A stretch of DNA of 64,000 bases from an uncultured Gammaproteobacteria bacterium. Lineage in GTDB: Bacteria > Patescibacteriota > Patescibacteriia > Veblenbacterales > UBA10138. The notes beneath the pieces are model-generated. The model did no database searches and was not told where the DNA came from. It worked only from the letters and a program-made list of their open reading frames with translations. The stretch spans positions 15,489 through 79,488 of the forward strand of contig CAYGDX010000002.1 in the NCBI GenBank assembly GCA_964348825.1, written 5' to 3'. The first letter of the stretch is position 1, and each line of letters opens with the position of its first letter. Of this stretch, positions 1-64,000 are shown one piece after another. The translations under genes were made by a program, and so were the position numbers.

Positions 1-180
1 TTTTATTTAGTACGCGCGGGGTGGTGCGAAGTTCTAATTTAAATTCACCAAGTGGTAGCTTAAAGGTAATGCTAATAAAAGTACCCGGATCAGGAGTTAA
101 ACTGCCCGCTTCTTCGGCTAGCACTTGATACTGCTTATGGATTTTATCCACAATTTCTTGCCATTTTTCTTGAGTCATAA
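1..180 (-). CDS. hypothetical protein, N-terminal part (gene continues beyond window start)
   Basis: Open frame from ATG at 178-180 running to the window edge (MTQEKWQEIVDKIHKQYQ...). No recognisable motif. Confidence 0.35.
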
Positions 181-265
181 TGTTTTAATTCTTAATTTTC
201 ATTAGAACATTAAATCACTAGAACATAAAAACAAAAAAATAATAAATGTTGTATTGTTCTAATGT

Positions 266-1558
266 TTAAGTGTTTAAGTGTTTTTCATCCAAATACCTTC
301 TTCCCTTCAAACTCTCGGGCATATAACTTTGATCAACAGGACCTTCAAAATCCGGATTATACCGGTAGCCCTTTCCATAATCCAAATCTTTCATTAATTT
401 AGTTGGTGCGTTGCGTAAATGCAGTGGCACTGGCTCATTGATAGTGCGGACTACATCCTCCTTTATTTTACCATAAGCTGAGTACAAAGCGTTAGATTTA
501 GGCGCGCTTGCCAAATAAGCCGTCGCCTGCGCTAGTACAACATTACACTCTGGCATGCCAATTTGATGTGCAGCTTGATAAGCCGCCACCGCTTGAAGTA
601 AAGCATTTGGATCGGCCAACCCCACATCTTCCGAAGCAAAACGAATTAAACGCCTGGCCACATACAAAGGATCTTCACCGGCTTCTAGCATACGTGCCAG
701 CCAATAAAGTGCGGCATCGGCATCGCCCCCGCGCATTGATTTATGAAGTGCAGAGATAATATTGTAATGTTGTTCGCCTGATTTATCATACAAAAGATGG
801 GTGCGCCCTAAACTTTGTTTGATAATATTTTCATTGAGCTCGGCTACGCCATTTTTAAGTTGTGATTTAACCGCGAGCTCTAAAGTATTAAGTGCCACGC
901 GCGCATCACCGTTTGACAAAACGGCGATATGTTCAAGAGCTGAATCAACGCCTGTAACTTTAATATTACCTAAACCCCGCTCTTTATCTTGAAGCGCGCG
1001 CTCTAAAATTAATTTAATATCAGCAACGCTTAATTGCTTGATAACCACCACGCGCGAACGAGAAAGTAACGCCGCAATTACTTCAAAGGAAGGATTTTCA
1101 GTGGTAGCGCCGATTAAGGTAACAATGCCTTTTTCCACACTCGGTAGTAGCGCATCTTGTTGTGATTTACTCCAGCGATGAATTTCATCAATAAAAAGAA
1201 TGGTGCGTTGGTTTTTTAATTTTCTAATATTGAGAGCTTCGCTTATCGCAGTACGCAAATCATCTAAACCACTAGCTACGCCTGAAAGTTCTATAAAATT
1301 TGATTTGGTTAAACGGGCGATGAGTTGCGCTAGTGTGGTTTTGCCACTACCCGGCGGACCCCAAAAAATAAGCGACGGTATTTCATCACTTGTCACCAAA
1401 TTGCGCAGTAAAGTACCCTCGCCTACTACTTCAGCTTGACCCACAAATTCAGACCAATTTTGCGGACGCATTTTGTCTGGAAGCGGTGCCTCGCGACTCA
1501 AGCTATCAGCCAGCGCCGAATCAAATAAATCAGTTGTTTGTGTGGATTTTTTAACCAT
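266..1558 (-). CDS. rarA: replication-associated recombination protein A (AAA+ ATPase RarA/MgsA)
   Basis: 430 aa. Walker A GPPGSGKTT, Walker B ILFIDEIHR, and the conserved MgsA C-terminal region (ALHKSMRGGDADAALYWLARML). Confidence 0.85.
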   Translation of the reverse strand: MVKKSTQTTDLFDSALADSLSREAPLPDKMRPQNWSEFVGQAEVVGEGTLLRNLVTSDEIPSLIFWGPPGSGKTTLAQLIARLTKSNFIELSGVASGLDDLRTAISEALNIRKLKNQRTILFIDEIHRWSKSQQDALLPSVEKGIVTLIGATTENPSFEVIAALLSRSRVVVIKQLSVADIKLILERALQDKERGLGNIKVTGVDSALEHIAVLSNGDARVALNTLELAVKSQLKNGVAELNENIIKQSLGRTHLLYDKSGEQHYNIISALHKSMRGGDADAALYWLARMLEAGEDPLYVARRLIRFASEDVGLADPNALLQAVAAYQAAHQIGMPECNVVLAQATAYLASAPKSNALYSAYGKIKEDVVRTINEPVPLHLRNAPTKLMKDLDYGKGYRYNPDFEGPVDQSYMPESLKGRRYLDEKHLNT

Positions 1559-1672
1559 AATTGCCCCACCATTTTAGCATAAACTGATATTAATTTAAAG
1601 CATCACAAAGTGTCAGCGGTCGCTGACACTTTGTGATGGATAAAATTTTAATTAATTATCTAAAAATCCTAC

Positions 1673-2269
1673 TTAGACCTTCTTTACCATTTCATCAAAA
1701 GTTATTCTTTGATAATCATGCTCTTCAATACCATTTAATTTATAAACTTGATGAGTGGAAAAGCGTTTACCATCTTCTGGTTTTAAACCTAAACTTAGAG
1801 CGGCCGCATTCACTTGCTCCCAAAGCTTCCCTTCAATTTCCAAATAAGGCGGAAGTTTTGGCCAAGTATCAATATCAAATTCTACTTCGCCTTTCATAAA
1901 TCGAACACGGCGATTTTCTTCATAAAATTTTTCTTTTAAACCAATTGCTTCAAGTAGCGCGCCGGTTTGTTCAAAATCGCTTACTACTATTTCCATTTCT
2001 TCCATGCCAGTGTCGGAAGTTGTGCCATCGGAAGTTTGCACTCCTAAACGTCGCTTAAAAGCTAATGTCACTTTATCACCTTCATCACGCAAACGTACCC
2101 ACGAATGCTCGGCCGCTAAACGCAAATCGGGGTAATCAAAAACCCGCCGACGATAAAGCCACTCGCCGACTTTTTGTGCACCGATAGATTTGAGTTTATT
2201 TTCTATCTCAACTGGATTAATATTAAGAAATTTTACTTCAATTTCTTCCATTTTAGCGCCACAAACCAA
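1673..2269 (-). CDS. CYTH-domain protein (CyaB-like class IV adenylyl cyclase/triphosphatase fold)
   Basis: 198 aa. An EIEVKF acidic beta-strand start and an ExE-type motif layout typical of CYTH. The real start is probably the internal Met at MEEIEVKF. Confidence 0.6.
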   Translation of the reverse strand: MVCGAKMEEIEVKFLNINPVEIENKLKSIGAQKVGEWLYRRRVFDYPDLRLAAEHSWVRLRDEGDKVTLAFKRRLGVQTSDGTTSDTGMEEMEIVVSDFEQTGALLEAIGLKEKFYEENRRVRFMKGEVEFDIDTWPKLPPYLEIEGKLWEQVNAAALSLGLKPEDGKRFSTHQVYKLNGIEEHDYQRITFDEMVKKV

Positions 2270-2669
2270 GAATTAAACCAAATGCTACAAAACAAACTAA
2301 TTGGTAACCAGCTTGGATTAAAAATCTAGCCCAAGATACACGGGCTGAATCATTGTTCCACATTGCGCCCGAAGCTATCATCGGCATTATAAAAGCGGCC
2401 CAAATCCAAAGTGATCGTTCTAGACCGCTTACTTTTACCGTATCATTAATAAGATGCGTCAGCACTAAAACCTGAAATAAACAAAGTAAAAATTGTGTAA
2501 TATATAGTTTCCACACATTTTTCATCATTTCTTGGCGACGAGCTTCGTCAACCTTATCCGCACCGGTAATCTCCAACCACTTTTTACCAAACAGTGGCCC
2601 ATACCAAACGGCCCCCAAAATAATTGACAGCACTGCACAAACCAACACGGCCCAATAATTTGTATCCAT
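2253..2669 (-). CDS. small integral membrane protein (DUF1761-like)
   Basis: 138 aa with 4 predicted TM helices. N-terminal WYGPLFGKKW motif. Confidence 0.45.
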   Translation of the reverse strand: MDTNYWAVLVCAVLSIILGAVWYGPLFGKKWLEITGADKVDEARRQEMMKNVWKLYITQFLLCLFQVLVLTHLINDTVKVSGLERSLWIWAAFIMPMIASGAMWNNDSARVSWARFLIQAGYQLVCFVAFGLILGLWR

Positions 2670-2741
2670 AGATAAAAAGTTAATAATTAAATATTAAATT
2701 ACTAGATCATTATACCATAACAACAGTTTAAAATAATATCA

Positions 2742-3425
2742 TCACTTCCCAAACCGGCGCTCGCGGCTTTCGTACCAAGCTAATATTTTATCAAACTCTT
2801 CTTCCTCAAAATCAGGAAAAAGCGTGGATGTAAAATAAAGCTCGGCATACGATAGTTCCCACAACAAAAAATTAGAGATTCTTTGCTCACCTGAGGTTCG
2901 AATCATTAAATCAACCGGTGGCAGATTTTTTGTAGTCATTGCCTGCTTTAAATCATCACTTGTTATTTTAGATAAATCAGCGCCACTGCTTGATAATTTT
3001 TTAATTGCTTTTAGAATTTCCTGTTGCCCGCCATAATTTATACAAGCTACAAAATTTCCAGCCGTGCCATTTTTAGTTTTGGCTTCAGCTTCATTCATTA
3101 CTTTTTGTAAACTTGGGCGCAACTCTTCCCTTTCCCCTACAAAATGCAAACGAATACCATCGCGCACAAACTCGTCTATTTCATTTTTCAAACCAGTTTC
3201 AAGTAAATTAAACAAATAACCAACCTCGGCTTCAGTGCGCTGCCAATTTTCTTTGGAAAATAAATAAAAACTCGCCCACGGTATGCCACGTTTAAAAATC
3301 CAGCGTGCGAGCTCTCTCACTTTTTTATAACCAGCTAAATGACCTTCTAAGGTTGGCAGATTTTGATTTTTAGCCCAACGACGATTACCGTCGACGATGA
3401 TGGCGATGTGTTGTGGTAGGGGCAT
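2742..3425 (-). CDS. uppS: isoprenyl transferase (undecaprenyl-diphosphate synthase)
   Basis: 227 aa. HIAIIVDGNRRWA and the ERRFG C-terminus are UPP synthase signatures. Confidence 0.9.
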   Translation of the reverse strand: MPLPQHIAIIVDGNRRWAKNQNLPTLEGHLAGYKKVRELARWIFKRGIPWASFYLFSKENWQRTEAEVGYLFNLLETGLKNEIDEFVRDGIRLHFVGEREELRPSLQKVMNEAEAKTKNGTAGNFVACINYGGQQEILKAIKKLSSSGADLSKITSDDLKQAMTTKNLPPVDLMIRTSGEQRISNFLLWELSYAELYFTSTLFPDFEEEEFDKILAWYESRERRFGK

Positions 3426-3612
3426 AATTAATAAATAACCACATTAAACGACCATTTCTACTACAATCTGAAATACAATTTCATGTCTTGGTCGGGGCAC
3501 TGGGAATCCCCTGCGGGCCTGGGTTGTGCGGTCTATGACATCGCCCAACCCTTCGCTTCCCACCGCGAGTGAAACTATTCACTCGCTTCACCCCTCATTC
3601 GCTTTGGCTCAT

Positions 3613-3684
3613 TCGGGGCACTGGGAATCGAACCCAGTCTACACGCACCCGAAGCGTGTGTACTACCGGTATACTATGCCCCGA
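3613..3684 (-). tRNA. tRNA-Pro (anticodon CGG)
   Basis: Hand-folded cloverleaf. Acceptor CGGGGCA/TGCCCCG, anticodon stem CACGC/GCGTG with loop TTCGGGT, T-arm CTGGG-TTCGATT-CCCAG. CCA is not encoded. Confidence 0.75.
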
Positions 3685-3955
3685 AGAATTAGCGAGATAA
3701 TATTAACCCAAACCTTAAAAAATGTCTATGCGTATAAAAAATAACTAAATAGACCTAAATGTATAAATCCGAAACTCTAATATCTAAATCCTAAATAAAT
3801 CCAAAATATTTAAATTTCTAATTCCTAATTTCTAAAAATGACTAATATCTAAACTCAAAATCTGAAATTAAATTTTAATTTCTAAATTTTAAACCAATTT
3901 TAAATGACTAAATGTTTTAAAATTAAAAATTTATAATTTAAAATTATCAATTACC

Positions 3956-4552
3956 TTACTTCTTAACTGTGGGCATTATCACAATCTGCGAGACCTCACT
4001 TAAAGTTTTATTATTTTTATCCCACAACCCTGAAACTACTACTTCTGCTCCAACCATCAAATCGGCTGGTAATTTATTTACCCTTTTGTCTAAAATTTTT
4101 GTAGTATCGGAAAATGTAACAATAATCAGACCATTATTTTTATTTTTCAAATTAAATTTATAATTTGTAGCATCTAAATTTTCTATTTTACCGGTAAAAG
4201 TCGCTTTTTTCTTTATGATTGAAAGATTTCTAATTAAACGAGGATTAATAATACTATCGCCCTCTCGCCTACCTTGAATTTGTAAAATATCGCCGATTTT
4301 AAATTCAGACAAATTTGATTTAGCACCCCAGCGCCGAATCAACTTAGTTTTATCGGCTACTTGAACTTGAAATTCTTTATCTTTTACTGCCACAGTTAAA
4401 TTAGTACCATTTATTGCCTTAAGTTCAGCTTTATGCCAAAACATTGGTTTAAAAGATAAACCATTACCAGCTAGTACACTGGATGGTAAAATAATAAGAG
4501 TGATGGCAATTAAAAAAATTTTATGAAAATTACTCATAAACATACCAAGCAT
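3956..4552 (-). CDS. secreted hypothetical protein (signal peptide; DUF5666-like beta-rich)
   Basis: 198 aa. N-terminal hydrophobic signal followed by AG, and lysine-rich. Confidence 0.45.
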   Translation of the reverse strand: MLGMFMSNFHKIFLIAITLIILPSSVLAGNGLSFKPMFWHKAELKAINGTNLTVAVKDKEFQVQVADKTKLIRRWGAKSNLSEFKIGDILQIQGRREGDSIINPRLIRNLSIIKKKATFTGKIENLDATNYKFNLKNKNNGLIIVTFSDTTKILDKRVNKLPADLMVGAEVVVSGLWDKNNKTLSEVSQIVIMPTVKK

Positions 4553-4590
4553 TAATTATTAATTAACTTAATTATATCATAAAATAATAC

Positions 4591-5346
4591 TTAACGCACT
4601 AACTTTTTTAAACCAAAAGCTAGGCCGGAAATTATTACTACTAATAATAGTAAAGCGGCGGCGTAAGATAAAAGTGGTAATAAAAATGTAATCGCGCTCA
4701 TAGTCCAAATTGATAATTGAATACCAATATTTTGACCAAGCAATTGACTAATAAAAACAATTAGAACTATTAGTAAGGATAAGGCGGTAAAACCGGCGGC
4801 AGTATATTTTAAATCATGAGTCGAGGGTGATAAATGCGCCGCGATACAAAAAGTTAAATAAATAAAAACCCAAGTTTGCCAAATAGTAAAATCAAAGACT
4901 TGCCACAAGTTAACTACCCACGTAAACCACGAAGTAAAATAACCAATGATATTTAACCATATTTCACCACTAACATTAAATACCGGTGCGACTGGCGCTT
5001 GAGGTAGCAACATTGTTACCAACCATAAAATAAACGTGCCACCAAGTAGTGGAAATATGGAAATAATAATTAAAGTAATAGGATTGTTAGATGCTTCGTG
5101 CGTAACTGAGCCAAGCACTGTGCCGCCATCTATTTTTTTCGGCCATAAAGAAAAGCCATGCACGCGCGTAAAAGTAATCACGGCGCCTAAGAGATGCGAT
5201 AATTCATGAATTACCACGCCCGGCCACAGTAAAAAATTATAAATTGTTTGTCCAAAAAGCGCGAGTAAAAATTTACTGGCGAGGCGAGATAAATAAAGCA
5301 CAAGCAGAATAGCGATGAGACCAGAAAGGATTGTTGATAAGTTCAT
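4591..5346 (-). CDS. polytopic membrane protein with HExxH motif (putative membrane-embedded zinc metallopeptidase, DUF3267-like)
   Basis: 251 aa. VVIHELSHLLGAV lies inside a TM segment, with about 6 TM helices in total. Confidence 0.45.
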   Translation of the reverse strand: MNLSTILSGLIAILLVLYLSRLASKFLLALFGQTIYNFLLWPGVVIHELSHLLGAVITFTRVHGFSLWPKKIDGGTVLGSVTHEASNNPITLIIISIFPLLGGTFILWLVTMLLPQAPVAPVFNVSGEIWLNIIGYFTSWFTWVVNLWQVFDFTIWQTWVFIYLTFCIAAHLSPSTHDLKYTAAGFTALSLLIVLIVFISQLLGQNIGIQLSIWTMSAITFLLPLLSYAAALLLLVVIISGLAFGLKKLVR

Positions 5347-5382
5347 AGAATTAAATCAAAAATAATTTATCTTAGCTACTTC

Positions 5383-5540
5383 TCTAGAGAAGTAGCGCAA
5401 GAGTCGCCGCCTCGGTCTCCAGGTTTGAACAGTGCTCGTCAAACGAGCTGGCTCAAGCTATGCCGAGCGACCACAAACACGCTTGAGCCGGACGCTCGTT
5501 TGCCTTGCGCTCTGTACAAACCCTACGACAGGGCGGCAAA
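5383..5540. repeat. GC-rich ~150-bp hairpin repeat, copy 1 (family of 4)
   Basis: Shares the core GGTTTGAACAGTGCTCGTCAAACGAGC ... GCTCGTTTG ... CTGTACAAACCCTACGAC with copies at 8703, 48046 (reverse complement) and 61958 (reverse complement). Flanked by the palindrome CTACTTCTCTAGAGAAGTAG. Confidence 0.8.
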
Positions 5541-5606
5541 ACATTAGGAATTGGGATTTCGGATTTATTTAGAGTTTAGATATTAGGATTTAGGATTTTT
5601 TAGAAA

Positions 5607-6593
5607 TTAGTTATTAGTATTTCCAAACAATCTCTTCCCCTCTTCCCAATACTTCTCGCGTCCATCTAATTTCTGTTTCCACCACCACTCCACGCCCCAC
5701 ACAAAGGCCTCGGAAAGTCCGGTGCGACGAGCGAAATTTGTGTGTTCTTCAAACTGTGCCAATGAAAAAGATTTTTGCGCTTCTTGGTAACTTAAATTAT
5801 TTAACCCACTCGGCGCCCACGGCTCCATTTGCAATTCACTAATCACTGTTTTATTTACAAATGGCGAAACCAGCGCGGCTTTGAAACGATAAAAAAATGG
5901 TGACCAGAAGTAACGAAAATACCCTAGTGTTTTATCCCAAGTGACACGGTACATAGTAACGCCTTGCTCATCAGCTAAAATCGATGTTTCAAGCCACGGC
6001 GAAATTTCACCGGAATCAGTCATTAAAATCGGACGCGATGAATCAAGCGATTTTATTAAATCACGTTCTTCTCTCAATAAATGAAAGTTAGGCGTGCCAC
6101 ATTTACCAAAAGCAAATAGAGGTTCATTTTCAAGTTGCCATCTGATGATACTTCGATTAGATTGATAATGCTCTACCACTTTTTTTAGCATTGTTAAATG
6201 ACGCGCCCGCACTTCCCATGGTTTTAAATCAGATAACCAAATTGGGTCGTGACACTCTGGCCAACGCGGTAATTTTCGCCCTACCGCCAAAGTTACTTTA
6301 ATATTTTTTTCAGCCGCAGAATTTATATACCAATCAAGTTCTGAAAAATTAAACTGACCGCTTTGTTGTTCAATATCATTCCAATTGGCTTGCAAACGCA
6401 CTTGTTTAGGATTTAAATCATTTAAAATTCCTTGCCAAACCGTTCTAGCGTCAAGACCTAAATATTCAGCCTGACGCGGCGCAAAAGCCACCACCCACTG
6501 TGGTTCTTTAGTGAATGGCAAATACTGCACTTGCACTGCACCGTAGATTAGTACAGCGGCGATTAGAGATAGAAAAATGTAGAAGTATTTCAT
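5607..6593 (-). CDS. secreted glycoside hydrolase, GH5-like (clan GH-A TIM barrel)
   Basis: 328 aa with a signal peptide. WQLENEP contains the NEP catalytic acid/base motif of GH5-type enzymes. Confidence 0.5.
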   Translation of the reverse strand: MKYFYIFLSLIAAVLIYGAVQVQYLPFTKEPQWVVAFAPRQAEYLGLDARTVWQGILNDLNPKQVRLQANWNDIEQQSGQFNFSELDWYINSAAEKNIKVTLAVGRKLPRWPECHDPIWLSDLKPWEVRARHLTMLKKVVEHYQSNRSIIRWQLENEPLFAFGKCGTPNFHLLREERDLIKSLDSSRPILMTDSGEISPWLETSILADEQGVTMYRVTWDKTLGYFRYFWSPFFYRFKAALVSPFVNKTVISELQMEPWAPSGLNNLSYQEAQKSFSLAQFEEHTNFARRTGLSEAFVWGVEWWWKQKLDGREKYWEEGKRLFGNTNN

Positions 6594-6705
6594 GTTAAAT
6601 TAGTTTTAGTTTCGATCATTAGAACACTTAAACATTAGAACATTATTAATAAAAAACTTTTTGTTCTTATGATCTAGTGATTTAATGTTCTAGTGAAAAC
6701 TCTTA

Positions 6706-7593
6706 CTATCCCATACTCAACAACCACAGCCCGGCGCCGATTAAAATCATAGCTTGAATTTTTTGAAAAAGTACTGCGCGAGAAAATTCTTCTTTTAATA
6801 AAGCGGGATGAAAACGTGATAGTACCGCCGTTAACGCCAATAAAAATACATACTGCACTCCTTGCAAAGCATTAACCAAGCTCACACTTGTTAAACTAAT
6901 CGCATAAGTAATAATAAGCCCTGATAGCGCTCCAGCCGTTTGCCCACCCACCACTAACCATTTAAAACTTTTATGACCAGCTGATAAATCATTTCTTAAT
7001 TCCTTAGTCACGCCAGGCAGTAGTAATAAAAATAATCCCGCACCCGCCGCGCCCAAACGATTCCAAATCAAACTAGAAATAAAATTCGTATGCTCTAAAG
7101 AAAATTTAAGTAAAACCGATGATACAGCAAAGGCAATGGCCGCACCAATTGCTAAAATTAAATTAGCGCCTTTTAAACCACTTTTACCTTGAGTAATTAA
7201 TAATCCACCTAAAACTAATAAAACAAAACTGGCAATTTCATAAATAGACAATCGCTCACCCAAACTAATAAAAGCTAAAATTAAAACAAATAGTGGCGAC
7301 CAACTGCCGATTAAAGCCGGCACGCGCGAGGCCTCAGCTGTTTTCAAAATTGCAAACATTAACCACAACCCAACTGTAAAAATTGCGCCGGAAACTAAAC
7401 CAACTAATAAAACCGGAATCGAAATAAACTCCAATCCAAAAGGCGTAAGCACTAAAACAAATAATCCCAAAATAGAAATCATTACCGTATATACGGCGGG
7501 ATTTTTTATTTGTTTACTGGTTAATAAAATTTTATCAACCGCGATAGCCGTGGCGTTTAAAAAATAGCCAATTGCCGCCCAAAGTAACCACAT
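6706..7593 (-). CDS. EamA/DMT-family transporter
   Basis: 295 aa with 10 TM helices. Duplicated EamA halves with a GERLS motif. Confidence 0.65.
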   Translation of the reverse strand: MWLLWAAIGYFLNATAIAVDKILLTSKQIKNPAVYTVMISILGLFVLVLTPFGLEFISIPVLLVGLVSGAIFTVGLWLMFAILKTAEASRVPALIGSWSPLFVLILAFISLGERLSIYEIASFVLLVLGGLLITQGKSGLKGANLILAIGAAIAFAVSSVLLKFSLEHTNFISSLIWNRLGAAGAGLFLLLLPGVTKELRNDLSAGHKSFKWLVVGGQTAGALSGLIITYAISLTSVSLVNALQGVQYVFLLALTAVLSRFHPALLKEEFSRAVLFQKIQAMILIGAGLWLLSMG

Positions 7594-7679
7594 AATTTAG
7601 TCGTTAGCCACTAGTTCTTAGTTCTTAGCCACTAGTAGTAATACTAGGAACCATTGGCCAGGAACTAGTGGCTAAATTA

Positions 7680-8618
7680 TTATTTAAATATAAAAAACAA
7701 TTGTCCACCCACAAAAATCAAATAAATCAAAAATAAAATTAAACCTTCTACCCGTGTTAATTTTCTACCTGTGGAGCTAAACCAACCAAAAGCCAAAAGT
7801 AATAATAAAGTAAAAAAACCCAACCAAACAAGGTGATTATCTACTATAACAATAAACCCGCGCGGTAGTGCCAAAATACCAAGTACTAAAGAATTACCTA
7901 AAGCACTACCAATTAAATTACCTAAGCTTAATTCTCTCATTTTACGCTTCGTGGCGCGAATGGCTAAGGCAATTTCTGGTAAATTCGTACCCACTGCCAG
8001 AATTATCCAACCCGTAACAACTTGAGTTACCCCAAGTAAATCAGTTAACTCTAAAGAAAATTTTAAAATCAAACGCGCGAGTACTACCACCGCCAAAACG
8101 CCAACTAGTAATAAAGAAATTGTATTGGTTAAAGAACTATTCTCGATTAATATTTCCGGCTGTACTTTTCGACGACTCGTAATAAAACGCCAAGCGAGAA
8201 GTATATAGCCCAAAATTAAAATTATGCCATCAGCCCGCGAAAGATTGCCATCAAAACTTAAAGCCACTGGTAAAATTATAAAAGCACCAACCGCCAAAAA
8301 TTCACTGACATTGAATGAATGTTTAGTTGATAAATCGCCCCGCGCTAAAACGCTAAGCCCTACCACCAACCCAAGGAGTACAATGATTCCACCAGTTAAA
8401 TTACCAAATGATAAAGCGCCATCGCCCTGCGATACAGCTTGTAGGCCGAGCGAAAATTCTGGCAAAGATGTTAAAAGCCCAATCACTAATCCCAAAGTAA
8501 AAATTGGCCACCTAAGGCGCCGCCCAATTTTTTGGGCATTATCAATTACCAAATCCGCCGCCAAACCAATTAAATAAAATAATAGGGCGAGTAAGGCAAT
8601 TAATAATATAATAGACAT
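7680..8618 (-). CDS. Ca2+/Na+ antiporter family (CaCA, YrbG-like)
   Basis: 312 aa. Two alpha-repeat motifs, TSLPEFS and GTNLPEIA (GxSxPE type). Confidence 0.7.
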   Translation of the reverse strand: MSIILLIALLALLFYLIGLAADLVIDNAQKIGRRLRWPIFTLGLVIGLLTSLPEFSLGLQAVSQGDGALSFGNLTGGIIVLLGLVVGLSVLARGDLSTKHSFNVSEFLAVGAFIILPVALSFDGNLSRADGIILILGYILLAWRFITSRRKVQPEILIENSSLTNTISLLLVGVLAVVVLARLILKFSLELTDLLGVTQVVTGWIILAVGTNLPEIALAIRATKRKMRELSLGNLIGSALGNSLVLGILALPRGFIVIVDNHLVWLGFFTLLLLLAFGWFSSTGRKLTRVEGLILFLIYLIFVGGQLFFIFK

Positions 8619-8702
8619 GAGGTAAGTATAGCATGGGATGCGAAGGATGATAATTTTTAAAATCTAAAATAAATCTTAAAATTTTAAATAATATATTTTG
8701 TT

Positions 8703-8860
8703 ACTTCTTTAGTAGAAGTAACCAAGAATCGCAGGCCACAGTCTTCGGGTTTGAACAGTGCTCGTCAAACGAGCTGGTTCAGGCTATGCACAACTACCAC
8801 AGCACGCCCGAACCGGACGCTCGTTTGACTTCCGCTCTGTACAAACCCTACGACGAGGCC
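8703..8860. repeat. GC-rich hairpin repeat, copy 2
   Basis: Same core as copy 1. The flanking palindrome is degenerate (TTACTTCTTTAGTAGAAGTAA). Confidence 0.8.
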
Positions 8861-9007
8861 GCATAACTGCTAATATTTTTTCATTTTACATCGTCATTTT
8901 CCATTTTGATTTTTAAATTTTAAATTAACAAAAATCCCCTGCTGAACAGGAGATTATTGTTCAATTTATGACTTAACAGTGGGCGACCGTTAGTCCTAAA
9001 TTATAGT

Positions 9008-9292
9008 TTACAAAATTGAATCTTTGGCGGCTTTGGCGACACGGAACTTAACCACGGTTTTGGCGGCTATTTTAATAGTTTCGCCAGTGGCCGGATTACG
9101 TCCCATGCGAGCGGCACGGGCTTTCTTCAAGAGTTTACCTAGTCCTGGTACGGTGAACTCACCGACCCGCTTGGTCTCTTTATAAGCCAATGCTACTACC
9201 GCCTCAAGCATTGCTAAAACTTCTTTTCGGCTGTGGCCGGTGGCCTCAGCCAAAGAAGTTAACAACTGTGTTTTTGTCATGCCTTTGGCCAT
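9008..9292 (-). CDS. hup: DNA-binding protein HU
   Basis: 94 aa. MTKTQLLTSLAEATGHSRKEV ... GRNPATGETIKIAAKTVVKFRVAKA matches the HU/IHF fold. Confidence 0.9.
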   Translation of the reverse strand: MAKGMTKTQLLTSLAEATGHSRKEVLAMLEAVVALAYKETKRVGEFTVPGLGKLLKKARAARMGRNPATGETIKIAAKTVVKFRVAKAAKDSIL

Positions 9293-9370
9293 ATTAGTAT
9301 GGGTTAGTTAATTAACAGGGTTTAGTATAGCACAAACCCCAAGAAATGCTAAGCAAATGGTGGATAAGTG

Positions 9371-11938
9371 TCAAGCGGTCTGGCTATGACCAACTGATTT
9401 AATATTAGATTTATGATGACTAAAATATTTATAATAACTAAGTTTAGCCAATTCTGTTATTACCAAATACACCAAAACAATCCCTAAAATAAGGCCTAAA
9501 GTGCCTATTTTAGGCGTGATAAAACCAAACCAGCTTTGACTTATTGGTATGAATGGCAAAATAATAGTGATGATAGTGGCTGAAGCAGTTAACAATATAA
9601 TAATTAAACTCGGCGCTTTTGTACGCCAAAGTGGCAATTTCGTACGTACTGAAAACAGGAAAGCCAGCTCAGTTAAAATACTAGCGATAAACCAATTAGT
9701 TTGAAGAACTTGCGCCCCTTGTCGATAAAATAATCCAAAAAAAATAAAATCAAACACTGTGCTCACTACCCCAATCAAAACTGTAAACAAAGTAATATCG
9801 CGCAAATTATAACTATGCGGCTCGGCTATTTCACTAGCATCAACTGTATCACTCGCTATTGCCATCATTGGAAAATCACTCAATAAATTAAGTAATAATA
9901 ATTGCACTGGTAGCATTGGTAAAAAATCAACCAATAAACTCGCCACCGCCACGGCGTAAAAATTACCAAAATTAGAAGTCATGGTAGCCTTGATGTACTT
10001 TACCGTGTTAGCAAAAACTAAACGGCCTTCTTTAATGCCATCAATTATAACGTGCAAACTTTTTTGAAGTAGCACAATATCAGCCGCCTCACGCGCGATA
10101 TCGGAAGCATCGCTTACCACCATACCAACATTAGCCACTTTAAGTGCGGGCGCGTCGTTGATCCCCTCACCTAAAAACCCAACTGTATATTTTCTTTCTA
10201 AAATTTCTATTAAACGAAATTTTTGTTCTGGGTTCAGCCGCGCAAATACTGAATAATTTTCCGCCGCTCGCCTTTGCTCAAGCGGACTTAACTGCCAAAA
10301 CTGTTCACCAGTTAAAACCTTGCTCGCATCAGACACCAAACCAACTTCCTTGGCCACTGCGCCAGCTACCTCCGCGCTATCACCAGTTAGCATTTTCATT
10401 TTCACACCTAAACTGCCGGCCGTTTTAACAGCTTCGTGGGTTGTGGATTTGATTGGATCCACAAAAGAAACGGCGCCGACCAAACTAAAATCTTTAAGCT
10501 CATTTAATTTATTATCAGCCGGTGCGACTTTTAAATTTTTTTGTGTAATAACCAACACGCGACGTCCCAACACGCCTTGAGCCTTTACCCAAGTATTTAA
10601 TTCTTCCTCTTTTTCAGCCGCACGTTTTGATAATGATTTGATCAGCACTTCAGCCGCGCCACGCCTTACTAATTCAATTTTTTTACCACGCTGCCACACT
10701 GAAGTATGGTATTTAAGATGCGGATCAAATGGAATATCTATCAATCTTTTTAAATCATCAATATCTTTTTTATCTTTTTCTGCTAAAGCGCCCCAAAGCG
10801 ATAAATCAAAAGCATTGTTGCTAGTGACTTGTTTAGATTGAATTGGCGGTGCCACAGCGGCCGCGCGAAACAGTACTTCAGTACGTGACATTTCCGGCGC
10901 GTAAACTTCCGCCAAAGTTAATTTATTTTCCGTTAAAGTGCCAGTTTTATCAGTACAAAGCACTTCAATTCGCCCCAAATCTTCAATCGCCGATAGTCGC
11001 TTCACCACCACTTTATGTTTAGCCAATCGTAAAGCACCGTGGGCTAAAGAAAAGGTGGTAACTACTGGCAACCCTTCCGGAATTACACTAACCGCCAGCG
11101 CTACGGCAAAAATTAATAAATCTGGTAAATTAACACTCGCACCTTTGATAATTAAATTAGCTACCACCACGCCAACTAAAGTTATTAAAGTTAATTTCAG
11201 CACAAACTTACTAAAACGCCCCATATCTTGCGCAAAACTACTACGCCGACTAGTTTCCGAAACCAACTTACTCACTTCACCTAGGGCAGTTTGTGTGCCA
11301 ATATTAATTACTACTCCTTCCGCCCGACCACTTACCACTGTGGTGCCAGTAAAACACAAATTACTACTAGCCCAGATTTCTTTCGGCGGAACTTCTAAAA
11401 CTTCAATTGATTTTATTTGAGGCACGGCTTCACCAGTTAAAACTGATTCATCAATTGTAAAATTATCAACTACTACTAAGCGAACATCAGCGGGAATAAT
11501 ATCGCCGGGTTCGAGTATTATTAAATCACCCGGCACAAGTTCATTGGAATTTATTACCACTTCTGTACCATCACGCAAAACCTGCGAACGGTGTTCTACA
11601 TATTGGCTAAGCAATCGTAAGGCATGCTCAGATTTATATTCTTGATAAAAAGAAAGGGCGGCATTTATTAAAATAAAAGCCGCAATAAATACGCCGTCAA
11701 TCCACTCGCCTAAAAATAAGGCGAGTAACCCAGCCGCCACCAATAAATAAACAAACGGCGATTTAAATTGGCGAATTAAAATTTTTGGCCAAGTAATTTT
11801 TTCACTAGCAACTAAATTTCGACCATAAGTTTGCGCCCGCAAAACCGCCTCATTTGAAGAGATACCACTTTTTAGATTAACTTTAAGTTCACGTGCGACT
11901 TGATCAATACTTTGAGTTGAATATAAACTAAGATCCAT
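9371..11938 (-). CDS. cation-transporting P-type ATPase (P2/P3-type, Mg2+/Ca2+-like)
   Basis: 855 aa. CTDKTGTLTENK phosphorylation motif, TGDS, and [11 protein letters not shown] hinge. Confidence 0.9.
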   Translation of the reverse strand: MDLSLYSTQSIDQVARELKVNLKSGISSNEAVLRAQTYGRNLVASEKITWPKILIRQFKSPFVYLLVAAGLLALFLGEWIDGVFIAAFILINAALSFYQEYKSEHALRLLSQYVEHRSQVLRDGTEVVINSNELVPGDLIILEPGDIIPADVRLVVVDNFTIDESVLTGEAVPQIKSIEVLEVPPKEIWASSNLCFTGTTVVSGRAEGVVINIGTQTALGEVSKLVSETSRRSSFAQDMGRFSKFVLKLTLITLVGVVVANLIIKGASVNLPDLLIFAVALAVSVIPEGLPVVTTFSLAHGALRLAKHKVVVKRLSAIEDLGRIEVLCTDKTGTLTENKLTLAEVYAPEMSRTEVLFRAAAVAPPIQSKQVTSNNAFDLSLWGALAEKDKKDIDDLKRLIDIPFDPHLKYHTSVWQRGKKIELVRRGAAEVLIKSLSKRAAEKEEELNTWVKAQGVLGRRVLVITQKNLKVAPADNKLNELKDFSLVGAVSFVDPIKSTTHEAVKTAGSLGVKMKMLTGDSAEVAGAVAKEVGLVSDASKVLTGEQFWQLSPLEQRRAAENYSVFARLNPEQKFRLIEILERKYTVGFLGEGINDAPALKVANVGMVVSDASDIAREAADIVLLQKSLHVIIDGIKEGRLVFANTVKYIKATMTSNFGNFYAVAVASLLVDFLPMLPVQLLLLNLLSDFPMMAIASDTVDASEIAEPHSYNLRDITLFTVLIGVVSTVFDFIFFGLFYRQGAQVLQTNWFIASILTELAFLFSVRTKLPLWRTKAPSLIIILLTASATIITIILPFIPISQSWFGFITPKIGTLGLILGIVLVYLVITELAKLSYYKYFSHHKSNIKSVGHSQTA

Positions 11939-12290
11939 AAGTATATCTTATACCATCCAAAATAAAAACGCCATGTGATTTATAAATTTCTAATCTCTAT
12001 GAATGACTAAGGCGTTTAAATCCTAAACTCTAAACCCTAAATCCTAAACAAACCCAAAATTCTAAATTCAAATGCTTAAAACTTTTTTAGATTTTAGTCA
12101 TTAGGATTTATTTAGAGTTTAGATATTAGGATTTCGGATTTTTGAGGAATTGACCATCATTCTACTTTGCCCCACTACTTAACAAAAGACTCTTGCTTAC
12201 CAGATTTGACTCCAAACCTCTACCGTATTACGTTTAAAGTAAATAAAATACAAATCAATATTCATCAACAAAATAAAAAGGAATGCAAAA

Positions 12291-15077
12291 ATGACACATC
12301 GTTATTTAACATTTTTTACATCACTTTTAATTATTATTTTAACACTCACCGACACAAAAACTTTAGCGCAAACCACCACACCGTTTTACTATGATCGCTT
12401 TGACACCAATGCTTTCCAATTGGTCGGACAAACCACAACCAGTCGTGATCGCATTCGACTTACGCCCGCCCAAGGTAGTAAAAAAGGTGCTATTTGGGAT
12501 TCAACCAAACAAGTTGTAAGCAAACAATTCACAGTTACTTACAAACTTCAAACTAAATATCAAGATACTAGAACTCGCGGCGCCGATGGTTTGGCTTTTG
12601 TAATTCAAAACGAAAAAATTAATGCCATTGGCTACGATGGCGGTAGTATGGGCATCAACATTACAAATAGTGTGGCTTGGCCTTGGGATACTTACTATAA
12701 TGTTGAATATGGTGATCGTAATCGCTTTCACTTGTGCTTACTTACCCGTGGCACTTTAATCAACAACCCCAACCATACCAACGCAATTTTTACTAGTGGT
12801 AGTTTAGCATCCGCGCCTGATACTAATATTCATTTAATTCGCTTAACCTATAATTACGGCAAAATAAAAATTTATTTTGAAGATACTACGCAGGCGTTGG
12901 GTACGACTTATTTGAATTTAAACACTGAACTAAATTTGGATTCTGGCCGGGCTTGGGTGGGCTTTACTGCCGCCACCGGTGGAATTGGCTGGCAAACTCA
13001 TGATATATTATTTTGGTCGTTTGACACTTTAATCAGGCCTCTTCACGAACCAGTAATCATAATTGGCGGTATTATGACTTCCCCACTTTATGATTCAGAA
13101 GATAGCATACTACTTGCGACTGAAAAAATCTGGGCAGACAAAAATCATTTACTCGTACAGCGTGATGATTTTTTACAAGTACTGGAGCTTGCTTCCGACG
13201 GCATAAATCCAGCCCAAAGTAATTATCAAATTAAATTTCCACCCCTTGCCACTACTCCACAAATTCCCACCTTGCAAAATGAGTTAGCCCGTTTACCATT
13301 ATCAACTTATCAACCCTTAGTTCAAGAACTAACTTTACGTGAAAAATATGTCTTGGATAATGGCGATAGTGATCACGGTGAAATGGAAGATTTATTTATC
13401 TTCACTTATGATTGGCGGAAAAGTGCGCAAGTTAATGCTCAAAGATTAAATTTATTGGTGGATAGCGTAATTAAGTGGACAAATTATAACCAAGTAAAAA
13501 TCGTGGCGCACAGTTTAGGTGGTTTGATTACTAAATCTTATGTGGCAGAGTACGGTAGCGATAAACTATCACGAATTGTATTTACTGGCACACCACATTT
13601 GGGCGCGCCGAAAATGGGTTACGTACTTTTAAGTGGCGACCTGATGGGACTATTGGGGTTCGCTGTAAATCACGAAATGATTAAAAATTTAGCGCGAAAT
13701 TTTCCCAGTGCTTATGAATTATTACCCAGCGCTAATTGGTTTAATTTCAGCGGCAATGGCCAAACTTTGAATTCTAATTTATATGGACAATATTTAATAG
13801 CGTCTCGGCAAACTTTGAGTAATTATCCAGCGACGATGAATTATTTAGTCAGGCGACAATTAAATGATGCCGCGGAATTTAACTCGGCACTAATTAATTC
13901 AGCTATCACTAATCAAAACTCTTGGACCAATGTAAACTTTGGCGCTACGGAAATTTATAATGTAGTAGGTTGTAATTTACCAACACCGGGCAGTATTATT
14001 ATTACTTCAGCAAACACTGTACCAATACTTAATTTAAACGGTGATGGTACGGTACCACTTGGTAGTGCGGAAGGAATTAATGATAATTCACGCGCCACAA
14101 TTTATTTATCTAGTGTAAAACATGATGATTTGTGTGCGAATGAAACTGCTGTAAAAATTATAGCTAAATTATTACGCAAAGTAGCTGACACAGTAACGGC
14201 TGGCTACCCATTGGCAAGTACTGTACCGCCAACTAGTTACGGCATAAATACAACTGCTACGCGAGTTGGTTCGCCAGTACTACTCCACGCTTACGATGCC
14301 GAGAATAACCACACTGGCCCAATTAACGATACAACCTGGGAAGCGCAAATTCCGGGGTCAAGTTTTGTGAGCGGTCCTTTGAACGATCCTGAGGCCAGTA
14401 AAATTATTTTACTACCCGCTGGTCAATCTTATCGCACCACTATTACTAATTTACTTGATACGGTATCTAATTTTGATTTATGGTCGCAAAATAATAGTAG
14501 TAATAACGCACCGCAAATAGCCATCTTTAATAATTTAACTTTAGAGAATGGCTCGTCAGCCGCGCGGAGTGATATAAATGAAACCGCGAGTGATTTGGAA
14601 ATTGATCAAAATGGCGATAATGATTACGAAACGATTATTACACCCATTACCAATTTTTCTAAATTACTTGATTCGGGTTGGAATTTAGTTGCCCTGCCAC
14701 TTAAAACCGGAAATGACAGCTTGCTCTCAATTTTTCCAAGCACTCTGCCTTATGGTTTTAGGTTTAATGGGCAATACATATCGAGTGAACAACTTGATTC
14801 AACTAGTGGTTGGTGGATAAAAATTAAAAATGACAACGCAATTGATTTAATTGGACAAAATTTCGCCTTAGACACAATTAATTTAATTAGTGATTGGAAT
14901 TTAATCGGCATTGGTTCAAAGTCAAAAATCGCTACCGAACTCAACACTCTACCGAACGACTTACTCAACAGCCAGTTCTTTAAATACCAAAATGGTTACT
15001 CACCGACTGACACTTTGTACCCTGGCTTTGGCTACTGGATAAAAGCTAAGCAAGCGGGGCAAATAATCCTGCGTTAA
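12291..15077 (+). CDS. secreted L-type lectin domain / alpha-beta-hydrolase (LCAT/PGAP1-like lipase) fusion protein
   Basis: 928 aa with a signal peptide. N-terminal legume-lectin-like block (RIRLTPAQGSKKGAIW ... ADGLAFVIQ). Central lipase nucleophile-elbow motif VAHSLGGLI followed by FTGTPHLGAP. The C-terminal ~350 aa is unassigned. Confidence 0.65.
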   Translation: MTHRYLTFFTSLLIIILTLTDTKTLAQTTTPFYYDRFDTNAFQLVGQTTTSRDRIRLTPAQGSKKGAIWDSTKQVVSKQFTVTYKLQTKYQDTRTRGADGLAFVIQNEKINAIGYDGGSMGINITNSVAWPWDTYYNVEYGDRNRFHLCLLTRGTLINNPNHTNAIFTSGSLASAPDTNIHLIRLTYNYGKIKIYFEDTTQALGTTYLNLNTELNLDSGRAWVGFTAATGGIGWQTHDILFWSFDTLIRPLHEPVIIIGGIMTSPLYDSEDSILLATEKIWADKNHLLVQRDDFLQVLELASDGINPAQSNYQIKFPPLATTPQIPTLQNELARLPLSTYQPLVQELTLREKYVLDNGDSDHGEMEDLFIFTYDWRKSAQVNAQRLNLLVDSVIKWTNYNQVKIVAHSLGGLITKSYVAEYGSDKLSRIVFTGTPHLGAPKMGYVLLSGDLMGLLGFAVNHEMIKNLARNFPSAYELLPSANWFNFSGNGQTLNSNLYGQYLIASRQTLSNYPATMNYLVRRQLNDAAEFNSALINSAITNQNSWTNVNFGATEIYNVVGCNLPTPGSIIITSANTVPILNLNGDGTVPLGSAEGINDNSRATIYLSSVKHDDLCANETAVKIIAKLLRKVADTVTAGYPLASTVPPTSYGINTTATRVGSPVLLHAYDAENNHTGPINDTTWEAQIPGSSFVSGPLNDPEASKIILLPAGQSYRTTITNLLDTVSNFDLWSQNNSSNNAPQIAIFNNLTLENGSSAARSDINETASDLEIDQNGDNDYETIITPITNFSKLLDSGWNLVALPLKTGNDSLLSIFPSTLPYGFRFNGQYISSEQLDSTSGWWIKIKNDNAIDLIGQNFALDTINLISDWNLIGIGSKSKIATELNTLPNDLLNSQFFKYQNGYSPTDTLYPGFGYWIKAKQAGQIILR

Positions 15078-15097
15078 GTAATAAATAATAACAACGC

Positions 15098-15136
15098 AAA
15101 ACCCGAACAAAATATTTGTTCGGGTTTTTTATTTTT
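15098..15136 (+). terminator. rho-independent terminator
   Basis: AAACCCGAACAAAATATTTGTTCGGGTTT followed by a T-run, immediately after the 12291..15077 CDS. Confidence 0.8.
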
Positions 15137-15217
15137 TAATGATTTGTGACATAGCTGTAAGCTTTTTCGTTTGCTTGCCGCATACACGCTGTTAGGTGAT
15201 GTAAAATTTTGTTTGAA

Positions 15218-15952
15218 TTATTCCATCTTACTTCTCTTCTTTTTCCTATGGTTTGTATTCAAATATTTATCCTCAACGAAATAATTAACAGCATAAATAA
15301 AACAAACTAGTCGCCACCAAAATTTGCTTATTTCTTTATAAGTTAAATTATCTCCAAAGCATATTTGGTGTACGTACTCATGTCTCTTTTCAAATAATGT
15401 TCCTACCTGATTTTTCCAATCTGGCAAATTAACTTTTAAGTGTAATTTTGTAACAGAAAAGAAATTTTTCTCTACCTTATTTAATCTATGTTGATGGTTT
15501 TCAACTTCTTCTAAAAAATTGCATTTCAATAGTTTGGAAAAAAATGAATCAATCGTTGTTAAATTTTCAAAAAGCCGATCAATTCCAATTAATTCGCTAA
15601 TTCTAATCGGCTTTCTTGACTTACGTGTTCTTAAGAGTTGATAAGCTTCCCAGATTGTTATTTTTTCTTCCAACAGTTTTTCTAAACCATCATTATTTTT
15701 AATAATCTTTATGTCAGGAATATTTTTTAGAAGATCTTTGAAATAAACTTCCGCGGCTGTAACTAAATTTATTACGTAATTTTTTCTAGCATTAATTTTT
15801 ATTGTTTTAGTTTTTGATTTTTTTTCGACTAAGTAAACTAGCCCTACAGACTCAGCAACCTTTTTGTAAAAAGTTGTAATTGCCTCAGGGCCTCTCTGTT
15901 TAAAAAAATTTCTTTCCTTTTCGATTTTTTTAAGTGCATCTGATAAATTCAT
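15218..15952 (-). CDS. hypothetical protein with C-terminal Rx4H (HEPN-like) motif; third gene of the candidate defence island
   Basis: 244 aa, AT-rich codon usage. FEKRHEYVHQ fits the HEPN Rx4-6H signature. No other recognisable domain. Confidence 0.4.
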   Translation of the reverse strand: MNLSDALKKIEKERNFFKQRGPEAITTFYKKVAESVGLVYLVEKKSKTKTIKINARKNYVINLVTAAEVYFKDLLKNIPDIKIIKNNDGLEKLLEEKITIWEAYQLLRTRKSRKPIRISELIGIDRLFENLTTIDSFFSKLLKCNFLEEVENHQHRLNKVEKNFFSVTKLHLKVNLPDWKNQVGTLFEKRHEYVHQICFGDNLTYKEISKFWWRLVCFIYAVNYFVEDKYLNTNHRKKKRSKME

Positions 15953-16192
15953 AGTAAAATTTTATGTCACCTAACATCTCGGGATATCTGATGTTTGCCG
16001 TAGCGTAGCGGAGACAAATATGGGTGGAGGCTTTTGTATAAAAGCCGTAACCAGATATGCCGTGTTATATGATGTATGCTTTTCTTTTTGTCTCGCCTCA
16101 GCGAGACCACTTTTCTGTAATGAACAAATTTTATTTTTGTCTTGGCGAAGGGGCAGAGGGGCTGGGGGTGAATGCCCCGAAGCCAAGACTCC

Positions 16193-17677
16193 TTATTTTC
16201 TTTCTAATTGCCACTTGTAAACTCTTTTAAGCTCATAAACAGTTATTTCTTCATTTTCTTCACATTCTCTCCCTAATTGTAATTGGATGTTATTCTTTGT
16301 TTTCCATGGATCCATTGAGCTTTCCAACAAGTCTTTTATTTTTGATTTAAAAATATTCGTTATTTGAACATAATTCTCGTCCGTTTCTTGGTCATCAATT
16401 AATATAACATCCTTGGGCTTCAAAAAGGAGTATTTATCGTTTATTTCATACAATGTATCAAATTGATATTCTTTAAATTTTTTTTTACTTTCTTCGTCCA
16501 AAATTATTTTTTTATCTGTATAGATCTTAGAAAACTTACCTTTCTTGAATGTTTTTGGAAAAATGTTAACTCTCTTATACTCATCTGTTAAATTTATCTC
16601 TTTACCATTTATTTTAAGTATGTTTCTGCAGCCTGAAAAAGGCCCCATATCTCCTAGAAAATCCACATAGAGATGTGGAAAATCACAGTAAGTATCCCCC
16701 TTGTCATCAATTAATGCGATGTCGGAGTATTTTATCAAACAATCAATAGTAAAATGACCTTTGTGTTTTCGTGGCAGAAAGTCCCAAAAATCATCGACGA
16801 GTTCTTTATTATCAGATATTTTTTTTCTCTCATCGTTATTATGCTCTCGTTGCAGATGAATCAAATCTACTTCTTTAGTAAAATCCCATTCTTTTTTTTC
16901 TGTGTCTATGTATGCAAAATATTCATGATTATGACACCATAGGCCTACTGGGTGATGACTAAATGCAACATATTCCTTCCAGCGAGGCTTTGTCTCAAAA
17001 TCTTTGTACTCCCGTTGATATGGATAATTTGTATCTTTAAGATCTCTCACTAAAACTGACTTATAAAATTGATGGCCTTCCCCAACGGTTCTGAATAATT
17101 TATTTTTTATACTTACCGCCGATCTGATTTCTGCTGTTTTGGACTTTCTTTTACTTACCAGTGAAATGCCAAAAAATGTGAAAAGTATCCTGTCATTTTT
17201 TGGTAAATGTAGCATGTCTTCCAGCTCTGCCTTTCCCCATAGATAAAATTCCATTACACCTTTTTCTCTAAGTTCTTTACGGAATATATCATATGATTCT
17301 TTAGAAAAATTAGCAGACGCGGCTAAGATATACCCATATGGCGGATTTTTTGCATCCACATCAGAAAGAATTGATTTTATTTTTTTTGGACCTATTTCTT
17401 TTTCTCTTTTTCCTTGAATCATCCATAAGTTTCCCTCCATAGGATGAATCAGTTCTTCTTCGACATTATTTTCGTTTTCGGAAGTAGAAATTATTTCAGC
17501 TTTTTCATATGCACGAATATCAAACCCACTATCGCTTCCGCTTCTCCCAGTAGCTTCAATATTCTGCCAATCTTTAAAATCATATATTAATTCTCGAATT
17601 AAATCCTCAAAGCGATGGGGGTCTAAATCCTCAAAATGTATGGGGTTGTATGTTCTTGTGATTTTAGCTTTTGCCAT
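16193..17677 (-). CDS. Mrr-type restriction endonuclease (PD-(D/E)xK) N-terminal domain protein with unknown C-terminal domain
   Basis: 494 aa. The N-terminus follows the Mrr_cat profile order: FEDLIRELIYDF ... ATGRSGSDSGFDI ... WMIQGKRE ... YILAASANFSKESYD ... EFYLWGKAELEDML. The C-terminal ~300 aa is unassigned. Confidence 0.6.
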   Translation of the reverse strand: MAKAKITRTYNPIHFEDLDPHRFEDLIRELIYDFKDWQNIEATGRSGSDSGFDIRAYEKAEIISTSENENNVEEELIHPMEGNLWMIQGKREKEIGPKKIKSILSDVDAKNPPYGYILAASANFSKESYDIFRKELREKGVMEFYLWGKAELEDMLHLPKNDRILFTFFGISLVSKRKSKTAEIRSAVSIKNKLFRTVGEGHQFYKSVLVRDLKDTNYPYQREYKDFETKPRWKEYVAFSHHPVGLWCHNHEYFAYIDTEKKEWDFTKEVDLIHLQREHNNDERKKISDNKELVDDFWDFLPRKHKGHFTIDCLIKYSDIALIDDKGDTYCDFPHLYVDFLGDMGPFSGCRNILKINGKEINLTDEYKRVNIFPKTFKKGKFSKIYTDKKIILDEESKKKFKEYQFDTLYEINDKYSFLKPKDVILIDDQETDENYVQITNIFKSKIKDLLESSMDPWKTKNNIQLQLGRECEENEEITVYELKRVYKWQLERK

Positions 17678-17746
17678 ATTTCTTAATTAATTGTGCTTTT
17701 TGGAAAATGTGGAGAGGTGAATGCCCCAAAGTTAAAGCTACTTCTT

Positions 17747-19951
17747 TTATCCTTTAGTGATCTTTTCAAGTTTACACTTCGGACAAGTGTATTTCGAATT
17801 AGTTCTGTCATTTACGCTTGACTGCCACTCATGGGAACAATTTGGGCAATGCCAAGATATTTTAATTCTGGAGCCACAAGTCATTAAATCAGCCGAATAA
17901 CCTTGTTTATCATTTTTTTCTTTGTCCCAATATTTCATTAAAATGGGATATTTTTCTTTTACAGACCCTCGATTTTTTAAGATCGTCTTTTTATAGGTAT
18001 CAGTTGATTTTTTTATACCACATAGCGGGCAACTACTTAAATTTCCTGTGGTTCTGTTTGCAATAGCTGTATTCCAAGAATGACCGCAAGTTTTACAAAT
18101 CCACCAAACTTTAATTTTACTGCCCGAATGAATTGTATAAGGATCAATATCTTTGTTTTTTTGAAAATCCCATTCTTTCATCAATTGCGAATTTTGATTT
18201 GCAATACTTTGACAAAATGGACACGTACCTTCACCTTTGCTTCTACTTTTGATAGTTGCTTCCCATTTGTGTCCTTTTATACATTTCCACCCTACTCGTT
18301 TTGAACTTCCTGGCGGATACTCCGTGGGTTCTTTTTTGTTTACCTCATAATCCCATTCTTTTAATAATTCAGGATGTTTATTTGCGAAAGTTCCAGTCTT
18401 TTTTATTCGTATCCCAGTTGCCCTTTCACTTCTATTGTTATTCATACAAATTGGACAACCATAGCCCTTTCCAGTTCTACTTCCAACAGAAGCTATCCAA
18501 CTATGACCAATTAGACACTTCCAATTAATCTTTAAAGAGCTCCCAGCGGAAATTTTATTAGGACTATATGTGTTCATTTCGTAATCCCATTCTCTTAACA
18601 TTTCTGGATGGCTCTGTGCGAATGAAATTCCCTTTTTTGTCAGCAATGATTTTCTCAAATTATTTCCTGCGTTGTCTCTATAGCAAATAGGGCAACCGGA
18701 GTTTCTTTTATGTCTATTTTTTATTGATGCCTCCCAAATATGTCCAAGTTTACATTTCCAATAAACTTTTTTCTCTGAATTTGCAGTAAACATATCCGGA
18801 GTCAGTGGATTGTTTTTTGCAAAATCCCACTCTTTAGCTAGTTCAGGATTAATAAATAGTAAACTTTCTTTCTCTGTTGGTGCTGGTAATAAAGATAAGG
18901 TTTTTTTGAATTCATTTTCTCCTATTTGAATTCTATCTAAAATATATTTATCAAATTTAAGTTTTGGATTAATTTTAGAAATAATTTTTAATACACCGAT
19001 CACTAAGTCAATATATTGAGTTTTTTTATCGTAGAGAACAACATCACCATCTATTTTGGGTAACAAAGAATCTCTAACTCTAATTAGATAAATATTGTTG
19101 TCCTTAAAAATTTTATGTTTTATTAAATCTCTTTCAAGTTTATTGTCGTGCCAATATGCACCATCGATTTCAATCCCAAAACCGTCATTTTTTAAAAGGA
19201 TGTCACATTCGTACCCTTCAATTTTTGACCTCCATTTAACATTTTTGAAAAGTTTACTCATTTCGCAAAGAATAAACACCTCTAATTTTGATGTTGAAGA
19301 TTTACAAAAAGGACAACCGCTATTATTTCCAGTTCTGTTATATATTTGGGCTTCCCATGTATGCCCAAATTTACATTTCCAAAAAGCATTTAAATTACTA
19401 TTAGGTGAAATATCATTGGGGTCTATTTTATTTTTAGCATAATCCCACTCAGTTAATAATTCTGGATGTTTTTTAAATAGAATTACTCCTGTTTTTTCTA
19501 ATCTAGCCTTCCTTATTCTTGCACCCTGATTTGTCCTAGAACATATAGGGCAACCATCGCCTCTAGATCTTCTTTGTGGGGTAGATTGCCACTCATGATC
19601 TTCTTTACATTTAAACCAAAAAAGTAAATGACTTTTCTCCGAGACACTTTCTGGTCTTAGATTGTTTTTAAAATAATTCCATTCAGATAATAGTTCTGGT
19701 TTTGCTTGAGCAAAAGAGAGTCCTTTCTTTAACTTACTTTTTCTTATATTTTCATTTTTTATTGGACTGTTGCATATTTTGCATCCATTACTTCTAATTC
19801 GACTAAAAAACGATACATGGTACGTATGTTCCTTTTTACATTTCCACCAAATCTTCTTTGTGCTTGTTTTGGATAGAATAGAAGGGTTAATACCAATATT
19901 TTTTGAATGGTCAAAGTCCTTTAAAATTTTTGAAAAATCTTGTTTTTCCAT
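17747..19951 (-). CDS. multi-zinc-ribbon (DUF4379-like W-C-GH-W-GCP-C repeats) protein with central DUF559/Vsr-like endonuclease domain
   Basis: 734 aa. About 10 repeats of the pattern (H)PEL..EWDY.KN ... W.C..GH.W ... GCP.C. A central block, YECDILLKNDGFGIEIDGAYWHDN ... RD ... IRVRD, matches the DUF559/very-short-patch-repair PD-(D/E)xK fold. Confidence 0.6.
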   Translation of the reverse strand: MEKQDFSKILKDFDHSKNIGINPSILSKTSTKKIWWKCKKEHTYHVSFFSRIRSNGCKICNSPIKNENIRKSKLKKGLSFAQAKPELLSEWNYFKNNLRPESVSEKSHLLFWFKCKEDHEWQSTPQRRSRGDGCPICSRTNQGARIRKARLEKTGVILFKKHPELLTEWDYAKNKIDPNDISPNSNLNAFWKCKFGHTWEAQIYNRTGNNSGCPFCKSSTSKLEVFILCEMSKLFKNVKWRSKIEGYECDILLKNDGFGIEIDGAYWHDNKLERDLIKHKIFKDNNIYLIRVRDSLLPKIDGDVVLYDKKTQYIDLVIGVLKIISKINPKLKFDKYILDRIQIGENEFKKTLSLLPAPTEKESLLFINPELAKEWDFAKNNPLTPDMFTANSEKKVYWKCKLGHIWEASIKNRHKRNSGCPICYRDNAGNNLRKSLLTKKGISFAQSHPEMLREWDYEMNTYSPNKISAGSSLKINWKCLIGHSWIASVGSRTGKGYGCPICMNNNRSERATGIRIKKTGTFANKHPELLKEWDYEVNKKEPTEYPPGSSKRVGWKCIKGHKWEATIKSRSKGEGTCPFCQSIANQNSQLMKEWDFQKNKDIDPYTIHSGSKIKVWWICKTCGHSWNTAIANRTTGNLSSCPLCGIKKSTDTYKKTILKNRGSVKEKYPILMKYWDKEKNDKQGYSADLMTCGSRIKISWHCPNCSHEWQSSVNDRTNSKYTCPKCKLEKITKG

Positions 19952-20210
19952 GTTTTTACTTTAAATAAATCGTTTTCGTAGTGGAGCGGAGAAAACACCT
20001 TATACCCCTCTTTAATTAATGAAAAAGAAATTTGAAGATTTTTTAAAATAATCGAGCGATAGCCCAGAAAAGGAATATTCCAGCTAACTCGTTTGTATGC
20101 GAGTAGATTAATGTTTAATGTTATTAAATTATATATTATGCGAATATAAAGTATTGTAAATATAATTTAATTGACTTTAATATAGCATATTTAAGTAAAA
20201 AAAATAACTA

Positions 20211-21215
20211 CTACTTAGGCACTAAATTCGTCGGCTGATCCGAGACAAACCCGTTAATATTTTCCACCGTAGTTTGTAAAATTCGCTCCACCGCCTCGCG
20301 ACTATTAAAAGCAATATGCGGAGTAATAATTACATCATCACGATCAATCAACATATGATTGCGCGCTAAAGTTTCCCAATTACACTTCTCTGGTAACAAC
20401 TTACTCATTAATTCCCTTTCCTCTTTAATTGTACACTCATCTTCCAAAACATCGAGGCCAGCACCTAAGAGAGTTTTGTTTTCTAAGGCCTGAAGTAGTG
20501 CTTTGGTATCTATAATTGCTCCACGCGCAGTATTAATTAAAAATGCACCTTTCTTAAATAATTTAAATTTGGCCTCATTTAAAAGATGATGCGTGGCTTC
20601 CATATATGGTACATGTACGGAGACAATATCAGATTTTGAAAGCAACTCATCCAGTGGTAAGTAAGTAAAACCAATTTTTTCGGCGAGTTCTGGTTTTGGC
20701 ATACTATCATAAACTAAAACATTCATTTGAAAGCCGCGCGCAATTTGTGCTACATTTTGCCCAATTCGCCCACCACCAATTATACCCAAAGTTTTACCCT
20801 GTAAATCAAAACCCATTAAGCCGTGATAATCAAAGATACCTTTTTCAGTACGCTCATAGGCCTGAAATATTTTGCGGGAGAGTGACAAAATTAAAGCAAA
20901 AGTATGCTCCGCCACAGTTCGCTCGCCATAAGCTGGTACATAACTAACGGCAATGCCACGCTTCTCACAAGCCGCTACATCTATATGATTAAAGCCCATT
21001 GAACGAGTGGTAATAAATTTTAAACCTGGTAGTTTGGCGAGCATTAATTCATTAACTTCTGAATAAACAAAAAGCACCAAAGTGTCGTAACCTGCCGCCT
21101 CTTCAATATGCTCTAAATTCAAAGCATGATCATAAAATTTTAATTCATGACCAGATAGTTGAGAAATTAAATAATCTTTTTCAAAATGTTCAACTTCAAA
21201 AATTGCTATTTTCAT
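20211..21215 (-). CDS. D-isomer-specific 2-hydroxyacid dehydrogenase (LdhA/PGDH-like)
   Basis: 334 aa. NAD-binding Rossmann motif GIIGGGRIGQNVA and the catalytic R/E/H arrangement of this family. Confidence 0.75.
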   Translation of the reverse strand: MKIAIFEVEHFEKDYLISQLSGHELKFYDHALNLEHIEEAAGYDTLVLFVYSEVNELMLAKLPGLKFITTRSMGFNHIDVAACEKRGIAVSYVPAYGERTVAEHTFALILSLSRKIFQAYERTEKGIFDYHGLMGFDLQGKTLGIIGGGRIGQNVAQIARGFQMNVLVYDSMPKPELAEKIGFTYLPLDELLSKSDIVSVHVPYMEATHHLLNEAKFKLFKKGAFLINTARGAIIDTKALLQALENKTLLGAGLDVLEDECTIKEERELMSKLLPEKCNWETLARNHMLIDRDDVIITPHIAFNSREAVERILQTTVENINGFVSDQPTNLVPK

Positions 21216-21723
21216 TATATTTTACTTTAATTAAAATTAAACTCACAGCTAAAGCAACTAGGAAAAATGCTGAACCGGCAAAACAAGGGGTGGCAAACGG
21301 ATTAGTCATTAAAAGTCCGGAACATCCTACGCCCGGAGTGCTACCGCGAAACCAAAATGGAATAGCAGTATAAAAAAAGTTGCCCCAAGCAAATAAAGTA
21401 CTCGCAATAAGTAACCAATTTAATCTTGATTGTTGTTTCTTTTGCTCACTTTGATTAACTAAACGCAAAATATAAATTGACCACACAAGCGCCACTACAA
21501 AAGCAAACGCTCCCCAAAAACAAGGTGTGGTCACTGGATTGGGTAGCGCACAATCTTTAATTTTAAACACCGTACCCTCAATACCATAAAACCGAACAAA
21601 ATCAGTGTACACGGTAAACCAAGCAAAAATACTACCACCTAAAAGAATTATTGTTTGCGTGTAAAGAAGTTTTTTGAACATAAAATGATATTTAATTCCC
21701 AAATCCCAAGACTCAATCCCCAA
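21196..21723 (-). CDS. hypothetical membrane protein
   Basis: 175 aa with 4 TM helices. Overlaps the next gene by about 20 nt; the start may be the internal Met (MFKKLLYT). Confidence 0.4.
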   Translation of the reverse strand: MGIESWDLGIKYHFMFKKLLYTQTIILLGGSIFAWFTVYTDFVRFYGIEGTVFKIKDCALPNPVTTPCFWGAFAFVVALVWSIYILRLVNQSEQKKQQSRLNWLLIASTLFAWGNFFYTAIPFWFRGSTPGVGCSGLLMTNPFATPCFAGSAFFLVALAVSLILIKVKYNENSNF

Positions 21724-21886
21724 GTAGCACTAAAACATGGTTACTAAATTTTGGGAATTAGACATTAAGATTTAAGATTTTTAGAAATTATAAATTAATC
21801 ATTAGTGATTTTGTGAGAGATTGCCACGCTCGCCCTTTTAGGCTTCGCTCGCAATGACGTGCTACGTACTAAAAGTTAAAATACTC

Positions 21887-22396
21887 TTACTCCAACCATT
21901 TCCACTTTTTAACCAACCCCAACTCCTTCCACCACTTCCCTAGCCCACACCGTTCACCTGCGCCCGATGCTCCTAATCCAATCAACACTAAAGCATAAAT
22001 AATATGTTCATCAAACAGTGGATTATTTTTTGGTGGTAATGATAATGCACTGTACATCAAAATCATCATCAATGCTCCAATATAACCCGCCAGTCGCATA
22101 GCCACGCCCAAAATAAGTGCTGTGCCAACAAAGGCTAAACCAATCATAAACAACCAATCAATTACTACACTTCCTGAAAGTGCCTTAAAAAATGAAACAC
22201 CCGCACCTGAGGTTGCAAATTGTAAAAATGAGGCAGTTGGCGAAACGCCAACTAACCACGATTTTTCCGCTACTGTCGCAAATCCTAAACCAAATAATTT
22301 ATCTAGAAATGCCCAAAGAAATATAAATCCCAAAACAAAACGTAAAGAAGTCCAAATTTTTTGTTCAGTTGAATACAACATATGGCTACCAAACAT
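21887..22396 (-). CDS. DoxX-family membrane protein
   Basis: 169 aa. RFVLGFIFLWAFLDKLF matches the N-terminal helix of DoxX. Confidence 0.6.
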   Translation of the reverse strand: MFGSHMLYSTEQKIWTSLRFVLGFIFLWAFLDKLFGLGFATVAEKSWLVGVSPTASFLQFATSGAGVSFFKALSGSVVIDWLFMIGLAFVGTALILGVAMRLAGYIGALMMILMYSALSLPPKNNPLFDEHIIYALVLIGLGASGAGERCGLGKWWKELGLVKKWKWLE

Positions 22397-22599
22397 TAAT
22401 TCTGTAAAACTTTTTTTCGTTCTTGATATTCTTTAGCACTAATTTCACCTTTCGCAAAACGTTGACGCAAAATTCTTATTGCTTCACCGCCATCATTTGG
22501 TGTACCACTTTTATTAAACGAATTAAACAAAGCCATTACACCTAAAATTAATAACCCCCAAAACAAAATCATAAAAATAAAACCAAAACCATACATCAT
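22396..22599 (-). CDS. small membrane protein with C-terminal SHOCT domain
   Basis: The C-terminus AKGEISAKEYQERKKVL is a SHOCT signature. The track ORF (to 22659) extends across a perfect palindrome; the start is set here at the internal MMYGFGF. Confidence 0.5.
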   Translation of the reverse strand: MMYGFGFIFMILFWGLLILGVMALFNSFNKSGTPNDGGEAIRILRQRFAKGEISAKEYQERKKVLQN

Positions 22600-22813
22600 A
22601 TTTGAAAATCCTTTATTTCTTTCCAGACCAGAGGTCTGGAAAAATATTAATAATTTCATCCGCCGAAGCCACCGATTAGTTATGGCTGAACAATTTTAAA
22701 TTGTAGACTAATTTTGTTCATTAACTAATATCAGTCGCGGGCGGAGGAGGAAAACCTCCTTTATTTTTCTAAATTTAAAATCTAGAAAAATTTTAATAAT
22801 CTAACATACTTAA

Positions 22814-24997
22814 TTATAGTTTAAATCGTTTGAGACGTAAACTGTTGCTAACGACACTAACACTTGATAAAGCCATCGCACCTGCGGCAATAATCGGATT
22901 TAAAAATCCAAGCGCCGCGAGTGGCACGGCCGCTAAATTATAAACAAAGGCCCAAAATAAATTTTGTTTGATAATCCGAAATGTCTTTTTAGTTAAATAC
23001 AGCGCTTCGAGTACTTTAAGTGGACTGCCTTGCATTAGCACCATACCGCCGGCCTCAATCGCAATATCAGTACCAGTACCCATCGCGAGGCCTAAATCAG
23101 CTTGTACCAAAGCGGGCGCATCATTTATACCATCGCCCACAAAGGCAACTTTTAAATTTTCGGCTTGTATTTTTGCCACTGCCGCGGCCTTCCCTGCTGG
23201 TAAAATTTCAGCTAAGACTTCGGTAATACCAAGTTGCTTGGCAATGGCTTGACCAGTGCGCAAATTATCACCAGTCATCATTACCACCCGAATATTTTTT
23301 TTCTGCAAGGCGGCAATGGTAGCAATTGAATCATTTTTAATGGCATCAGCAATCGCAATCAAGCCCATCAATTTATTATCTTTTGCTACACCCACCACGG
23401 TTTTAGCTTCGGCTTCAAGCTGTCCAGTTGCGCCCTCAACATTCCCCAACACCACACCTTCATTTTTTAACCAACGTAAATTTCCCACTCTGATTTTCTT
23501 ATCACGAAGCAACGCACTTACGCCTTGACCAGAAATATTAATAAAGGATGACACTGTTTCACTTGCCAAATTTAAACTCTCGGCTTTATTTGCTACCGCT
23601 TGTGCTAAAGGATGCTCAGATAATTTTTCTAGAGCGTAGGCTAATTTTAAAACCGCTTCAATTTGGTAATCTGCTTGGGGCACAATATCAGTTACGATTG
23701 GTTTGCCTTGCGTTAAAGTGCCAGTTTTATCAAAAATCACAGCTTGAATTTTACTGCCTCGTTCTAAACTTTCAGCATTTTTAATTAATACACCGCGCTT
23801 TGCGCCAGTGCCAGTTGCCACCATAATAGCAGTTGGTGTGGCCAAACCTAAAGCACACGGACAAGCAATTACCAGTACCGCCACCGCCGACATTAAACCT
23901 TGATTTAAGTCACCGGTTGTAAAATACCAAACCGCTACTGTAGCCGCCGCGATTACCAAAATAATCGGCACAAAAATTCCGGAAATTTTATCAGCCAATT
24001 TTTGAATGGGCGCTTTTTTAGTTTGCGCTTCACTTACTACTTTTACAATTTGCGCCAGTACTGTGCCTTCGCCAACTTTTGTTACGATAATTGTAAGCAC
24101 TCCATTGATATTTAAAGTGGCACCAAAAATTTCATCACCTATTTTCTTACCCACTGGCAAACTTTCACCAGTTAACATTGATTCATCGACACTTGACTCG
24201 CCACTTAACACCTTGCCATCAATTGGAATTTTTTCACCGGGCTTAATTAATAATTTATCACCAATCATAACTTCCTCAATCGGCACTTGTTCTTCCTGAC
24301 CTTGTGCATTTATTCGCCGAGCGGTTTTGGCACCAAGTTCTAATAATTTTTTAATCGCCGCACTGGCTCGCCCCTTACTTTTAGCTTCTAAATAGCGGCC
24401 AAGTAAAATAAAGGCGGTGATAATTGCGCCGGTCTCAAAATATAATTCCATCCCACTATCAAACAATATCCACCAACTATAAAAAAACGCTGCTAAAGTT
24501 CCCAGTGAAATTAGCGTATCCATATTGGCACTAAAGTAGCGTAAACGCTTAAGTAGTCCTAAGTGAAATTCTAAACCAGTAACTATAATTACTACACTTC
24601 CTAAAATTGCTTGTAGCCACAAAGATAAATCGCGCTCCCAAAAATTCCAACCCAATTTAATTTCCGCCATAGCCAACACCGCTACCGGCACAGCTAAAAT
24701 TAAAGCGGTAATGGCTTTGTTTTTAATCGCTAAAATTTCCGCTTCATCTGCCGCATGATTATGCTCATCGTGTTCTCCGTGTTCAGTGTGTACTGCAACC
24801 TTGTAACCATTTTTAATCACTGCTTGATGTAATTCGTGTTCAGAAATTTTTGTATCATCAAATTCCACTTGGGCTTTATTTAAGGCTAAATTCACTACCG
24901 CTTCGGTAACACCCGGTAAACTATTTAGACTTTTTTCATTACGCACTGCACACGAAGCACAATGCATACCTTGAATATTAAAAGTAATTGATTTCAT
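22814..24997 (-). CDS. copA: copper-translocating P-type ATPase
   Basis: 727 aa. N-terminal HMA motif GMHCASC, a CPC motif in TM6 (ACPCALG), DKTGTLT, and GDGINDAP. Confidence 0.9.
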
Positions 24998-25044
24998 ATA
25001 AAAATACTTATTTGCTAATTTCGTTAAATTAACAAATAATAAAA

Positions 25045-25320
25045 TTAGACTCGATTGGATTGCTGGTAAATTTTCACAAGCTCCATGGTGGCAAGTTTTG
25101 CACCATCTTTTTTATGAAATTGATGCGCCACATGAGTTTTTAAATGATTTTCAAGTAACAAGCGTTCTAAACTTTTAAGCGCCTCACGCATGGCGAAAGA
25201 TTGCTCGAGTAGTTTGGTACAATAATCCTCGCGTTCAATGGCGCGGCTCAGGCCATCCAACTGACCTCGAATTATTTTCGCGCGATGAAGTGCACGTTTT
25301 TTGATTTTTTGGTCAACCAT
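25045..25320 (-). CDS. csoR: CsoR/RcnR-family metal-sensing transcriptional repressor
   Basis: 91 aa. [28 protein letters not shown] shows the DUF156 layout with the Cys and His ligand positions. Sits directly upstream of copA, co-directional. Confidence 0.8.
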
Positions 25321-25925
25321 AAATGTTAAGTTAAGAGTAAGAGCAAAGAGTAAGAGTTAATTTTAAATCCGAAGCACTAAATACGAAATCCGAAAATTTA
25401 GAATTTCGATATTCGCCTGCCTGCCGGCGAGGCAGGGATTTGGGATTTTTGTTATATACCCATTACCCCTATATCCTATTATAAGAAATACGACAAAAAT
25501 TGTCAAATGGGGTATCCACTTAAGCAACTAACCGATAATAAATATTAATCCTAGCAACGAGATAGCCGCCACGCCTGAAGCCACTCCAAACCAAAAAGTG
25601 AGTACGGGTGAGGCCTGAAGCCACCAACTCCCCTCATTTGAGGACGTGGGAGTATTATCAAAGTCGGGATCAAAAGTAATATGGGACATAATTAATTAAA
25701 ATCACTAATGACTAATATCTAATTTCTAAAAATCACCAAAACCTAAATCACAATTACTAAAATTAGTTATTAGACATTTTTAGAAATTAGTGATTAGAGA
25801 TTAGAAATTAAAACTCCTCTAAACTCCCGCCTTCCTCCTTCGCCAGAGGCTTCGGAAGGACAAGCCGCGGGAATGACCCCACTTCGCTTTTAGCTACGCG
25901 GGGCAAGCAACTACGCGCTACTAAC

Positions 25926-27563
25926 TTAACTTTTCGCCACCACTACTATCTGCCCTCGGTACATTCCCATTCCACAACTAAAAGTATAGCTCCCCTGTGC
26001 TTCGGGTGTAAAGGTTACTACATTATCATCTGTTGGGCGCAAAAATACTGGTTTCACTCCCAGTCGTGGCGCTTGTAAAACTGTTACGCAACCTTGTGCT
26101 CCGCGCGCATCTATCTCCCACCGCGCTGGCACACCCACTTGCAGTGTAAAAGAATCAGGCGCATAACCACCAGTAAACACTTTCATCTTCATTACTTGCT
26201 CACGACCATTAAAAGTTACATTGGAATCTTGAGCTGAGTCGGCCTGACTGGTTGACCAAAGCGCTGATAATTTTATTGGATAACCTAAAACTGTTAAACC
26301 ATTTTGAATATTCCATAGCCCGAGCACAAGTACAGTAGCACCAGCTAAACTAAAAAACCAATCACCTAATTTACCTTTGAGTGAGCCCGACACAAAACCA
26401 AGGGCGAGTAGTGCTGGTGCGGTACCCAAAGCAAAAACTCCCAAAATAACACCACTAGTTAAAGCGCTGCCAGTTGTTAGCGCATAAAGTTGTAGAGCTT
26501 GCGTAAAACCACAAGGCAAAAAGAAAGTACCGCCACCTAAAACAAACGGCACATACCACTGCGGTTTTCCTTGCGCATCCATTAATTTATGACCAATATT
26601 TTTTGGTAAACGCGGAATTATTCGCTTTAACCATTGGGGCGCTAAATTTAACATTTCAAGTCCCATTACCAACATAAAAATTGCGGCGAGTAGTGTAATT
26701 AAACCAGTTACCCAAGGCGCGGGCGTTAAAATTTTACCAACTAAACCAATCACGGCGCCGAGTAATGTATAACCAACAATCCGCCCCGCAATAAATAATA
26801 GTACCGGTTGGAGTTGACGCAACTTACTCGCATTTTGATATTTAGCGCGAAATGTACCAATCGTAGAAAGCATCAACCCACCAGCTACTGCCAAACAACT
26901 GGAGCTCGCTGCTACCAACCCTAAAATAAATACCGCCATTAAACTAGTAGAATTAATCGCCCCAACCGCCGGACTAAGGAAACCAAGGCGCGATAAAAAT
27001 CGGCCAACTAACAAAACAATTACAAACAAGCCAACTAATTTCCAAAAACTTGGGCGAGTGGAAACTTTATCTGCTTGATTTGATTGTTGATTAATATGAA
27101 GCACTTTGTATTCACTCTCACCTAAAGATTGTTGTAATTCGCTGACTGATAACTCTGCACCACTGCAAGTAATTTTAGCACGGCCAGTACTAGAATTAAC
27201 GCTAACTTTTTCTACGCCCGGAAGCTCGCGCCAACAACGTTCTACTGTCAACTCACAACTCCGACAATGCATACCTTGAATTTGCACCTCAACTACTTGA
27301 TGTGATGGCTGACTTGGAGCTGACGCTGGCACTTCATTTTTCAACACTTCAAAACTTAAATTAAATTCTACAAAAAGTTTATGCAACACTTCGGTGGTAA
27401 TTTCGTGTTCAGAAATTAAACGCACTACATTTTTTCCACGATTAACATCTATTTTTACCACCTTAGGTAAATTACGTAAAATTACTTCTACTTTCGACCA
27501 AACGACATTATCCAACTCCCCATTTAAACGAATTTTCTTAAGATAAATTTGTTCTTGTGACAT
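25926..27563 (-). CDS. HMA-domain / polytopic membrane (CcdA/TauE-like) / C-terminal cupredoxin-like fusion protein (copper handling)
   Basis: 545 aa. HMA motif GMHCRSCELTV, about 8 TM helices, and a C-terminal beta-rich domain ending FSCGMGMYRGQIVV. Confidence 0.55.
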   Translation of the reverse strand: MSQEQIYLKKIRLNGELDNVVWSKVEVILRNLPKVVKIDVNRGKNVVRLISEHEITTEVLHKLFVEFNLSFEVLKNEVPASAPSQPSHQVVEVQIQGMHCRSCELTVERCWRELPGVEKVSVNSSTGRAKITCSGAELSVSELQQSLGESEYKVLHINQQSNQADKVSTRPSFWKLVGLFVIVLLVGRFLSRLGFLSPAVGAINSTSLMAVFILGLVAASSSCLAVAGGLMLSTIGTFRAKYQNASKLRQLQPVLLFIAGRIVGYTLLGAVIGLVGKILTPAPWVTGLITLLAAIFMLVMGLEMLNLAPQWLKRIIPRLPKNIGHKLMDAQGKPQWYVPFVLGGGTFFLPCGFTQALQLYALTTGSALTSGVILGVFALGTAPALLALGFVSGSLKGKLGDWFFSLAGATVLVLGLWNIQNGLTVLGYPIKLSALWSTSQADSAQDSNVTFNGREQVMKMKVFTGGYAPDSFTLQVGVPARWEIDARGAQGCVTVLQAPRLGVKPVFLRPTDDNVVTFTPEAQGSYTFSCGMGMYRGQIVVVAKS

Positions 27564-27641
27564 AGGTAATTACATTTTACAATAAAAAGTAAAATAACAA
27601 AAATACCACGACAAATTAAGCCGTGATTACACTAAAATATC

Positions 27642-28019
27642 TTAAAATAATTTAGGATTGATAATTCCCTGTTTTAAAAATTGCAACAAATATAAATTCG
27701 TAAACAAATCGTAATTTAAAATTTTACGCGCCCTCCATTTAATTCGCCAACTGGATTCTTTACCAAACAATAAACTAATCAAAGAAGTTGTAATTACAGC
27801 CCCAACTACCAAACTAACCAACAAAATTAAATCAAAACGGAATAAATTTTGCCAAGCTTCTAAGTGCGTAAGCGCCGACATTGGGCACATGACTTGCTGA
27901 TTCATACTAAAAGGACAACCCATATTTACGCCGTGATCCATTCCATTCTTACCAAAAACCACTCCAAAACTGGAAAAGAAAAATACTAAAGCTAAAATAA
28001 ACCCCACCCAATAGCGCAT
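27642..28019 (-). CDS. small membrane protein with Cys/Met-rich periplasmic segment (possible metal binding)
   Basis: 125 aa with 2 TM helices. The segment between them reads GCPFSMNQQVMCPM. Confidence 0.4.
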   Translation of the reverse strand: MRYWVGFILALVFFFSSFGVVFGKNGMDHGVNMGCPFSMNQQVMCPMSALTHLEAWQNLFRFDLILLVSLVVGAVITTSLISLLFGKESSWRIKWRARKILNYDLFTNLYLLQFLKQGIINPKLF

Positions 28020-28057
28020 ATGAACAAAATCTACAAATTAATTATTGCCCCTTAAAT

Positions 28058-29146
28058 TTATAACAAGGCATTATGGAATTTATGTACCTTTTTATCAAAT
28101 CCTCTATCCACCCATTTAAAAGCCCATTTTTTCCAATAATCAGATTTTGTACGGTCTTTATTTTCTTTAATCAAATCTTCATCAAAATTTTTCATAATAT
28201 ATTCATAATCAATTTTGGCAGCTTGTAAAACCTCTCCTGAAAATTTTTCACCAAATTTATCTCTTACCTCCATAATACTAGAGGGAATAGCATCTATTTT
28301 TTTAATATTTTCTTGACTTCTAATAATGTCCTCGCCATCATTCATTTCGCCATTTGTTTCATAAAAATCTTGTAATTGTTTAAATTCTGGCAAACCGAGA
28401 ATCTTTTTTTCTAAAGTTCCCGTGATCTTGGAAAGCATTCCTTTATCTTTATGACCCTCATTTAATCTTGCCGCAAAACTTTTTAAATCTTTAGCGGTAG
28501 ATAATTCGCTTAAATAATTTTTATAATGCTCTCCTATTCCTTGAATCTTAGATTTTAAATTACCAACTAAATTATCGTGCTGGGGTTTTAACTTTAAATA
28601 TGCCTTTTCTTGCTTCGCAGAAGCTTCAGCAATTTCATTAATAGTATTAAGTGACTGCTCAATAACTGTATCTAATTCTTTTTTTAGCTCCATTACCTTA
28701 TCAATTTTTTCATTCATGTTTTTAGCATTATCCTTCATTTCCCCTAACACAATTGGATCTTGCTGTGCCTTATCCAACTCTTCATCAATTTTTTTGATAA
28801 TACTTAAAAATTTTTCAGCCTTACTTTGCAACTCTAAATAATGGGCTTTATCTAATTCATCCATTTTATCAACCTTAACATCAGTTCCATAATCAGCCAA
28901 AGCTTCATTAATTTTATCTAAATCCTGAGTCGCTTTTTCTTGACTTTTACGCAATTCAGGAATTGATTTTAGTTTTTCACTAACCCTAATTTTGCGTTTT
29001 TCTTCAAGTTGAGTTAGCAATTTACCTTCATTATTAAGATCTCTATTTAACTCATTAATATCTAACCCTGCTTGTTCTGCTTGATGAATTTCTGGCATAA
29101 AATTTAAGTTAATAATCTTAATTCTAAGATACTCCTTTTGACCCAT
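28058..29146 (-). CDS. coiled-coil hypothetical protein
   Basis: 362 aa. Heptad-rich and K/E-rich, with no catalytic motif. Confidence 0.4.
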   Translation of the reverse strand: MGQKEYLRIKIINLNFMPEIHQAEQAGLDINELNRDLNNEGKLLTQLEEKRKIRVSEKLKSIPELRKSQEKATQDLDKINEALADYGTDVKVDKMDELDKAHYLELQSKAEKFLSIIKKIDEELDKAQQDPIVLGEMKDNAKNMNEKIDKVMELKKELDTVIEQSLNTINEIAEASAKQEKAYLKLKPQHDNLVGNLKSKIQGIGEHYKNYLSELSTAKDLKSFAARLNEGHKDKGMLSKITGTLEKKILGLPEFKQLQDFYETNGEMNDGEDIIRSQENIKKIDAIPSSIMEVRDKFGEKFSGEVLQAAKIDYEYIMKNFDEDLIKENKDRTKSDYWKKWAFKWVDRGFDKKVHKFHNALL

Positions 29147-29277
29147 TTTGACAAATAAAACCAGTCGGGTGGAGAAAACAAAATTTGTGCCTAACCATAT
29201 ATAGAAATGGTTGTGTGGGATGCGCTAATTTTATTTGCCGACTGGTTTAAACTTTTGGTTGGTACAATTTTACTTTT

Positions 29278-29955
29278 TTAATTAATAATAACTTTTTCCA
29301 TTTTAACTTCTGTAATCGGACGATCACTGCCATCAGTTGGAGAACTTGCTATTTTATCCACTACTTCCAAACCACTAGTTACGCGACCAAAAATTGTGTA
29401 GTTGTGTGGCAGTGGTGTATCGGCATGCATAATGAAAAATTGACTGCCATTGGTATTTGGGCCGGCGTTAGCCATAGCGACTGTACCGCGCACGTAACCG
29501 CGCTTATAACTTTCTGTTTCCGAATTTAATTCATCGGCAAAGGCATAACCTGGACCACCACTACCGGTACCAGTTGGATCACCGCCTTGAATCATAAATC
29601 CTTTAATCACGCGGTGGAAAATTAAACCATCATAATAACCTTTACCCGCTAAAGTAACAAAATTCTCCACTGTTTTGGGTGCGTCATTCGGGAATAACTC
29701 TATTACGATTGTGCCTTGATTAGTTTGAATAGTAGCTTGTGACATAGTTTCTGGTTTAATATTATTATCAACCACTGGCGGAAGATTAGTTTCTTCACCG
29801 GCCGGTGGCGGATTATTGTTATTATTTAAATTAATTGGGGTACTTCCATTATCAAAATTTGTAGCTGGACTAGAAATATTGCTAGACGCCCACCAAAAAA
29901 TTAAGGCGACTACAACTACTCCCACCACTAAACCTAAAATAGATTTTGAATTCAT
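29278..29955 (-). CDS. ppiB: peptidyl-prolyl cis-trans isomerase, cyclophilin type, membrane-anchored
   Basis: 225 aa. FHRVIKGFMIQGGDPTGTGSGGPGY is the cyclophilin signature. N-terminal TM helix plus a low-complexity linker. Confidence 0.85.
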   Translation of the reverse strand: MNSKSILGLVVGVVVVALIFWWASSNISSPATNFDNGSTPINLNNNNNPPPAGEETNLPPVVDNNIKPETMSQATIQTNQGTIVIELFPNDAPKTVENFVTLAGKGYYDGLIFHRVIKGFMIQGGDPTGTGSGGPGYAFADELNSETESYKRGYVRGTVAMANAGPNTNGSQFFIMHADTPLPHNYTIFGRVTSGLEVVDKIASSPTDGSDRPITEVKMEKVIIN

Positions 29956-29976
29956 AAATTTAAATAAAAATTAAAA

Positions 29977-30285
29977 TTACTTAATTTCTAATTGTTTTTT
30001 AATATTATTAATATACCCTAACATATCATCATCGTCAAAATCTGTTGTGACTACTAATTTTCTATAACCATCACTTAGTTTTACCTCCGCTAACAATTCC
30101 GACGCTTCTTTTTGTGAATTATTACTCACTATCTCCACTATATCAAGCGCTAAATTATTCAACCGTATTTGACTAGTATTATCCTTTTCGTCACCGTATT
30201 CGATAAAAAGTGTTGCGCTTAATTTATCAGCTATACTTATTTTTAAACTTTGGTTTTCTGATTGTTCTGCATTCATAAAATGCAA
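29977..30285 (-). CDS. hypothetical protein
   Basis: 102 aa ORF. No motif recognised. Confidence 0.3.
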   Translation of the reverse strand: MHFMNAEQSENQSLKISIADKLSATLFIEYGDEKDNTSQIRLNNLALDIVEIVSNNSQKEASELLAEVKLSDGYRKLVVTTDFDDDDMLGYINNIKKQLEIK

Positions 30286-30422
30286 GTTAATAATAAAATT
30301 AAATTATCAAAAATAATTATTCCTCCCATTCTGCTTTTGGTTTATCCTCATTTTCTTTGTATTTAAAATGCTGCTCAACAGCATCTGACAATTCTTTACC
30401 TTTTTTACCACTTGCAAACTCT

Positions 30423-30770
30423 TCATTGAATATAAGCTAATACTTCATCTATTTTATTTATATTAACTTTTTCCAAAGCAACCGCACCAGCTTTAGCATA
30501 ATTAAATTGCGGTTCATAAATAATTTTAAGTATACCATGATTATCTCCTCGATTATCAGATAACAAAAATACTGGCGTACCAGAATCAACTTTAGATTTA
30601 ACAAACGGTATTAATCTTTCTGGAGCTGTGCCAGTAGCAAAAACTTCAAAAACTATAGCATCTGTACCAGTAGTTGCCAATTCCATTTGCTCAATACTAA
30701 GAGTGGGAGTCGCCTTAACGAAACCAATACTGGCTCGCGGTACTTCATGATTTTCTGGATTTATATTCAT
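30423..30770 (-). CDS. hypothetical protein
   Basis: 115 aa ORF. No confident motif. Confidence 0.3.
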   Translation of the reverse strand: MNINPENHEVPRASIGFVKATPTLSIEQMELATTGTDAIVFEVFATGTAPERLIPFVKSKVDSGTPVFLLSDNRGDNHGILKIIYEPQFNYAKAGAVALEKVNINKIDEVLAYIQ

Positions 30771-30807
30771 ATATTTTTACTGTTATTATTATACCAAAAA
30801 CTGTTAA

Positions 30808-31305
30808 TCAAGCAATCTTAACTATTTTATAAATAACCTCTCCCAGAGTTGATTTTATTTTTACTACTTCCCCCACCCTCCGCCCAAGTAACGCTTGTCC
30901 AAGTGGTGAGTGGTGAGAAATAACACCAGTCGCAGGATTGGTTTCAATAGAGCCAAGTATTAAATATTCTTTTTGTTTACCACCGCTTTCCACTATGACT
31001 GTACAACCCAATTCCACTATCAAACTATTTTTTGATTGCTTAATAATTACTGCGCTGTTTAAATATTTTTCTAATTCTAAAATTTTTTGATTAACTGAAC
31101 GTAATTTCCCCTTCGCCATCGCGTAGCCAGCATTTTCCGAAAAATCACCCATTTCCCCGAGTCGCTTAACTTCTAGTGCTAAGCTCGGGTGACTTTTTTT
31201 TAACCTAACCAACTTATCTCTTAATTCGTCAAATTTGCCTTCCGTAAGATTGGGGTCAAGCTCGAGATTAGTATATTTCCCTGCTTTTCTAATTGGTGTT
31301 TGCAT
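30808..31305 (-). CDS. greA: transcription elongation factor GreA
   Basis: C-terminal ISHHSPLGQALLGRRVGEVVKI is the GreA/GreB signature. Start set at the internal Met (MQTPIRK) rather than the longer track ORF. Confidence 0.8.
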   Translation of the reverse strand: MQTPIRKAGKYTNLELDPNLTEGKFDELRDKLVRLKKSHPSLALEVKRLGEMGDFSENAGYAMAKGKLRSVNQKILELEKYLNSAVIIKQSKNSLIVELGCTVIVESGGKQKEYLILGSIETNPATGVISHHSPLGQALLGRRVGEVVKIKSTLGEVIYKIVKIA

Positions 31306-31355
31306 ATAACCATAGTATAGCAAAAAATAAGCAGACATGTGCTACAATATCAAAT

Positions 31356-33101
31356 ATGAAACTATTACTCTCCTATCTTAAAAAATACCGCAAAGTACTG
31401 CTCGGCACTTTGGTGCTGGCTACTATTAACCAAACCTTCTCTTTACTTGACCCGCAAATTTTTCGGCTGATTATTGATGGTTACGCAAGTCGCGCCACTA
31501 CTCTCCCCTTACAACAATTTTTAAGTGGTGTAACCTTACTACTCCTCGCGGCCATGGGAGTGGCTTTTGTATCGCGAGTGGCTAAAAATTTTCAAGATTA
31601 TTATGTAAATGTTATTACCCAAAAAATCGGAGCTGAACTTTATGGCCAAGCTATTACTCATTCTTTAGCCCTACCTTATAGCGTGTTCGAAGATCAACGC
31701 TCCGGTGAAATTTTACAAAAATTACATAAAGCCCGTAGCGATTCGCAAATTTTAATAGCGAGCTTCATCAATATTATTTTTCTGTCGCTCATCGGAATTT
31801 TATTTGTAGTGAGCTACGCTTTTACTGTGCACTGGTCAGTGGGTTTAACTTATTTATTAGTAATACCAATTTTAGGTACTACCACTTTTATAATTTCCCG
31901 CCGCATTAAAAAAGCGCAAGCAATAATTATTGCCGAAACAGCCGAGCTCGCTGGCTCAACCACTGAAACCTTACGCAACGTGGAATTAGTTAAAAGTTTG
32001 GGCTTAGAAAATCAAGAAACTAATCGCCTAAATGAAGTAAATAATTTAATACTGGCGCTAGAACTTAAAAAAGTAAAGCTAATTCGTAAACTAAGTTTTA
32101 TTCAAGGCACGCTTATAAACGCTTTGCGCTCGATTATAATGCTTTTAATGCTCTGGTTGATTTTTAGTCAAATTATTAGCTTAGGGCAATTTTTCACTTT
32201 ACTATTTTATTCATTTTTTATTTTTAATCCATTATCAGAACTAGGTAATGTAGCTTCGCAATACCAAGAAGCTAGGGCGAGTTTAGAAACTTTGGAAACA
32301 ATTTTAAATTTACCCAAAGCGGCAAAACCAACTCAGCCTAAATCCGCTCATCCAATTAAAGAAGTTTCTTTTTCTAAAGTTGATTTTAAATATCCTTCAG
32401 CTGATGTAAATTCTGTAACCGACATAACACTTAAAATAAAAAATGGACAAACTGTTGCACTTGTTGGACCTTCTGGCTCTGGTAAAACTACTTTAATTAA
32501 ATTGATGGTTGGATTATACCAAGCGCAAAGTGGCGCGCTGACAATAAATAATATACCAGCGAGCGAAGTGGATTATGATGATTTGCGGAAGCAGATGGGT
32601 TATGTTTCGCAAGACACTCAACTTTTCGCCGGCACGATTCGTGAAAATTTATTATTTGTACGACCTGAAGCCACCGACGCCGAATGTTTAGAAGCGCTTA
32701 AAAATGCTTCGGCCTTACCAATAATCGAACGGGGTGATAAAGGTTTGAATAGTAAAATTGGCGAGGGTGGTATAAAAATATCAGGCGGTGAACGTCAACG
32801 CCTCGCCATTGCTCGCGCGATTTTACGCCAACCCGAACTAATTATTTTTGATGAAGCCACTTCAGCTTTAGATTCAATTACCGAAAAATCCATTGCTGAA
32901 ACTATTCACGCCATTTCACATTCACAACCTAATCTTATCACGATACTAGTCGCCCATCGCCTCGCCACTGTTATCAAAGCCGATATTATTTATGTATTAG
33001 AAAAAGGTAAACTTGTGGAGCAAGGCAACCACAATGAACTTCTAAAACTAGGCGGCCTCTACACCGCACTCTGGCGCGAACAAGGTGGAGAAAATATATA
33101 A
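31356..33101 (+). CDS. ABC transporter, fused permease/ATP-binding (MsbA-like exporter)
   Basis: 6-TM domain, Walker A GPSGSGKTT, signature LSGGERQRLAIARA, Walker B IIFDEATS. Start set at Met 22 of the track ORF, because the upstream part overlaps greA. Confidence 0.8.
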   Translation: MKLLLSYLKKYRKVLLGTLVLATINQTFSLLDPQIFRLIIDGYASRATTLPLQQFLSGVTLLLLAAMGVAFVSRVAKNFQDYYVNVITQKIGAELYGQAITHSLALPYSVFEDQRSGEILQKLHKARSDSQILIASFINIIFLSLIGILFVVSYAFTVHWSVGLTYLLVIPILGTTTFIISRRIKKAQAIIIAETAELAGSTTETLRNVELVKSLGLENQETNRLNEVNNLILALELKKVKLIRKLSFIQGTLINALRSIIMLLMLWLIFSQIISLGQFFTLLFYSFFIFNPLSELGNVASQYQEARASLETLETILNLPKAAKPTQPKSAHPIKEVSFSKVDFKYPSADVNSVTDITLKIKNGQTVALVGPSGSGKTTLIKLMVGLYQAQSGALTINNIPASEVDYDDLRKQMGYVSQDTQLFAGTIRENLLFVRPEATDAECLEALKNASALPIIERGDKGLNSKIGEGGIKISGGERQRLAIARAILRQPELIIFDEATSALDSITEKSIAETIHAISHSQPNLITILVAHRLATVIKADIIYVLEKGKLVEQGNHNELLKLGGLYTALWREQGGENI

Positions 33102-33231
33102 ACCTTGACAATTTAGCTTGTTTGGAGTTAAATTTATCTATTCTTTAACAAACATTTACAAACCCGATTTAATTAAATCTAGGGAGAACTGTAAATAATA
33201 TATACCAATCAATTTTTAAAAAGGGAAAACC

Positions 33232-35001
33232 ATGATAACTAAATTATATGGACAACACAGTGGACTAAAATTTAAAGATTTAAACACCTTCAAACCATTG
33301 TGTGAACAAGCTGGAGCACGAGTAATTGAAAGTTTGGTTATAGGGGTGAATTACTTTGATAATTTCGTGAAAGAAAATGGACTCAACCCTCAAAGTACTT
33401 TCGAGCAAGCGAGCATCTCAAATATTACCACTGAACTATCAACTATTAATAAAGAGATACTAACTTCTCTGCCCAAAGAACGACCTCTAGCTCTTGCAAT
33501 ACGTTCATCAGAAATTTCTGAAGGTGGCGGTAGTGGTATTTTTGGCACAGAATTCTTAGTTTTACATGACACAAGCAATGCCGAAGAACTTCTCTGGCAA
33601 GCCGAGCTTAAAGTTTACTTGAGCGAATGGTCGCCTGACGCCCAAGCTTTCAGACAAAAACACAATCAACCAATGGGAATGGAAATAATGATCCAGATTT
33701 TACAGGGTCGTAATTTTGGTAATTATTTTGCCCCATTCTTAGCTGGAAGTGCTTATACATCTTACAATGGACAAGCTCTAATCAGAATTACATTCGGACT
33801 CGGCACAAGAGCGGTAAATTCAGACGCTACAGTAATACAAGGCAATGGACTCTTAAAAGATTGGAGCGTTTCATTGCTCAAAACCCAAACTATTGACGCG
33901 CTTAATCTAAACGGAGCAACCAATGGTTTTGAACAAATATCATTACCGAATGATTGGAAGAAATTTCTAACAGCCGAACCAATCTTGGAACTCCAACGTA
34001 TACTCAACTATCTTAGACAAAAAGGTGATTTTTATATTGAATGGTGTATGTCGGATTATTTCGGCTCTGATCTTACCATTCTTCAGATAGCGCCGTTCGA
34101 AGACAAGGAAACAAAGTCACTGAATATTGAATCTACGCCCGGTAAAGAACTGTGTAGTGGTACAGATATTGTTAATCATGGCGAAAAGGAATGTCAAATA
34201 ATTGTTCTGATTGATAATTGGCATAGTGAAAATAGATCGTGGCAACAAATGGTTAATAAACGCTTATCGAACTATGTTCTTATTTTACCGCAGACGGCTT
34301 TTACAAGTATGTCCCGAGAGTTAACAGTATCTTACGCAGATTTTTCTAATGCTAGCGTGCTGATTGAAAGCCAACACACAAATAGTCCAGTTGAAGAATC
34401 CTTACTTAGACAGCAAGGAATATCTGTGATAGATCACACTGAAAATAGAGGTGGTATGCATTTCCAGCAGGTTTGTTCTCGGGAAGATATTTTATTTCTA
34501 GGCGGATTCCTGCGTCGTGAATTATTTGCAAAACATGAACCATTTCTCAGCTACAATCGTGGTGGAGTAAAAATTTACAAAGTACCCACAAAAACAATCA
34601 ACGACACGACTTGTACGAAGGGTACAATTTATATGACTGGTGGATTTTTGTCAGCACCTAAATATTCATTTGAAGATATAAATCGCTTTGCTGAAATACT
34701 TTATGACACAGCTAGCTCAATCGAACGTGAAGCATCAGCCGATGGATCAGATTTAATTAAAAATTTGGTTAATTCTTTCTATACCATACACTTTGCTATT
34801 TTTAATGACGATCTAATAAATTTTGATCCTTTCAAAATTAACTGGGATACAGCTGAAGTAAATCCAGTAGATTTGATTAGCTATATTAATTTAGTTATAG
34901 AAAATGCCGAAATTTATGCCAAGGCTGATTCAGAAGAGTTGATAAGGGAAGGTGGTTTAATTGATTATTTAACTGAGCTGAAAACAAAAATATCAATCTA
35001 A
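33232..35001 (+). CDS. PEP-synthase/pyruvate-phosphate-dikinase N-terminal (PPDK_N, ATP-grasp) domain protein, no phosphohistidine domain
   Basis: 589 aa. LALAIRSSEISEGGGSGIFGTEFLV corresponds to VRSSAtaED..SFAGQ. FGLGTRAVNSD and DFYIEWCMSD ... ILQIAPF match the PPDK_N C-lobe. The C-terminal ~290 aa is unassigned. Confidence 0.55.
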   Translation: MITKLYGQHSGLKFKDLNTFKPLCEQAGARVIESLVIGVNYFDNFVKENGLNPQSTFEQASISNITTELSTINKEILTSLPKERPLALAIRSSEISEGGGSGIFGTEFLVLHDTSNAEELLWQAELKVYLSEWSPDAQAFRQKHNQPMGMEIMIQILQGRNFGNYFAPFLAGSAYTSYNGQALIRITFGLGTRAVNSDATVIQGNGLLKDWSVSLLKTQTIDALNLNGATNGFEQISLPNDWKKFLTAEPILELQRILNYLRQKGDFYIEWCMSDYFGSDLTILQIAPFEDKETKSLNIESTPGKELCSGTDIVNHGEKECQIIVLIDNWHSENRSWQQMVNKRLSNYVLILPQTAFTSMSRELTVSYADFSNASVLIESQHTNSPVEESLLRQQGISVIDHTENRGGMHFQQVCSREDILFLGGFLRRELFAKHEPFLSYNRGGVKIYKVPTKTINDTTCTKGTIYMTGGFLSAPKYSFEDINRFAEILYDTASSIEREASADGSDLIKNLVNSFYTIHFAIFNDDLINFDPFKINWDTAEVNPVDLISYINLVIENAEIYAKADSEELIREGGLIDYLTELKTKISI

Positions 35002-35011
35002 AAATCCATTA

Positions 35012-35048
35012 ACAATGGTTGTCAGAATTATTGACAACCATTTTTTAT
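35012..35048 (+). terminator. rho-independent terminator
   Basis: TGGTTGTCAGAATTATTGACAACCA with a 9-bp stem, followed by TTTTTTATTT. Confidence 0.75.
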
Positions 35049-35182
35049 TTATTAAAAATCACTCACATTAGACCCATCAACAAAACCTTGACAAAAACTA
35101 CAAATCATTTTAACTTGAGGTTAAGTTAAATAACAAAAATTTAAATAAACACTTCATTAACAATCAACCATAAAGAGGTCCT

Positions 35183-36409
35183 ATGGCAAATTCTCTAGGA
35201 TTAATCATTCCACCTGACTCAAAATCATTGCTGGTGCATTACCCTAATGGTAATTACGAAACTTACGGTGGAAATGACAGCAATCTAACTCTAAAAATCA
35301 AAGACGCCAAAATCATACCTTCAATATTACTCAACCCCAACCTTGGTTTTAGTGAAGCGTATATGAACGGTAAAATTGACTATTTTACTCCTGACGGCAA
35401 TCTTGATGAATTAATAAAATTATTTTTTAATTCGAATTTAAAAATAAAAAATAAAATTTTAGCATTGCCAGCTGTTATCGCTTGGTTTTTTAAACATCAA
35501 TGGTCGCTGATAAATAACAATCGAATTCTGTCGCGTAAAAATGTTACCCGGCATTATGATCATCCCAGCGAGCTTTATCAATACATGCTTGACCCTAACC
35601 AAACTGGTAACATTCAATACTCTTGTGCTTTCTTCCCCACTGCTGACTCAACTCTTGTTGAAGCTCAAAATCACAAATCAAAAGTCACGCTTGATAAATT
35701 AAATTTACAACCTGGCGACAAAGTGCTTGATATTGGTTGTGGATTTGGTGGGCTTGGTTTTTATGCCCTCAATAATTATCCTGGTATTACCTACTTTGGC
35801 ATCACCACTTCACCCAAACAATACCAATGGGTAATTCAAAAAATCGCTGAATTAAAAATACAGAATAGATTCTTTATTAAATTATTGGATTGGCGAGATT
35901 TAAGACCAGGTTACATCAATTATCCAAAGGGTTGGCCAGTCAATTTTGATAAAATTGTATCAGTTGGTATGTTTGAACATGTTGGTAAATATCAAAGCCC
36001 AAAATTCTGCCGGCTTTGTTATAAATTACTAAAAAGTGACGGATTATTTTTACTCCACACTATTGTACGATCATCACCGACCTTACTGCCTGATACGTTT
36101 GTTCTCAAATATATTTTCCCGGGCTCAGACATACCAGTTGATTATCGAATAATGGATTGGCTAAGTCGAGCTGAATTTAAACATTTGAGTAATGATCGCT
36201 GGGGTGAACATTACGCTCAAACCTTAATACACTGGCGTAATAATTTTAGAGAGTATTGGATAAAAATAATAGAACCAGCTTTTAGAATAATAAACTCAAA
36301 CAAAGATCCTGCCGTATTTAAACGGATGTGGGAATTATATTTAGCTGGCTCAATTGTTTGTTTTCAAACCAAACATCTAAACCTGGCTCAATTCTTGGTA
36401 AAAAAATAA
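35183..36409 (+). CDS. cfa: cyclopropane-fatty-acyl-phospholipid synthase family SAM-dependent methyltransferase
   Basis: 408 aa. RHYDHPSELYQYMLDPNQTGNIQYSCAFF is the CMAS N-terminal signature. SAM motif I is VLDIGCGFGGL. Confidence 0.8.
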   Translation: MANSLGLIIPPDSKSLLVHYPNGNYETYGGNDSNLTLKIKDAKIIPSILLNPNLGFSEAYMNGKIDYFTPDGNLDELIKLFFNSNLKIKNKILALPAVIAWFFKHQWSLINNNRILSRKNVTRHYDHPSELYQYMLDPNQTGNIQYSCAFFPTADSTLVEAQNHKSKVTLDKLNLQPGDKVLDIGCGFGGLGFYALNNYPGITYFGITTSPKQYQWVIQKIAELKIQNRFFIKLLDWRDLRPGYINYPKGWPVNFDKIVSVGMFEHVGKYQSPKFCRLCYKLLKSDGLFLLHTIVRSSPTLLPDTFVLKYIFPGSDIPVDYRIMDWLSRAEFKHLSNDRWGEHYAQTLIHWRNNFREYWIKIIEPAFRIINSNKDPAVFKRMWELYLAGSIVCFQTKHLNLAQFLVKK

Positions 36410-36428
36410 TGGTGTAATAAAATTTCCA

Positions 36429-36456
36429 AAGCTAATCAGAAATGGTTAGCTTTTTT
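36429..36456 (+). terminator. rho-independent terminator
   Basis: AGCTAATCAGAAATGGTTAGCT followed by TTTTTT, after cfa. Confidence 0.6.
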
Positions 36457-36538
36457 ATATACTTAATAAGAGCAATAATTAAAACAAGATGACCTCCACG
36501 GGCACTACAACGAGAATAGGATTAAAATAAAGAACGGG

Positions 36539-37180
36539 TTAAATAACTAAATGCTTTGAATATCCTAGATCCACTAACTTTTGATAAGTCGTCCAAACTA
36601 CTTCCGGCATTTCTTGTGGTATTTGAAAACCCATATCAGCATACAATTTAATTCTTTGGGTATCCCCTACCATAATATTAATCAACAACTCTTTGGAAAT
36701 AATATCATTAGGATATTTCTCAAAAGTCAGTTGTGGGCCAGTCGTTATGACATCTGATTCTGGCCAAAAATTTTTAAACGTAGCATAGGCCCGACGAAGC
36801 ATATACGGCTTCTGAACTAAAATGACTCTGTTAACAATCACCCCTTTATTCTTAAGTAAAGTTTTGGTGTAAGTAATATTTTCACCTGTGTTGGTAGCTT
36901 CTGACTCGATTAATATTTTCTCTTTAGGTACGCCTAGTTTAATAATTTCTTCGGCAAACACTTCCGCCTCTGACTTATTCCACATCCCCTTAGTTAACAC
37001 ACCAACCTTGCCGGAACAAACTACTAAGGGCGCATAACCTTGAAGAAATAACTCCGCTCCCCGCTCAGCGACCCTAATATCATTACTACACAAAACTAAA
37101 ATAACATCCGCTTGCTTAAGTGGTTGTTCAAATTTATTATAATCCCAAAGTGTTTGAGCTAATTTATCTATATGATTCAT
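36539..37180 (-). CDS. DUF218 (YdcF/ElyC-like) domain protein
   Basis: 213 aa. CSGKVG ... SEAEVFAEE ... ESEATNTGEN matches the DUF218 pattern. Confidence 0.65.
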   Translation of the reverse strand: MNHIDKLAQTLWDYNKFEQPLKQADVILVLCSNDIRVAERGAELFLQGYAPLVVCSGKVGVLTKGMWNKSEAEVFAEEIIKLGVPKEKILIESEATNTGENITYTKTLLKNKGVIVNRVILVQKPYMLRRAYATFKNFWPESDVITTGPQLTFEKYPNDIISKELLINIMVGDTQRIKLYADMGFQIPQEMPEVVWTTYQKLVDLGYSKHLVI

Positions 37181-37185
37181 AATTA

Positions 37186-37569
37186 TTAAACTTTTGCTTT
37201 AAAATCAACTTGATAATCTGGTATGCTCAAAGAAATACCGTATCGTTTAGCCTCATTGTATTGCTCTTGATTCCATATATCAATTAAGAAAACTTTATTC
37301 TGAAAAATTATGTAATGGTGAGCATCGTTTTTAAAATCAGCATACCAAGCACTCCCGTGACTGTAGTCTAAATTCTGGCTTAACTTCTGTGCCACATTAC
37401 TAGCCTGATCTTCGGGTATTTCTACTGTATGTAAGGTCCACTGCTTAAGCCAAGAAGTTTTATGTTTATCGGTAACTAACGATACCTTAGTAAATAAAAT
37501 TTTAAAGTCCTGTACTAAATTTTTATCCGCTAATGATTCTTCTATAATAACACCTTGGTAGTTAGACAT
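37186..37569 (-). CDS. hypothetical protein
   Basis: 127 aa ORF. No motif. Confidence 0.3.
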   Translation of the reverse strand: MSNYQGVIIEESLADKNLVQDFKILFTKVSLVTDKHKTSWLKQWTLHTVEIPEDQASNVAQKLSQNLDYSHGSAWYADFKNDAHHYIIFQNKVFLIDIWNQEQYNEAKRYGISLSIPDYQVDFKAKV

Positions 37570-37576
37570 ATAATTT

Positions 37577-38335
37577 TTATTTTCTAATTAAAGTGATTAA
37601 CTCCTTAAAGTCTGTTGATTTGCAAATTGATTCATAATAAACTCTTTCTTTTTTCTTAAACACTTTATGCGCCCCAGATTTATTTTTTGAAGTGATAACT
37701 CTAAATTTATCATTAATAATTTCCAGCGCACTAAAATCATCAAGTGCCACAGCAACCCCCGGTGTTTTTTTCATCAAATTAATTAGACCCACCCTTCTAC
37801 TTTGTTCTCTAAGGTGGTGTGGACTAACAGTCAAATTTACCAAGCCCAACCCCCGTACCCGCATGTAGTCCTTACTTTTACCCTTTTGAAAAAGACGTGA
37901 ATCACTTAAGCCATACCTAAACCAACAAATCGCACCCGCACTTAAACCTGACATAACTTTCCCCCTATTATACGCTTGCCTTAATAATTTATCAATACCA
38001 AAGCGTCGCCAAATTTGCATCATCTTCATAGTGTTTCCCCCACCAACATAAATTATATCTGCCCCAAGTATTTTTCGCGCTATAACTCTTTGTGATAAAA
38101 ATTCTTTCACTACACAAAGAGAATCAAAATAACAACCCAGCCTAACTGAAAAATGCTTTTTAGCGAGATCAATATATGTTTTAGAATCTTTACTCGCAGT
38201 GGGTATAAATAAAAATTTAGGATGCTTCTTACCTGACAATCTAATAATTTCCTTATCAATCGATGTGGTTTCTATTTGATAACCCTTCCGTCCAATCTCA
38301 CCACCACCAATCCCAATAATTTTACGAATAGGCAT
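37577..38335 (-). CDS. peptidase S51 family (dipeptidase E / cyanophycinase-like)
   Basis: 252 aa. IIYVGGGNT ... VMSGLSAGAICW places the Ser nucleophile in the SAGA context. Confidence 0.7.
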   Translation of the reverse strand: MPIRKIIGIGGGEIGRKGYQIETTSIDKEIIRLSGKKHPKFLFIPTASKDSKTYIDLAKKHFSVRLGCYFDSLCVVKEFLSQRVIARKILGADIIYVGGGNTMKMMQIWRRFGIDKLLRQAYNRGKVMSGLSAGAICWFRYGLSDSRLFQKGKSKDYMRVRGLGLVNLTVSPHHLREQSRRVGLINLMKKTPGVAVALDDFSALEIINDKFRVITSKNKSGAHKVFKKKERVYYESICKSTDFKELITLIRK

Positions 38336-38377
38336 ATAACAACTTAAAGGCTCGATAAAATTTTTTATATCATTAAC

Positions 38378-38947
38378 TTATAATTTTAACCCTGTCTGAG
38401 ACGACTCATTTAATTTATTATCAATAATTTTATAATACTTACTTACCCCAACTGCGGGTGGAGTCGAAAATGGATCATCTGACCTACGCTCAGCATAATT
38501 TACAATAATTAAATCATTTCTAAATTCCGTAGTTTGTGGCGCAATACGATCACCAATTAATAAAGCATTAGTGCCAATGAATTTGTCACCACTACTTACT
38601 AATGCCGCCAAATAATAAAACGTGCCACTACCGCCACTGATTTGGGTAAGCAAAAAAACGATATCTTTTATACCATCGTTATTAAAATCTCCTACTACAT
38701 CATTGCCAAAATATTGCGTAATTTTTTTAGATGCCCCATTGGTAGTTATCTCCTTCTCATTATAACCGCTTTTAAGCGTAATTTGTTCCCCGTCAATCAA
38801 ATAAGTGCTATTTTTTACATCTGTCTCGCTTATAGTATGAATATTTCCATCATCAACTGCGAAATTAAATTTATAAATTACCAAGCCAAATATAATAAAA
38901 ATCACCACTCCGATGGCAACACTAAAAAAAATTATAAGCTTATTCAT
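38378..38947 (-). CDS. secreted hypothetical protein (FG-GAP-like DFNNDGIKD motif)
   Basis: 189 aa with an N-terminal TM/signal helix. Confidence 0.4.
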   Translation of the reverse strand: MNKLIIFFSVAIGVVIFIIFGLVIYKFNFAVDDGNIHTISETDVKNSTYLIDGEQITLKSGYNEKEITTNGASKKITQYFGNDVVGDFNNDGIKDIVFLLTQISGGSGTFYYLAALVSSGDKFIGTNALLIGDRIAPQTTEFRNDLIIVNYAERRSDDPFSTPPAVGVSKYYKIIDNKLNESSQTGLKL

Positions 38948-39021
38948 AATTTTATAATAACAAAAAAACGCTTTAAAAGCGATTTTTATACAAATAACAT
39001 ATAAATCATTTTAAATCTATA

Positions 39022-39807
39022 TTAAGACAAAACATTAACCAACGCACGTTGAATAATTTTATTATTGCAAGCAATAAATGTTGGAACATTTTCATTTATC
39101 AATTTATCACCTTTAAAATCAACTACTAAAGCCCCCGCCTCTTTGGCAATCAACCTACCGGCTAAATAATCGTATTTATTATTATGATCACTAACCACCG
39201 CTTCAATTTTACCAGACGCTAATAAACAAAAATCAAAAGCTGGTGACCAACAACTTAAAAACCTTTTTATTTTTATACCACGCATTTGTTTTACGACCAC
39301 TATTTCACGTGAATAAGCTACCCCATAACTACAAGAATAAGCTACGGTGGCATGATTAATATCGTGAACAGAATTAACAGATAATTTTTTACTCCCAAGA
39401 TATGCGCCATGATTTATCTCGGCACAGTACATCTGTTTTAAAAAAGGTTGATATACAACAGAATGAGTTGTAATATTATTTTCTTGCAAAGCTATGGCTA
39501 CGGAAAAGTTAGGTATTCCAATAACAAAATTATTTGTGCCGTCAAGCGGATCAATAGTAAATGTATAACTAGATTTTTTATTTATTAAACCACATTCTTC
39601 GGAAAAAATATTATAATCGGGGAATTCTTTTTCTAATATACTTATTATTGCCCGTTCCGAACCAATATCGGCTTTAGTAAAAAAATCTGATGCTGTTGAT
39701 TTTTGGACTGATTGCAACCCCTTACCAAAATATTTTTGCACTACAAAACCTCCGGCTCTAGCCGCTTTAATCATCTTCTTTGTAATGACTGACTTATATC
39801 TCAACAT
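39022..39807 (-). CDS. inositol monophosphatase family protein (SuhB/CysQ-like)
   Basis: 261 aa. FTIDPLDGTNNF and the WSPAFD-type second motif. Confidence 0.8.
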   Translation of the reverse strand: MLRYKSVITKKMIKAARAGGFVVQKYFGKGLQSVQKSTASDFFTKADIGSERAIISILEKEFPDYNIFSEECGLINKKSSYTFTIDPLDGTNNFVIGIPNFSVAIALQENNITTHSVVYQPFLKQMYCAEINHGAYLGSKKLSVNSVHDINHATVAYSCSYGVAYSREIVVVKQMRGIKIKRFLSCWSPAFDFCLLASGKIEAVVSDHNNKYDYLAGRLIAKEAGALVVDFKGDKLINENVPTFIACNNKIIQRALVNVLS

Positions 39808-39918
39808 AATAATATTATAACATAAAAATATCTAAAGCTATCCACTTTTAAATCGACTCTTTGATTCCTCCTTATTTTTATATCAAAGGAAAAAATCCCA
39901 CCATAAAGGTGAGATACT

Positions 39919-40106
39919 TTGCCTTGGCAGGGGGTGAAGGAATCCTCTTCCCCCAAAATTTAGCAACGCTTTAGCGTAAGCTAAATTTTTCCTCCAAAAC
40001 CCGGGTGTTTAAAAATCTAAAGCAGTTTAGATTTTTAAACTACCCTTCGATTCCTACCTTCACCACATTCAAGAAAAGAGCGCTTCCAAAAATCGGAACC
40101 GCTCTT
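39919..40106. repeat. tRNA-3'-end-linked repeat unit 1 (starts with 21-nt copy of the tRNA-Trp 3' end)
   Basis: TTGGCAGGGGGTGAAGGAATC, then CTCTTCCCCCAAAATTTAGCAACGC and onward. It matches the 62886..63010 element next to tRNA-Lys at roughly 90%. Confidence 0.75.
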
Positions 40107-40286
40107 TTCTGGCAGGGGGTGAAGGAATCCTCTTCCCCCGTCGTGCTCGAAGACTCGCACTCCTCCGCCAGAACCCGGCGCCCGTTGCGACTGCCACTAG
40201 GCAGTCGGTCGGGTCGCCTTCGATTCCTCTGCCATCTCTACATACCAAGATAAATCACCCCACCGTGAAGGTGAGGTGATTTATCT
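40107..40286. repeat. tRNA-3'-end-linked repeat unit 2 with ~95-nt GC-rich structured insert
   Basis: Starts with the same 20-nt tRNA-Trp 3'-end copy followed by CTCTTCCCCC. It then diverges into a roughly 65% GC segment (40135..40235) that contains the perfect hairpin CGACTGCC-ACTA-GGCAGTCG. Confidence 0.7.
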
Positions 40287-40360
40287 TGGCAGGGGGTGAA
40301 GGAATCGAACCCACGCTAGAGGTTTTGGAGACCCCTGTACTACCATTATACTAACCCCCC
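40287..40360 (-). tRNA. tRNA-Trp (anticodon CCA), CCA encoded
   Basis: Hand-folded. Acceptor GGGGGGT/ACCCCCT, anticodon stem GGGGT/ACCTC with loop CTCCAAA, T-loop TTCGATT. The T-stem has one mismatch. Confidence 0.7.
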
Positions 40361-40374
40361 ATAAGTAGGCGCAC

Positions 40375-40530
40375 CTACTTCGTTTCTTTATGCATCGCGT
40401 GCTTCTTGCACCATTCACAATGTTTTTTCAATTCCAAACGTGTTTTCACTTTCTTCTTATTACGGAAGGTGTGATAATTGATGCGGTGACAAGCACTGCA
40501 TTCCATTTTTATAAGATTATCTTGAGACAT
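40375..40530 (-). CDS. rpmG: 50S ribosomal protein L33
   Basis: 51 aa, below the ORF-track cutoff. MSQDNLIKMECSACHRINYHTFRNKKKVKTRLELKKHCEWCKKHAMHKETK has the C4 zinc ribbon and typical L33 spacing. Confidence 0.85.
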   Translation of the reverse strand: MSQDNLIKMECSACHRINYHTFRNKKKVKTRLELKKHCEWCKKHAMHKETK

Positions 40531-40584
40531 AATATTAGAAATAATAAATAATAAAAATCATTATTACAAGCTTCGGTTTTTACA

Positions 40585-40660
40585 TGGAGCCGATGGTCGG
40601 GTTCGAACCGACGACCTACGGTTTACAAAACCGTTGCTCTACCAGCTGAGCTACATCGGC
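40585..40660 (-). tRNA. tRNA-Thr (anticodon UGU)
   Basis: GCCGATGTAGCTCAGCTGGTAGAGCAACGGTTTTGTAAACCGT ... GGTTCGAACCCGACCATCGGCTCCA, cloverleaf folded by hand. Confidence 0.85.
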
Positions 40661-40661
40661 G

Positions 40662-40749
40662 TGGTGGGTGGGATAGGATTCGAACCTATGAAGCCACGAG
40701 GGCAACTGGTTTACAGCCAGTCACGTTTGACCACTTCGTTACCCACCCC
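40662..40749 (-). tRNA. tRNA-Tyr (anticodon GUA), long variable arm
   Basis: GGGGTGGGTAACGAAGTGGTCAAACGTGACTGGCTGTAAACCAGTT ... GGTTCGAATCCTATCCCACCCACCA. Confidence 0.8.
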
Positions 40750-40775
40750 TACAAAAACATAATTTCTCCACCCTG

Positions 40776-40848
40776 AGCCGTTGATCGGAATTGAACCGAT
40801 GACCTACTCCTTACCATGGAGTTGCTCTACCAGCTGAGCTACAACGGC
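40776..40848 (-). tRNA. tRNA-Thr (anticodon GGU)
   Basis: GCCGTTGTAGCTCAGCTGGTAGAGCAACTCCATGGTAAGGAGT ... GGTTCAATTCCGATCAACGGCT. Confidence 0.8.
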
Positions 40849-40875
40849 TCAAGGGGGACAAAAAATAATTACACT

Positions 40876-41781
40876 TTATTTAATAGACAATTTAATAGAC
40901 ATTTTTTTGTTTCTTTGGCGATTTGTTAAAGCTCGAATCGCTTGCGCAAAATCTGCTATTTTTTGATTATCTGGATTAGTATCTTTTAACCTATTTAAAG
41001 CTTCCTGTGCTTCAATTAGGTGCCCATTTACTATACTGAGTTCAATAAAAAAGTCAAGTACTTTTGGATTATTTGGCTCGAGCGCGCGTGCCGCTGTCAT
41101 TTGTACTAAAGCACCCTCACTATCACCCAAATCTTCCAAAACATGGGCTAGCTCTAATCTTATTTCCAATGAATTATTAAATACTAAACTCTGCTCAAAA
41201 GCTGCGCGCGCTTCATTTAACAATCCTTGCCCCAAATTCGCTCGAGCTAAATTAAGATAAGCTGAGTTATCACCCTTAGTTATTAAATACTCAAGCACCT
41301 CGCGCGCTGGTTCAAAATCACGCTTCGCTAAATAAACTTCAGCTAAACTTTGGTAAAATTCTAAACGACTGGGCTCTTTAGCAATCGCATCAAGTAGATA
41401 CTGCTCGCTTGATTCATAATTACCCGCCTTAAGTGCCTTAATTGACTTTGATTTTAATTCGGTAGCCGCTACTTGGGGCGACAATTTATGTTCAATTTCC
41501 GCCACTAATTTATTTTCCAACCCTTGCCAATATTTATTGGCATTTGGTTTAGTTATTTTTGATACTGGGGTAGAAATTTTTTTGGTTAGGGTTTGTACAA
41601 AACTACGTGCACTACGCATTAAACGCATTTGAACTAATTTGTGTTTAACTTCTTGCTGGTTAATATCGACTACCAACTTAGGATTAATCAATTTTAAAAT
41701 TGACCACTTGCGCCATAATAACCCAAGTAGGCCTAATATTCCGAGCCAAAATAAAATACCTAAAATCAAATCTAATCCCAT
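40876..41781 (-). CDS. TPR-repeat protein with N-terminal membrane anchor
   Basis: 301 aa. N-terminal TM helix, then 4-5 TPR-like repeats (AEVYLAKRDFEPAREVLE ...). Confidence 0.5.
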   Translation of the reverse strand: MGLDLILGILFWLGILGLLGLLWRKWSILKLINPKLVVDINQQEVKHKLVQMRLMRSARSFVQTLTKKISTPVSKITKPNANKYWQGLENKLVAEIEHKLSPQVAATELKSKSIKALKAGNYESSEQYLLDAIAKEPSRLEFYQSLAEVYLAKRDFEPAREVLEYLITKGDNSAYLNLARANLGQGLLNEARAAFEQSLVFNNSLEIRLELAHVLEDLGDSEGALVQMTAARALEPNNPKVLDFFIELSIVNGHLIEAQEALNRLKDTNPDNQKIADFAQAIRALTNRQRNKKMSIKLSIK

Positions 41782-41782
41782 A

Positions 41783-42634
41783 TTAATTTACTGATTTGAT
41801 TTTTTTAGTTACTAATTTCGCAATTTTTTCAATTATCGGTAACATAATCACCCGTGGATCATATTCATTTTTTTGAATTTGTAACTGCTCGTGTAATCCA
41901 CCCAAATAAGCTAAACGAATTTCAGTATCAATATTAGCCACTGTAGCGCCTAGCGATTTAGCTTTTTTCAATTGTTCAACCGGTACACCAGAAGCACCAT
42001 GCAAAACCAAGGGCAAACAACATAATTTATGAATCGCTTCTAAACGCTCAAAATCAATGGTTGGTAATTTATGAAAAATTTTGGCTGGACCGTGCAAGGT
42101 GCCAACCGCCACTGCCAAACTATCCACACCAGTTAACTTTACAAATTCTTGGGCTTGTTTGGGATCGGTCATTAAATCAGCCGCGGCGTGCAAAGTTTTA
42201 AAATTTTTATCAGGTTGTAGTGCGCCCACCTCACCTTGTACTATCACATTATGCTTGTGGGCTAGTGCTACCACTTTTTTAGTTAATGCTATATTAGCTT
42301 TATATGGTAAAGCTGAACCATCAATCATCACTGAAGAAAATCCAGCTTGAATTGCACGAGCTACTACTTCAAAACTATGGCCATGATCCAAATGCATCGC
42401 AAGTGGCGCAGTAATACTTTTATCCTGCACAATTGATTCGATAGTGGCCACAATTGTTTTAAGGCCAAGATAATTTATAGTTTTTTCACTCACTTCAAAT
42501 AAAGCTGTGGCCTTAGCTGCTGTTACCCCACGCGCAATTGCCCAAGTGGTTTCGGCGTTAATGGTATTAAAAGCAAAAATTAACTTTTTTTGATTGTAGG
42601 CCTGATTTATAATTTTACGAGCGTGAAGTAACAT
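41783..42634 (-). CDS. fba: fructose-bisphosphate aldolase, class II
   Basis: 283 aa. LAMHLDHGHS zinc-binding motif and LVLHGASG. Confidence 0.85.
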   Translation of the reverse strand: MLLHARKIINQAYNQKKLIFAFNTINAETTWAIARGVTAAKATALFEVSEKTINYLGLKTIVATIESIVQDKSITAPLAMHLDHGHSFEVVARAIQAGFSSVMIDGSALPYKANIALTKKVVALAHKHNVIVQGEVGALQPDKNFKTLHAAADLMTDPKQAQEFVKLTGVDSLAVAVGTLHGPAKIFHKLPTIDFERLEAIHKLCCLPLVLHGASGVPVEQLKKAKSLGATVANIDTEIRLAYLGGLHEQLQIQKNEYDPRVIMLPIIEKIAKLVTKKIKSVN

Positions 42635-42643
42635 AAGAATAAG

Positions 42644-43411
42644 CTAAATTTGTTTTAATAATGAAATAAAACGTTTGGCTTCCAAACTAGCGCCACCTAC
42701 CAACACGCCATTAATTGGCGGAACATCATGCACAAAAGAATCGATATTTGTTAAATCTACACTACCACCATAAATAATTTTTATTTGACTATCGACTGTT
42801 TTTTTAGAGAAATGATCAAGTAGCGCCCGATTTATTACTTGTGCTGTATGCTGAGCTTCCACGGGCTCTACTGCCTGCCCTGAACCAATCACCCACACTG
42901 GCTCATAAGCAATAATTAATTTTTGAGCTCCAGATAATGTTAAACCATCGAGCGCTTGATTAACTTGCCTAGCCACTACCATATCTTTTTGCCCTATTTG
43001 GCGCTGGGCAAATGTTTCACCTACACATAATACTGGTACCATATTGGCCGCTACCACTCCAGCTACTTTTTGTTGAATCATTACATCACTCTCACCAAAA
43101 TATTGCCGTCGTTCAGAATGACCCACAATTACATAGCCCACACCCAGCTCTTTTAAAACTTCGGGCGATACTTCACCAGTGTAGGGGCCAGTACTTTTCC
43201 AAAACACATCTTGTGCACCTAAAATAACACCGGAGCGTTTTATTACCTCGGCCACAGCTTGAAGCGCTGGAAAGCTCGGCGCTAAAACCAACTCAAAACT
43301 ATTTTTAAATTTTTTATATTCTTTAACCAACTGTTTCGCTGTAAGCGTACTATCTTTGATAGACAAGTTCATTTTCCAGTTGGCGATTATGAGTGGATAT
43401 TTTTTGAACAT
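42644..43411 (-). CDS. tpiA: triosephosphate isomerase
   Basis: 255 aa. IIANWKMN, GHSERR, AYEPVWVIGSG. Confidence 0.9.
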   Translation of the reverse strand: MFKKYPLIIANWKMNLSIKDSTLTAKQLVKEYKKFKNSFELVLAPSFPALQAVAEVIKRSGVILGAQDVFWKSTGPYTGEVSPEVLKELGVGYVIVGHSERRQYFGESDVMIQQKVAGVVAANMVPVLCVGETFAQRQIGQKDMVVARQVNQALDGLTLSGAQKLIIAYEPVWVIGSGQAVEPVEAQHTAQVINRALLDHFSKKTVDSQIKIIYGGSVDLTNIDSFVHDVPPINGVLVGGASLEAKRFISLLKQI

Positions 43412-43611
43412 AAAAATATAAATTTCTAATTTCTAATCACTAATTTCTAAAAATAACTAAATTGTTTAAATCCTAAACTCTAAATCTTATTCATCAGAAC
43501 ACTAGAACATTCAAACATTAGAACATTATTAATAAAAAACTTTTCTGTTTTTATGTTCTAGTGTTCTGATGTTCTAATGAAAAACTCTTACTCTTACTTA
43601 ATAATTCTACC

Positions 43612-44595
43612 TCATTCTCTCTGGCCTAGCCAATTCAAAACTTTATTAACATCTTCTACTCGGCTGGAAGCTTCAGGCGCGTTTAAAAGCGCTACAATAT
43701 ACTCTTTATTATTTTTAAATTTAATTTGAAAAACTATACTACTCCCCGCTTCTTCCAAATAACCTGTTTTACTCGCTACTACTGTATATTTATTAGACGG
43801 ACTTATTACCAAGCGATTGGTATTTTTAATTGTATGCCACTCACCACTACCAGTTTTAAATTTTATTTGTGGCAGACCTGACAATTTTTTAAGCAATGGA
43901 TTACGCCAAACATTTTGGGCGAGACGCGCAATTTCGTAAGCTGTGCCAGTATTATCGGCCAACAATCCAGTGGCATCGGCAAAATGAGTTGATTTAAACT
44001 CCAACTCATCAGCTTTTTGATTCATTAAGCGAATAAATTCAGTTGGGTCATAAACTGATGCTTCTGCTAGTGCGGCCATTGCATTATTAGCTGAACCAAC
44101 TAAACCGGAGGATAATAAATCATAAATTTTTACTGGCTCGCCGTCTTTGACCCGCAAATAACTAATACTATCACCACGGGCTCGATAATACTTTAATAAT
44201 TCGCTGTTACTTGAGGCGGTCATTTTAAATTGATTTTGCAAAGGAAAATCTTGATCAATTACCAAACGCGCTGTCATTAATTTTGTTAAACTGGCCAGTG
44301 GTAATTCTAAATCTGGTTCTAATTCACCTATCACCTGCCCACTTGGTAGTTCTAAAACTACGGCGGCCAAGCTAGCTAATTCTAATTCTTCTAATTTATA
44401 CGGTGCAGTAAATTCATCATAAAATAAATAATTATCCGCTGATAAAACATTCACGGTTTGATGAATAATTCCCGGCCAAAAAGTAAATAAAATCGCCAAA
44501 ACTACAGCTGCTTGCCAAAGTTCTGATTTAAATATATTAGCTTGAAGTTTGGGCCAGAATTCTTTCCAAATTGGCATGTTGAATAAGTTCTTCAT
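43612..44595 (-). CDS. D-alanyl-D-alanine carboxypeptidase (peptidase S11, PBP5-like)
   Basis: 327 aa. SxxK motif LASLTKLMTA, SGN-like and KTG (SKTGY) motifs, and an N-terminal TM helix. Confidence 0.75.
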   Translation of the reverse strand: MKNLFNMPIWKEFWPKLQANIFKSELWQAAVVLAILFTFWPGIIHQTVNVLSADNYLFYDEFTAPYKLEELELASLAAVVLELPSGQVIGELEPDLELPLASLTKLMTARLVIDQDFPLQNQFKMTASSNSELLKYYRARGDSISYLRVKDGEPVKIYDLLSSGLVGSANNAMAALAEASVYDPTEFIRLMNQKADELEFKSTHFADATGLLADNTGTAYEIARLAQNVWRNPLLKKLSGLPQIKFKTGSGEWHTIKNTNRLVISPSNKYTVVASKTGYLEEAGSSIVFQIKFKNNKEYIVALLNAPEASSRVEDVNKVLNWLGQRE

Positions 44596-45094
44596 ATTGA
44601 GGCAGTTCCTTAATATCTTTAAGCCCTAAGTATCTTATAAAATCCATGGTTACTTTGTACTTTGGCATAGTGTTAGATGATTCTTCAGTTTCAACTAGCC
44701 CGCGAATTAGTAAATTACGCAAAATCAAAGCACAATTCACGCCCCTGATTTGTTCGAGCTCGGGCTTAGTAAGTGGTCCACGATAAGCCACTACCGATAA
44801 AGCTTCTAATTGCGGACGAGTGAGTTCGCCTAATTCTTCTTTTTTTAAAAACTGACGCACTAAATTGGCTTGCTCGGGTGCAGTAGCTAAAACTGCTTCT
44901 CGGTCGTGAATTAAAACTACTAATCCACTTCCAGTAGTTTCATAACGTGATTTTAATTGTTTGAGACCTTCTTCTACCTCGACTGATTTCACTTCACAAA
45001 GTTCTGCCAAACGCTTTAAACCAATCGGCTTACCAGCGGCGAAGAGGACGACCTCTAATTTTTTGATTAAATCTGATGTTTGATTATTAGACAT
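44537..45094 (-). CDS. scpB: segregation and condensation protein B
   Basis: 185 aa with two winged-helix repeats (VVAYRGPLTKPELEQIRGVN). Confidence 0.8.
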   Translation of the reverse strand: MSNNQTSDLIKKLEVVLFAAGKPIGLKRLAELCEVKSVEVEEGLKQLKSRYETTGSGLVVLIHDREAVLATAPEQANLVRQFLKKEELGELTRPQLEALSVVAYRGPLTKPELEQIRGVNCALILRNLLIRGLVETEESSNTMPKYKVTMDFIRYLGLKDIKELPQYEELIQHANLERILAQTSS

Positions 45095-45265
45095 AATAAT
45101 TTAAATTCTAGACTCTAAATCTAAAACAAATCATAAATTCAAATGTTTTAAATTTTTTGAATTTTTGCCATTGGAATTTATTTAGGATTTAGATATTAGG
45201 ATTTCGGATTTTTTGGTTCTAGATTCCCGCCTCCGCGGGAATGACGACTTCTAATAATTATACTC

Positions 45266-45994
45266 TTACCCTAAGCTCTTACTCTTGCTAATACTTATTT
45301 CCTCAAACAACCCATTTTGCTCCACACTCACTTCTTTTTGTTTCACAAGTTCAAGTAGCGCGAGAAACGACACTATCATTTCGGTTTTATCTTTGGCCTT
45401 GGTTTTTAAATGTTGCCAAGTGAGGCCGGCGTGATCTTTTATAAAATTCCTTAGGTGCTCAATTTTTTCTTTAAGTGAAATAGCTTTTTGTAAAGTAATT
45501 TGCGGTAATTTGATAATTGGTTCTAAAATTGCCAAAATTTTACGGAAAGCTTGCTCTAGAATAGAAATATCTAAACCAGACGGTGGTGGTGAAAAACGTT
45601 TTAATTCCTCTAAAATAATTGGTTTTTCCCGAATATATTCAATTTGTCCCTGCCGCCATAGTTTATCAATTTTTTGTCCAGCTTCCAAATAAGCTTTAAA
45701 TAATTTCAATTGTTCTTGTAGTTCAATGGCTTCTTCCTCACCACCTAAGGATATTCCTGGCAAAAGTAAACGTGATTTTATAAGTAGTAATTTAGCGGCG
45801 ACGACTAACCAATCTGCCACTTCCGCCGGATTTAATTCTTCTACCTGCGCTAAATATTTTAAATATTGATCACACACTTGTGCCAAAGACACTTCCGATA
45901 TATCAAGCTCCTCCTGCTCAATTAGCTGGAGGAGTAAATCCATTGGGCCTTGAAATTTTTCTAGTTTAATTTGGTACACGACAAAAAGAGTCAA
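45266..45994 (-). CDS. scpA: segregation and condensation protein A
   Basis: 242 aa. The KLEKFQGPMDLLLQLIEQEELDI N-terminus is the ScpA signature. Confidence 0.85.
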   Translation of the reverse strand: MTLFVVYQIKLEKFQGPMDLLLQLIEQEELDISEVSLAQVCDQYLKYLAQVEELNPAEVADWLVVAAKLLLIKSRLLLPGISLGGEEEAIELQEQLKLFKAYLEAGQKIDKLWRQGQIEYIREKPIILEELKRFSPPPSGLDISILEQAFRKILAILEPIIKLPQITLQKAISLKEKIEHLRNFIKDHAGLTWQHLKTKAKDKTEMIVSFLALLELVKQKEVSVEQNGLFEEISISKSKSLG

Positions 45995-46018
45995 AAGTAA
46001 AAATCAGAACTAATTTTT

Positions 46019-46492
46019 TTATTTTTTCTTTTTTGCAAATACGGCCAAGGTGCCTTCCACCACTTTTAACAAATCCTTGGTTTTGATGTGAAGTGATTGT
46101 TCAAAACTACCAGCTTGCGCCACCACTTTTTGCGCTTTCATTACCGCCTTATCAACGTAAACAGGAATTTTGTGAAGTGGACCATGAAAAGCGGAAAGCG
46201 CGCCCGGTTTTATTTTAAATAATTTTACCATTACATTTTCACGATCAATATCCACTATTTTCGCGCCCAATACTTTTTTCAAAATTTTAAAATCTACTTG
46301 ATGTGAAGCTGGTAGTACCAAAAGCACATGACCTTTATCTACTTTAACCACTAAAGTTTTAGCGACTTCGGTTAATTTCTTTTTTAAAGTTTGCGCCAAA
46401 TCATAAGTCGTAAATACTTTTTTGTGTTCTAAAATATCGTGCTTAATTTTATTTTTCTTAAGAAAATTAGTAACCTTAGCTGGAATTTTCAT
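46019..46492 (-). CDS. YbaK/ProX-type aminoacyl-tRNA deacylase domain protein
   Basis: GHVLLVLPASHQVDFKILKKVLG ... SAFHG matches YbaK. Start set at the internal Met (MKIPAKV); the longer track ORF would overlap the next gene. Confidence 0.6.
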   Translation of the reverse strand: MKIPAKVTNFLKKNKIKHDILEHKKVFTTYDLAQTLKKKLTEVAKTLVVKVDKGHVLLVLPASHQVDFKILKKVLGAKIVDIDRENVMVKLFKIKPGALSAFHGPLHKIPVYVDKAVMKAQKVVAQAGSFEQSLHIKTKDLLKVVEGTLAVFAKKKK

Positions 46493-46514
46493 ATTAAATA
46501 AATAAATTATTAAA

Positions 46515-46778
46515 CTACTGTTGCACACTATTAAACCACTCTGTAACCGGTAATCCAATTGCCGATAGTAAAAATAAAACCAAAGCCGCAATCAGCACAA
46601 TAATAATTACTCGTAAAACTACATGGGTTACCACTTTTAAAATTAAAAGGCCAACAAAAATTAATACTAATCCCAAAACCCATGATGGTATAACTACACC
46701 AAACGGCAAGGTGATATTATCGCCAGCCAGTTCGCCGATTGAACTTAGCCAACCAAATATTGTATCTATGATAGACAT
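46515..46778 (-). CDS. small membrane protein (2 TM)
   Basis: 87 aa and hydrophobic. Confidence 0.35.
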   Translation of the reverse strand: MSIIDTIFGWLSSIGELAGDNITLPFGVVIPSWVLGLVLIFVGLLILKVVTHVVLRVIIIVLIAALVLFLLSAIGLPVTEWFNSVQQ

Positions 46779-46894
46779 AAAAATTTTTTTAGTTAATAAA
46801 GTTTAATTTATGACATTAGATCACTAGAACACTAGATCATTAAAACAAAAAAATTTTATTAATTAATTTTCTAATGTTGAAGTGTTCTAATGTT

Positions 46895-47212
46895 TTAATG
46901 ACAACTCTTACTAACCCTCAATGGCAACTTTTGTTGCTCGCCAAGTAAGCGACGAGTAGTGCGACGACCAATCACAGTTAACTTTACCTCTTTAATATAC
47001 CATTTTTGCGGCGTTCTTACACCATAACCAGTAAGCAACCCTTTATTAATTAAACTTTCTAAACTTTTAGTAATAATATTCACTAAATCACCATCCTTGG
47101 ACTTTAATTTTTGATCATCATAAAAGTGCACAAAAATATCCCTCTTGATAACCTTCGGCGGTATTCCATAACACGCCTTTAAAATATATTTTTGTAATGG
47201 CGACAAGCGCAT
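46895..47212 (-). CDS. hypothetical protein
   Basis: 105 aa and basic. No motif. Confidence 0.3.
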   Translation of the reverse strand: MRLSPLQKYILKACYGIPPKVIKRDIFVHFYDDQKLKSKDGDLVNIITKSLESLINKGLLTGYGVRTPQKWYIKEVKLTVIGRRTTRRLLGEQQKLPLRVSKSCH

Positions 47213-47319
47213 GATAAAAATTCAAAAGTAAAAAGTAAAAACTCAAAACTTTTGATTTTTGTTTTTTAAATTTTAAATCTGTAATTCTACACCATACTCC
47301 CTACACGCTACACCCTAAA

Positions 47320-47982
47320 CTACAACAACTTCGTTTCATTAATCACAATCTCAAGCTTATACCCCAACTTCGCGGCCGCGTGCCGACAATACGCCATACG
47401 CTCGGAAAAAATTTCAAAATATTCCATAATTGGCGAGTGCTCGGTATCAATCATCAATTTCAAAGCAATAATTTTGTTTTTATTATCCACTGTTAATTCA
47501 TTACTCGTTACGGCATAATTTACGCGGTCATGAATATCTTGGCTTAAATTAGATGGCCTAGTATCAAACACGCGCGACTGCCGCACATCTGATTTATCGG
47601 CAATCACGAGACAAGCCACAATTGGGCCAGGAATAGTAATATCTTCTTTATCGTGATCAGCAATCGCTTGCATAATAGTAGCTACTTCGGCGGGATCGGC
47701 TTGGGTAGAAAATACCTGCCCAAAAAGCAGTGCTCCCCAATAATGGTGTTGCGTGCGACCTAAAAAATTTCCCATATCGTGGCACCACCCGGCAATAGCC
47801 GCCAGCTCTTGTTCTGATTCCGACAAACCAATTGATTGCGCGAGTTCACGAGCGCGGCTGGCCACAATTTCCGAATGACTAGTGCCGTGGTCGGTATAAC
47901 CAATCTGCTGGGCATAAATTTCCGTTTGACGAATGTACTCAGAGATGAGCGGATTAGATTTAACTTGTTCTAAAGTAAGCAT
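47320..47982 (-). CDS. HD-domain phosphohydrolase
   Basis: 220 aa. H..H ... CHDMGN ... D in the HD-motif arrangement. Confidence 0.7.
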   Translation of the reverse strand: MLTLEQVKSNPLISEYIRQTEIYAQQIGYTDHGTSHSEIVASRARELAQSIGLSESEQELAAIAGWCHDMGNFLGRTQHHYWGALLFGQVFSTQADPAEVATIMQAIADHDKEDITIPGPIVACLVIADKSDVRQSRVFDTRPSNLSQDIHDRVNYAVTSNELTVDNKNKIIALKLMIDTEHSPIMEYFEIFSERMAYCRHAAAKLGYKLEIVINETKLL

Positions 47983-48045
47983 GGCAAATAAATTAAAATG
48001 TAAAAATCAAAATGCAAAATGACAATGTAAAATGAAAAATTAACC

Positions 48046-48212
48046 GTCGTGCAACCCTGTCGGAAAGTTAGCGCAGAGCGGAAGTCAAACGAGCGTCCGG
48101 TCAGGCCGTGTTTGTGGTCGCTGTGCATAGGCCTGACCAGCGAGTTTGACGAGCACTGCCTAACTTGGAGACAAAGGTTGCGACTCTTGCACTACTTCTC
48201 TAGAGAAGTAGA
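48046..48212. repeat. GC-rich hairpin repeat, copy 3 (reverse orientation)
   Basis: Its reverse complement aligns to copy 1 and includes the CTACTTCTCTAGAGAAGTAG palindrome. The internal stem carries compensatory changes (GGTCAGGCC/GGCCTGACC against GGCTCAAGC/GCTTGAGCC). Confidence 0.8.
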
Positions 48213-48232
48213 AAAAATAAATAAATTTTAAA

Positions 48233-49651
48233 CTAACTACCAATTTTTATCCCCAACTCATCCAATTGTTCCTTAGCAACTTCCGATGGTGCGCCCATTA
48301 AAGGATCGCGTACATCGCCCGTGAGCGGGAAAGCAATTACTTCGCGAATATTTTTTTCACCACACAAAATAGAAACCAAGCGATCAAGGCCAGGTGCGAT
48401 TCCACCATGCGGTGGCACACCGTACTCAAAAGCCTCTATCAAATGACTAAATTGTTGTTTTTGCTCAGCTGAAAAACCGATTAAATCCCAAATTTTTTCC
48501 TGCACCCGTGGATCGTAAATCCGCAAACTCCCGCCACCCACTTCCAAACCATTAAGCACTAAATCATGTTGATATGCTTTCGCACTACCCGGATCAGTTT
48601 CAAGCAACGGCAAATCTTCTTCTTTTGGCCGAGTGAACATATGGTGTGAAGGAGCCCATTCACTCTTGCCTGAACCATGAAAAAAGTCATCTTTGGATTG
48701 TTTGTTAAATAATGGAAAATCAATCACCCAAGCAAAGGCGAGTTCTTGGGGATCATTTTTATCTCGCCTTAAATCTGGTTTATCAACACCATACTTAGTC
48801 ATAACTTCAGCGTGTTTTAAACGTGGCCAAGGTGAAAATGTAAAATGTTTCTCAGGAAATAATTTTTTTACCATGCTTACAAACATATCTTCAGTTAAAT
48901 CCAAAATTTCGGCCTGCGACATAAAAGACATTTCCATATCTATTTGATAAAATTCGCCCGGGGATCGGTCAGCCCGTGCATCTTCATCGCGAAAACACGG
49001 CGCAATTTGGAAATATCTTTCAAACCCTGCCACCATCAGCAACTGTTTATATTGTTGTGGGCTTTGCGGTAGGGCAAAAAACTTTCCTTTGTGCACCCGA
49101 CTAGGCACCAAATAATCACGCGCACCTTCAGGCGTGGATTTAGAAAGCATTGGTGTTTGAATGTAAGTAAAATCGTGATCATTTAAATAATCAACTACAA
49201 AACGAATTATACTCGAACGTGATTTCATATTTTTTGCCATTCTAGTGTGCCGTAAATCAAGGTAACGATATTTAAGCCGTAGTTCTTCCGCCGCTTGCCG
49301 TTCTTCATTTTCAATTTCAAAGGGTGGAGTTTTAGCTTGGCTTAAAATTTCTACTTTTGAGGCTAAAATTTCTACACCACCAGTTGCCAAACCAGGATTC
49401 TCGCGCCCCGCATCACGCTTTTGCACCTTGCCGGTAATTGCCACCACAAATTCTGGCCGCATATCTTTGGCGGCTTGGAGCGATGCTTCGTCAACATTGC
49501 TGGGCGCGATAACTACTTGCATGAGTCCGCTACGATCCCGCAAATCAATAAAAACCATTTTGCCTAAATTGCGGCGCACGTGTACCCAACCAGAAAGCAA
49601 AACTTCCTCGCCTATTTTATTAACCGATTCACTAATAAAAATTCGTGACAT
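48233..49651 (-). CDS. aspS: aspartyl-tRNA synthetase (bacterial type, lacking GAD insertion)
   Basis: 472 aa. N-terminal OB fold and class II motifs (FRDEDARADRSPGEFYQID; SHHMFTRP; GGSLRI; GLDRLV). Confidence 0.8.
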   Translation of the reverse strand: MSRIFISESVNKIGEEVLLSGWVHVRRNLGKMVFIDLRDRSGLMQVVIAPSNVDEASLQAAKDMRPEFVVAITGKVQKRDAGRENPGLATGGVEILASKVEILSQAKTPPFEIENEERQAAEELRLKYRYLDLRHTRMAKNMKSRSSIIRFVVDYLNDHDFTYIQTPMLSKSTPEGARDYLVPSRVHKGKFFALPQSPQQYKQLLMVAGFERYFQIAPCFRDEDARADRSPGEFYQIDMEMSFMSQAEILDLTEDMFVSMVKKLFPEKHFTFSPWPRLKHAEVMTKYGVDKPDLRRDKNDPQELAFAWVIDFPLFNKQSKDDFFHGSGKSEWAPSHHMFTRPKEEDLPLLETDPGSAKAYQHDLVLNGLEVGGGSLRIYDPRVQEKIWDLIGFSAEQKQQFSHLIEAFEYGVPPHGGIAPGLDRLVSILCGEKNIREVIAFPLTGDVRDPLMGAPSEVAKEQLDELGIKIGS

Positions 49652-49917
49652 AATATAACCAATAAAAAATTACTACCCCGAATATCATTCCACACTATCG
49701 GGAATGAACATTCGGAATTTAAATATAAATAAATGTAAATTAAAAACTATTTTACTGGTGTGGCCGCTGGAATTTGACTAATAACATTGGGCTGTTCCAA
49801 AATTTTCAAAGCTGAAATGCCACCCGCCACGATGGTAACAGACACTATGAGCATCCAAGCCATAAAACTGTTAACGTAAAATTGTTTGACCGTTCTCATA
49901 AAATTTATGATTAATTA

Positions 49918-51246
49918 TTAAGGTCTTAAACGATTAATTAATCTGGGGAATGGAATACTCTCGCGCACGTGTTTTAAACCGCACAACCAAGTAACAATTC
50001 GTTCTAAACCATAACCAAACCCCGAATGTGGTACCGAGCCAAAGCGACGAGTATCTAAATACCATTCAAATTCTTTAATTGGTAATTTATGTTCTTTCAT
50101 TCGCTCAATGAGCATTTCTAAATTATCCTCGCGCTGACTGCCACCAATAATTTCGCCATAACCCTCAGGCGCGAGTAAATCGGCATTCAAAACACGACTT
50201 GAATCCTCAGGATCGCGCTTCATATAAAATGCCTTCACCGCGCTTGGATACTTTTCCACAAAAATCGGCTTGTCATACATTTGCGTTAAAGTTGTTTCGT
50301 CATCGGCACCTAAATCATCCATGGCACCAATATCGCTCCCCCTTTCTTTCAAAAGACGAACTGCCTCAGCGTGAGTGATTCTATAAAATGGTGGCTTAAT
50401 ATTTTGTAGTGGCACAACATCACGTTCTAAAATTTTTAGTTCCGCCGCATTTTTAGCTAAAACTTGAGCCACAATAAAACTAATTAAATTTTCCTGGATG
50501 ACCAAGTTTTCCGCGTGCTCCACAAAAGCGGCTTCGGCGTCCATCATCCAAAATTCGGTTAAGTGCCTTCTAGTTTTGGATTTCTCAGCCCGAAATACTG
50601 GCCCAAAATCAAATACGCGTCCAAACGAAGCAATCGCTGCTTCTAAATAAAGTTGACCAGATTGTGTAAGATACGCTGGTTCATCGAAATAATCAATTTT
50701 AAAAAGTTCAGTTGTGCCTTCACAAGAAGTCGGTGTAAGAATCGGTGAATCAATTTTAATAAAATTCTCATTATTTAAAAATTCGTACGTGGCATTGATA
50801 ATGGTATTACGCACCCGTTGAATCGCCCACTGCCGTGAGGAGCGAAGCCAAAGATGACGGTTATCCAACAGAAAATCTGGACCATGTTCTTTTTTACCAA
50901 TCGGATATTCAATTGATTTACTAATTAATTTAACTGCGGAAGCATGAAGTTCATATTCATCTTTTTTAGGGTGTTTGGCTACTAGACCAGTTACTTCTAC
51001 CGCTGATTCAAGAGTTAGCTCTCCGCAAACCTGCAAACTCGCCTCACCCGCGCTTTTACCCTCTACTACAATAGATACGAAACCAGCACCATCGCGTAGT
51101 TCCAAAAACCAAATCTTACCCGAAGACCTAAAATTCGCTACCCAACCTTTAAGGGTAACTACTTCGCCAATACTTTCCGCTAATTTGTTTGATAAAATAT
51201 CCATAATATACTTAGATAATTTAACATTTTTCTGCAATTTCCGCAA
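49918..51246 (-). CDS. asnS: asparaginyl-tRNA synthetase or archaeal-type (type 2) AspRS
   Basis: 442 aa with an OB fold. FRAEKSKTRRHLTEFWMMDAE and GSVPHSGFGYGLERIV are class IIb motifs. Sequence alone does not settle Asn versus Asp specificity. Confidence 0.7.
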   Translation of the reverse strand: MRKLQKNVKLSKYIMDILSNKLAESIGEVVTLKGWVANFRSSGKIWFLELRDGAGFVSIVVEGKSAGEASLQVCGELTLESAVEVTGLVAKHPKKDEYELHASAVKLISKSIEYPIGKKEHGPDFLLDNRHLWLRSSRQWAIQRVRNTIINATYEFLNNENFIKIDSPILTPTSCEGTTELFKIDYFDEPAYLTQSGQLYLEAAIASFGRVFDFGPVFRAEKSKTRRHLTEFWMMDAEAAFVEHAENLVIQENLISFIVAQVLAKNAAELKILERDVVPLQNIKPPFYRITHAEAVRLLKERGSDIGAMDDLGADDETTLTQMYDKPIFVEKYPSAVKAFYMKRDPEDSSRVLNADLLAPEGYGEIIGGSQREDNLEMLIERMKEHKLPIKEFEWYLDTRRFGSVPHSGFGYGLERIVTWLCGLKHVRESIPFPRLINRLRP

Positions 51247-51328
51247 ACTTTTAAAACACAGATGAAATAATCACCCCCTTGAACTGTATTATACTCTATG
51301 CTAATGTAGTACGCGTAACTTTACATTT

Positions 51329-52231
51329 ATGCTAAAACCATCACAACCATACCAAATATCATTAAGTGAAATAATTGGCCTAACTTATTTAGTGCTGATT
51401 TTACTAGCCGCCGGCCTAGGTATTTTTGTTTACTGGGGCGGATTAAATATAAAATTCCTTGGCCCAATTTTACTAGGCGGACTGATATTTAGCGTGCTTT
51501 ACTTTTTGTTTATTAAAAAATATCACTGGCGCGATAGTTTACGGCATCTCATTTATTTTGCAGGCATAGCTTGGCCACTCCTTTTACTCGCTTTTAACTA
51601 CGTTAACTTGCGAGTTTGGAAAACACCCGGTATTACCCTGCTTGATAATGTTTTAATGAATATTGATAAATCTATTTTTGGTGGCACAAATATTCACGCG
51701 ACTCTAGGCCAATTTAATTTACCCACTTTAGAATTTTGGCTAGCTTTCTCCTACTTGGCATTTTTTGGTTTTTATGTAATTACACCCCTAGTTTTGTACG
51801 ATAAAGATAATCAACGTGCAACGCGTGATATAGTATTATCAATAACTTTAATTTCTTATTTATCTTTTATCTGGTATCATTTTTGGCCCGCCGCTGGTCC
51901 GTGGCGATTTTTTAGCGGTGATTATGCCACAACCCTTGGTACACCAATTAGTCAATTTTTAACTGCCATTGTACAAAAATATGGTAATGGAGTAGATGCT
52001 CTGCCCAGCTTACATGCTGGCATAACAGCAATTTTTATGTATTATTTGTATAAGTACAATCGACGATTTTTTTGGTGGACACTACCGATTTTAGCCAGCG
52101 TGTATCCAGCCACGATTTATTTACGCTTCCATTATGTAACCGATATCATTGCTGGCGTAGTAGTTGCCGCACTTGTACTTTGGCTCACGCCAAAATTAAA
52201 TGATTGGTGGTTCGACGAAAAATCATCCTAA
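51329..52231 (+). CDS. PAP2-family membrane phosphatase
   Basis: 300 aa, polytopic. PSLHAG (a PSGH-like motif) and RFHYVTD (SRx5Hx3D). Confidence 0.6.
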   Translation: MLKPSQPYQISLSEIIGLTYLVLILLAAGLGIFVYWGGLNIKFLGPILLGGLIFSVLYFLFIKKYHWRDSLRHLIYFAGIAWPLLLLAFNYVNLRVWKTPGITLLDNVLMNIDKSIFGGTNIHATLGQFNLPTLEFWLAFSYLAFFGFYVITPLVLYDKDNQRATRDIVLSITLISYLSFIWYHFWPAAGPWRFFSGDYATTLGTPISQFLTAIVQKYGNGVDALPSLHAGITAIFMYYLYKYNRRFFWWTLPILASVYPATIYLRFHYVTDIIAGVVVAALVLWLTPKLNDWWFDEKSS

Positions 52232-52349
52232 ATAAATTTAAATTCACCCCGTCACAAATACCGTACGGCCGCACAGTTTTTGTGACGGTAAAATAAAAAG
52301 ATCGACTTATTAGCCGATCTTTTGTTATTTTATTTAACAAAATTTTCCG

Positions 52350-52739
52350 TTACTCTTGCGGTGATGCTTCAAATTCAATTTCAATCAAAGCCCCGAAAGG
52401 CAAACCGGCTACCCCGAAGGTTTTTCTTCTTGGCTTAATAAGAACATCTTTGAATGCTTCGGCGTAAATTTCATTGACAACAGTGTAATCATCCATTGAT
52501 TTTAACATTATTGTCACGCCGAATACATCGTTGAGAGACAATCGACACTCTTCAAGATACTTTTTCATTTTAGCAATAATTTGCCGGGTTTGCTCAGATA
52601 CATCAATTGAAATTAGTTTTTTGTCATTACCAATGTTTGGCAAGGTTCCGGAAAAATAATTTATATCACCAAGTTTCACACAAACTGAGTATGGTAATTG
52701 TGAATTTTGGTCAATTGATAAAGGACAAGTTTTATTCAT
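52350..52739 (-). CDS. RidA/YjgF/TdcF-family protein
   Basis: 129 aa. The C-terminal GLPFGALIEIEFEA is typical of the RidA family. Bracketed by direct copies of a hairpin repeat. Confidence 0.6.
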   Translation of the reverse strand: MNKTCPLSIDQNSQLPYSVCVKLGDINYFSGTLPNIGNDKKLISIDVSEQTRQIIAKMKKYLEECRLSLNDVFGVTIMLKSMDDYTVVNEIYAEAFKDVLIKPRRKTFGVAGLPFGALIEIEFEASPQE

Positions 52740-52962
52740 ATCGTTAAACCTCTTGTTAAATTAAATTTTAATTTTTGATTATTTTGAATTATTTTTATTT
52801 TACCTTAACAAAATATTATACCTAAATGATAAAAAAGTCAACACCTTAAAATCCACTACCAAAACTTACCCAAATAACAACCAATCTTAATCTGATTTAA
52901 ATTTACCCCGTCACAAATATTTCGCGGCCGCTGACAGTTTGTGATGAAAAAAATTAACTTAA

Positions 52963-53589
52963 TTATTTACCAAAAAACTTTTTAAACAATCGCCCAAGCT
53001 GTTGTCTTTTTTTATTATCACTTAAAAAATGAATAGCCGACGGAGCAACTGAGATTACAATAATTAAACCAACAATCGGTATTAGGTATTTATCCGCATT
53101 GGGAACCACGCTACCTAAAAAATATCCGAGCAATGTAATTCCTACAGCCCAAAGTAATCCGCCAGTTAAATTAAATAACAAAAAAGTTGGATAATGCATT
53201 TCACCAATACCAGCTAATATTGGTGCGAGTGTGCGAATACCGGGAATAAAACGCGCTAAGATAATTGCCTTACCACCATGTTTTTCATAAAACAATCGTG
53301 CTCGTTCAATATTTTCCGGATTAAAAATCAATGATTCTGGTTTACTAAAAAATCTTCTCCCTACCCTGCGACCAAAAGTGTAACCCACGCTATCGCCCAC
53401 TACTGCCGCCGTAAAACACAAAAATACCAAGGCGGCAATATTAAAAATACCTTGCGATGCTAAAAATCCGGCTGTGAAAAGTAAACTATCTCCGGGAAAA
53501 AACACCCCGATCAAAAGCCCTGATTCAGCAAAAATGATCAAGGTAATGCCAATATAACCTGAGGCGATAATTAGTTCTTGGAAGTTCAT
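52963..53589 (-). CDS. DedA-family membrane protein
   Basis: 208 aa. FFPGDSLLFTAG and RFIPGIRTLAPILAG motifs. Confidence 0.75.
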   Translation of the reverse strand: MNFQELIIASGYIGITLIIFAESGLLIGVFFPGDSLLFTAGFLASQGIFNIAALVFLCFTAAVVGDSVGYTFGRRVGRRFFSKPESLIFNPENIERARLFYEKHGGKAIILARFIPGIRTLAPILAGIGEMHYPTFLLFNLTGGLLWAVGITLLGYFLGSVVPNADKYLIPIVGLIIVISVAPSAIHFLSDNKKRQQLGRLFKKFFGK

Positions 53590-53772
53590 ACCCAGAATAT
53601 CAACTTCGCTCCGCCTAACTTAGACAAGCGTTGGTTGAAGATTTAATAATTAAATTATGATTAAAATTAGAAAACATAGTAAGAGTATTATTTAGGCGGA
53701 AATAAGCTTAAGCGAAGTTGTATTACTGGGCATACCTTTATATACTAGCAAAAAATATTAGTTTTGACTTAA

Positions 53773-54483
53773 ATGCCATTGGGATTTAAGCTTAATTTAG
53801 CTATGATACAAATTAAACGATTATTTATCTTTTTACTCGGTCTTGATGTTTTGGTGATATTCTTACACCAAACGCTTGGGGATAAACATTTATTTTTTAA
53901 TTTAGATGCCGAACAAAATCTGGCCGCCTTAATTGGTGGTTTTGAACTTTTAATTATTTCTGCATTAAGTTTACTAATTTGGTTTTTATTTAATAAAATT
54001 AGAGAGACAAAAATTAAATACTGGCCGTGGATTGCCCTAACCTTAATCACTAGTGGGCTCGCGGTTGATGATATGCTAGCACTACACGAACGAGTTACTT
54101 TTATAATAAACAAAATTACCGAAATTGGTAACAACACAGGTCAATCTTTTAATTGGTTACTTTATTACATACCACTAATTTTAATGGCGCTAATTATTTT
54201 TAGTTTAATCATTAAACAAATTTGGTTAGAGCAAAAATCCGCCGCTTATTATTTTATAGCCGGAGTAACGGCTTGGCTTTTAAGTTTAGGGAGCGAACTA
54301 ATCGGCCGCACGCTAATTTTAGCGCCAACTATAAATGTTCCACTTTACCATTCATTAATTATTGCGGAGGAAGCACTAGAACTTGTTGGCGCTTCGTTAA
54401 TTATCATCGCCTGCGCTACCTTGCTACAAAATATTTACAAAAAACACGTGGTAATAAAAAACCATCACTCAATTATTGTTTAA
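53773..54483 (+). CDS. hypothetical membrane protein
   Basis: 236 aa with 6 TM helices. Preferred over the overlapping minus-strand ORF, which has poor hydropathy and composition. Confidence 0.4.
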   Translation: MPLGFKLNLAMIQIKRLFIFLLGLDVLVIFLHQTLGDKHLFFNLDAEQNLAALIGGFELLIISALSLLIWFLFNKIRETKIKYWPWIALTLITSGLAVDDMLALHERVTFIINKITEIGNNTGQSFNWLLYYIPLILMALIIFSLIIKQIWLEQKSAAYYFIAGVTAWLLSLGSELIGRTLILAPTINVPLYHSLIIAEEALELVGASLIIIACATLLQNIYKKHVVIKNHHSIIV

Positions 54484-54549
54484 TAAAAAAGTGACGGCAT
54501 AACTATACTCGCTGAATTAATAATACCAGAATATTTACTGGCATTGTTT

Positions 54550-54867
54550 TTATTTTTTTAACAAATCATTGAATTGACGTAATCTGCTGTCTGATAAACA
54601 AATACCAACATCGTCTCCGGTTTTAGCCGATTCAACCTCAACACCATCCTTCTCGATGCGAATTATATTATCAGTAATAATCGGGCCGGCTAATATTTTA
54701 ATTTGTTGACCAACATTAACAATACCATCTGTTACCTTAACCAGCATGATGGTACCGTGTTTAGTGTTACATCTATCTTTTGCTTTCGAAGAACTAAATA
54801 TTCTAGTAACTTCTAATACAAATCCGTCACCAGCGATTGTTGTGAGAACTGAAGAATTTGTTTCCAT
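54550..54867 (-). CDS. hypothetical small beta-barrel protein (EF-Tu domain-2-like?)
   Basis: 105 aa. GDDVGICL resembles translation-factor beta-barrel domain II. Weak. Confidence 0.3.
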   Translation of the reverse strand: METNSSVLTTIAGDGFVLEVTRIFSSSKAKDRCNTKHGTIMLVKVTDGIVNVGQQIKILAGPIITDNIIRIEKDGVEVESAKTGDDVGICLSDSRLRQFNDLLKK

Positions 54868-55007
54868 AATGATTCCTTTTTTAAAGTTTTTTTTAATGTG
54901 ATTTGTGATTATTTAATTTATTTATTTTACTTTGTATTATTTTATTATACTTAATATTTTTTGTCAACACATTGTCAATACTTTTAATTTTCTATACTTC
55001 CACTCAG

Positions 55008-55080
55008 CTCCCTCGCCAGGACTTGAACCTGGAACCTCTCCGTTAACAGCGGAGCGTTCTACCAATTGAACTACAAGGGA
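55008..55080 (-). tRNA. tRNA-Asn (anticodon GUU)
   Basis: TCCCTTGTAGTTCAATTGGTAGAACGCTCCGCTGTTAACGGAG ... GGTTCAAGTCCTGGCGAGGGAG. Confidence 0.8.
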
Positions 55081-55368
55081 ACAAAATGGAAGTATAAACG
55101 AAAACCAGCCCCGTGATCCGCCGGTTGGCGGAGGGACTGGTTTTAAAATACAAGAAAATCACCAATCCCTAGGGCTGGTTATTATTGTTATTCAAAGTGG
55201 AAACAAATCGCTTCAACATAAGTAATTTAAGTATAGATCATTGATAAATTTCCGTCAAACTTACATTTGACAAAACCTACCAAAAGCGTAAGATTGTAGG
55301 CAAATAAACCTCAAATAAAAATAATCTAAAATCACAAAATCAAAACCACAAAATAAAGGATCAACTAA

Positions 55369-56373
55369 ATGAAACTGTTACTTAAAATATCTTGGCTGTG
55401 GTTGTTAATTATAACCACTACCTTACTCCCCATACCATCTGTGGCGCAATTTTTCAGGGCAATGCCAGTCAGCACTGTTGAACAAAAAGATACTTGGTTC
55501 GACGAGATGCTACAAAATTATCAAATTTCCTACAAACAACAGCATACTGGTAATTTTGAGCAAGCGGCAATTACTGGTTCTAAATCAGCACGCCACATAC
55601 CACTCGCCATAACTGATTTCAATCGCTATCTTGGTTTGCTGTTAAAACGCGAATCAGATGGTGAAAAAAATTGGGCTGAACAATTAAATTTTACCTTTAA
55701 AGCGCTTAATCAATTTTTAGAAAATGGTAAAGTTGTTGATCACCCTTTCCAAACCTACCTACAATTTGTTTTCACCGAACAGGGCAAAATACTCCGACAA
55801 AATGGTTTAGACACTGCGGAGTTCAATCCAGATATACCTGAATATTTAGCTATAATTGAAAACAACCAGTCAGAAATGTTTAACAATTACCCATGGCTGA
55901 ACCGCGATCCAAATTATGAAGCAAAAATAGTTATTATCTCTCCGCCCAATTTATTTACGGAAAATGAAGACAATGACTATCTGCCAAATATGCTAATTGA
56001 TTATCAAAAAAAGATTATCAATAATCAGGATCAAGCGGCGCGAGTAATAGCTAAAAAAATCGGTAACGATTATTTGGAAACATACTGCATTAGCACTTAC
56101 CTAACAAATGACGACTCCGCCAAAAATTGGTTAAAATCAAGTATTAAATGGTTTGGGCTAGCTGGGTTAAAGGTTGATGATATTAATTTACGACTTCGTA
56201 AAGCCAGCCAATTTATGGAATATGACAGCACTTGGCCCGAAGACGATTATTGTCTTAAAACCATGTGTAGGCGTCTTCAAATATTATACAGTAAAGAATA
56301 TTTGAATGATGAAAAAAACTCTCTCCGAATGGACTTATTACTGCGAGAAGTTAGTATTGTACAAAATAATTAA
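55369..56373 (+). CDS. secreted hypothetical protein
   Basis: 334 aa with a signal peptide (LLIITTTLLPIPSVAQ). No motif. Confidence 0.45.
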   Translation: MKLLLKISWLWLLIITTTLLPIPSVAQFFRAMPVSTVEQKDTWFDEMLQNYQISYKQQHTGNFEQAAITGSKSARHIPLAITDFNRYLGLLLKRESDGEKNWAEQLNFTFKALNQFLENGKVVDHPFQTYLQFVFTEQGKILRQNGLDTAEFNPDIPEYLAIIENNQSEMFNNYPWLNRDPNYEAKIVIISPPNLFTENEDNDYLPNMLIDYQKKIINNQDQAARVIAKKIGNDYLETYCISTYLTNDDSAKNWLKSSIKWFGLAGLKVDDINLRLRKASQFMEYDSTWPEDDYCLKTMCRRLQILYSKEYLNDEKNSLRMDLLLREVSIVQNN

Positions 56374-56390
56374 TGAATTTATCGTGATTT

Positions 56391-56425
56391 AAAAAGACGA
56401 TGCAAAAGCATCGTCTTATTTTTTT
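56391..56425 (+). terminator. rho-independent terminator
   Basis: AAAAAGACGATGCAAAAGCATCGTCTT followed by ATTTTTTT. Confidence 0.8.
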
Positions 56426-56450
56426 ATCAACTTACACAAAAATGATAAAT

Positions 56451-57269
56451 CTATCTTAATTTATAATTCAAATTTATTTCCATTATCACTTCCGAAGTGC
56501 CCGTAGGCAAAGTTGGCAAACTGCCAGCCCCCATACCTGCGCCACCCTTACCATCGTAAATACCGATTGGTGGATTACCTGGCGCTTGAATAATATTTTC
56601 CCACCAACCCACTACTTCGCCTAAATCAACATCAGTCGCTTTAGCTAGCGCCTCGGCCCGCGATTTAGCATCGGCTACCGCTTTGAGGCGCGCCTCTTGT
56701 TTTAAGTCCGACAAATTATCAACTTCAAAAGTAATGCCGGCTACTTGATTGGCGCCAGCCTTGGTCGCTTCTGCAATTACTTTTGAAACAGCTTCAGAAT
56801 TATCTTTTAATTTTCTTACTTTAACTGTTAATTGCTGACTAGCACTATAACCAACCGCAATTGATACGCCGTCTTTAAAATCATATTGCGGATTTAAATT
56901 ATAATTTTGGGTTTGAATATCTTCGGCTGGAATTCCCGCGAGCTTAACTGCCTTAACAACTTGTGTCATTCGATCATTTAATTGCTTTAAAGCACTCTCA
57001 GCTGAAAATTGCTTGGTTAAATCCACCCCTAAAGTTACTACCGCAATATCGGGCTGATAAGATACCTTGCCTTGACCAGTCACACTCACCTGCCACTGTG
57101 GCTGATTCACTATTCGATCGCGTATAATTGCTACAATAACAATAGTAGCCAATAGCACATAACCCACTAAACGAATAATAGTTTTAGGATTATGCCAACT
57201 TGGTGTGCAGCAGGATTTGATTTGATCCGCATCAACGGATTGATTATGATTTGAACAATTTTGACACAT
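56451..57269 (-). CDS. SIMPL-domain (DUF541) protein, membrane-anchored
   Basis: 272 aa. VSVTGQGKVSYQPDIAVVTLGV and the C-terminal EVDNLSDLKQEARLKAVADAKSRAEALA pattern. Confidence 0.65.
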   Translation of the reverse strand: MCQNCSNHNQSVDADQIKSCCTPSWHNPKTIIRLVGYVLLATIVIVAIIRDRIVNQPQWQVSVTGQGKVSYQPDIAVVTLGVDLTKQFSAESALKQLNDRMTQVVKAVKLAGIPAEDIQTQNYNLNPQYDFKDGVSIAVGYSASQQLTVKVRKLKDNSEAVSKVIAEATKAGANQVAGITFEVDNLSDLKQEARLKAVADAKSRAEALAKATDVDLGEVVGWWENIIQAPGNPPIGIYDGKGGAGMGAGSLPTLPTGTSEVIMEINLNYKLR

Positions 57270-57532
57270 AAGTGTAAGAAAAAATAATTATTAACGTTAT
57301 AGTAAATGAATGGAGATGAAATTTTACTCTGACTATGGTAGTATACTAGAGAAAGGACCAATAGTCAAACAAATCAAAATTGTTAAATGTCTAATTTCTA
57401 ATAACTAATTTCTAAAAAATTCCAAATCCTAATATCTAAATTTAGAAATTTAAATTTTTAGACATTAGAAATTAGTCATTAGTTATTTTCAACAACTCTT
57501 ATTAAATATTTTATTATTTATTTTAAACCCCT

Positions 57533-58318
57533 ATGGATCTCTCATCTATGTCTCCTACTTCCAAACTTTGGCTGGTAGGTATATTCGTTCTCGCGCTCGG
57601 TGCTTTTGGCTTTAACCAATTGTTTCAAGCTGGCGTGAGTTATAAAAATTTTACCCACTGGCAAAAGCCGGGTAACATTAGTGATACTATTACCGTTACC
57701 GGCGAAGGTAAGGTAACTGCAGTACCTGATATTGGCTTAATTTCCTTCTCGGTTGAAAATAGAGGTGCAAATGTAACTTCCGTACAAACCGAAGGTACTA
57801 AAAAAATGAATGAAATAATCAACTATCTTAAAGCCCAAGATATTGATAAAAAAGATATTCGCACAGTGCAGTATAATTTAAATCCAATTTATACCTATGA
57901 ACAAGCGACTGGTAAACAAAAATTTGACGGTTATCAACTTTCTCAAAGTGTAGAAGTAAAAATGAGAAACTTGGAAAAAATTGGCGCCATTATTGCTGGT
58001 GCCAGCGAGAAAGGTGCCAATCAAATTGGACAATTAACCTTCTCAGTTGACGAACCTGAACAATACCAACAACAAGCCAGAATTGAAGCTATTGCCAAAG
58101 CCAAAGCCAAAGCCGAAGCTATGGCTCGTGCCGCCGGAATTAGCTTAGGTAAGGTAAAATCTTTTTCCGAAAATATAAATTCACCGATGAATTATCCAAT
58201 GATGTACGCTCGCGACGCAGTTGGCACTTTTGGAGCCGAAAAAGCCCCTGCCCCACAAGTTGAAGCTGGCTCACAAGAAGTGGTGGTAAATGTAAGTTTA
58301 AGTTTTGAAATAAACTAG
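57533..58318 (+). CDS. SIMPL-domain (DUF541) protein, paralog, divergent from previous
   Basis: 261 aa. ITVTGEGKVTAVPDIGLISFSV ... QQQARIEAIAKAKAKAEAMA. Confidence 0.65.
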   Translation: MDLSSMSPTSKLWLVGIFVLALGAFGFNQLFQAGVSYKNFTHWQKPGNISDTITVTGEGKVTAVPDIGLISFSVENRGANVTSVQTEGTKKMNEIINYLKAQDIDKKDIRTVQYNLNPIYTYEQATGKQKFDGYQLSQSVEVKMRNLEKIGAIIAGASEKGANQIGQLTFSVDEPEQYQQQARIEAIAKAKAKAEAMARAAGISLGKVKSFSENINSPMNYPMMYARDAVGTFGAEKAPAPQVEAGSQEVVVNVSLSFEIN

Positions 58319-58420
58319 CCACTAGAACACTTCATCATTAAAGCATTAAAACACTTAACCACTGAACATCAAATAACCCCGCACTCATTTGAGTACGGGG
58401 TTAAATTTAACTCCTAAAAA

Positions 58421-59146
58421 CTAATTATTTTTTAACTGGAATCCAAATTTTACCAACATCTTCAGTTTTTCTTTACTAATTGGAAATTCAAAAATTTTAT
58501 GTTCAATATATAATTTTATCTCCCCATAAAATTTCTCTCCCAATAAATCTTTATTATGTTCAATGGCAGATAATTTTGAAGGTAATTGATTTGTTTGAAG
58601 AGTATATATCGAACGCAATATATTAATAAGTAAATGATAGAGTGATTTAAAGTCAGTGGCACCATCAATTTTTACGGCATCTTCCTTAAGCATACCTAAA
58701 ACCGCTTCTCTAAGCTCTTCTTTGGTAACATGTAACCCTAATTCATTAATCGGTTTTCCTATAATTACTAAACCGTATTCTATAAGACAAACAATATTAT
58801 CTGCTGATAAATTACACGGCCCACTATAAAAATTACCATTACTAATTCCAGCACAATGACTTGAAAGGTAATTTTTTTGAAGCATTTTTAAATCAACATA
58901 TTCACCTTCTAGTTTATAGCCAATATCAGAGCTCAATAATTTTTCGTGTAGAACTTTTAATTCTTGCATCTCTTGTTCAACAACCGGGGTTTTAATAATT
59001 ACCAAAAAGTCTATATCACTGGTTACAGTATCCCAATTTCCCATTGCTAAAGAACCAAAAATATAAAATCCAATGAAATTATCTTTCAAAACCGAAGAGA
59101 CTTGCTCGGCAAACTTTTTAATTTCTTCATTTGTTTTTTCATCCAT
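58421..59146 (-). CDS. nucleotidyltransferase-domain protein (ANT/Lnu-like antibiotic nucleotidyltransferase architecture)
   Basis: 241 aa. GFYIFGSLAMGNWDTVTSDIDFLVI is the Pol-beta-type NTase motif (GS ... D.D), followed by a helical C-domain. Confidence 0.5.
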   Translation of the reverse strand: MDEKTNEEIKKFAEQVSSVLKDNFIGFYIFGSLAMGNWDTVTSDIDFLVIIKTPVVEQEMQELKVLHEKLLSSDIGYKLEGEYVDLKMLQKNYLSSHCAGISNGNFYSGPCNLSADNIVCLIEYGLVIIGKPINELGLHVTKEELREAVLGMLKEDAVKIDGATDFKSLYHLLINILRSIYTLQTNQLPSKLSAIEHNKDLLGEKFYGEIKLYIEHKIFEFPISKEKLKMLVKFGFQLKNN

Positions 59147-59166
59147 ATAAATATTGATACTATTTT

Positions 59167-61854
59167 CTACTGACTAACCACTAAACTTCCCTGCATTTTT
59201 TTAACTAATGCCAGTACCGGATACACGGTTAAAGCGGTTGCACTAACTAATAGCCAATCAAATAGTGAGAGTGAGACAATACCCAGCCAACCTTGAAAAG
59301 TCGGTACGGCCATTAAAATCAGTAATAAAATCATCTCTAAAACTATTGACCAATTGAGCCATTTATTATTAAACAAAGAACCGCTCTGTGAACCATGTGG
59401 TCGACGGAAACTATAAGCTTTTACAAAATGGATTAAAATTGTAGAAACAAAAGCTATTGTCATAGCATGAAGTAAAGAGTACTCAGTTATTATCAAACCA
59501 ATAAACAAAGATAAACTTATAATTGTTGACCAAGCTGCGCCGATAAGCATTAACCAAATTGTAGGGCGATCTAAAATCTGTTTGCGTTTGGAATTGACTA
59601 CTTGTTTCATAACATTATTTTCTGCTGGATCAACCGCCAGAGCCAGCGCTGGCGCGCCATCAGTTACTAAATTAATAAATAATAATTGCACAGCCGAAAG
59701 TGGTAAGGGAAAACCCAAAAGCACAGCACCAACTACCAAACCAATCTCACCAATATTAGACGACAAAAGATAAGTTAAATATTTTTTTATATTACTGTAA
59801 ATTACTCGCCCCTCTTCCACGCCGGCTACAATTGAAGCAAAATTATCATCAGTTAAAGTTACGGCCGCGGCTTCACGCGTAACATCGGTACCGGTAATAC
59901 CCATAGCGAGGCCCACATCGGCTCGTTTTAAGGCAGGGGCGTCGTTCACGCCATCACCAGTCATTGCTACAATAAACCCGCGTTTTTGCCACGCTTCAAC
60001 CACCCGCAATTTATGAGTGGGAGATACGCGCGCATAAATTTCAATTTTATCAACTTGATTAAATAATTCTTCGTCACTCATTGCGTCAAGTTCAACACCT
60101 GTTATTATTTGCCCACCATCTATTAAGCCCAATTCACGACCAATACTTTCAGCGGTAATCGGATGGTCGCCCGTAATCATCACTGGTTTTATGCCAGCCG
60201 TACGACAAACTTCAATCGCCGCTTTTACTTCAGGACGCGCCGGATCAATCATACCAACTAATCCTAAAAATACCATTCCTTTTTCGGCTTGATTAATATC
60301 GGCTTCATTTTTCTTTTCCGCTATACCCATTACACGAAGTCCGCGCTTCGCTAATTTTTGTGCAACTTGTAAAATATTATCTCTAACATCATCAGTCAAA
60401 ACCACCTCGCCGTTTATACTTAACCATTTGTCACAGGCCTTTAAAATAATTTCCGGCGCACCTTTAGTGCTCGCTAAAAATCCAACCGAAGTTTTGTGTA
60501 AAGTTGTCATTCGTTTACTTTCGGAAGTAAACGGAATTTCTGACTGCCGTGGATATTCTTGATCTAAAAATTCTTTAAGTAATCCAAATTTAGCGCCAGC
60601 TACTACCAAAGCACCCTCGGTTGGATCACCTTTAATAATAAAACTGCCTTGTTCTTCCACTAATTTAGCATCCGAACAAAGTACCGCGACTTGCAACATC
60701 TCTCGTAAAATCGGATCAGCGGTTAAAGTTTTACCACTATCATCCATAAATGCGCCTTTGGGCTCATAACCCACTCCACCAACTTTTATCTCACGACCAT
60801 CACACCACAAAGCAGACACTGTCATTTCATTGCGAGTGAGTGTACCGGTTTTATCAGTACAAATTACTTGTACACCACCCAAGGCCTCCACCGCTGGTAA
60901 ATGCCGTACCAAAACATTTCGCTTCACCATACGTTGTACGCCGAGTGCTAAAGAAATTGTTACCACCGCTGGTAGGGCTTCGGGCACCGCCGCCACAGCT
61001 AAGGCAATACCAAAAATTAAAGAATCGAATATTTCACGACCTTGCCAAAAACCCAAAACCACCATAATAGCAATTACCACCAAGCTAGCTTGCCCCAGGC
61101 GCGTACTTAATTTGTTTAATGATTTTTGAAGCGGAGTAATACTAACTTCCACTCGTGTTAACATATCGGCAATTTTACCAAATTCAGTTTTATTACCAGT
61201 GGCAACTACACAAGCGAGTCCCCTACCATAAGTAATAATTGTGCCAGCTAACACCAAATTTTGTTTGTCACCCAAAGAAATATTTTCGGCTAAAGTATTG
61301 ATATGTTTTTCGACTGGCACTGATTCACCAGTAAGCGAGGCCTCGTCGGCTTTTAAACTAAACGACTCTACCACCCGAGCATCGGCTGGCACTTTATCGC
61401 CGGCTGTTAAAACTATAATATCACCGGGCACTGCTTCAGCCGCTTTAATTTTTGTTTCTTGAGAAGCGCGAATTACCGTGGCAGTTGGCGCCGCCATTTC
61501 ACCTAAAGCTTCTAGTGATTTTTCAGCGCGCCACTCTTGAATAAAGCCCAGTAAAATAGAAAGAAACACGATAATAGCAATCGCTACCGCCTCGGTGGTG
61601 TGACCAAGTAAACCCGAAACCAAAGCCGCCGCCAGAAGTAGTAAAACTAAAACACTTTTAAATTGCTGAATAAAAATTTTAAAAGCTGAAGTTTTATTTT
61701 TAAATTGTAAAATATTGGGACCGTACTTAGTTAAGCGCGCTGCTACCTCTTCACTACTCAACCCTTGTGGGCTAGTGGATAAAATATCAAAAACCTGCGG
61801 CACTGTTAAAGTGTGCCATTTATTATCTATAGTTGTGGGGGTGCTGTTGGACAT
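59167..61854 (-). CDS. cation-transporting P-type ATPase, P2-type (Ca2+-ATPase-like)
   Basis: 895 aa. PEALP TM4 motif, ICTDKTGTLT, TGDHP, GDGVNDAPALK. Confidence 0.9.
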   Translation of the reverse strand: MSNSTPTTIDNKWHTLTVPQVFDILSTSPQGLSSEEVAARLTKYGPNILQFKNKTSAFKIFIQQFKSVLVLLLLAAALVSGLLGHTTEAVAIAIIVFLSILLGFIQEWRAEKSLEALGEMAAPTATVIRASQETKIKAAEAVPGDIIVLTAGDKVPADARVVESFSLKADEASLTGESVPVEKHINTLAENISLGDKQNLVLAGTIITYGRGLACVVATGNKTEFGKIADMLTRVEVSITPLQKSLNKLSTRLGQASLVVIAIMVVLGFWQGREIFDSLIFGIALAVAAVPEALPAVVTISLALGVQRMVKRNVLVRHLPAVEALGGVQVICTDKTGTLTRNEMTVSALWCDGREIKVGGVGYEPKGAFMDDSGKTLTADPILREMLQVAVLCSDAKLVEEQGSFIIKGDPTEGALVVAGAKFGLLKEFLDQEYPRQSEIPFTSESKRMTTLHKTSVGFLASTKGAPEIILKACDKWLSINGEVVLTDDVRDNILQVAQKLAKRGLRVMGIAEKKNEADINQAEKGMVFLGLVGMIDPARPEVKAAIEVCRTAGIKPVMITGDHPITAESIGRELGLIDGGQIITGVELDAMSDEELFNQVDKIEIYARVSPTHKLRVVEAWQKRGFIVAMTGDGVNDAPALKRADVGLAMGITGTDVTREAAAVTLTDDNFASIVAGVEEGRVIYSNIKKYLTYLLSSNIGEIGLVVGAVLLGFPLPLSAVQLLFINLVTDGAPALALAVDPAENNVMKQVVNSKRKQILDRPTIWLMLIGAAWSTIISLSLFIGLIITEYSLLHAMTIAFVSTILIHFVKAYSFRRPHGSQSGSLFNNKWLNWSIVLEMILLLILMAVPTFQGWLGIVSLSLFDWLLVSATALTVYPVLALVKKMQGSLVVSQ

Positions 61855-61957
61855 AATTATTATTATCGAAAACTACTTAATAAAATCTAATAATTTAAAA
61901 TTTAAATATCAAAATGAAAAATGACAAATCAAAATTTAAAAAGAAACTGTGGAACCG

Positions 61958-62107
61958 TGCCGCCCTGTCGTAGGGTTTGTACAGCGCGCCTGTCTGCCGG
62001 TAGGCAGGGAATCAAACGAGCTTTAGGTCAAGCCGTGTTGTGGTCGCTGTGTATAGGCCTGACCAGATCGTTTGACGAGCACTGTTCAAACCCTATACCT
62101 GCGCGGC
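61958..62107. repeat. GC-rich hairpin repeat, copy 4 (reverse orientation, with ~25-nt insertion)
   Basis: TAGGGTTTGTACAG ... CTGTTCAAACCCTATA terminal inverted ends. The internal insertion CGCCTGTCTGCCGGTAGGCAGGGA resembles the motif upstream of csoR. Confidence 0.75.
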
Positions 62108-62335
62108 GATTTTGTGTTACTTTATAAAAAGTAACAAAATTATAAATATGATTTTAATTTTGATTTAATAAAATCTCACGCCCGACCAATATTCGTCTTC
62201 CTTCCCCTACCCGGCGGGTGAAACGGCACGGCTTTAAAACGCTTCACACCTTCCGCCTGCCGCACTTTAAACGACGATGGCGTACGATACCGCGTTACTT
62301 TACGAATAGTTTTTGATGAATTATCACGCATATTT

Positions 62336-62842
62336 TTATTGATTAATAGTTTTTAAATAATAACGTATTACTTTATCTTGCCCATTGCGAAAATTTGATG
62401 GTTTTAAATTTTTAGCTTTAACAAAATGACACTCATACCATCTTTTACCTTTTTTCTTAGGATCACTATCTTGATGTCGCCAAACCTTGTCTACATTAAT
62501 AGATTTGATTGGCTGACAAATAAAATAAATTTGGCAATCAGTGTAATTTATTTTGGGGGCTTGATATATATTTAGCATCAATGGTCGCACCACTCTAACA
62601 TTCAACCCAGTTTCTTCCTTGATTTCGCGCATTACATTATTTTCTACTGAACCACTGGTTACTCCGCCACGAGTCCACTCTAAATATTTTTCTCTCCTAT
62701 TGCCATAAATCCGCTGATAAACCAAAACATATAAATCATTACCTTTCTTAATTTCCACTACTCCACCTATCTTAAGCTCAAAATTATTAGCTAGCTGATA
62801 ATACAAATTCTGCTTCATAGTTTGATTATAACTAAAAAACAA
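62336..62842 (-). CDS. NUDIX hydrolase
   Basis: 168 aa. Nudix box GGVTSGSVENNVMREIKEETGL. Confidence 0.7.
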   Translation of the reverse strand: MFFSYNQTMKQNLYYQLANNFELKIGGVVEIKKGNDLYVLVYQRIYGNRREKYLEWTRGGVTSGSVENNVMREIKEETGLNVRVVRPLMLNIYQAPKINYTDCQIYFICQPIKSINVDKVWRHQDSDPKKKGKRWYECHFVKAKNLKPSNFRNGQDKVIRYYLKTINQ

Positions 62843-62885
62843 AAAAACAGCGAATTGAAGCTGTTTTGTGTACTTTTTAATGGTG

Positions 62886-63010
62886 GGAACGGTGGGGATC
62901 CTCTTCCCCCAAAATTTAGCAACGCTTTAACGTAAGCTAAATTTTTCCTCCAGATCCTGGGTGTTTAAAAACCTAAAGCAGTTTAGGTTTTTAAACTACC
63001 CTTCGATCCC
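62886..63010. repeat. tRNA-3'-end-linked repeat (tRNA-Lys version)
   Basis: Starts with GGTGGGAACGGTGGGGATC, a copy of the tRNA-Lys 3' end. It continues with CTCTTCCCCCAAAATTTAGCAACGCTTTAACGTAAGC ... and the 15-bp-stem hairpin GTTTAAAAACCTAAAGCAGTTTAGGTTTTTAAAC. Confidence 0.75.
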
Positions 63011-63057
63011 TTTTGAATAAAAATTAGAGAGTATCTTAAAATTAAGATACTCTCTAA

Positions 63058-63133
63058 TGGTGGGAACGGTGGGGATCGAACCCACGACAAACGGCTTAAA
63101 AGGCCGCTGCTCTACCGACTGAGCTACGTTCCC
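63058..63133 (-). tRNA. tRNA-Lys (anticodon UUU), CCA encoded
   Basis: GGGAACGTAGCTCAGTCGGTAGAGCAGCGGCCTTTTAAGCCGT ... GGTTCGATCCCCACCGTTCCCACCA. Followed by a 16-bp perfect hairpin (63026..63057). Confidence 0.85.
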
Positions 63134-63303
63134 AGAACAAGCACTTATGTAAATATAACCTAGATATTTGTTTTAAAATTTAGACCTACTTCCTGTCCGC
63201 CGTAGTTACAACGAAGGCGGAAGCTACGTTCCCAAAACAACCAATAATTAAGCAATAAATAAGATACTACCTAACAATAAATGATTTTAAACTATTTTCC
63301 TAA

Positions 63304-63810
63304 TTATTTCAAGTCCAATAACTTAAATAGCAACTCCCGCGCGGTTTCAACGTCCGCCAGCGCCCGATGCGCCGTGGATTGCGGGATGTTGAAATGTTTG
63401 GCTAAATACCCCAGCGCGTAGCTCGCGATATTAACTTTTTGCCGTGCCAATTCTAAAGTATCAAGCAAAGGATTAGTTAAAGCGGGTAATCCTAAATCAC
63501 GCAAATGCTTATTGATAAAACCTAAATCAAATTTAATATTATGCGCCACCAAAGTCGCACCTTCACTAAATAAAACAAACGACGGTATTACTTCAATTAG
63601 TGACTTACCTTCTTTTTTAATTATTTCATTGGAAATGCCGTGCACCGCCGCGGCACCCGCCTCCACCGAGCGCCCCGGATTCACAATTGTATCAAAACTT
63701 TCTATTACATCCCTACCGCGTACGCGCTGTGCCGCGAGCTCCACAATGGCGTGACCATCCTCTGGTTTTAAACCGGTGGTCTCCACATCAAAAATTACAA
63801 AGTCAGTCAT
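63304..63810 (-). CDS. dnaQ: DEDDh 3'-5' exonuclease (DNA polymerase III epsilon-like)
   Basis: 168 aa. Exo I motif FVIFDVETTGL, Exo II LVAHNIKFDLGFI, Exo III H ... ALADV. Confidence 0.75.
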   Translation of the reverse strand: MTDFVIFDVETTGLKPEDGHAIVELAAQRVRGRDVIESFDTIVNPGRSVEAGAAAVHGISNEIIKKEGKSLIEVIPSFVLFSEGATLVAHNIKFDLGFINKHLRDLGLPALTNPLLDTLELARQKVNIASYALGYLAKHFNIPQSTAHRALADVETARELLFKLLDLK

Positions 63811-64000
63811 AATAAATTTTTACTTCTAACCGTATCTGATTCGTATTTATCAAAATCTTCCTTACTTACATTTAGCTCAATAAACACTATATCAGTTAAG
63901 GCTTTAAATGAATGGTAAATATAAGGAGGTATCTCAATTTTAATACCAGATTCAACTATATACTTCTCTTCTACGCCGCTACTAAGATCTTTTAAATACA
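63807..64000 (-). CDS. hypothetical protein, C-terminal part (gene starts beyond window end)
   Basis: Open frame to the window edge. Its stop overlaps the dnaQ start (ATGA). Confidence 0.35.
   Translation of the reverse strand, partial: YLKDLSSGVEEKYIVESGIKIEIPPYIYHSFKALTDIVFIELNVSKEDFDKYESDTVRSKNLL

Follow-up and report, generated by a model that had tools for sequence, protein, structure and literature searches.

A GC-rich element 3′ of tRNA-Trp in a Patescibacteria genome belongs to a conserved, covarying family of structured units linked to tRNA 3′ ends

Judged by layout, the closest known system to the locus described here is the tyrT/tyrV trailer of E. coli, in which, as in our sequence, tandem units of ~180 bp stand directly 3′ of the tRNA and each carries its last ~19-20 nt. 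We confirmed a spacing of 178 bp for tyrT/tyrV of E. coli MG1655, where the repeats reach into the tRNA 3′ end. The E. coli trailer yields the small RNA RttR from the tRNA operon (bioRxiv 10.1101/2024.07.17.603846). The genomes of Patescibacteria are very small, and the non-coding RNAs and mobile elements described from them are few. For one 64-kb stretch of Patescibacteria DNA (the window, whose coordinates are used throughout), an initial annotation had pointed to a GC-rich segment beside tRNA-Trp as an isolated insert that replaces the AT-rich body of a repeat unit and that might be a structured RNA or the cargo of an element. We find that the segment lies within unit 2, which belongs, as a GC-rich member, to a family of conserved and covarying elements associated with tRNA 3′ ends.

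The 79 nt quoted in that annotation are present at 40140-40218 and have a GC content of 69.6%; over 40135-40235 the value is 67.3%, as against 36.7% for the whole window. The segment does stand far above its surroundings: an 80-nt GC scan of all 64 kb (mean 0.367, sd 0.084) reaches its maximum, 0.70, at this very place, and the next-highest non-coding peak (3476-3582) is the tRNA-Pro unit, a member of the same family. The perfect 8-bp hairpin noticed earlier, CGACTGCC/GGCAGTCG, was located as well (arms 40188-40195 and 40200-40207, loop of 4 nt) and forms the tip of a longer hairpin with 19-nt arms, P2 of unit 2 (Table 1). Both strands of the segment fold better than dinucleotide shuffles, with z-scores of -3.4 and -3.2, one per strand. 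The last 20 nt of tRNA-Trp (40287-40306) are copied at the ends of unit 2 (40110-40129) and unit 1 (39925-39944), and these three occurrences, spaced by 185 and 177, make the wording "repeat unit" correct. Rfam 15 (cmscan, E<=10) returned only four tRNAs and noise of <=30 bits for 39700-40950, and a scan of the whole window at gathering thresholds gave seven tRNAs and nothing more; at the tRNA-Lys locus the sole match was tmRNA_permuted, at 23 bits, covering the tRNA T arm. The families covered by this negative result include tmRNA, SRP RNA, RNase P RNA, 6S, T-box, rtT and YrlA, in agreement with the earlier rejection of the first three by eye.

The window contains other GC-rich non-coding sequences. 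A second, unrelated family of ~110-170 nt has copies at 5400-5540 (+), 8750-8860 (+), 48040-48180 (-) and 61950-62120 (-), none of them beside tRNAs; they have in common GGUUUGAACAGUGCUCGUCAAACGAGCUGG...CGCUCGUUUGAC...CUCUGUACAAACCCUACGACAGGGCGGC, form a long nested hairpin (-43 to -87 kcal/mol) and have no Rfam match. The stretch at 25821-25922 (GC up to 64%), just 3′ of a DsbD/cupredoxin-like gene, is of different sequence. At 62176-62331 (-), a GC-rich spacer holds a very basic 51-aa ORF (MRDNSSKTIRKVTRYRTPSSFKVRQAEGVKRFKAVPFHPPGRGRKTNIGRA) with no Pfam match, which may be real or a by-product of GC-rich non-coding sequence. Elsewhere in the window, defence-like genes at 15218-17677 and 58421-59146 encode a HEPN (RiboL-PSP) protein, an Mrr-like restriction endonuclease and a nucleotidyltransferase (MNT-like).

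All parts of the tRNA-Trp locus lie on the minus strand, in the order rpmG (40530-40375), tRNA-Trp (40360-40287), ~2.5 units and an inositol-monophosphatase-like gene (39807-39022). Read in the tRNA sense, the array runs from tRNA-Trp through T1, unit 2, Tb, unit 1 and T3 to a decayed unit 0 and the next gene (Table 1). T1 has a 17-bp stem with one U.G in the tRNA sense and a weak U tract, and the terminator scan marks T3, 3′ of unit 1, as the clearest and strongest terminator. A scan for sigma-70-like promoters detected no site between tRNA-Trp and the units, and unit 0 overlaps a promoter-like site of the downstream inositol-monophosphatase-like gene. There is no ORF between the tRNA-end repeats.

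Table 1. Features of the tRNA-linked units in the window, with the tRNA-Trp array in tRNA sense followed by the units at two other tRNA genes
Feature	Position	Strand	Evidence
tRNA-Trp(CCA) gene	40287..40360	-	ARAGORN; Rfam tRNA 57.9 bits, T-stem mismatch marked
T1, terminator-like hairpin directly 3′ of tRNA-Trp	40248..40286	-	Sequence; terminator scan; repeat family D1
Unit 2, complete GC-rich copy, holds the segment	40110..40238	-	Covariance model R1, 108.7 bits, E 2e-29
Unit 2, 5′ arm	40222..40234	-	Sequence; MFE; consensus fold
Unit 2, P2 hairpin, GC-rich, 19-nt arms	40177..40218	-	Inverted repeat I6; alignments
Unit 2, conserved junction CGGGUUCUGGCGGA	40164..40176	-	Repeat D4; invariant columns; alignment pairs 118-121/172-175
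Unit 2, P3 hairpin	40140..40163	-	Pair listing; sequences
Unit 2, invariant GGGGGAAGAG	40130..40139	-	Sequence, alignment, fold
Unit 2, copy of tRNA-Trp last 20 nt, GAUUCCUUCACCCCCUGCCA	40110..40129	-	Repeats
Tb, hairpin between units 2 and 1	40073..40109	-	Inverted repeat I1
Unit 1, AT-rich copy, architecture as unit 2	39925..40066	-	R1, 146.6 bits
T3, terminator after unit 1, good U tract, homologous to T1	39886..39924	-	D1; terminator scan
Unit 0, decayed partial copy: AGGAAUCAAAGAG and part of P2	39823..39872	-	Repeats D2, D3, D5; promoter scan
Unit after tRNA-Lys (63058-63133), following terminator	62881..63022	-	Sequence; R1, 133.2 bits
Shorter unit after tRNA-Pro (3612-3684), ends in GAUUCCCAGUGCCCCGACCA	3489..3572	-	Sequence; R1, 28 bits, E 4e-6

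Units 1 and 2 share, in the tRNA sense, the order AGGAAUCGAAGG, P2, CCGGGUUYUGGMGGA, P3, GGGGGAAGAG and tRNA-end copy. Their junction blocks are identical, and their hairpins occupy equal positions with wholly different sequences, AT-rich in unit 1 and GC-rich in unit 2; P2 of unit 2 is the counterpart of an AT-rich 4+15-bp hairpin of unit 1. Within unit 2, the 5′ arm comprises UGGCAG (40234-40229), which is able to pair with the terminal CUGCCA, and AGGAAUC (40228-40222), the 5′ strand of P1, whose 3′ strand is the first 7 nt of the GAUUCCUUCACCCCCUGCCA copy. The junction CGGGUUCUGGCGGA contributes UUCU (40173-40170), which pairs with AGAG, and GGCGGA (40169-40164), one strand of a purine-rich internal loop. 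The AGAG of GGGGGAAGAG is the 3′ strand of P1b, and its GGGGGA is the second loop strand, which could also pair with the C run of the 3′ tail. P3 (GGAG...CGAC) has tandem G.A/A.G at its base, like P3 of L054, a locus from another genome. To say that unit 2 replaces the AT-rich body is therefore misleading, as its parts line up in the same order with those of the AT-rich body in unit 1, and the segment is not isolated either, since it has homologues both within the window and in other genomes. The suggestion of a structured RNA or cargo holds for a conserved structured element and fails for an insert, given that the architecture and the invariant junctions are those of unit 1.

Copies in the window follow tRNA-Trp (two and a stump), tRNA-Lys and tRNA-Pro. 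Searching the 64 kb with R1, a covariance model built from six units, gave units at four places only (Trp twice, Lys and Pro), all of them at tRNA genes, and neither R1 nor sequence revealed one at tRNA-Asn or at the Thr/Tyr/Thr cluster. The body of the Lys unit is about 93% identical to that of Trp unit 1 (an estimate by eye), with a compensated U-A to C-G change in P2, and its ends match tRNA-Lys instead (5′ GGGAUC and 3′ copy GAUCCCCACCGUUCCCACCA). The end copy of the Pro unit has CCA, which the tRNA-Pro gene itself does not. Every unit follows the same scheme: tRNA gene, terminator hairpin, unit ending in a ~20-nt copy of the tRNA end (T-loop G57 to CCA) and second hairpin. About 95 nt upstream of tRNA-Lys, at 63232-63243 (-), there is also a 12-nt copy of the tRNA-Lys 5′ end, GGGAACGUAGCU, followed by the hairpin UCCGCCUUCGUUGUAACUACGGCGGA; the same copy occurs at 1553-1564 of L123, a relative described below.

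To describe related sequences, we label fetched loci L with three digits. The window matches a population of Patescibacteria from Hainich groundwater, of which L005 is identical to it and L002-L004 and L007 represent a related strain (bin H52-bin160_1); in L002, the unit follows tRNA-Trp. A scan of genome contigs with the neighbouring protein reached the same population only (L007), and a metagenome scan with a unit-specific 17-mer gave 95 loci, two of which were real. One of these, L015, contains rpmG, tRNA-Trp, a terminator and one AT-type unit, and the other, L054, a metagenome contig called unrelated, contains tRNA-Trp, a terminator and one GC-type unit. Unit 2 and L054 have in common ...CUGGCGGAGGAG...CGACGGGGGAAGAGGAUUCCU and the tandem G.A motif, and this shared subtype indicates that the window's two Trp units did not arise by recent duplication but represent old subtypes. 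In L110-L114, L119 and L120, reached via homologues of ribosomal protein L33, tRNA-Trp and a terminator are followed by a divergent structured stretch of 115-170 nt, which opens with ...GGRAAUCRAA... and closes with a copied tRNA-Trp 3′ end and another terminator. L124 has the start of a GC-type unit after tRNA-Lys. The distribution is patchy: L107 and L108, close relatives of different species-level lineages, have tRNA-Trp and no unit. L123, a 98% relative, departs from the window exactly after the CCA of tRNA-Lys, 20 nt before the contig ends. Contigs L006, L123 and L124 all end inside or beside units. The genes downstream of the units are not conserved. Neighbouring genes include inositol monophosphatase-like, NUDIX, exonuclease and UppS genes, among others.

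Two further arrangements at tRNA genes were seen in these relatives. Close relative L104 shows another outcome at the tRNA-Trp site: at 2160-2310, 3′ of the tRNA gene, lies a direct-orientation tRNA-Trp pseudogene that is split by three GC-rich palindromes and has a copy of CCCCCGCCA at its end. L015 carries at 1345-1618 a tRNA-Thr(GGU), not called by ARAGORN, that is split after the anticodon loop by a ~200-nt insert resembling a group I intron.

The AT-rich and GC-rich copies share one predicted fold, in which helix pairing is maintained despite the difference in composition. The RNAalifold consensus consists of P1, P2 (three-way junction), a YUCU/AGAG stem, a purine-rich internal loop (GGMGGA opposite GGGGGA) and P3. 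P1, formed by 5′ AGGAAUC with the first 7 nt of the tRNA-end copy, extends over 7 or more nt across copies. An alignment of eight units has 93% of its cells paired, versus 75% in shuffles, and both sides are changed in 25 of 40 pairs; controls in which the alignment was slid gave 30-55%. The counts lean towards structure in that the alignment was fitted to the model. Two independent results agree with the fold modelled in this way: the minimum-energy fold of L015 is identical to the consensus, and those of the other units lie within 1-7 kcal/mol of it. The arms of P1 change with the locus, being AGGAAUC/GAUUCCU at Trp, GGGAUC/GAUCCC at Lys, GGCACUAGGAAUC/GAUUCCUAGUGCC in L054 (a 13-bp version) and GCAGGAAUC/GAUUCCUGC in L015. 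In L119, the 3′ end of the unit differs from that of its own tRNA, and the 5′ arm still matches the end of the unit; pairing is therefore kept within the unit. Of the three signs whose absence would have told against the structured-RNA suggestion, two, conservation outside this genome and covariation, were found: the unit is present in L002, L054, L015 and others, and many of its base changes are compensated in the model-fitted alignment.

A further interaction is possible in the fold. GGGGG could pair with CCCCC (Trp), UUCCC (Lys) or CCCC (Pro, L015 and L054), a pairing that is used in single-sequence folds, is out of register in the alignment and is absent from the L110-type units. If formed, the contact between the tail (acceptor 3′ strand plus NCCA) and GGGGG would be a pseudoknot, of ~12 bp if stacked on P1.

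Substitutions between strains bear on which strand folds. The window and L002 differ at four positions of unit 1, one in a loop and three in helices, and pairing survives the three helix substitutions in the tRNA sense only, by a change from G-C to G.U (UUUU versus CUCU opposite AGAG, and GCGU versus GUGU). More G.U pairs occur in P3 of L015, in the inner P3 of the Lys unit and in P1 of L120, and our own tally is about 9 G.U versus 1-2 A.C. This modest wobble evidence favours folding of the tRNA-sense strand, as RNA or equally as single-stranded DNA. Folding z-scores with composition controlled showed no strand preference. Motifs typical of RNA are present, namely a GNRA loop (L054), cUUCGg (in an insertion of L002) and tandem G.A pairs.

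The same strains reveal concerted change within the array. From 40286 to 40023 (T1, unit 2, Tb and the 5′ part of unit 1), the window and L002 have 1 difference in 264 nt, compared with 2.7% in the next gene and about 4.5% in the distal array. An identical A/T change separates them in all three tRNA-end copies, a case of concerted evolution, and it leaves the tRNA-Trp of the window with a U50.U64 T-stem mismatch (position 64 = 40299), where L002 has U-A. Mismatched with its own T stem, the 3′ end of the tRNA-Trp in the window is identical to that of L108. L002 also has a 48-nt insertion with two GC-richer hairpins at the P2 tip of unit 1. L001 was left out of the variation analysis because of homopolymer errors.

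Beyond the units, identity between the strains is ~91-94% from the TPR gene to rpmG and 98.6-99.4% from tRNA-Trp onwards (changing at about 40365-40375 of the window). This shift suggests a recombination breakpoint between rpmG and tRNA-Trp, at the junction that contains an extra ORF in L002. Small selfish-looking ORFs occur in the tRNA/rpmG cluster of related strains (2569-2964 and 3184-3570 in L002, 1702-2049 in L104 and 864-1145 in L112) and are absent from the window strain; they encode PDDEXK_5, 23S_rRNA_IVP four-helix-bundle and GIY-YIG proteins.

The reading that we prefer, with a probability of roughly 0.45, is that the units act as a tRNA-trailer RNA, made in the sense of the tRNA and with a 3′ end like that of a tRNA, which recombination through the shared 20 nt would keep matched to the tRNA and multiply. 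Read-through of a leaky tRNA terminator would produce a tRNA-trailer transcript, which would be trimmed to a ~130-nt RNA. Its 3′ tail (acceptor 3′ strand plus NCCA) could pair with GGGGG and mimic an acceptor stem, and such an RNA may be matured and protected as tRNAs are. Recombination via the common tRNA 3′ segment would keep the copies identical to the tRNA, and units could by the same route multiply in arrays and move to other tRNA genes. Our best guess is that the RNA would act as a tRNA-end mimic or a protein-binding trailer RNA. Counted in favour of a trailer RNA are the linkage to tRNAs, the covarying fold, the G.U pairs of the sense strand, the constraint on sequence, the motifs typical of RNA, the absence of a promoter-like site between tRNA-Trp and the units, the position of the strongest terminator after unit 1 and the precedent that the E. 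coli tyrT/tyrV trailer offers in layout. Weighing against it, the T1-type hairpins at Lys, L015 and L054 resemble efficient terminators, which may make read-through rare; moreover, the locus-specific tRNA ends, the patchiness, the contig breaks and the near-identical Lys and Trp bodies would also arise from mobile DNA. If it is an RNA, the family would add a tRNA-mimicking trailer RNA in organisms whose regulation is poorly known.

Mobile DNA is the chief alternative, and we consider it possible, though on the unlikely side. The units would then be non-autonomous elements, MITE-like or mini integrative, that target the T-loop-to-3′-end part of tRNA genes by means of an enzyme encoded elsewhere; their hairpins would act in single-stranded DNA or as protein sites, and the tRNA-end copy would be a recombination or target-site repeat. 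Every copy has the direct repeat from T-loop G57 to the tRNA end, an extent that agrees with the crossing over of integrases in tRNA T-loops that Williams reportedly described in 2002. Mobility would likewise account for the greatest decay being farthest from the tRNA (unit 0), for two Trp units of different subtypes that each have relatives in other lineages, for almost one body following tRNA-Trp and tRNA-Lys, for patchiness among close relatives and contigs that break at units, for an A/T change in all three end copies of strains that are otherwise near-identical there, and for a tRNA-Trp 3′ end that is mismatched with its own T stem and identical to that of L108. Yet our search turned up no integrase, transposase or reverse transcriptase, either among the 52 window ORFs or among the called genes of the related loci fetched, and three pattern scans of IMG/VR viral contigs gave chance matches only, with no model match and no tRNAs nearby. 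The body alone is constant; each locus has its own pairing arm, tRNA-end copy and flanking hairpins, and neither a simple cut-and-paste model nor one with a fixed attP yields such a combination. The bias of substitutions towards G.U in one strand also counts against mobility, as does size, since ordinary double-strand site-specific recombination needs a circle larger than ~180 bp. Mobile DNA thus explains the repeats, arrays, patchiness and concerted change well, and the locus-specific ends, missing enzyme and wobble bias less well. Should it be correct, the element would be an unusual one that rewrites its own ends to match each tRNA target.

A more far-reaching idea, which we regard as doubtful, is that the units are a new class of tRNA-tail-bearing RNAs or RNA-borne elements, in which a conserved scaffold would display the precise 3′ end of the tRNA next to it as a mimic of an acceptor stem. 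Such a scaffold might capture tRNA-handling enzymes, or toxins or phage factors aimed at tRNA ends. Alternatively, the pairing arm and tail might guide the copying of the element itself into tRNA genes, which would explain why the ends are rewritten for each tRNA and the body is constant.

The remaining explanations fit worse than either a trailer RNA or mobile DNA. It is improbable that the units are merely cis-acting multi-hairpin trailers of tRNA operons, serving as reinforced terminators, insulators or processing platforms with no free RNA product. Terminator-like hairpins do bracket the units on the tRNA-sense strand, to which the wobble pairs also fit, and the units follow highly expressed genes in a compact genome; however, P2 and P3 have no U tracts, tRNA-Asn and the Thr/Tyr/Thr cluster are without a unit, and a terminator would not need the invariant unpaired purine-rich junctions and tRNA-end copy. 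Still less probable are non-functional scars (attL/attR remnants) of larger islands that integrated and excised at tRNA genes. In favour of scars, integrated elements are usually marked by partial tRNA 3′ copies beside tRNA genes (PMC9897764), but the junctions are 100% identical across lineages whose L33 (about 50% identity in our own comparison) and tRNA-Trp are clearly different, the helices change by compensated substitutions, and conservation is higher in unit 2 than in the coding gene beside it. The view of the initial annotation, that the AT-rich body of unit 2 gave way to cargo or to a small RNA gene in its own right, is very improbable: the GC content is extreme for this genome and the 48-nt GC-richer insertion at the P2 tip of L002 unit 1 shows that GC-rich hairpins can enter units, but the alignments contradict it, as every conserved block and helix of unit 2 has its collinear counterpart in unit 1, the GC-rich subtype occurs as a single unit in L054, and no Rfam family matches.

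Several other identities were considered and rejected. The constant terminal inverted repeats and dispersed copies of a miniature inverted-repeat element were not seen, as the inverted arms (P1) vary by locus to match the tRNA, only the internal body is constant and every copy stands at a tRNA gene. A T-box leader was dismissed on the absence of an Rfam T-box match, the lack of conserved downstream genes and the retention of the junction UGG in the tRNA-Lys unit as well. An anti-tRNA function was suggested by a 10/10 complement (I10) of unit 1 to the anticodon loop of tRNA-Trp, a match that falls to <=8/10 in L002, L015 and unit 2; the stretch concerned pairs with AGAG instead, and we take the match to be a coincidence. 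An inverted pseudo-tRNA origin was dropped on the same grounds. Reverse transcription of mature tRNA fits the CCA of the tRNA-Pro copy, but does not fit the end copies of L015, L110 and L114, which carry the gene-type ...G-CA, not GCCA. Analogies with retron msr/msd, TnpB/IscB guide RNA and group II introns fail on size and on the partner gene, as no adjacent reverse transcriptase or TnpB/IscB gene was found, and a phage or plasmid origin was set aside given the chance matches alone in the IMG/VR scans.

Our literature searches found no description of such tRNA-end-linked units, and the structured family is apparently undescribed. It combines a covarying fold with the 3′ ends of at least three different tRNAs, occurs in several lineages and evolves in concert with the tRNA end. 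In practical terms, metagenome assemblies break at tRNA loci because of these units, which can also be misread as fragments of tRNAs or as att sites.

Described systems resemble the units in part. RNAs from tRNA external transcribed spacers, such as E. coli 3′ETS-leuZ, act by short antisense pairing to small RNAs, and the proposed units would resemble them in being a processed piece of a tRNA operon trailer; to our knowledge, none of these spacer RNAs is repeated, terminates in a copy of a tRNA 3′ end or is common to several tRNA loci. Viral tRNA-like structures of the TYMV type have a pseudoknotted acceptor arm. In our units the 3′ NCCA could similarly pair with the upstream G run across P1, and the ~12-bp stack would have the length of an acceptor/T minihelix; unlike the viral structures, the units hold the pseudoknot as a possibility only and have no anticodon-arm or T-loop mimic. 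REP/REPIN, miniature IS200/IS605 derivatives, Correia and RPE repeats are short, multi-copy and non-coding, with hairpins conserved in structure over sequence. Our units, also found near terminators, are like them in this respect, and we know of no such repeat that is tied to tRNA 3′ ends or carries the end of a neighbouring tRNA.

Islands integrated at T-loops share with the units a repeated tRNA segment from the T loop to the 3′ end, arrays at one tRNA, and a tRNA 3′ end that has apparently been replaced, with a mismatched T stem. By contrast, the units have only about 110-170 bp between repeats, with no genes and no integrase seen, and one body stands at different tRNAs with locally matching ends. 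As for the E. coli tyrT/tyrV trailer, the rtT RNA family has no Rfam match here at E<=10, and no sequence similarity to the E. coli trailer was found. In E. coli, a single locus contains near-identical units, duplicated locally, that overlap the small protein gene tpr and have no covarying fold, whereas those of the window represent two old subtypes, stand at different tRNAs in several lineages, share a conserved covarying fold and pair their own 5′ arm with their own tRNA-derived end.
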